Of a stretch of 38,650 bases of DNA, positions 1 through 38,650 are shown in pieces. The DNA is taken from NCBI GenBank assembly GCA_014905635.1, contig JABVCE010000040.1, positions 186,001 to 224,650 of the forward strand, written 5' to 3'. Source of the DNA: Scenedesmus sp. PABB004 (lineage: Eukaryota). Each line of letters opens with the position of its first letter. Position 1 is the stretch's first letter. The translations under genes were made by a program, and so were the position numbers. Below the pieces are notes generated by a model. It ran no database searches. It saw nothing but the letters and a program-made list of their open reading frames with translations, and had not been told where the DNA came from.

Positions 1-117
1 CCGGCCGCGCGGAGCGGCCCGCGCGCCACCACACAGCAGCGGCAGCGGCGGCGCCTCCTCCTTACGTGCGCGTGCGCCGCGCCCCAACAACCCCCGGCCG
101 GGCCGGCGCCGGAGGCC

Positions 118-3100
118 ATGGAGCCCCTGCTGGACGCGCTGGTGGAGGCGGCGGCCGGCGGCGCGGCGCCGCTAAGCATCGGCGCAGTCGTCGGCTCGCT
201 CGCGGCCGCGTCGGCGGCGCCGCCGGGGGACGCGGGCGCCCTGGACGCGGGCCAGATCGTGCGCGCCCTCCTGCACGCCGCGCCCGCGGACGCCCAGGCC
301 GAGGTGCGCGGCGCCGGGGGCGCTGCCGGGCGCGCCGCTGCTGCCGCGGCAGCAGCGGGCCCAACCGCCGCGCGCCGCCGCGCCGCCGCCGGCAGGCGCT
401 GCTGCTGGAGGTCCAGTCGGCGGCCGCGGTCTACCCCGGCGCGGTGGCGCTGCTGCTGGGCGCGCTGGGCCCGCGCGGCCGGCGCGGCGCGGCCGACGCG
501 CTCGGCGCGCTCGCCGCGGCGCGGCAGGCGCAGTGGGGCAGCGGCGCCGGCGGCGCGCCGTCGCCCTGGGTCGCGGGCCTGCGCCAGCTGGGGCGCTGGG
601 ACGTGCTGCTGCTGCTCGGCCTGCGCGGCCAGCCGCGCTGGGAGTGGGACGCGGGCCTCGTGCTGCTGCAGGGGTTGCGGGACATGGCCAGGCGAGCAGC
701 CGGGGGCGGCGCCGCGCCGCGCCGCCGCCGCCGTCGCCGCGGCCCCTCACGCGCCGCCGCCCCTGGCGCCGCCCGCGCAGCCTGGCGCAGCTCGCCTCGC
801 TGCTCGGTGCGCTGTCGTCGACGTGCCCCGAGGCGGCAGACTGGCTGCTCGGCGTGGGCCTGGCTTGGGCGACGACCGTGCACGTGGACGTCGCGTCCGC
901 CGCGGGGGACGGCCCCGGGTTTGAGCAGGCCGGCGGCTGGCTGCTGAAGGCTGCGGCGATGTCCACGCCCGCCCTCGCGCGCGACGCGCTGGCGCGCACG
1001 CTGGGGCGCCTGGCCGCGGGTGCGCGCGCGCGCGGAGCGGGCGCCCGCCCGCAGCACCGCCGCTGCCACTGGCTCTCACCCCGCCGCCGCCGCCGCCCGC
1101 TGCGGCAGAGGCGAGCCTCAACAGTGCCCTCTGGCCCGTCCTGCAGCACGCCGTGGCGCGCTGCGCGAAGGAGCAGCAGGCGCAGCAGCAGCCGGGACGG
1201 GCGCAGCCCGCCGGCTGCCAGGGCCCGGAGCAGCAGCACGCGTGCGCGCGCGCCGGCGCGAGCGGCGCAGCGGCGGTGTGCGCGCGTGAGCTGCTGGCAG
1301 GCCTGCCCGCGGTGCTGCGGCTGCCGCAGACGGCGCTGGCGCTGCGGTACGTGCACACGATAAGGCCCCTCGCGGGCACCAGCTGCGGCGCCGCGTGCGC
1401 CATGCTGGACACCGCGCGCGCGGCGCTGGCGCAGGGCCCGGCCCGGGGCGAACCGGGCCTGGCGCCTGGCCAGGCGGAGGTCAAGCGGGAGCGCCGCGAG
1501 GCGGAGCTGGAGGGCGCCACGGCGGAGGCGGCGGCCGAGGTGGCGGCGCTCGCGGCCCGGCGGCCGCCGCAGCCGGGGCCGGCGCAGCGGCGCGCGCGCC
1601 ACAGCTGGGGCGTGCAGCAGGATCAGCAGCAGGATCAGCAGCAGGGACAGGCAGCGGGCGTTGCGCTGGCGTCGCCGGCCGGCGCGGCGGCGGAGTCCAC
1701 GCCCGGGGCGGCGGGTGTGCCCCCGGTGCCACAGGGCCTCTCGACGCCCCTGAGCGCGACGGTGCAGGGCACGCCAGCGGCGGGCGCGTCCCCGGCGGCC
1801 TGCAGCCAGCAGCAGAGCCCGCTGGCGCCCGACGCGCCGCACGCACGGCCGCAGCAGCTGCGGGCGCTGCTGGCGCGCGTGGCGCGCTCGTGCTGCGTCG
1901 GCGGCAGCGCGTCGCCATCGGCAGCGGCCGGCGGCGCGGGCGATGCTGCCGCCGACGCGACGCTGGCGGGGCTGGAGCCGGCGGAGCAGACTGCGGTCAC
2001 GCTGGCGGCGGCGGTGCTGCGCCGCGCGCTGCCCTGCGGCGGGCGGGCCTGCCAGGCGCGGCTGGACGCGGCGCTAGGTGGCCTGCTGGCCGAGCTGTCG
2101 CCGGCGGCGCTGCGGCAGCTGGTGGTGCAGGCCAGGCTGGTGCAGGAGCGCTGGACGCGGCGGCAGCAGCAGCAGGAGCAGCATTGCGCGGCCTCCCCCC
2201 GCCCGCCGGCGCTGGGCACGCCCGCCGGCAACGGCGCTGCTGCGCCCGGCCCGGCGCCTGGCGCGACGCCGGCTGCTGTGGGCGGCATCAGCGCCACCAC
2301 GCCCGGTGCGGGCGCCGCTAGCACGCCGTGGGCCGCAGCGACGGCCCGCGGCGCTGGGGCCGGCAGCGCCGGCTGGCCCATGCTGGCCTGCTGGCGCGGC
2401 GTGCTGCTGCAGCGGCTGCAGGAGCAGCTGGCCGCGGCGAGCGCGGGCGCGAGGGGCAGTGCGGCCTGGCGCCAGGGCTGCGTGCCGGTGCTGCTGCAGG
2501 GCCTGCTGGCGACGCTGCCACCAGGGGGGCCGCCCTCCGCGGCAGACTGCAGCGCAGCCTCGCCGGACTGGCGGCAGCCGGCGCAGCAGGCGCCGCTCGA
2601 GCCGAGCGTGTTGCACGCGCTGCGCGAGGTGGTGGCCCAGCTGCAGGAGGCAGGCGATGCGGGCGCTCCGTCGGGCGAGGGCGCCGCGGGCGCCAGGGAC
2701 GCGGCGCGCGCGGCGCTGCTGCAGCAGTCTGTCCTGTGCCCTGTGCTCGCGCTGCTGCTGCAGGACGACTGCGTGGCGCGCGAGCTCTGCTCGGCGGCCG
2801 AGGCAGGCGCAGCGGAGCTGGATGGCGCCGGGCCGCGGCCGTGGCCGGCGCCGGCTGGCGGTGCGGCGCTGCCGCCGCTCGTGCGGCAGCTGGCGCTGCA
2901 GCTGCAGCACCTGCAGGCCGTCGGGCTGCCGAGTGCGCTGCGCGGGCTGCTGGCCGCGCGGGCCGCGGAGGTGGCGCCGGCAGCGGGCGGCGGCGCCGAC
3001 ATGCCCGCCAGCGGCGCGGGCACAGGCGCGGGCAGCGCGCAGCGGCCAGCCCAGCAGTTTTATGTTATGCGCACGCCCCCGGCGAGCGCAGCCACGCCGC

Positions 3101-6100
3101 CGGCGGCGGGCAGGGGCACGGGCGCGGCCGATGCGGCGGCAGCGGCCGCGGCGCTGCCCAGCTGGCTGCTGCAGCAGCCTGCGCTGCCGCTGCCGGCCGC
3201 GCGGCGACTGCTGGACGCGGCTGTGGAGGAGCTGGCGGCACTGGCGCAGGCGCTGGAGCAGCACGCGCCACGGGCAGGCGGCGCTGCAGGGCAGCGAGCG
3301 GCTGGCCCGGTCGGTGCGGCGCTGCGGCGCCGCGCAAGCAGCTGCGGCGCGGGCGGCACGCCGCCTCGCGCCACGCCGCCTCGCGCCACGCCGCCTCGCG
3401 CCGTCAAACCCTGGGCGGCGGCTGCGGCAGCGGCAGCAGGGTTTGGTCGGCCGCAGTGGACCCCCACACCCTCCCCGGAGCTCATGGGCGCGACTGCGGA
3501 GGCCGCAGGGGCCGACCGCCAGCTCGCTGCCGCGTCGCCGGCACCGGCAGGCGGCGCGGCCACTGCGAGCGCCAGCGAGCTCGGTGAGCTCGCGATGCAG
3601 CTGGCGGACGGTGCGCTGTGCGCGGCGGCAGCGGCGGCTCAGTCGGCACAGGCGGCGGCGCAGGAGTCGGCACAGGGCGGTGCTGGCGCGGCCCGCGCGC
3701 TGCTCGAGTGCGGCACGGCCGCGCTGCGGCTGCACCAGGCGCTGTGCGCGGATGCGCTCACCGCCGTGGCGGCGGCACGGGCTGGGCAGCAGGAGCCGGA
3801 CCTGCAGCAGGCGCTGCGCGCGCTGCAGGGCCTGGCCGGGCCGGCGCTCTCCACCGCGGCGCAGCTGCTGTCGGGCTGGGTGCAGCTTTCGCCCGCGTGC
3901 GCGCCTGCGAGCGCGGGCGGCGCAGGCGCCGGCAGCGCCAGCAACGCGGCGTGCTGGCAGGCACTCTGCCCCTACGTCCAGCTGCTGCTCCCGCCGAGCG
4001 CAGCCGCGGGCAGCGTGGAGCTGGGCGGCACACCGGGCGGCGCCCGCGGCCGGGGGGCCGCCGCAAGCGCCTGGGCGCCGCCGGCCCTGGGCTGGGCCGA
4101 GCTGCGGCCGCTGCTCGTCGACCGCATTGGCACCAATCACTGGGCGGCCGTGCAGCGAGTGCAGCGGCAGGAGCCGTTGCTCGCGGCGCTGCTTGCCCTG
4201 CTGGTCAAGGTGCGTGCCCCGGCGTGCCGCTTGCGGCCCCGGCGGGCCGCTTGCGCGCTTGGGCCGCCGCTGCCGGGGGCAGCGGCCTCACCCGTCGTGC
4301 TGCGCGTGGCGCGCCCGCAGGTGCACGCCGCCGCGCGGCGGCAGCGCGAGCAGCCGCCGCCGTTGCCGCCGGACGGCGCGGCGGCGCTTTGCGGGCTGCT
4401 GGAGCAGGTGGCGGCGCTGCGCGGCGTCGCGGCGCGGCTGTATGCGCAGCCGCCACAGGCGCTGGCGGGCGGCGCGCAGAGTGCGCTGCTCGGAGGCCCG
4501 TCGTGGCTGCTGCAGCTGCTGGACACCAACCTTCTCAACCTGGCGCTGGGTGAGCGGGCAGGCGGCGCACGCGGCGCCCGCTGCGCGCTGCTCCCGCGCC
4601 GCGTCGCGCGCCGCCCGCTGCTGAGCGGCGCCGCCGCCTACCCCGTCCCGCGCAGGGCCGGTGCTTGACAGTGAGCTCGCCAGCCGCCCCGGCGCCGTGG
4701 CGGCGCTGGTGCAGCTGCTGGAGGCCAGCGAGTCGTCGGCGCGCACTGCTGATGCCGGCAAGCAGCTGGCGCTGCTTGGCCACCTAATCTGCCTGCACCA
4801 GGGCCCGCGCGTGCACGCGGCGGCCGAGCCGCGGCTGTGGGGCGCGAGGGGCCTCGGCGCGGCGCCCGCGTGGGTGCTGGGCTGCAGCCGGGGCGTGGCG
4901 GCGGACGCCGCGCGGCACGTGCTGCAGGCGCAGCTGCGGGGCGTGCTGCAGCCGGCCGCGGCCGGCGGCGCCGGCGGCTGCGCGGCCGCGCTGTTCGCGC
5001 TCCCGCCCACGGTGGAGGCGGCAAAGCTGTGGCAGGTGCAGGCGACAACGGTGGCGGCGGCGCTGGACTGCTCACAGATGCTGCTGCACCAGCTGGCGGC
5101 GGGGCAGAGGGCGCGCCGCCAGCAGCGCGAGGCGGGCGGCGACGACGCAGGCGACCTGCAGCTGGTGGCCACGGCGCTGGCGGCCTGCCTGGAGGGCCCC
5201 TGCAGCCGGGCTGCCAGCCACGCCGCCGCCCTGCTGGCGTGGCAGCAGGCAGAGCAGGCGCAGCAGGCGCAGCAGCAGCAGCAGTGCCCGCAGGCGCCGA
5301 CTGGTGGCTCGCTGCCGGCGACGGCAGCAGACGCCGCCGCCGCACAGGCCTCCAGGCCGTGCGCCAAGAAGGACAACCGGCGAGCGCAGGGCGCCGACGC
5401 CACCACGCTGGTCACGCAGCGCCTGGCCATGGCGCTGGGCCTGGGCAGCGCCGTGGGCCAGCTGCTCGCGGAGCGCGGGCGGCTGCGGCAGCTGCAGCGC
5501 GACGCGCCGGGCGGCCGCGCGAGCGTGCAGGCGCTGCTGCAGCGGCTGCGGGGCTTTGCGGCGGCCTTCCAGCAGCTCTGCGCCGCGGTGGACGACGCTG
5601 CGGCCGGTGCCGAGGGCGCGGACGGCGGCGGCGCCGACGGCGGCGGCGCAGGCGGCTGCACGGCCGCGGCGCAGCTCGTGTCGCTGCTTGAGCGCGCGGC
5701 GGAGCGCTGCGCCGCGCAGCCGCGGCGCGAGGCGCTCGCCGCCGTGGCGGCCGCGGGCGCGGGCAGCGACGGCGGCGGCAGCGACAGCGGCGACGAGGCC
5801 GGGCCTGCCGCGCCTGCGGCGCCCGCGCCGGACCCGGCCGCTCGCTTCTACGACCCAGAGGTGTGCGAGGACCCCTTTTGGGTGCCCGGGGCCTCGTCGG
5901 ACGAGGAGGCGGCGGCGGCGGAGCAGCAGCAGCAGCGGCCGGCGTGCGTGCTGGGCGCGCTGCAGGCGGCGGCGAAGCGGCAGCGCGGTCCGCCCGAGCA
6001 GCGCGAGGCGCAGGAGGCGCAGGCGCCGCGGCCGCGGCCGCAGGCGGACGCCCAGCCGCCGCCGCGCAAGAGGGGCAGGGCGGCGGCTGGCCCGGCGGGC

Positions 6101-7212
6101 GGCGGGCAGCGCGCGGCGGCGCCGGCCGCCGCCGCGCCGCGGTCGCCACCGTCCGGTGCGGGCGCGCGGCAAGGCGTGGCGGCGTCGCCGGCTGCCACGC
6201 CCCGCGGCGGCGGCACGGCGGCGGCGGCGGTGGCCGCAGCGCGGGCCGCCGCCAGCGGCAGGCTGGCCGCGCAGACCGCGTCGCCGGCGGCGGGCCCGCC
6301 GCAGCAGCCCCAGCGGGCGCTGCCGGCCAAGCCCCGGGACGCGGCGTCGCAGCAGGCGCAGGACCAGCCACAGGGCCGCGGCGCGCGGGCGGAGGGCGCC
6401 AGCGCGCAGGGCCTGCCGTCCGTGGTCTGCCGGGGCGTGGCTGCTGTCTTTGACGCCGCCTCGATGACATTTGTGCTGCCCAGCGGCGTGCGGCTGACCG
6501 GGGCAGAGTTTGAGCGCGCCGCCGGCGCGAGCGCGCAAAAGTGCTGGCGGCGCAGCGTCCACGTCGCGCGCCCGGACGGCAGCAAGGGCGAGACCCTCGG
6601 CGCCTGGCTGGACGCGCGGGGCTGCAGCGCCGCGGCGCCGAGCGCCGAGGCGCCGGGCAGCCCCGCCAAGCGCCGCCGCGTCGAGCCCGGCGGCGCGCCG
6701 CCGACGGCGGCGGCCGGCAGCGGCGCGGCGGACGCGCAGCTGGAGGAGCCGGTGGCGGCGGCGCAGGAGGCGGCGGCGGCACGGCGCAAGCCCGGCCGGC
6801 CGCGCAAGGTGCGCCCCGCCGCGCTGACGGCCGACGAGCTGCGCGCGCTGGCGCGCGACAAGCAGCTGGCGGAGCAGGCGGAGCAGGCGCCGGCAGCGCC
6901 GCGCCCGCGCCCGCGCGGGCGGCCGCCGGGGGCCAGGCCCGCCGCGGCGGGGCGGGGCGCGCAGCCGCCTGCGCCCGCGCCCGCGCCCGCGGCGCCGACG
7001 GGCGCCGGCGGCGACGGGCGCGGCGCGCGCGTGCGCAACGCATACGTGGAGGCCTGCCTCGCGCAGGACGCGGCGCGGCGGCGCGCCGCCGCCGGCAGCG
7101 GCGCGGCGCGGCGCCGCGGCGGCGCCAGCGCCGACGACAGCGCCGACGAGAGCCGCGGCCGGGGCAGCGGCGGGAACAGCAGCGACGGGGGCAGCGGCAG
7201 CGGCGGCGGCGA

Positions 7213-7244
<32 letters not shown>

Positions 7245-7432
7245 GCGGCGGCAGCGACGGCTACTCCGACCTGGAGGACTTCATCGTCGTCGAGCCGGGC
7301 AGGGACGCGGCGTTCTACCGCAGCATGTGCGCCGCCGCGGGCGGCGCGCTCAGCTGGCGGCACCACTGGCGCGGCGCCGGCGCGCGGCGCGGCGGCGGCG
7401 GCGGCGGCGGCGGAGGCGGCGGCCAGGCGTGA
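118..7432 (+). CDS. Large (~2275 aa) hypothetical nuclear protein: long Leu/Ala helical N-terminal region, SAND domain, two AT-hook-like motifs, acidic C-terminal motif
   Basis: ATG in gccATGg context at 118. Inferred exons: 118-303, 396-691, 781-1019, 1109-4209, 4321-4549, 4656-7432 (6828 nt, divisible by 3; phases join ORF-track frames 118, 66, 533, 1153 and 4661). Intron 692-780 is GC-AG. SAND-like segment LPSVVCRGV..LTGAEFERAAGASAQKCWRRSV..GETLGAWL at ~6413-6622. RRKPGRPRK at 6782-6808 and RPRGRPP at 6908-6928. Confidence 0.7.
6413..6622 (+). other. SAND DNA-binding domain within gene 1
   Basis: The pattern V-x-C-x-G ... T-x-x-EFE-x-x-AG-x(4)-K-x-W-x-x-S-[IV] ... TL-x-x-W/L matches the SAND (KDWK-motif) consensus; the core here is KCWRRSV. 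Confidence 0.75.
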
Positions 7433-7602
7433 GCGGCGGCGCTTTTGCTGCAAAAACCCTGAGCGGTTTCAATTCGTGCGCCGCCGCCGCCGCGCGCCCC
7501 ACGCACGGCCAGCGCGCCAGAGCGCAGCCCTCCGCACAGCGTCGTGGGGCGAGGCGCCCCGAGCGCGCCCAGGCGCGCGCGCAGCGGCAGCGGCGGGCGA
7601 CG

Positions 7603-9158
7603 ATGGAGGACGCGCCGTGCGAGCCCGGCGCCGTGGCCTTCGTGGGCGTGGCGTCGCCGGGAGAGAAGGCCGCCTCCGAGCCGCTCGACGCCCCAGCGGG
7701 GACGCTGACGAGCTGGCAGCTCATCGCCGCGATGGCGGCGCGGCGCAGCCGGAGCAGCACGCGCAGCAGCAGCAGCTCGGGCGGCGACGGCGCCGGCCTG
7801 GACCCGGACGACGAGCTCAGCGCCGCGCCCGGAGAGGAGGGGATCTTCACCGGCCTGCGCTCGCGCTCCTTCTACGCCGGCGGCAGCGGCGCCGGCCGCG
7901 GCGCTGCCGGCGTGCCGCACGCGTCGTGCCGCGCGCAGCCGCTGCACCTCCTCTATCGGGACCTCCGCCTGCTCAACGAGCTCGGCGCGGGCGCGTTCGG
8001 GCGCTGCCTCAGGGCCCGCCGCGTGTCCGACGGGCGAGAGGTGGTGGTCAAGGAGCTCAAGATTCACTCCAGCGCGCTCGCCCTCAGCCCCAAGATCGCC
8101 GCCGCGACGCGCGCCGAGGCGCAGGTGCTGGCCGGCCGGCTCGCCGGCCAGGGCGGCGGGCGCGCCTGCCGCGGCCGCCGCGCCGCGACCGCCCGACCTG
8201 AACTGCCGCCCCGCAGGTGCTGGCCAGCCTCTCCCACCCCAACATCGTCAAGTACCTTGACTGCTACGCCGACGACAGCGTCATCAACATCGGTGCGACG
8301 CGGCAGGGGGGGTTTGCTTGCAGGACGGCGCGCCGCGCGCGCGCGCTTGCAGGACGGGCGCCGCGCTCAGGTGCAGGGCGCGGCGCCGGCGCAGTCATGG
8401 AGCTGTGCGACGGTGGCGACCTCGGGGGCTGCTCAAGGCCCGCGGCGGCGCGCCGCTCCCCGAGGCGCACGCCATGTTCATCTTTGCCCAGATCGCCTGC
8501 GCGCTGCACTACGTCCACGCCCAGGTGCGCCCGCACGCCTGTGCGGCGACGCGGCGGCGCTGCGGGGTGTGGCCCCGCGCCCGGGCGCGCGCCGGCGGCG
8601 CGAGCCGAGCTGCGGCGCGAGCCGAGCTGCGGCGCCTGCGAGCGCTCTCGCGCGCGCCCCCTTGCGCCCTTGCTGCGCCCGCCAGGGCATCGTGCACCGG
8701 GACCTCAAGTGCGGCAACGTCATGCTCTCGCGCCCCGCCAGCGCGGCGGCGGCGGCGCCGCCGGCCGGCGCGGCGGGTCCGGCGCCGGGCGGCGGCGCGG
8801 CTTGGCCGCTGGTCAAGCTCGGCGACTTTGGCGTCGCCAAGGTGCCGGCCGGCCGCGGCACCGCCCGGGCAGCTGGCGCGGCGCGCCCGGCCGCGCCGCC
8901 CCTGCGCCCCGTGCGCGGGGCGTGGCCCGCCACCCGCGCCGCGCCTGCGCGTCGCAGGCGGCGGGCGGCGGCGACGCGAGCCTGAACAGCACCGTCGTGG
9001 GCACGCCCGCAAACATCTGTCCCGAGATGATGATGACGAACCAGCCATACGGCCGCAAGTCAGACGTCTGGTGCGCCGCCGGCGCCGCTGCTGCTCGGGC
9101 GTTGGGCTGGCGCGCGCTGCGCGTCCGCACGCCGCCGTGCCGGGCGCCGGGCGCTGAC

Positions 9159-9193
<35 letters not shown>

Positions 9194-10906
9194 GGCAGGG
9201 CGCTCGGCTGCGTGCTGTACGAGCTGGTAGCCCTGAAGAAGCCCTTTGACCCGGACGGCGGCAGCAGCCTGCCCGCCATCTTCGCGCGCATCGCTGCCGG
9301 CACCTTTGCGCCGCTGCCGCCGGGCACGAGCGCCGAGCTGCGCGGCCTCGTCGGCGCGCTGCTGCGGCGCGACCCCCGTGAGCGGCCGACCGCGGCAGAG
9401 GTGCGCGCGCGCCGCGGCCGGCGCCCAGCCGGCGGCGGCCGCCGCCCCACGCCAGGCGGCGGCCCACAGCGCGCGCCGCCGCCACAGGTGCTGGAGATGC
9501 CATTCGTGCGGCTCCACCTGTGCGCCTACCTTGAGTGGGCGCGGGGCGTGTCTGAGGCCCAGCCGGCGGTGCTGCTGGAGAGCCTGGGTGGCACCTGGTC
9601 CCGGGCGGGCTCCGCGGCAGCCAAGGTGGCCGCGGCGGCGGCGGGCGCCGGCGGCAGCGGGGCGTGGCGGCTGCTGCCGCTCGAGTCTGTCGCCGCGAGG
9701 AGCAGCAGCGCCGGCGGCAGCGCGCCCGGCTCCGTCCCGCCCAGCCCTGCCACGCGCGCCAGCGGCGGCGGCTCGCCGTCGCCGGCGAGCGGCTCGGCAT
9801 GCAGCAGCCCGCGCGGCTGCACGCCCTGGGCGGCTGCAGAGCGACCTGGCCCGCCCGCAGCGCACCTGGCGGCGGGCACGGCGGAGCCCGCCGCCGCCCG
9901 GTGCGGCACCGGCGCGTCGCCGCAGCACCGGGAGAGCCGGCTCGGCCCCGGCGCGGCCAGCAGCGTGGCAGCGGGCGGTGTGGCGGCGGCGCCGCCCAGC
10001 CGGGGCGCCAGCGGCATCCCGCCCCAGGCGCCGCCGTGCGGCAGCCCGCGCGCTGCAGCGACGTCGCCATCCGGCGGCGGCGCGGCGGCGGCCACGCTGT
10101 CGCCCCGGCCGAGCCTCAAGCTGGCGGCCGGCGGCAGCGGCGGCGCCTGCATCCACATCACCGCCAGCAGCGGGCGCAGCGGCGTGAGCCGCACAGTCAG
10201 CTTTGAGGACGCACCGGCGGCATGCCTTGCCGCGCGCAGCAGCCCGACGTCGCCCGGGACCAGCCAGCCCCAGCCCCAGCCCGTGAGCCGCCAGGCCTCC
10301 GGTGCGCCCAGCGCGGCGCGCAGCCGGCGCAGCACGGCGAACTACGTGCCGCCCGCCAGCTTGGACCTGTGGCTGGAGGGCGACTGCAGCCTGGGGCAAG
10401 TGCTGGCCGCGCAGCAGCCCGGCGGCAGCCCTGAGGCCAGCAGCGCCTTGCCGGACGACGGGGTGCCAGCTGCAGGGGGCAGCGCGCCGTGCGCACTGGA
10501 GCTGCCGCAGGCCCCCGACCTGGCCGCGGCGTGCGTCGCCGCCGCCTGCCCGCCTGCCGAGGCCGCCGCGCCGCCGGCGCTCGGCGCGAGCACGGGCGGC
10601 GCGGCGCTGGCCGCGGTGGGCGCCGGCGCGGCCGCAGCGCTGGGCGGTGGCGCCGCGGCGGTGCTGGCGGAGCAGCAGGAGATGCTGCGCCTGGTGCGGG
10701 CGCTGAAGGACCGCATGGCAGCTGGGCGGCGGCTGCCGGGCGCCGGTGCGGCGGCGGCCGCCCTGGCTCGCGCGTCGCCGCGGCCGAGCTCCGGCGGCGG
10801 GGCGGGCTCCGGTGGCTTCGGCAGCGCGAGCGGGCTGACGTGCCGCAGCCGGCAGGCGAGCGACGTGCCGCCCGAGGCCACCAAGTGGGCCGGCCACTTC
10901 ATCTGA
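7603..10906 (+). CDS. NIMA-related (NEK-family) Ser/Thr protein kinase with a long low-complexity C-terminal tail; one apparent -1 frameshift
   Basis: Inferred exons: 7603-8124, 8217-8292, 8395-8524, 8686-8841, 8958-9070, 9199-9400, 9488-10906. Motifs GAGAFG, VVVKE, EAQVLASLSHPNIVKY, VMELCDGGDL, HRDLKCGN, VKLGDFGVAK, TVVGTP..CPE, PYGRKSDVWALGCVLYEL..LKKPF, LLRRDPRERPT are NEK-typical. The frame needs one extra G in the G5 run at 8424-8428. Confidence 0.88.
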
Positions 10907-11382
10907 ACCCTGCGCTGCTTCATCTGAACCCTGCCTGGCGCGCGAGAGAGCCCGCGTCCGCCTCTCCGCAGGGGGCCGCACGCGCCGTCACCTGCAGCGC
11001 CGCACTCGCCGCCGCCGCACCTTGCCCCGCGCAACTGCCGGGGTGCACGCGCGCCGAGCGCAACCCTCTCGGCACCAAGAATTGGCCAGGCCCCCCGCCA
11101 GCAATCCACGTCCGCCCCCCACCTCCCCCACGCCACGCCGCGTGGCAGCGGGCAGCTTGAAGTCTCGGTCAGCCCCTCTCCCCCTCCCTGCCCGGTCGCC
11201 CACGACGCACTCGTTTTCAGTCGCCCCGCGCCGCGCACGCTCGCAGCCCGCGCGCGCAGCGCACGCAACGGCCCCGGCGCGCGCCGCCGAGCAGGGACGG
11301 CACGTGAGCAGCGCCGAGCGCACCGGCAGCTCCGGTGGCGCGGCATCAGCTGCTCTCCGCCCTGCCAGGGGCGAGCCCGCGC

Positions 11383-12326
11383 TCAGGGCACTGGCGGCGC
11401 GGCTGCTGCGGGCGGGGCCGCGTCAGCCGTGGGCGCTGGCGCCGGCGGCGCGGCTGCTGCGGGCGCCGGCGGCGCCGCTGCGGCAACGGGCGCTGGCGGC
11501 GCAGGCTCTGCTGCCGGCGCCGGCTCTGCGGCCGCGGGCGGCGTGGCCGCGCGCGCTGCCGGCGCCGCTGCGGGTGCTGCGGGCACCGCGGCTGGCGGCG
11601 CCTCTGCCGCGGGCGCCGCGGCCGGCGCCGCCGCCTCGACGGCCCCCGGCGGCGTGGCCGCGCGCGCTGCAGGCGCCGGCACCGCTGCAGGGGCGGCCTC
11701 CGCCGCCGCCGCCGCCGCCGCAGGGGCTGCAGCGGCCACCGGCACTGCCGCGGGGGTCGCCTCTGCCGCCGCCGAAGGCGCAGCCGCCGCTGCAGGCGCG
11801 GCCGGCGCAGGCGCGGCTGCCGGCGGCGGCGGCGCAGGCGCGTGCGGCGGCGCGACGACGGTCACTGCCGGCGCCGCTGCGCCCGGCATCGCCTCTGCCA
11901 CCAGCGCCGCCGCGACGACCGCGGCGGGCCCGTCGAGCGACACGGTCCGCTGCGTCGGCGCCGCGCCCGGCCGCGTCAGCTTGCCGTCCGCCGCCGCGAG
12001 CAGGCGGCTGTGCAGCTCGCCCTCGGGGATCTCAAACGTCGCCGCCCAGTGCTTGAGCACCGCCTCGATGTCCTGTGGCGGCGGTGTGCGGCGCGGCGGG
12101 CGCGCGGTGGGTGGGCGCGCCGGCGCCGCGCGCCGGCGCCACCGGCGGCCGCAGGCGCAGTCCCCCAGGGCTCCGCGGCCGCCGGCGGCCGCAGACGGCT
12201 TGGTGCGCGAGCAGCGGCGCCGCGGCGTGGCGCCGCCGACGGCCGCACCGGGTCATACTCCCTGGACGCCGCCCAGAGGACGAGGTAGGTCAGGGCGTCG
12301 TCCCGCAGCTGCCTCAGCGAGGCCAT
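11383..12326 (-). CDS. Hypothetical protein: short N-terminal helical domain plus a Pro/Ala-rich repetitive tail
   Basis: Exon 12326-12249 (MASLRQLRDDALTYLVLWAASREYDP), GT-AG intron 12248-12073, exon 12072-11383 (DIEAVLKHWAATFEIPEGELHSRLL..., stop TGA). The phase-0 join is clean. No family recognised. Confidence 0.55.
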
Positions 12327-12996
12327 GCCGGGCAGGGGCGCCCGGGCGGGCGGCGGCCGGGGCGCGATGCCCGGCCAGGGCAACAACGGCGTCGCGGCAG
12401 GCCCCCACGCCGCGCCCAGGGCAAGCTTGGCGCGGTGCGAGCGCCCCGCTCGCCGTGCCGCCCACTGCGCGCGGGGCTGGCCCGGGAGGAGGCGCGATGG
12501 CGCGCACGCTGCGGCCGGGCGCCGTGCGGTGGGCGCCTCCGCGGCCGCCGGCCTCTCTTTCTGCCTCCCTGCTCCGCGCGCGTGGCCTGACGCAGGCGCA
12601 GGCGCTGGCTGGTCCCTGCTGCGCGGCGCGGCGGCGGGCTGCGTGCTCTCCTCCTGCGCGTGCTCTCCCTCCTGTCTTGCTGCGGTGGGTCGGGGCTGAG
12701 TGGAAGGTTTGGCGAGGTGCGCGCGACTGCGCCCGCCGTCGGCGGCGGCACAGGCGCCGCTGCACCGCCGTCGGTCGCGCGGCTGCCGGCGACGCTGCCG
12801 CCGCGCGGCGCCCCCGCCGCCGCGCGGCGCCCCCGCCGCCACACACAGGCCGGGCGCCGCCTGCCGGCCAGTGGCCAATCCGCAGACCTCGCCCGCAGAG
12901 GTCGCCGCTGCTCCGCGGCAGCGGCGCCGCACGCTCCGTCGCCGTGGGCCGCCGTGCCTCTTCCGCAGCTGCCGGCGCGCTGCTCAGCGGCTCACC

Positions 12997-14538
12997 ATGC
13001 AGGTACTCGGCGACCTGGTGGCGCTGGGCACGCGCCTGATCCCCAGCTCGCTGGCAATAGCCTTCGGCATCGCCCCGGAGCCAGACCAGGCGCCCAGCCC
13101 GCGCGCCCAGGCGCCGCGACACGCCCCCGAGGAGCAGGGCGGCCGGGCTTCGCCGCAGCGGAAGCGCCCGCGCGGCGAGGAGGGCGGCGCCGGCGCCGCT
13201 GCTGCTGTTGCCGCGCCGGACGGCGCGACCGGGCGCGCCGGCGGCGCCGCCGCCGCGCCCCACCATGCGCCCGCCGACGCCGCGTTCGCGGCGGCCGCGG
13301 CGGCGGCGGGCATGCAGGCGACGAGCGCGATGGCGGCCGCGCACGCCGCCGCGGCGTCGCTCGCGACGACGTCCAACATGAGCTACGGCCACGCCCACGC
13401 CGCCGCGGCCGCCCAAGCCCAAGCCCACGCCGCCGCCGCCGCGGCGGTGGCGGCGGCGGCGGCGCAGGCGCAGGCGCAGGCGCAGGCGGGCGGCGGGCAC
13501 CACCGCCACCACCACGCCGCCGCCGCGTACCACGGCGGCGGCGGCGGCCACGCAGCAGCGGCGTACTACACGCCGCAGGCGATGCAGATGGCCAGCATGG
13601 CCGCGCTCTCAGGTGGGGCGGCGGGGCGGGGGCGCGGGGCCAGGGCGCGCCCGGGGCCGCGCCGCGACGCAGCACGCCCGCAGCTGTGCGCGCTGACGGC
13701 GCACGCCGCCGCGGCGCCGCCAGGGTCGCTGGGCGTGCCGCTGTTTGCGGGCGCGGCGAGCGACTACAGCATGCCGCCGGAGGAGCCCGACGAGCAGGTG
13801 CGCCAGGGCGGCGCTGGCGCGCAGCGAGGGGCGGCGCTGGCGCGGCGCCCAGCGGGGGCCTCGCTCGCGGCGCACGTGTGCGCCTTGCACACACGCACAC
13901 GCCGCGCCGCCGCCGCCGCGCAGGCGCGCGCGCTCAAGCGGCCGCGCCTCGTGTGGACGCCCGCGCTGCACAAGACGTTTGAGGCGGCGGTCGCCAAGCT
14001 CGGCCTGGACAAGGCGGTGCCCAAGACCATCATGCAGGCACGCGGGGGCGGGGGCGGGCGCTGGGCTGCGAGGCTGCGCGGGGCTGCGCGGCCCGGCCCG
14101 GGCAGCTGTTGCGCAGGGCGCGGCGGCGCAGCAGGGGCGGCGCCCCACGCGCGCCCGCGTCGACCGCAGATCATGGGCGTTGAGGGTCTCACGCGTGAGA
14201 ACGTGGCGAGCCACCTGCAGAAGTACCGCCTGCAGCTCAAGCGCGGCGACGGCGGCGCCAGCAGCAAGGCCGCGGCCGCGCAGGCGGCCGAGCCCGCCGC
14301 AGAGCCGGCCGGCGACGCCGGCGAGGCCAAGCCGGCCGGCGGGGCCGAGCCCGACGGCGGCGGCTGCGCGAGCAGTGGTCTGCAGCGCAGCGCGCCGCAG
14401 CGCAGCGGCGGGCAGCAGCGCAGCGGCGGCAGCGCCAGCAGGGGCAGCGCCGGCCGGGCGGCCGCTGCGCACGGCGACGACGCGGACGCGGCGGCCGCGG
14501 ACGGCGAGGCGAGCAGCAGGCAGCCGCCGCCGCCGTGA
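12997..14538 (+). CDS. GARP/G2-like Myb (SHLQKY-type) transcription factor, LUX ARRHYTHMO/PCL1-like
   Basis: Inferred exons: 12997-13612, 13724-13797, 13924-14037, 14170-14538 (last intron GC-AG). The spliced domain [63 protein letters not shown] closely follows the LUX/PCL1/BOA GARP domain. No receiver domain. The start codon is uncertain (alternative ATG at 13312). Confidence 0.88.
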   Translation: [513 protein letters not shown]

Positions 14539-15062
14539 CGGCGCGCGTGGCGCCTTTGCACTGGCAGCAAACACTGGGTGGGTGTGCTCAATGGCGCGCT
14601 GCAAACGAACAGGGTCTTACTCGGGGCGGCTTGCGAGCGCTGCCCGGCGTCGTGCGTCGTTCAGGGATTGGGCTGTGAGGTGTCCTTGCGCCGCCGCGCC
14701 GGGGCCCGGCGCGCGCGTCAAACGACCGGTCGTCTGACGAGCGCGCGTTTTTTGTTGTCTCATCGTGGCGGTCCTGTGGCAACCGCCCCTGTGCTTCCAC
14801 CCCTGTTCCCTTGGTCTCGCCGCTCCGCACAGCTGCGCGGGGCGTCGGTTGCGCCGCGAAAGCAGCAGCAGCCGGTTGCCAAACACAGCAGCAGCTCGCT
14901 CAACCCGCCCCAGACGCCCTCGTGACGTGCGCACAGTCGCAGCCTCGCGCGCCACGCGCACCCTCGCGGCGCCGGGCGGCCCGGCCGCGCCGCCGCGGCA
15001 GCAGCGGATGCTGCGCGCCGCGCGGTGCGCTCCCACGCCTGCGCCCGCTTCGGCCGCGCGGC

Positions 15063-16751
15063 ATGGCGTACGAGGAGTACGTGAAGAAGGCCATCGCCAC
15101 GGGGCGGAGCTACGCGGAGCTGCCGGAGCGCGTCCGCGCCGCGCTGCCGCCGGCAGAGTGGGCGGCGCGGTGCGTGGTCGGCGGTGCCGGCGGCGGCGGC
15201 GGCGGCGGCGAGGGCCCCTCCCTGCAGCCCGCCCCGGCCGCAGCGCTGGCCGCGGTTGCGCGCCGCAGCGGTCGACGCCCGCCGCAACTGCCGCAACCGC
15301 TGCCCGCGCGCAGCGTGCGAGAGTTCTGCATCCAGCGCGGCGCGCCCTGGGCCACCAGCGCCGCGCGCGCGCTGTGCGGCGAGCAGGTGCGGCCGGGGCG
15401 GCGCAGCGCCGCCTGCCGCCTTGCAGCTGCGCGGCGCGGCGCGGCCCCGGAGCCAGACCCCTGCGCCCGCCGCACCCGCTGCGCCCGCTGCGCCCGCCGC
15501 CGCCGCCTTGGCCAGGAGTACTACGATGAACTGCTCCGCACCTACAGGGCCTGGGGCCGGGTGCGCGCGCGCGCGCCGCGGCGGGCGGGCTCGCGGGAGC
15601 CCGGCGGCGCGCCGGCCGCTCCTCCGGGGCGGCGCCCGCGCGCCGCGCCGCGCACCCCTCCTCGCCCACGCGCGCGCCCAGCGGCGCTCGACCCTCAACT
15701 CCCAACCCTCGGCCTTGACCCCCTGAACCCTGAACCCCCCTGAACCCTGAACCCAGCTGTACCCGTACCACCTGGCCGACTACGTGGCGCGCGTCGCGCG
15801 CGTCACGCCGCACCGCTACTACAGCGACGTGCTGGCCGCCGCGCTGCGCGACGAGGCGAGCTACGACAGCATACCAAACTTCACGGTGCGCGGGGCGTAG
15901 AGGGGCTCAGGGTTGCGGGTTGAGGCGGCGCGGGTCCCGGGGTCCAGGCAGCGCTGCAGCGGTGTGCGGGCGGTTCGGCGCCGGCGGCTGGCGGCGGCGA
16001 GCCCCGCGGCGTCAGCCGCCCGCCCGCCCGCGCCGCCCCGCCGCCGGCGGCGCCGCGCAGGCGGCCGACGCGCTGCGCGTGACGGGCGTGGGCCGGAACG
16101 AGTACATCGCCGTTGCCAACGCGGCGCGCGGCAAGCGCCTGCTCTGGCGCGTCAACCGCGGCCTCGCGCGCGACCTGCTGCCACAGGTGTCTGGGTTTTT
16201 TAGTGCGTGCGGGCGTGCGCGGCATGTGTGGGCGTGTGGGCGTGTGGGCGCGTGCGTGGTTGCGTGGCGGCGGGCGGGGGCGGCCTCGCTGCCGGCGCGC
16301 GCGCGCGAGCCTGCCCCGCCCCGCCCCGCCCCGCCCCGCCCCGCGCCGCGCCCCGCCGCGCCAGGCGCCGCGCGACGTGCGCATCGAGGGCTGGTGGCGT
16401 GTGCAGGTGGTCAACGTTGGTGAGCGCCGCGCCGCGCCGCGCCGCGCCGGCCCACGGGCCCGCGCGCGGCCGGGCCGGCCCCGCCCTGCGCCGCCCGTGG
16501 GCCGCGCCGCTGGCCCCACGGACCACACCACAACGCCGCCGCCGGCAGGCGAGGCAGAGTTCAGGGAGCTGTCCCCCGCCGAGGCGGGCCTGCTGCGCGC
16601 CGCGTGCGAGGGCGCGCCGCCGCCGGCGTCCGCGTTTGACCCGGGCCTGCTCCAGGGCCTGTACAAGCGCGGCCTCATCTGGCTGGACGTCCCCGTCGCG
16701 CCGACCGACCGCATCGCGCTGCCCCCGCTCGAGGCACGCGCGCAATTCACC

Positions 16752-16812
<61 letters not shown>

Positions 16813-19397
16813 ACATGCACACACGCACCAACACGTTTGAACTCAAACGCCGCCCCCCCCCCCCCCCCCCCCCCCCCCCGCCCCGCCCACTGGCCAGGGC
16901 TTTGTGAGCAACCGCACGTCCGCCGCGGGCGACGAGCGCGTGGACCCGCTCGAGCCGCTGCTCTACCGCCTCTTTCTCGCCAACAGCACCCGCTTCGACC
17001 AGGCGCGCCTCGTGTTGCCTATTGTGTTTTTGATAGTTTCTTTGCTTTTAAGTGTTATCGATTGTGTTTGTGTTGCTTTTGGGGGCATGCAAGCGAAAGC
17101 ATTGTACGCGCGCGGCGCCAGCGGCCCACGCGCGGCGCGGCCGGCCCACGTGCCGCGCGCCCCGTCGCGGCGCCCCGTCGCGTCGCCGCGGCTGCGCAGG
17201 CGCGCCTCGCCGACATGCTGGGCGCGCCGCTGGAGCAGCTGCTGCTCGCGACGAGCCTCGCGATCCGGCTGGGCTTTGCCACCCGCATCGACGCCGACGC
17301 GGGTGACGCCGCCGCGCCGCGCCGCGCGGGCCCCCGCCGCCCGCGCGGCTGCGGCCGACCAACCGGCCCCCCGCCCCGCCCGCGCGCGCGTGCGCGCGCA
17401 GGGGCGCCCCCGGGCGCCGCGCTGTCGGGCGGCGCCGGCGCCGGCGGCAGCCAGGTGCTCACGCTGCCGGAGGACAGCGACGGCGACGACGCCCCGGCGC
17501 CGCCCGGCGCCGCGCCGCCGAGCCCGGGCGCGGCGGCGCCCGGCGGCGGCGGCGGCGGCGCGGCCGCGTGGGCCGACGACGCCGCCCGCGCCGCCGGCGC
17601 CGGCGGCGGTGCCAGTGGCGAGGGCGGCGCGCTGGCGGTGGTGGTGGACGCTGAGGTCACCTCATACCTGATGATGGGAGCACTCTCGCCGGGTGCGCGC
17701 CGCGCCGGCTCGGCACACCCCGGCGCGCCGCCAGCAGGCTGCGCGGCGCGAGTGTGACGCGCGCGGCCGCGCGCCGCCGCGCCCCAGGCCTCAAGCGGCA
17801 CTCGGTGACGCTGTTTGAGGGCGGCCGCGTCGGCGGGGCGGGCGTGATGGATGAGCTCATCACCGAGCTGGCCGCGTCGGCCGAGGCGGGGCGGGGCTTT
17901 GAGGGAGACATGGTGCAGGTGTGTGTGTGTGTTTGGGGGGGGGGGGCGTGGGCGGCGGCGCGGTGCGCGGCGCGGCGCGCGCCACGCCGCCCGGCTGCCC
18001 CCACACCCAAAAGCCCTGGAGCTCAACACCGACTCCCCGCCCCCCTGCCGTGTCCTGAACCCCAAACCCCAAACCCCAAACCCTCTGCCCTCCTCTGCCC
18101 CCCTGCTCGCAGCTTATGCGGCACATCGAGTCCCTCGGCGTCCTCCTGGCTGCGGCGCGCGCCGCGGCTGGTGCGCAGGGCGCCGCGCTCGAGCTGCTAC
18201 GCAAGGAGAGCCTGGCGGGGCTCGACCCGGGCAGCGCGGCGCGCGTGCTCTCGCACGCGTACGCCGCGCTGCTGCCCGTCGCGCCGCTGCCGGCGCCGGC
18301 GCTGCCGCTCGACCCGCTCGCGCCCGGGGCGCCGACGTTCTTCGGCCCCACCCCGCGGCCGACAGCCCCTGGCTCTCACTCGCACTCTACGCTGCGGCGC
18401 GCGCGGGGCCGGCGTCGCTCGTGCTGCCCGCCGGCGCGCGCGTGTCGGCGCTGCCGCCGCAGCTCGCGGCCGCGAGCCACGCGCTGCTGTGGGGCTGGCG
18501 CGCGCCCGAGGGCTGGGCGGCGGGGCCGACCCTCGTCGAAGGTGCGCTGCATGCTGTGCACGGCGCGCAGCGCGCGGCCGCCCCGCCCGCCCCGCGCGCG
18601 CTCCGAGCCCGCCCGCCCGCCGCCGCCGCCGCCGCGCCGCTGCGCAACCCCCGGCAGGCGCCACGCTGCTCAGCGCCATCAACGAGCTGCTGTGCCGCAG
18701 CGCCGTCATGGCGCAGCCCCTCGTCGGCAGCGCGTGCACGCCCAGCCCGGGGGAGCAGCTGGTGGCGTTTGCCGACGTCCCGCTGCCGCTCACCCCCGCG
18801 GACGCCGAGCCGCCGCAGCAGCTGGCGCCGCCCGGCGGCGGCGCGCCGCAGGCGCAGCAGCAGGCGCAGCAGCAGCAGCAGCAGGCGCAGCAGCAGCAGG
18901 TGCAGCAGCTGGGCAGCGTCACCGTGCTGGCAGTCGACCGGCAGCAGCAGCCGCCGGCGCTGCGGCGCCTGGACGTGCCGGCGCACGTCGTGGCGGCGCT
19001 GGAGCGCCTGCAGCTGCGCGGCGCGGTCGGCTGGCTGCGGCTGGTCAGGCTGCCCGGCGGCGGCGGCGGCGGAGGCTCCGGCAGGGGCGGCTGGGTGCCG
19101 CTCTCGCTCTCGCTCGGCGCGCCGCTCTTCTGCCCCGCGCTGTGCCGCCAGGTCACGGCCAACATGGCTGCCGCCGGCGCGCTCGGCCCCGCGGGCGCCG
19201 CGGCGTGGCGCGCCGCGCAGGCGGGCCTGCAGGCGCAGCTCGCCGCGCTGGTGTCGCAGTTTGGCGGCGGCGGCGGCGCCGCCGCCGCGCCGCCGGGCGG
19301 GCTGGCGCTCCCGGGCTGCGCGCTGCACTTTGACGGCGCCGACCTGGTGCGCCTGGAGCTGGGCGACAGCCTGCAGGGCGCGCGGCTGCTCTGGTGA
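15063..19397 (+). CDS. FAM91A1: FAM91A1 homolog (WDR11-FAM91A1 complex, endosome-to-TGN trafficking); one apparent -1 frameshift
   Basis: Inferred exons: 15063-15169, 15314-15386, 15516-15560, 15757-15885, 16061-16186, 16365-16419, 16549-16733, 16898-17002, 17200-17302, 17402-17692, 17788-17918, 18113-18541, 18658-19397. Family motifs LYPYHLADYV, SYDSIPNFTAADALR..GVGRNEYI, LYKRGLIWLDVP, PPLEGFVSNR, YLMMGALSPGLKRHSVTLFEGG. The frame needs one extra C at 18351-18354. Confidence 0.9.
15721..15754 (+). repeat. (CCCTGAA)n telomere-like heptamer array just before a 3' splice site
   Basis: ccctgaaccctgaaccccctgaaccctgaaccc-type array ending at acceptor CAG 15754-15756. Confidence 0.8.
16752..16879. 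repeat. Compound microsatellite (CT)n(CA)n followed by a poly-C tract, in FAM91A1 intron 7
   Basis: (CT)n at ~16752-16777, (CA)n at ~16778-16810, and a C-run at 16853-16879, read directly from the sequence. Confidence 0.95.
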
Positions 19398-20112
19398 GCA
19401 GCTGGGAGCGCGCTGCTGTCCTGGCGAGCTGCTGGGAGCGCGCGAGGCGCGGGCGCGCGCCGGAGCGGCGGCGCGCGGCGTCAGCGCAGTGGCGGCGGCC
19501 GCGCAGCCCGCACGGCGGCCCGGATCGAGGCCCTGCGCGACCTGGGGGTGTCCGTGAGAGGTGCTGCGCGGCTGAACGACCGCCGGGCGCGCGTGCCTGT
19601 CACAACATCGGCGAACTCTGCCGCGCTCTCTACTCTTCTCAGCGCGCGCCCGGTCCCGCCGAGCACCCACGATCCGTCACAGCGTCCGCGGCAGTCGACC
19701 GCGACCAGCACGAGAGCTAGCGCGGGCCAGGGCGCTCGCGGAGTACCGAGTGCGGTCTCGCGCTCGCGCCCGCAGCCCCGGGAGCGTCCCGCGCGACGCG
19801 ACCGGAGCTCTGTGACGTGCGCAGCACCGGTGCGTGCCGCTGCCAGCCGTGCGCCCAGCGGCGCCGGCTGGAGCGGCGGCAGCAGCGGCAGCAGCGGTCG
19901 CCGGCCGGCTGCCGCAGCCTGTGCCGCGCAGGCGCCGTGCCAGGCCGTCGCGCCTGCTCAAAGCTCACCCCAGCCCTCCCCTGCGAGCCGCGCATGCTGA
20001 TCGGCCCGCCGCCGTGCCGCCGTGCCGCCCGCGGCGCCCGCCGCTGCCCCCTCCTTCACACCCCCCCCCCCCCTCCTCCTCCCCGCCCGCCCCTCAGACC
20101 CCCGGTGCCGGC

Positions 20113-22497
20113 ATGTCGGCGCCCCGCCGCCGCGCCGCGGCGCTGGCCGCGCTCGCGCTGCTCGCGCTTGTGGCACACTGCCCCGCGTCGTCGGTGCGCG
20201 TGATGGCGGCCGACCTGGACGGCAGCTGCAACAACCCGGACCTCAAGACCCGCGTGGCCACGCCCGCGGAGCGCGCCAAGGCGTACGACAAGCTGCTCAG
20301 CGTCGGCGTGTCGGGCGCGCGCTACCAGTTCAAGTGAGCGCGCGGGCGGGGCTGTTTGGGTGTGTGCGCGTGTAGAAGGGGGGGGGGGGGGGCGTGCGTG
20401 TGTGTGGGCGGGCTGTGCGCCGCTGGCGCCCGGCTGGGCGGCGGCCGGCACGGCGCCGCGCGACGCGGCCCGCGCGCCCACGCCCCCGCGCGCCGACGCC
20501 GCGCCGCAGGCCGGAGCAGCACTACGCGGCGGAGGCCGCGGCGCGCCTGTCGGGCGACGGCCTCGGCGGCGTGCGCGTGCGCCTCGCGCCGGAGCGCCCC
20601 GACGGCACCCTCGACGCGGCCGGCGGCGCGGGGCTCTCCCTGCTCGCCCTGCTGAGCAATGGCGACTTCCCGGGCGCGCTCGCCGCGCTGGACCTGCCGG
20701 GGCTGTCGGCGGCGACGCTGCTGATCGACCCCGCCGGCGGCGCGAGCGGCGACGCGTCGCTGGACGCGCTGCGCGCGAGCGAGGTGGAGTGGTACCAGCA
20801 GGTTTACGAGCTCGCCACCTGGCTCGTCGCACGGTGCGGCGCCGGGCGGCAGGGCGAGAGGGAGGCGGGAGGGGAGGCGGGCGGGCGGGCGGTGGGAGGA
20901 GGGAGGGAGGCGGGAGAGGCAGAGGGCGTCTGCGTGCGCGCCGCGCGCCGTGGCCGCGCGCCGCGCGGCGGCGCCCGCTGACGCGCCGCGCACCGCCGCG
21001 TGCCGCCCGCCCGCCGCAGCTACGCGGGCAGCGGGCGCACGATCGTGCTCGCGCACGCGCACGCCGACACCGCGGTGCGCGGCCTGCCCGACCTTGTGGC
21101 CACGCCCTCGCCCAGCGCGGCGGCCGCGGCGGCCGCCGTCGGCGGGCCGCTGCCGTCGGCGCCGCCGCCGGCGGAGCGCGAGGAGCTGTTGAGCAAGATG
21201 TGGTGGGAGACGGCGGCGGCGGTCGAGGACGCGCGCACCGACACCGCGGACGAGCACCCTGGCGTCAAGGTGCTTGGAGGGGGCGCGCCGCGCTCGGCGC
21301 CGCTCTTACACACTCTTTCTTGCTCTCTCTCGCCGCGCGGCGGCGGCGCCCCTGGTGGCGTGTGCCGTCACGCGTCCCCTCCCCCCCCCCCCCCGCCGCC
21401 CCCCACACCCACCCACCACACACACGCACGCACACACCCCCTCTGACCCCCCTCTGACCTGACGCCCCGCCCCTGGGCGGCGCAGATCTATTCCCTGCTC
21501 GAGCTCAACGCCGCGCCGGCCGAGGACGGCGACGGCTGGAGCGTGCTCACGCGCGTGCTGACCGCGCTCGACCCCTCGCCCGACTTTGTGGCCGTCTCGC
21601 TCAGCGCGCTGCCGCCGTCCGCGGCGGCGAGCCTCGCGCCGGCGGCCGCGCTGTGGCCGCTGCTCGACGCCGCGGCGGCCGCGCTCGTGCCCAAGCCCGG
21701 CCTCCCCGGGCCGCGCGTGCTGCTGAGCGACGCGGCATTCGCGCTGCGCGGCCCGGACGGCGCCGCCGACCCGCTCACGCCCAGCCTGGAGCAGCAGGCG
21801 CGGCGTGGCGCGGCGCGCGCGCGCCTGGCCTGCCGGCCCTCCTGCCCTCCGGCCCTCCCGCGCCCGCGCCCGCGCCCGCGCCCTCACGCCCCCGCCGCCG
21901 CCGCCGCCGCCGCCGCCGCGCAGGCGCAGCACACGCTCGCCGCCGCGGCCGCCGCGCTCGCGTGGGGCGCGCCGGGCGTGGGGCTCGGCCCTCTGTACGA
22001 CTCTAGCTTCACCACGCGCGACGGGCTCAAGCCCGCCAAGGCCCGCGCGCTCGGCGCCGGCGCGGTCGCCGCGGGCGCGGCGCTCGCCAAGGCGGGCAGC
22101 GGGTACGAGGACCGCGGGCTCGGCCTCGTCGGCCTGGGCGACGCCGAGTCGCCGCTGTACGTGGCGCTGCGCGCGTACGCGGCCGCCGCGACCGAGTGGG
22201 TGGAGGCGGCGATCACGGTGCGGCGTGGGCGGGAGCAGGGGGCGGCGCGGGGCGGGCGCGCGGGCGCGGGCGCGGACGGCGCGCGCCGGCGCGGGGGCCA
22301 CGGCTCGCGCGAGCGCCGCGCCGCCGTGCGGCGCGCAGGCAAACGGCGGCGCCGACCCCTGCGGCGACGACTTCCGCGCGTGGGCGGTGGCCAAGCTGGT
22401 GGAGCTGGGCAACGGCCTCGGCCTCGCGGGGACGGTCGCGGCGCCGGAGGTCAAGGAGCACGGCTGCGAGCACGCAAAGAGCGTGGAGGTTGTGTGA
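20113..22497 (+). CDS. Secreted hypothetical protein; probable (beta/alpha)8 glycoside-hydrolase-like fold
   Basis: Signal-peptide-like N-terminus MSAPRRRAAALAALALLALVAHC. Inferred exons: 20113-20333, 20510-20833, 21020-21269, 21486-21797, 21924-22217, 22339-22497; all phases join and intron 21798-21923 is GC-AG. Alternating strand/helix segments (YQQVYELATWLVARYAGSGRTIVLA, VKIYSLLELN, DFVAVS, RVLLSD, ALAWGAP). The fold assignment is an inference. Confidence 0.7.
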
Positions 22498-23027
22498 GGG
22501 AGGGGCACCGCGGCGCGGGCGCGGGCCGGCGCGGCGGCGACCGGCGGCGCGGGCGGCGGCGGCGGCAACGCACGCGGCGGGGCGGGGCGCCTTGCGCGCG
22601 TGCGCGCGCGCGGGACGGGTGGGGACGGGCGCGGGGTGAGGTCCAGCGGGGCCGGAGCTGACTAATCCGGCTGAGCGCATGTCCAAACGTGAATCGCTGA
22701 ACCGCCGGCGACTGGGCTTTCGCAGGCCGCTGGGCTTTGCTTTGCTCTCGCAGGCGGGCCCTTGTTGTTGCCAGAACGACGACGACATGGGCTCAGCACG
22801 GGAGGCGCGCGCGCAACGTCCGCGCGCGGGGGCTGCACTGCGGCGACGGGCGACGGCGGGGCGATGGCCCGCCGCTGTGGCGTGGGGACGGGGGCGGCGA
22901 TCTTGGCGCGTTTATTCACCTTGTCTGCTATCGCTGAACGGCTGGCCTTGAGACGCGGGTGGGCTGATCATGGTGGGCTGAGCACGGCCGGGCGGCGGAG
23001 GCGGCGATCCCCTGTGACGCGCTCTCT

Positions 23028-26000
23028 TTACAGGCCCGCCGCCCCACCGCGCGACGGCAGCCGCCCGCTGCCTCCCGGCGGGCAGGCCAGGCGGCGCGCC
23101 GCAGCCGCCTGCGCGCCGCCCGCCGTCGTGTCGCCCCCTGTCCTGTCCTGTCTGTCCTGTCTGTCAAGTGCCGTCCTAAGGTCCCTGGCCGAGCCGTCCT
23201 GTACGCCGCCGCCGCCGCCGCCAATGTGCCGCTCCACGCGCTGCAACGCCGCGCCCGCGGTGCGCCGCGGCCGCGCGCCTGGGCGGGCCTGCCGCCGCGG
23301 CAACGTCCGCCCAGCGCTGCGCCCAGAGCCGCACACACGCACCGACACACGCCCGCCGGGCTGCCGCGGCGGCTGCGCCTGCGGCAGCGTTGACCACCCG
23401 TCCGCGACCCCCGCCGAGCCGTCCAGCCTGCCCCGCCTGCCACTAGCCCCCCGCCCTGCCCCCGCCCCAGCGGCCTCCTCCCGCTCACTTCCAGCGCGAC
23501 CCGCCTCGGCTGGTGGTGGCGCCGCGGGCGGTGGTGGAACCGGACGCGGCCGGCGGGGCGCGGCGCTCGCGCGGCCGCCGCCAAACACGCCGCCCTGGCG
23601 CGCGGTCAGCGCCGCCGAGGGCAGGGGCACCTCAGAGGCGCGGCTCCTGATCACGCCGCCCAAGCGCGCCGTCTGCGGCACGCCACTGCTGCTGGAGGAC
23701 CTGCGGCGGGCAGCGGCGCGGGGCACGGGGCGTGGGGGAGGCGCGCGGCGCGGCGGGCGCTGCGGCGGCGCGCCGCCGCGCGCGGCCGCCACCCCCTCCC
23801 GGACGCCCCTCCCTCTCACCTGCTGGCGGGCAGCGACGCCCGCGGCGGCGCGGCGGGGCTGCCGCCGCTCGCCGCCTCGCCGCCGCGCTCGCGCGCGGTG
23901 AGGCGGCTCGCCTCCGCCTTGAGGGCGCTGCCGCCCTCGCCGCGCAGGCCGATTGCCGCGCCCGCCGCGCTGCTGCTGCTGCTGCTCACGCCGGGGCGGT
24001 ACGTCCCAAACTGCCGCGCCGAGGCGAGGCGCTCAAGGTGCTTCATGCTCGACACAGACTCCCGCGGCGGCAGCCCCGCGCCGCTGAGCTTGCGCCCGCT
24101 GCGCGGCGTCGCGCGCGGCGTGGGCTCGACGCTGCCCTGCGGCTCAAACGGTGAGAGCGCGCCCGGCTCGCCGGCGTGCGAGCGCGCCGACTGCGCGGCG
24201 GGCGGGCGCGGAGCGGCGTGAGCGCGCGCGCGCGGCGCGCGCGCCAGCACGAGCGGGCGGCGCGGCGCCCGCCCGGCGCGCGGGAGCGAGCAGCGCTGCC
24301 TCACCGCCAGGCCGCACTCGTCCTGGTCCCGCGGCGGCGTGCGGTCGATGCGCGCGCTGCGCGGCGGCAGCCGCGCGCTGGGCGGCGCGGGGCTGTCGCC
24401 CGCGCCGCCCGGCTCGTCCGCGGCGGCGCGCCGGCGCTGGCGCCGCGGCTCGCGCCGCCGGCGGCGCGCGCGCCCGCGTCGGCCGCCGCCTGCGCCGCCA
24501 GCATCTGCTGGATGGGCAGCTGCAGCTTCTCGCGCGCCACCGGTGCGGGCGCGGGCGCCGGCGCAGGCGCCGCGCCGCTCGTGCCGGCGCCCGCCGCCGC
24601 GGCGCGCGCCTCGGCGCCCGCCGCCGCGGCGCGCGCCTCGGCGAGCGCCGCGCGCAGCGCGTCGGCCTCTGCCGCCTCGCGCGCGCGCGCTGCCTCGGAC
24701 GCGGCGAGCGCGGCCGTCAGGCTCGCGATCGTGCCGTCCTTGCACTCGGCGGTGCGCTGCGCGCGCAGCGCCTCCTCGTGCGCCTCAAACACCTTGCCGC
24801 TGACCACGTTCTTCTTGGCCTGCGGCGCGAGAGGCAGCAGCGGGCGCGTGAGCGTGCGCGGGCGCGTGCGGGCGGGCAGCAGGCGCGTGCGCGTGCGTGG
24901 GCAGGCACACGAGGCGCCCAGCGGCCGCTGCGCCGTTGTCCCACCTGGCCGAGCGTGATCTCGCTCACGCGCGCCGCAAACTTGAGCGTGCTCACGCTCT
25001 CGCCGTGCTGGTTGGCCTCGGGGCTGATGTGCATGAACATCATCACCTGGCGGGGCGCGGCGCGCGGCGCGGGGCGCGGCGCGGGGCGCGCGGCCGGCGC
25101 GGGCGTTTTGTGGGTTCCGTGTGAGAGGTTCAAGGAGGCTGAGCCCTGGGGTTTGGCCAAATCGCGCCTGCACCTTGGCCTGGCCCTGCAGGCTGTCCTG
25201 CAGGAGCTGCGTGAGCTTGGAGTTGCGGTACGGCACGTGGCGGTCCTTCGCCGCGAGCGCCGCCATCACGTCCCCTAACGCGCTCAGCGAGCGGTTGATG
25301 TGCTGCGCCTCGGTCAGCCGGTCGCCTGCGCGCGGCGCGCGCCGCGCGCAGCGGCGTGGGCCTGCCGCCGGGCCGAGCCCCGCCGGCGGGCGTAGCCCTG
25401 CCCGCCGCCCCGTGCGCGGGCGCCCGCGGCCGCCGGCCGCGCACCCGACGCCTCGCTCTTGGAGACGCGCTCGCTGCCGGCGAGGTCGATGAGGTGAAGG
25501 CAGCCGTGGCTGCGCGCGCCCGTGGCGGCGTGGTGCCCGTCGACGACGACGGTGAGGATCTGGTGGCTGCGGCTGCTGCGGTCGTTCATGCGCGTCTCGC
25601 TCGTCGCGCGCTGCGCGCCGCCGCGCGCCATCAGCGACGCGACGTCGCGCGCGCTCGACACCTCGACCTGCGCGCGGCGGCGGCGGCGCGGCGCGCGCGC
25701 CGTCGCCCGCGCCCTGCTCCCTCCGCCCCGCTCTCCCCGCCCGCGCGCTCCGCCCTGGTCCGCGCGGCGACGCGGCAGCCACGCGCGAGAGAAGCCCCCC
25801 GCCGCGCACGCACCTGCGTCGCGCCGGGCACGTTGCAGCCGCTCGCCTGCGTCGCGAGGATGTCGAGCCGCTGCCCCGCCGCGCCGCCGCCGAGCAGGTC
25901 GCGCAGGGCCTCGTTGTAGATCTCCAGCATCTGCACGCGGAAGGTGTACGTGTACTGCGCGGCAGGCGCGGCAGGGGCGGCGCCCAGGGCAGGCGTGGTG

Positions 26001-28775
26001 CGAGGCGGGGGCGTGGGCGCGAGCGTGGGCGCGGGTTCTCGCGCGCGCGCGCCGCCGCCGCGGCGCGCCACAGCAGTCCGCCGGCGCGCGCGCCCGGCCC
26101 CGCACCTCGCCGGCGCGCGCGTCGCGCAGGCCAAAGAGGTCGTCCAGGGCGCGGTAGTTGATGCCGCGGCCCTCGGGCGCGCCCGGGCACGTGCCGCTCA
26201 TCGTGTGCGTCTTGCCGCTCCCGGTCTGGCCGTACGCGAATATGCACACGTTGTAGCCTGCGCGAGTCGGCGGCGCGCCCGGGCGTGGACGGCACGCGCG
26301 GGGGCTGTGCGCGTGCGGCGCGGCGCGCGCGCCGCGCCGTCGCCGCGCCGCACCGTCGAGCACGGAGCGGATGAGCGGCTGCGTGTCGGCGTAGACGCTG
26401 GCCTGGTCCATGCGCTGGTCAAACACGCGGTCAACCTGGCCGGCCGCGCACGGCCGGTTTGACTCGAGGTTCGGCCGGCGGCGGCGGTGGCGGGCGCAGC
26501 GTGCGGCGCAGCGTGCGGCGCAGCGTGCGGCGCGGCGCGCGCCCACCTTGAACAGGCGCCGGCTGCTGTGCTGCTGCTGCGCGTCGTAGATCGCGAGCTC
26601 GCCCTCCAGCCCGACGTCGATGCAGCAGGGACTCAGGTCGCCCGTCGCGCCGGCGGGCCGGATCCTGCGCCGCCGCCGCCGCCGCGGCGCCGGGGTCGGC
26701 GCGCGGCGCGCGCGCCGCCGCGCGCGCGGCCGCGGCCCGACGGCGCGGCCCAACGGCGCGACCCAGCTCCCCCCCCCCCCCCCGCGCCGCACCTGCAGAA
26801 CACGCGGATGTTGCCGCGCAGGTCCTGCACCGTGTTGTACAGCGCCCTGTTCTCCTCCACCAGCGCGCGGTAGCGCTCCGCCATGCCCTGCAGCTCCTCC
26901 ACCTCGCCGCGCAGCCGCGCGCACTCGCCCTGCAGCCGCAGCAGCTGCTCCCCGCGCGCCGCGTCGGCGCCGTCGAGGCTCGCGCGCGCTTCGGCGAGCT
27001 CGGCCTCGCGCTGCGCGAGCGCGGCGCGCGCCTCGGCCAGCTCCGCCTCCAGCCGCGCCACCTGCGCCTGCGCCGCGTCGGCGGCGGCCTGCGCCGCAGC
27101 GGCGCCGCGCGCGCGTCGGCGTCCTCCTGCAGCGCCGCCACCTCCTTCTGCGGTGGCGGCGGCAGCGGCGGCGGCGGCGCGGCGGGCCGCTCAGCACGAC
27201 AGCAACGCCCCACGCGGCGCGCCGCCCCGGTCGACCGACCGCCCCCACGCCGCGCGCGCGCCTGCAGGCGCTCCGCCTCGCGCTCGGCGCGCGCGCGCGC
27301 GTCGGCGACGCGCGAGAGGTCGTGGTCCTTTGCGAGCAGGCGCTTCTCGTACTCCTCCGTCAGGTGCCCCAGCACGCCCTCGAGCACCGGGCCGAGCGCC
27401 TTCATCGCGCTGTCCGGCCCCGCGCCCGCGGGGCTGAACCGCCCGCCGCCGCCGCCGCCGGCGCCGGGGCCGTCGGTCGGGAACATGCGGTCCTTGAGCA
27501 TGTTGGTGCACTGCTGCATGAGCTTCGTCACGCCTGCCGCCGCCGCGACCGACTTGTGCGTCGCGGCGGCGAGGCTCGCGCCGTACGCGCCGCCGCCGCC
27601 GCCGACACGCTCGACCGCAGCGACACGAGCGCGCCGGGGCTGCCGGCGCCGCCGCCGCCGCCGAGGTGGCCGTGCGACGCCATGAGCGGGCTGTGGTGGT
27701 GCGCGGCGGCGAGGCCGGCGTAGCCAAACTGCGGCGTGCCGAGCCCGCCGCCGCCGCCGCCCGCGCCGTACGACAGCCGCGGCGGCGGCGTGACGCCCGC
27801 CGAGTGCGCGTGCGGCGTGGCGTAGCCAAACTGCTGCGACGCGCGGCTGCCCGGGCCGCCGCCTGCGCTGCCGGGGCCGCCGAGGGCGCCAAAGCCGCCG
27901 CCGCCGCCGCGCTGCGCGGTGGGCGGCGTCATCGGCGCGGCCTCGAGCGACCCCGCGTGCGCGAGCAGCGGCGGCGCGGGCGGCCCGAGCGCGGCGTCGC
28001 GCACGGCAAGCACGCACGCCGCGACCGCGGGGCGCTCGCCGTCGCCGTGCCCCGCGAGCAGGTCGTCGGGCGCGAAGCCGCAGCCCTGCGGCAGCCCGCC
28101 GAGCTGCGCCTCGACGGCAGAGAGGAAGGCCGACACGTTGTGCGCGCGCTGCTGCGCCAGGCCCGCCTCGCTCGCCTCCACGTCGCCGGCCTCGAGGTAC
28201 TGCGGCGGCGCGCGGCGGCGTGCTCCGGGCCCGCCGACGGCAGGGCGGCCGCCGCGCGGCCGCGAATGCGCGCCCGCGCCGCGCCGCGCCGCGGCCGCGG
28301 CCGCGGCCGCACCTGCGCGACCGCGCCGCCCCAGACCGTGGACGCCATGCGGCAGAGCAGCACGCCGTCGCGCAGCGCGGCGCGAAAGTCGGCGTCGCTG
28401 GCAAAGGGCACGAGCATGCCCGTGGTGGACCGCAGGAACTCGCTGGCCGCGCGCCGCGCCGCGGCGGGGCTCAGCGCGCCGCGCGGCGCGCACGCGTCTG
28501 GCGCCGGCGCGGCGCAGCCCCAGCCCGGCGAGCCCTGCGCGGCGCGGCGTCGCGCGGCATCGGCCCGGGTGGGGGCGGCGCGGCGGCCGCCGCAGCGGGC
28601 GCGGTCAACCGCCGGGCGCGTCCCCGGCGGCGGCAGCGCGCGTGCGCGCGCGGCGGGCGCGCACGTGGTGGTGGCTGCCGGGGCTCGCGCACAGCGGGCT
28701 CAGCCCGCCGTCGGGGTCGGGCAGGCCCCCGTAGCGCTCCTCGCCGGCGCGCTCCTCGTGCAGGGCCATGGGCAT
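23028..28775 (-). CDS. Kinesin-14 with an N-terminal calponin-homology domain (KCH-like); 2-3 apparent -1 frameshifts outside the motor
   Basis: Inferred exons (minus): 28775-28665, 28534-28313, 28199-27262, 27147-26793, 26664-26547, 26435-26354, 26257-26106, 25954-25814, 25667-25445, 25325-25174, 25046-24945, 24819-24305, 24190-23820, 23700-23028. Kinesin-14 neck [25 protein letters not shown]-loop [57 protein letters not shown] domain: [44 protein letters not shown]. Confidence 0.92.
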
Positions 28776-29530
28776 GCCGGCGGCGCTGCGGTTGCTCAGG
28801 CGGCGGCGCGAGCGGCCATCACTCCCGCTCGCTCAGGGGCGCTGCCGCGGCGCTGGCGATGCACGGAGCGGCCGCGGTGGGCTGCTCGGCGCTGCGGGGC
28901 GCGGGGAGCTGGGGGGAGGCCGGGCCAGGGAGGGGCTGCTGGGGATGCTCCCCGTTGGTGCGCGGACGCGGGGTGCGGGCGGCGCGGCCCGGCTGGCGCT
29001 GGTGATCCGCAAGCTGTGGCGTCGGGCGCGCGGACAGGACCAGGGCGGGCGGCAGCGGGGCGCTGGCCGGCCGACTGCGCGGGCGCGGCAGCGCGTGCTG
29101 CCGGGGCGCGGGGGCTGCCGAGGGCCGCCGAGTGGGGTGAGTGGGGCTCTGGACGCGCGCGCGGGGGCAGCTGTCGCGGCAAACTCGAAACTCCCGGCGG
29201 GAAGACCTGGAGGCGCTGGCTGGTCCAGTGCTCTCTGCGCTTGGCTCTCACCACCGCCCGCCTCCCACTCAAGGCTCCTGCGCTCACTCGCTCACAGCCC
29301 AGCAGCCCAGGCTCCTGGTCGGCAGCTGCCCCCGCTCGACTGCGCAGCAGCAGGCCCCGCCCCGCTCGGCAGCCGGCCGTCGGCCCCGCGCCCACCGATC
29401 GCTGTCCGCAGCGTCGCCGCCGCCGGCGCAGCAGGCAGCGGGGCCGCAGGACGCGCCGCGCGCCGACACAGATCAGCGCGCGCCAACCACCGCGCCGCGC
29501 GCCGCTCGGGGGGCCGCCGGCGCAGCAGCC
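28776..29530. promoter_or_regulatory. Divergent intergenic region (probable bidirectional promoter) kinesin-14/DAD1
   Basis: 755 nt separate head-to-head start codons; there is a less GC-rich core at ~29180-29300. Confidence 0.45.
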
Positions 29531-30295
29531 ATGGCGGCCGTGGGCGAGCTGGTGAGCACGTTCATCTCGGAGTACAAGAAGACGCCGGCCAAGCTCAAGG
29601 CGCGCGCGGGGGCGCGCGCCGGCGACCGGCGCGCGGCAGCGGCAGCAGCGGCGCTGCGGCGGCGGGCGGCCGCGCGCGCCCTGCGCGGCGCGCGAGCGAA
29701 CCGCGCCCGCCGCCCGGCTGGCCGCCGCCGCCGCCGCAGATCATCGACGCCTTCCTGGTGTACGCGCTCGCGACGGCGGCGGTGCAGGTGCGCGCGCCGC
29801 GGCGCGGCGCGGCGCGCCCCACCGACCGCCGCCCGCCGGCCCCGACGCCAACGCCGCTGCCGCGCCCCGCCGCCGCCGCCGCCGCCGCCGCGCCCCAACA
29901 ACACACAACGCCCAGTTTGTGTACATGCTGCTGGTGGGGACGTTCCCCTTCAACTCCTTCCTCGCCGGCCTGCTCTGCTCCCTCGCCTTCTTCTCGCTCA
30001 CAGGTGCGCCGCACCCGCGGCAGCGGTCGCCGCCGCGATCGCCGCCAGCGCGGTGCTGCCGCAGCGACCGCCGCCGCCCGGCCGCGGCGGCGGCGGCAGC
30101 GGATCGCCGCCGCGCCGCGCCTCACGCCGCCCGCCCCGCCGCGCCGCGCCCCGCCGCGCGCGCGCAGCGTCGCTGCGCATGCAGAGCGACCCTGCGGTGA
30201 AGGACTTTGAGGGCCTGTCCCCGGAGCGCGCGTACGCCGACTACGTGCTCGCCTGCAGCGTGCTCTTCCTCGCCGCGTGGAACTACATCGGCTGA
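29531..30295 (+). CDS. DAD1: Oligosaccharyltransferase subunit DAD1/OST2
   Basis: Exons: 29531-29599, 29740-29787, 29916-30003, 30168-30295 (first intron GC-AG). The product [59 protein letters not shown]..WNYIG is the DAD family signature. Confidence 0.96.
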   Translation: [254 protein letters not shown]

Positions 30296-30444
30296 GGCGG
30301 CCGCTGCCGCCGGCCGGGGCGCAGCGCGGGCCGGCCGGCGGCGCAGCGGCGGCGGCAGGGCAGGGCACAAGGAAGCGGAGCAGCGGCGGGCGGGCGGGAG
30401 CGGCGGGGGGCTCGGCTCGGGGCGGGCTGCACGTGGTGATGATT

Positions 30445-30449
30445 TTACA
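30445..30449 (-). terminator. Putative chlorophyte polyadenylation signal TGTAA for NDUFS4
   Basis: TGTAA on the minus strand ~143 nt downstream of the NDUFS4 stop, in an AT-richer patch. UGUAA is the established green-algal near-upstream poly(A) element. Confidence 0.6.
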
Positions 30450-30591
30450 GACGACCGCCCGCCCGGCCCGCCGCGCGTCTCCTAAATACTACAGCACGGC
30501 CGCGCGGGCCCGTCGCGCGGCCGCACCAGCTAGCTCCATCGCCCGCCCGCCCGCCGCCCCACCTCCCCTACGCCCGCCGCCGCCGCGCCCG

Positions 30592-31796
30592 CTACTGCTT
30601 GCCGCCGCGGTTGGAGGGCAGCGTGGAGAGGTCGGGCACGCCGGCGCGCTTGACGCTGCGCGGGCGGAGGAGGCGCGGCGGGGCGGCGCGCGTCGGCCGG
30701 GGTGGCGACGCCGCGCCGCGGCAACATCGTGCAGGCGCCGCTGCCCATCAAACACCGCGTGCAGGTGCCGCTGCCGCACCTGAAGTTGTCGCCGTAGCCC
30801 GCGAAACGCTTCTGCCGCGTGTTGCGGCGCGGCTGCGGCTCCACCACGGTCGCCTCCCAGCCGTGCTTGCGGCAGAACGCGAGCGCCTCCTCCTGCGCGG
30901 CGCGGCGCGGCGCGGCGCGGCGCGGCGCGGCGCTGCTCAGCCGCTGCCCGCCGGCCGCGCGCGCCGCACGGCGCCAGCCGGGCCCTGGCGCTGCCGCTGC
31001 CGCTGCCGCCGCCGGCGCTACCGCGTGCGCCGCCGCACCTTGGTATAAAACTGCAGGCTCGCGCGCGCAACGTTCTCCAGCGGGTCGGCGGTGGAGGTCC
31101 AGCCCATCAGGGGGTTGATCCACCTTGGGCGCAGGGCGGGAGGGAGGCGGGGCGAGCAGGGCCCCGCGAGGTTCAGGATGCTGCAGCAGCGCGGCGCCCG
31201 CTGCGCGCTGCGGCGGCGCGGCGCTGCGGACGGAGTGCGCGCGCGCGCGGCGCGCGACGCACTTTTCCTGCGTCTCAAACGCGATGCGCCACGAGCGCCC
31301 GCGCCCGCCGAAAGAGGTGTTGCCGAGGCCCTGCTGCCCCGCGGTGCGCGCGGGCGAGAAGACGCGCGCCTGCGCGCGCGCGCCGGGCGGCGCGGCGCGC
31401 GGGCGTCGGGAGGCGGCGGCGGCGGCCGCGGCGGCGGCGCTGTCGCGCGGCGCCTGCTGTGCGCCGCGCCACGCTCTCCCTCTCCTCCGCCGCCGCTCCC
31501 CGACCGCCACCGCCGCGCTGCTGTCCCTCCGCCGCGCCGCTGCTCGCCGTGCGCCGCTGCTGCTTCAGCCGCACCTTGCGCTTGAACGTCTCAAGCGGCA
31601 CGCCCGCGCACATGCCAATCTCCTTGGCCGGCGTGTCCGTGTGGGCGGCCAGGTCCTGCACGCCCGTGTAGACGAGCGAGTAGTCGTCGGCCTGCTTCGC
31701 CGGCGCCGCCGACGTCGACAGCGCCGCGGCCGCAGCGGCGCCGCTGCTGCCCAGGCAGCCCGGCGCCGCCAGCTGGCGCGCGGCGAGGCGCAGCAT
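30592..31796 (-). CDS. NDUFS4: Mitochondrial complex I subunit NDUFS4 (18 kDa/AQDQ family)
   Basis: Exons (minus): 31796-31575, 31369-31263, 31123-31039, 30892-30780, 30655-30592. Mitochondrial-targeting-like MLRLAARQL. Motifs [63 protein letters not shown]. Confidence 0.95.
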
Positions 31797-32324
31797 GGCG
31801 GCTAGGTCACTGGAAGGCCGGGGCGCGCGCGGGGGCGCCGCTGGGTCCCGCGCGGCGTCGGCAGGGGGTCCGCTGCGATCGGGTGCGGGCGCGCCGCGCG
31901 CCGGGCGTGGGATTGCAGCTGCCGGCGCCGTGACTGGGGCGGGCGGAGCGCGGAGCGCCGTCGGGAGGGAGCCACGCGCGAACCGAGGCGCCGCGAGACA
32001 GCACGGGGCAGAAACCTCCCCCTCTGAAGCACCTGCTCTGGACATAGCCTCACCGCTCGCCGACGCCGCACCCTGGGCTCCGCCGCCGCGTCGCCACGCA
32101 GCCGCCTGCCGCCGCCACGCCGCCGCCGCTGCCAGCAGCGCCGCGCCGGGCGCGCAGCCCGCCGGCGCCCGCCAGGCCCCCAGATCGCGCCCAGGGCCGC
32201 GCCGGGCGCCACGCCCGCCGGGGCAGCGCGCACGCGGCGCGCCGACGCAGCGCGGCGCCGCGGCGCGGCGGCGCCCGCCGTTTGAGCAGCGGCGGCGCGG
32301 CGCGCGCCCGCGCGGGCCGGCGCC
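31797..32324. promoter_or_regulatory. Divergent intergenic region (probable bidirectional promoter) NDUFS4/VPS55
   Basis: 528 nt separate head-to-head start codons; there is an AT-richer core at ~32005-32050. Confidence 0.5.
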
Positions 32325-33369
32325 ATGGCCATCCACGACTCCCGAGGTGCGCGGGGGCCCGGGGCCGCGCCCACGGGGCCTGGCCGGGCACGCATGCGCG
32401 CGCCGGCGCCGGCGCCCGCTGCTCACCGCCGTGCCGCCGCCGGCGCCCGCCCGCAGTGTGAGCCACCGCGCGGCCACGCGCGCCGCAGCCGCCGCGCGCG
32501 CCCCACGGGGCGCGACCGCCCGCGCGCGCGCGCGCGCCGCGCCGTCCGCGCCGCACCGCCCGCACCTGCACGCGCCGCCCGCGCCGCCCGCGGCTGCCCG
32601 CGCTGCTGCTCGCAGGATCCTGGTGCTCGCCCTCATGTTCTCCACGGGCGTGCTGCTGCAGATCCTGGTGCGCGTGCCCCCGCGCTCGCAGCAGGGCTGC
32701 CGCCGCGTCTCGCTGCCGTCGCCCGCCCCGACCGCCGCCCCGACCGCCGCCGCGCCCGCGCGTCCGCGCCGCGCCGCCGCGCGCGCGCGCAGGGCTGCGT
32801 GCTGTGGCGCAACTGGTGGCCCATGCTCACGGGGCTCATGTACGTCCTCGTGCCCATGCCCTACCTCTTCTTCGGCTCCGCCGGCGACGCGTACGGCGCG
32901 CTCGCGAGCGGGTGCGGCGCGGCGCGCCGCGCGCGGGGCGCCCGGCCCTGCGCACGCCCGGCCGCAGCGCGCCAGGCCCGCGCCGCCGCACTCAACCCCC
33001 CTGAACCCTGCGCCCGGGGCGCAGGTGGGTCGACGCCGGCAAGTTCCTCACCGGCTTCAGCGCGGTCGGGTCGATCGCCATCCCCGCCATCCTCGCGCAC
33101 GCGCAGGTGCGCGGCGCGCCCGCGCCGCTGCGACGCCGCGCCGCAGGCGGCCCGGGCGCCGCCCCGCACGCGCGTGTCCCGACCCCCGCCCCACCCGCCC
33201 GCCCGCCCGCCTGGCCGCCCCGCCCCGCCCCGCCACCGCGCCGCGGCGACCCCGCCAGGTCATCACCGGCGGTGCACTGATCATGGAGCTCGCGGCCGCG
33301 GGCGTGCTCGGCGCAACGGTGCTGACCTATGACTACTTCTCCACGCGCGACTCGCTCGCCTACTTCTGA
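32325..33369 (+). CDS. VPS55: Vacuolar protein sorting 55 (VPS55 / LEPROT-OB-RGRP family)
   Basis: Exons: 32325-32346, 32457 (1 nt), 32616-32667, 32793-32911, 33025-33106, 33259-33369. Product MAIHDSRVILVLALMFSTGVLLQILGCVLWRNWWPMLTGLMYVLVPMPYLFFG..WVDAGKFLTGFSAVGSIAIPAILAHAQVITGGA matches the Vps55 family. Confidence 0.93.
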
Positions 33370-33744
33370 GACGGGCACCGGCGGGCGCGCTGTTGGGTTT
33401 GGAGAGCGCGCCGCGCGGCGGCGACTGCGCGGCGCAGCCGCCCGCGCAGCGCGGCGCGGCGCGGGGCGGCGCGCCACGCCGTGCAACTCTCGCGCGGCTG
33501 CCGTCCGAGGAGCAGAGCGACACGCCACGGCGGACAGCCCGCAGCACAACGCGCGGCGCGGCGAGTCGGCCGCTGAGCCCTGCCAGCTCGCGCGTCGCCG
33601 CCGCTGCCGCCGCTGCCCTGGCCGCCGGCGCGCCGCCGCGCCGCCGCACTCCCGCGCCGCCCGCCCCGCGCCCCCGGAGCCGACGAGGGCCCCGTCCGGC
33701 CGCACCAGGCCGCGATCGCGCGCGAGCGCAGGCCGGCGCACACC

Positions 33745-36700
33745 ATGGGCTTCGTGCACAGCCTCAACGAGCGCGTGGCGGGCAGCGTGGTGAGTCCCGG
33801 GCGCGCGTGCGGGCGCGCGCGGGCGCCTCGTGCGCGGCGAGGGCTTGCTGAGCAGCAGTAATCGTCCGATGCCCGACCGGGCGCTCCGCGCCGCCTGACG
33901 CCCGCGCGCCGCGCCACCTAGGTGGGACGCTACTTCCAGATCAAGGAGCGCGGGAGCACGTTCTCCACCGAGGTCCGCGCCGGCTTCGTGACTTTCCTGA
34001 CGAGTGAGCGCATTTTCGCCGCCTCGCGCCGCCCTCCGGCCCCGGCGCGGCGCCTCGCCCGGCGCACGCGTGCCTAGAGCTCCAGGGGCGACTGCGGGGC
34101 GCGCCGTCGGGCCGCCAGGACACCTCGTCGGGCGCGGCAGCAGCACGGGGGTGCTGCCACGGGGGCCCCTCACCCCGTCCTGCGCCGCCCGCAGCTGCGT
34201 ACATCCTGGCCGTCAACTCCGGCATCCTCAGCGACACCGGCGGCACGTGCAGCGATGCCGACTGCACGGTGCGCCGCGCTCCGCCGCCGCTGCCACGCTC
34301 CGCCGCCGCTGCCGCGCTGCGCCGCGCGTCCCGACGCGCCGCCGCCGCCCTGCCCGGCGCGCCCCGCCGCTGCACGCGCGCAGGGCCCCAAGAAGGGCCA
34401 GCCCGGCTGCCGCTTCGACGACCCCGGCTTCCAGGCCTGCGTGGTGCGCGAGGCCGCCCGGCTCGCCCGCGCCACATGCCCGCCGCGCCCCCGCTCGCGC
34501 GCCCCTGTTCGCACGCGCGCCCCCGCTCACACGCCCCCGCGCCGCGCCGCGCGCCGCGCCGCGCGCGCCGCGCAGCAAGAGGTGCGGCGCAGCCTGATCA
34601 GCGCGACCGCGGCCACGTCGCTCATGGCCTGCTTCCTCATGGGCGCGGTCGCCAACCTGCCCCTCGCGGTGGTGAGCAGCGGGACCCCCCCCCCACAAAC
34701 ACACACACGGCAGGCCCCGCAGCCGACCAGGCCCCGCGCCGCGCGGCCGGCCCCTCGACCCAGACCCCCCCTGTGCTGCGCCGCGCCGCGCGGCCGTGCG
34801 CTCGGCCCACACGGCCCGTCGGCAGCGCCCCGTCCCCTGCTAAACCCTGCCCCGCCCCGCCCCCTAAACCCCGCCCCGCCAGGCGCCGGGCATGGGCATC
34901 AACGCCTACTTTGCCTACACCGTGGTCGGCTTCTACGGCACCGGCATGATCACGTACCAGGCGCGTTGAGGCTGGTCAACGCGCACTGCTGGTCAACGCA
35001 GCGCGCGTTGACCAGCGCGGCTGAACGGCCGACGCCGCCGGCGCGGCCCCGCCGCCCCGCCGCCGCGGCCGCGCGCCAAGCCGCCGCTGCGCCGCGCCGC
35101 CTGCACCCTGGCCCTGACCGCCGCAGGAGGCGCTGGCCGCGGTGTTCATCGAGGGCTGGATCTTCATCGCCATCTCGCTCACAGGCGCGCCCAGCACGCA
35201 CAGCGCGGCGCGCGCAGCACGCGCAGCGCGGTCCCCGGCGCGCGCAGCGCGGCGCCGGCACGCGCCCGCGCCGACGCCGCCGCGCGCCGCCCGCCGCCGC
35301 GCGCCCGCGCGCCCGCCCCCCCCCCCCCCCCCCCCCCCCAGGCGTGCGTGGGCGGCTGGTGAGCCTGGTGCCCAAGTCGATCATGCTCGCCACCGCGGGC
35401 GGCATTGGGCTCTTCCTGGTGGGTTGTAGGGGCCTAGGGTTTGAGAGGAGGGGTTTAGAGGGCTCGGGCTGGGCTTGATTGAGGGCTCGGGGGCAGGGGC
35501 GCGAGGCGGCGCCGGCGCGGCGCGCCGGGGCGGGGGCGCCCGGGCGGGCGCGCCGCGGGTGGCGACTTGATGTGAAGCGTGAGCGCTCCACCTGTGTCGC
35601 GCACCCGGCCGCGCCTCGCCCGGCGCGGCGCCCTCGCGCCGCGCCGCGGCGGGCGGCGGGCCGCGTCCCCCTCCCCGCACCCACACACACACGCGCGCAC
35701 GTGTCGCGCGCGAACTCACGCCCTCCCCCTGTTCACGCACCAACCAAAACCCCAGGCCTTCATCGGGCTGCAGAACAGCGAGGGCCTCGGCCTCGTGACC
35801 TACAACTCAGCCACGCTCGTCACGCTCGGTGCGGCGCGCGCGCTGCACGCCGCGCCGCCGCCGCGCGCGCGGCCCGCCGCCGCGCTCGCCGCTGCGCCCC
35901 CGTCCCCCTCCTCCTCTCTTGATCGTTCTCTCGACAACACACCAACATAACACAAACATAACACGTCAAATAACGCCCCGTCCTGCCCCGCCCCGCAGGC
36001 GGGTGCCCCGCGGCCAACCGCGTGTACCAGTACTCCATCGCCGACCCCACCCCCGCCGCGATCTGCGTGCCCGACCCCGACACGGGGCTGCCGAGCGTGG
36101 AGCTCGGCCCGCCGTCGTCCACCTACATGTGCAAGGCATGTGCAAGGCAGCGCGGCGGCGGGGGGGGGGGGGGGGGCTTTGGGTTGACGGCGCGTCCACG
36201 GGCGAGCCCCGGGCGGGCGCTGCCAGCGGGGGCGCGCGCAGGGGGCGCCGGGCGCGCTAGTTGCCGGGTCCACATGCTGACCCATGTGCGCGGCAATCAG
36301 CGCGCCCGGCGCCCTCGGCCGCGCGCTGCCCCTCCCCACCCCTCCCTCTATCCCCTCCCCGCGCCACAGTCGCGCACGCGCCTCCGCTCACCCCGTCGCG
36401 CGGGCGCGGCGCGGCGCGGCGCGGCGCGCAGGGCAAGCGCCTGCACCTGGCGTCGCTGTGGCTGGGCGTGGCTGGCATGCTGGTGATGGTCATGCTCATG
36501 GCCCGCAAGTGAGGCGGCCGTGGTTTAGGGTTTAGGGTTCATGGTGCTGGGGCGGGCCAGGGCTTTGGCGCTGGGGCGCCAGCGGGCGGGCGCGTGCCGC
36601 GGCGCGCCGCCGCCTGCGCGCCCGCCCCGCGCGCCGCGCCGTGGCCGTCGCGGGGCTCAGGTTCAGCTCCCTCAAACCCTGACATTCAAACCCCGCCACC

Positions 36701-38264
36701 CGCCCGCGCCCCCGCCGCCACACCCGCAGCGTCAAGGGCGCCATCATGGTCGGAATTGTGAGCCCCGCGCCGCGCAGCGCCGCGCCGCGCCGCGCCGCGC
36801 CGCGCCCCGCGGCCGGCTCGCGCGCCGCGCCGCGCCCCGCGGCCGTGGCTGGGCCGTGGAGCCCCCCGCGTTAACGCCGGCGCGCGCTCTGCCCGGGTTT
36901 AACGATGTCCCGCAAAAACCCCCGCCGCCGCTCCCCAGATCTTCACGACCGTCATCTCCTGGATCCCCGGCCACGCCGCGAGCTACCTGGGCGAAGGCAG
37001 CCAGACGCCAGGCGCGCTGCTGCTTGCTGTTTTGCGCGCGCCGCTCGGGCGCCGTCGCCGGCGCGCTCGCCGCCGCTCCGCCTCCCCGCGCCTCCCCTCT
37101 CGCCCCACCCACCCGCCCGCCCGCCCGCCCCGCACACGCCCCGCACGCACGCACACCAACCCGACCCACATCAACAACAGGCGGCGCGGGGCGGCTGGAG
37201 TTTTTCAAAAACGTGGTGTCCGTCCCCGACGCGCGCAAGACGACGCTCGCGTGGAGCTTTGCCGCGTTCCACCGCGGCGAGCTGTGGATCGCGCTCGTCA
37301 CGTTCCTCTACCTCGACTTCCTCGACGCCACGGGGACCCTGTTTTCGATGGTGCGGGCGGGCGGGCGGGGGTGTTACATTTGTGTTTTTTTGTGTTAGAC
37401 TTTTCTTTCGCCCCGGCGACGCCGCCGGCGCCGGCACCGGCCCCGCCGAGCGGCCTGCTCGGCGTGCGACGTAGCAGCATCAGCATGTAGCCGACGCGCA
37501 CGTGCTGCTTACGTCGCACGCCAAGCCGGCCGCTCAGCGGCCGAGCCGAGCGCTCGCCCCCGCCCACGGCGGGGTCCGCGCGGCCCGCGCCGCCGCCCCG
37601 CCGCCGCCCGCGCGACCCTCCTGACGCGCCCGCGGCGCCCGCCGCCCGCCTGCAAAACCCTGCCCCCGCACCCGCAAAACCCCGCAGGCGTCGATGCTGA
37701 ACCACCGCATCCCCGGCTTCGTCGACGAGCGCACCAAGGCCTTCCCCAAGCAGGCGCGCGGCGCGCGCGCGCTCAACCCCCGCGCGGGCCCGCGCTGCGC
37801 CGGGCGCGGCGCGCCCCCCTCGGCCCGTCGTGCATGCGCCGCGGCGCCCCCCGAGCCCGCCTGAGCCCTCCCCGCTCCCCCGCTAAACCCCCGCGCAGCT
37901 GTTTGCGTTCTGCGTGGACGGCGTGGCCATCGTCATCGGCTCCCTCCTCGGCTGCGCGCCCCTCACGGTGCGCGCCGACGCGGCGCGCGCGCCCTCCCGC
38001 CCCTCCCGCTCCCTCCCTCCCTCCTGCTCCCTCCTGCTCCCTCCCTCCCTCGCGCCCTCCCCCTAAACCCCCCCCCCCTTACCCCCGCCCCTAAACCCCC
38101 CCCCCCAACCCCAGGTCTACATCGAGAGCGCGAGCGGCATCCGCGAGGGCGGGCGCACGGGCGTGACTGCCATCGTGACGGCGTTCGGCTTCTTCATATC
38201 ACTCTTCTTCACGCCCCTCATCGCCTCAATCCCGCCCTACGCGACCGGGCCCGCGCTCATCCTG
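33745..38264 (+). CDS. AzgA/AZG-type adenine/guanine permease (NCS2 family), 3' end beyond the window
   Basis: Exons: 33745-33789, 33922-34003, 34195-34268, 34384-34443, 34576-34671, 34883-34960, 35127-35184, 35342-35418, 35756-35828, 35999-36135, 36432-36508, 36730-36757, 36939-37011, 37181-37350, 37688-37753, 37899-37967, 38115-38264. Motifs [90 protein letters not shown]. Confidence 0.94.
34961..35016 (+). repeat. Nested inverted/direct repeat at the 5' end of an AZG intron
   Basis: GCTGGTCAACGCGC (34971-34984) is the exact reverse complement of GCGCGTTGACCAGC (35003-35016). A 12-nt direct copy GCTGGTCAACGC lies at 34988-34999. Confidence 0.9.
36522..36539 (+). repeat. Interstitial plant-type telomeric repeat (TTTAGGG)2 in an AZG intron
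   Basis: ggtttagggtttagggtt lies about 14 nt after the donor at 36509. Confidence 0.8.
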
Positions 38265-38298
38265 GTGCGGCCGCGGGGCGGGGCGCGGGGGGGCGGGG

Positions 38299-38370
38299 TT
38301 TAGGGGGTGCGGGGTTTAGGGGGTGCGGGGTTTAGGGGGTGCAGGGTTTGGGGGGTGCGGGGTTTGGGGG
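38299..38370 (+). repeat. 16-nt tandem minisatellite (TTTAGGGGGTGCGGGG) x ~4.5 in an AZG intron
   Basis: Units start at 38299, 38315, 38331, 38347 and 38363; later copies are degenerate. Confidence 0.9.
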
Positions 38371-38650
38371 CGGCAAAGCCCCCCGCAGGGCTGGGCGTTG
38401 CGGCGTCGGCGGGGCCGTTGGGAGCGGGGCCGCGCCGCAAGGTGGCGGCCGTCGCGTCGGCGGCTCCGGCGCGCGGCGCGGCGAGGGGCGTGGCCAGAGC
38501 GTGCGCCCTTCACCGGCCGCGCCCTGTTTCACGCCCCGCGTCGCCGCCGCGCGCCTGGGGGTGTTGCGAGGTTTTTTTTTGGGGAGGGCGCGCCGCGGGG
38601 TGGCGGTCGCCGCGTCGTCGCGCCCTCGGGCGCGCGGCGGCGGCGAACGG

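Follow-up and report, generated by a model that had tools for sequence, protein, structure and literature searches.

A putative single-nucleotide exon in the VPS55 gene of a chlorophycean green alga

Does a single nucleotide form an exon of its own in the VPS55 gene of a green alga? The window, by which we mean the whole stretch of 38,650 bases that was analysed, contains a VPS55 gene in which a direct join of the first exon to the next large exon is out of frame, and a lone T (T32457) lies between an AG and a GT in the interval that separates the two. We consider T32457 to be the second, single-nucleotide exon of a six-exon VPS55 gene, with a probability of about 85% on the evidence of sequence comparison. 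The T would accordingly be part of the mature mRNA of this alga. One-base exons represent the extreme limit of the spliceosome and very few of them are known.

When joined by coordinates, the gene consists of six exons and five introns, all of the GT-AG type, with a coding sequence of 387 nt that ends in a TGA stop codon (33367-33369) and a Vps55 product of 128 amino acids. The features are listed below; hyphens in short motifs mark exon-intron boundaries.

Exon 1: 32325..32346, plus strand, 22 nt; ATG at 32325, peptide MAIHDSR, then G as base one of codon 8.
Intron 1: 32347..32456, plus strand, 110 nt, phase 1, GTGCGC...CAG.
Exon 2, predicted one-nucleotide exon: 32457..32457, plus strand, T, middle base of codon 8; YAG-T-GTR in 21 of 21 distinct homologous intervals.
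Intron 2: 32458..32615, plus strand, 158 nt, phase 2, GTGAGC...CAG, ending at 32615.
Exon 3: 32616..32667, plus strand, 52 nt; G of codon 8 plus 17 codons (ILVLALMF...LLQIL), start of transmembrane helix 1.
Intron 3: 32668..32792, plus strand, 125 nt, GTGCGC...CAG.
Exon 4: 32793..32911, plus strand, 119 nt; conserved core NWWPML...PMPYLFFG, match to PF04133 (E = 3.6e-9).
Intron 4: 32912..33024, plus strand, 113 nt, GTGCGG...CAG.
Exon 5: 33025..33106, plus strand, 82 nt; match to PF04133 (E = 1.3e-6).
Intron 5: 33107..33258, plus strand, 152 nt, GTGCGC...CAG.
Exon 6: 33259..33369, plus strand, 111 nt including TGA; aligns with the C-termini of homologues.

Membership of the Vps55 family is indicated by the PF04133 matches of exons 4 and 5 and by the presence of this domain in every close homologue; a Pfam search gave no match for exon 6. 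The ATG at 32325 is the earliest ATG of its frame. Exon 1 ends in ...CGA G, i.e. in phase 1, with GTGCGC from 32347 onwards, and exon 3 opens with G ATC CTG GTG from 32616, which needs phase 2. T32457 is preceded by CAG (32454-32456) and followed by GTGAGC (32458-32463), and its inclusion builds codon 8 from three exons as G (exon 1), T and G (exon 3), which encodes Val. In this gene model the frame of the coding sequence is intact only with T32457, and omission of this base leads to a frameshift. Intron 1 contains a branch-like CTCAC (32422-32426) whose A is located 31 nt upstream of the acceptor G, and the acceptor AG at 32455-32456 is the first AG downstream of CTCAC. The donor hexamer of intron 1 (GTGCGC) is identical to the donors of introns 3 and 5, and that of intron 4 (GTGCGG) differs at the last base only. 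A preliminary description of this DNA had pointed out the out-of-frame join and the AG-T-GT in between, and each of its sequence statements is correct to the base. Its remark that introns of 110 and 158 nt are of typical size agrees with the remaining three introns (125, 113, and 152 nt).

The weight of the frame argument depends on the base composition of this DNA. The GC content of the window is approximately 80% (77-83% in each 2-kb bin), and open reading frames of 560-590 codons span introns on both strands because stop codons are so rare. In this genome, arguments from ORFs or from frame carry unusually little weight. Seventy single-intron GT/GC-AG paths (7 with GT donors, 63 with GC donors) lead from either upstream ATG to the frame of exon 3, all of them open because the sequence is nearly without stop codons, and all 70 give N-termini of a length other than that of the homologues. 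The decision therefore rests on the homologues. The splice-site motif as such is not enriched across the window: two copies of YAGNGTRAG were found in the 38,650 bases on both strands, compared to a mean of 1.56 in dinucleotide shuffles, and AGTGT makes up 6 of 117 AGNGT matches. Since window-wide enrichment is lacking, only the position of the motif is informative; approximately 0.005 copies are expected on the same strand of the 269-nt interval between exon 1 and exon 3.

A protein search using the exon 4 peptide as a query identified 34 proteins at E values up to 0.01, 31 of which carry PF04133. Full open reading frames on Logan contigs of approximately 1 kb, and proteins with TSA or MMETSP labels, were taken as transcript-type homologues; the Logan-derived proteins are presumably RNA-based, judging from their uninterrupted reading frames on contigs of this size. 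The N-terminus of the transcript-type homologues reads Met-Ala-x-His/Gln-Asp-x-Arg-Val followed by the exon 3 peptide, and the seven residues MAIHDSR encoded by exon 1 are found N-terminally among them as well. The codon G+T+G (Val) and the N-terminus predicted in the preliminary description are thus those of the transcript-type homologues. In the alignment of 13 full-length proteins of this type exactly one residue stands between Arg and Ile/Leu, there is no length variation at this position, and residue 8 is Val in 12 proteins and Leu in one. The Pfam Vps55 profile begins at residue 9 of homologue P0010, i.e. just after the codon-8 residue. Along its entire length of 128 residues the spliced product shares 90.6% identity with P0010 (TSA-labelled), with P0001, and with P0003; the identity is approximately 80% to proteins of Volvocales and 77-79% to proteins of Selenastraceae, and the host is therefore a chlorophycean green alga. 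More distant homologues have Ala, Thr or Gly at the codon-8 residue, so the rule of a T at the middle base is limited to green-lineage sequences.

Related genomic loci were collected by an alignment-based scan of JGI metagenome contigs. The scan returned 80 loci, with an exon-3-like peptide present in 60 and absent in 20. Counting the window, 41 sequences have a phase-2 acceptor, which leaves a single base in front of the first Ile/Leu/Val codon. The exon 1 pattern, defined as Met...Asp-x-Arg or the plant-type Met-Ala-Met-Thr-Val-Glu with a phase 1 end at GT, was matched in 27 of these 41, and removal of identical intervals left 21 distinct ones (16 algal, 4 grass, and the window). YAG-T-GTR is present between the two exons in all 21 intervals, which come from interrelated loci and represent far fewer than 21 independent events. 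The comparison of VPS55 loci for AG-N-GT at the same codon, as proposed in the preliminary description, thereby gave AG-T-GT throughout these 21 intervals, grasses included. A single site of the YAG-T-GTR type was found in 19 of the 21 intervals, and two grass loci have an additional CAG-A-GTG; the background density in the same loci, with any middle base allowed, is 211 sites per 184,319 nt. On the acceptor side of the 16 algal sites the AG at -2/-1 is invariant and is preceded by C (15) or T (1) at -3. On the donor side the GT is invariant, followed by G (9) or A (7) at +3, A (11) or C (5) at +4, G in all 16 at +5 and T (11) or C (5) at +6. The 14 phase-2 sequences without an exon 1 match comprise four loci in which the T is fused to exon 1, seven plant-like loci and three that are cut at the contig end. 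Two of the seven plant-like loci were inspected (L040 and L049), and both contain CAG-T-GTAAGT.

The loci with the microexon form cover clearly different lineages. One of them (L033) is 99.1% identical to a Coccomyxa subellipsoidea protein, four (L027-L030) are 90.8% identical to an Elliptochloris protein, and a third clade resembles the transcript-type protein P0028. The grass loci share about 90-96% identity with one rice protein, and in four of them (L017, L018, L056, L066) exon 1 ends as G-GT and is followed by CAG-T-GTAAG(T/C) and then by CAG-G plus a Leu codon at the aligned position. The distance from the codon-8 residue to the downstream Gln of LLQ is 15 positions in plant as well as algal proteins. 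For the chlorophyte microexon form, a same-species pair of locus and transcript was not obtained; the best pair was L068 and P0028 at 89.6% identity.

The bases on either side of the T vary between clades and the encoded residue varies with them. The P0028-like clade has C as the last base of exon 1 (T in L039) and A as the first base of exon 3, which gives CTA or TTA, i.e. Leu, with the T in place; P0028 itself has Leu at the codon-8 residue and its first 25 residues equal the prediction from L068. Two fused arrangements were also observed. The T is fused to exon 1 (GT-GTGAGT) in L002, L004, and L026/L031, with a donor of the type that follows the microexon, and it is fused to the next large exon, leaving a single phase-1 intron (AG-TC or AG-TT), in L019-L024, L038, and L054. 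The last of these is Chlamydomonas-like, with 94% identity to the C. reinhardtii protein. Such fused forms are as expected if one of the two flanking introns was lost. Together, the covariation and both apparent intron-loss products support a T that is spliced in, and the microexon with its two fused forms may represent a natural series in which the intron before or the intron after a one-base exon was lost.

The reading that competes best assumes one canonical intron of 142 nt, with its donor at 32347 and a CAG acceptor that ends at 32488, by which T32457 is skipped and 32489-32615 is translated into 43 Ala/Arg/Pro-rich residues between Arg7 and Ile9. Such an intron is of the GT-AG type, leaves the frame open without stops and is the probable choice of a gene predictor; the insertion is nevertheless present in none of the 13 aligned full-length homologues, 12 of which have Val here instead, and the 43 residues have the composition of a translated GC-rich intron. 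Its acceptor (AG at 32487-32488) is also not the first AG past CTCAC, which is the one at 32455-32456, and the CAG-T-GTGAGC arrangement, kept in 21 of 21 intervals, would be left without explanation. We regard this 142-nt intron as very unlikely.

An assembly indel, with the CCC run at 32341-32343 as one candidate site, would allow exon 1 to join 32616 directly and remove the need for a microexon. Very GC-rich sequence is hard to assemble, which speaks for an error of this kind, but the repaired reading (Asp-Ser-Pro-Arg-Ile-Leu) forfeits the Ser-Arg-Val common to the homologues, turns a near-consensus AG-T-GTGAG in the right interval into a coincidence against the expectation of about 0.005 given above, and does not account for the same three-part codon in independently assembled relatives. 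These points make an indel extremely improbable. Sequence run X1, a freshwater metagenome that probably consists of DNA, contained 0.05 of the sampled words and gave no cover at 32353-32505; the X1 pieces placed on the window are from relatives or are GC-rich low-complexity matches. A non-consensus GC donor inside intron 1 (e.g. 32351 joined to 32615, giving Arg-Gly-Ala-Ile) is extremely improbable too: GC donors are used in 63 of the 70 open paths and patched N-termini of such a kind occur in the models of Monoraphidium minutum (P0037) and Haematococcus (P0048), but these GC 'donors' fit no donor consensus while all five VPS55 introns start with GTG (four GTGCG, one GTGAG), and their products and the transcript-type homologues disagree in length or residue.

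In the 3' flank of VPS55, one X1 contig joins 33377 to 33665 and skips 287 bases. The ends of the skipped segment are CC..GC instead of GT-AG, and the join is probably an indel difference in a related organism. A second gene begins approximately 380 nt downstream of the VPS55 stop (window positions 33746-34002, plus strand), with an ATG at 33746, a first exon followed by GTGAGT from 33791 and a further exon (33922-34002) followed by GTGAGC. We take its N-terminal peptide to resemble an AzgA-type purine permease; the 27-amino-acid exon gave no Pfam match.

In gene models derived from genomic DNA, of prokaryote style as well as eukaryotic, the protein breaks exactly at codon 8: either the residues in front of the Ile/Leu of exon 3 are foreign or the model starts at the internal Met. 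Such breaks are found in the models of Raphidocelis, both Monoraphidium species, Coccomyxa, Elliptochloris, Apatococcus, Klebsormidium, Marchantia, and rice, and further models with deviant N-termini are those of Haematococcus, Symbiochloris, Ostreobium, Ulva, Mesotaenium, and Spirogloea (deviant set: P0016, P0037, P0040, P0048, P0049, P0052, P0060, P0063, P0065, P0067, P0069, P0078, P0088, P0097, P0103, P0105, and P0113). Misannotation due to a missed one-base exon is the likely common origin of these deviant algal and streptophyte N-termini, with Coccomyxa (L033) as the case in which the DNA was compared. Many green-algal VPS55 models thus appear to have a wrong N-terminus that deviates right at codon 8, in agreement with the expectation in the preliminary description that gene predictors would miss the exon. 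The gene models of Volvocales have the correct N-terminus, as would be expected of an ordinary intron. According to the available part of Yu et al. (2022; PMC8831610), a wrong VPS55 N-terminus alters how many membrane helices are predicted and in which orientation.

How could a single base be included? Exon definition could not recognise an exon of this size, and simultaneous engagement of the acceptor AG and the donor GT that touch T32457 is implausible. The introns of 110 and 158 nt are therefore most likely removed sequentially. In this model, T32457 is a constitutive one-base exon whose flanking introns are removed one after the other via intron definition, in a manner that resembles recursive splicing. 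We infer an ordered removal, for which two routes can be envisaged. If intron 2 is removed first, the resulting CAG-TG... would then serve as the acceptor for intron 1; if intron 1 is removed first, the resulting ...G T-GTGAGC would present an ordinary donor. The T itself is accounted for by coding, as a T at the middle base makes the residue with which the first transmembrane helix starts hydrophobic (Val, Leu or Ile).

Apparently partially spliced sequences were encountered among the grass-like contigs, which are from metagenomes or metatranscriptomes. In L014 and L015, which look like VPS55 transcripts, intron 2 and all later introns are removed and CAG-TG is joined, with an intron 1 of 600-700 nt still in place; in L017 and L018 the first three introns are kept and the later ones are removed. 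This comparison suggests that intron 2 is removed ahead of intron 1, or that an isoform retains intron 1, and it also fits the intron-retention isoforms reported in the available part of Yu et al. (PMC8831610). It is doubtful that a timing or dosage control, exerted by the obligatory two-step splicing through a detained intron pair, is the reason why the exon persists.

Recursive splice sites, or ratchet points, are zero-nucleotide exons of long animal introns. They resemble the arrangement at T32457 in that an acceptor AG stands beside a donor GT, so that the steps must be sequential. They differ from it in that one coding base would be retained in the mRNA here and in that the introns are short and need no subdivision. 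T32457 is not a zero-nucleotide exon, in which AG and GT are juxtaposed and nothing is kept, as the T lies between the two and is needed for the frame.

The VPS55 microexon of land plants, which the preliminary description had mentioned, is indeed published: Yu et al. (2022; PMC8831610) describe, in the part of the article available, a 1-nt microexon (MEPmodeler cluster 2) that is conserved in land plants, unannotated everywhere and followed by a GTRAGT donor. C. reinhardtii was left out of the clustering according to the same part of the article, and algae are absent from its Fig. 5 source data. In the available part of Feng et al. (2024; PMC11096116) a 1-bp Vps55 microexon is reported for Zygnema, and the number of microexon clusters is given as fewer than five for other streptophyte algae and as zero for Chlorophyta. 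The chlorophytes sampled there are C. reinhardtii and Volvox carteri, both Volvocales, and the section is headed 'Microexons evolved during plant terrestrialization'. In the full-text literature searched, 'VPS55' and 'microexon' were found together only in Yu 2022 and Feng 2024 (and its preprint), and a chlorophyte VPS55 one-base exon was not found; the supplementary figures of Yu et al. might include algae.

With some reserve we regard the G-T-N split of VPS55 as the ancestral state of all green plants. On this view the one-base exon would predate the split of chlorophytes and streptophytes and survive in Trebouxiophyceae, Chlorophyceae, Zygnematophyceae, and land plants, and several lineages, including the model Volvocales, would have lost one flanking intron, by which the T became fused. 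The same AG-T-GT in this chlorophycean, in the Coccomyxa locus and in other algal lineages makes an ancestral origin testable. If it is true, the VPS55 exon would be among the oldest known microexons, and for this cluster the statements 'none in Chlorophyta' and 'microexons evolved during terrestrialization' would be overturned.

Other one-base exons have been described in unrelated genes. The available text on Fusarium CYP621A (PMC12940212) reports a 1-nt exon that is likewise needed for the correct ORF; it differs in being from a fungus and an unrelated gene and was apparently inferred from gene assembly. In Arabidopsis APC11 a single-nucleotide exon (A) was described by Guo and Liu (2015; PMC4674806). 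As far as the available part of that article goes, this exon resembles the one proposed here in that it is a constitutive coding exon of 1 nt, is flanked by two GT-AG introns and was missed by annotation, and intron definition with recursive, one-by-one removal was proposed for it; it differs in the gene, in the nucleotide (A) and in a sequence that is unrelated.

The closest counterpart is the VPS55 microexon of land plants and Zygnema. In both cases the host gene encodes a Pfam Vps55 protein, the same codon (usually Val) is divided as first base-T-third base, a YAG acceptor and a GTRAG-type donor flank the T, and the annotated N-termini are wrong or short. A second in-frame isoform is described for basal land plants in the part of that literature available, whereas here skipping or retention would lead only to frameshifts, and no such isoform is evident. 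The land-plant donor is GTRAGT and the one here is GTGAGC, alike at five of six positions; one grass locus also has GTAAGC. Intron 1 of grass VPS55 measures 600-700 nt, compared to flanking introns of 110 and 158 nt with a GC content of approximately 80% here. The lineage differs as well, the host being a chlorophycean alga, and T32457 is very probably the known VPS55 one-base exon in a new and deeper lineage, which would move the origin of the exon deeper.
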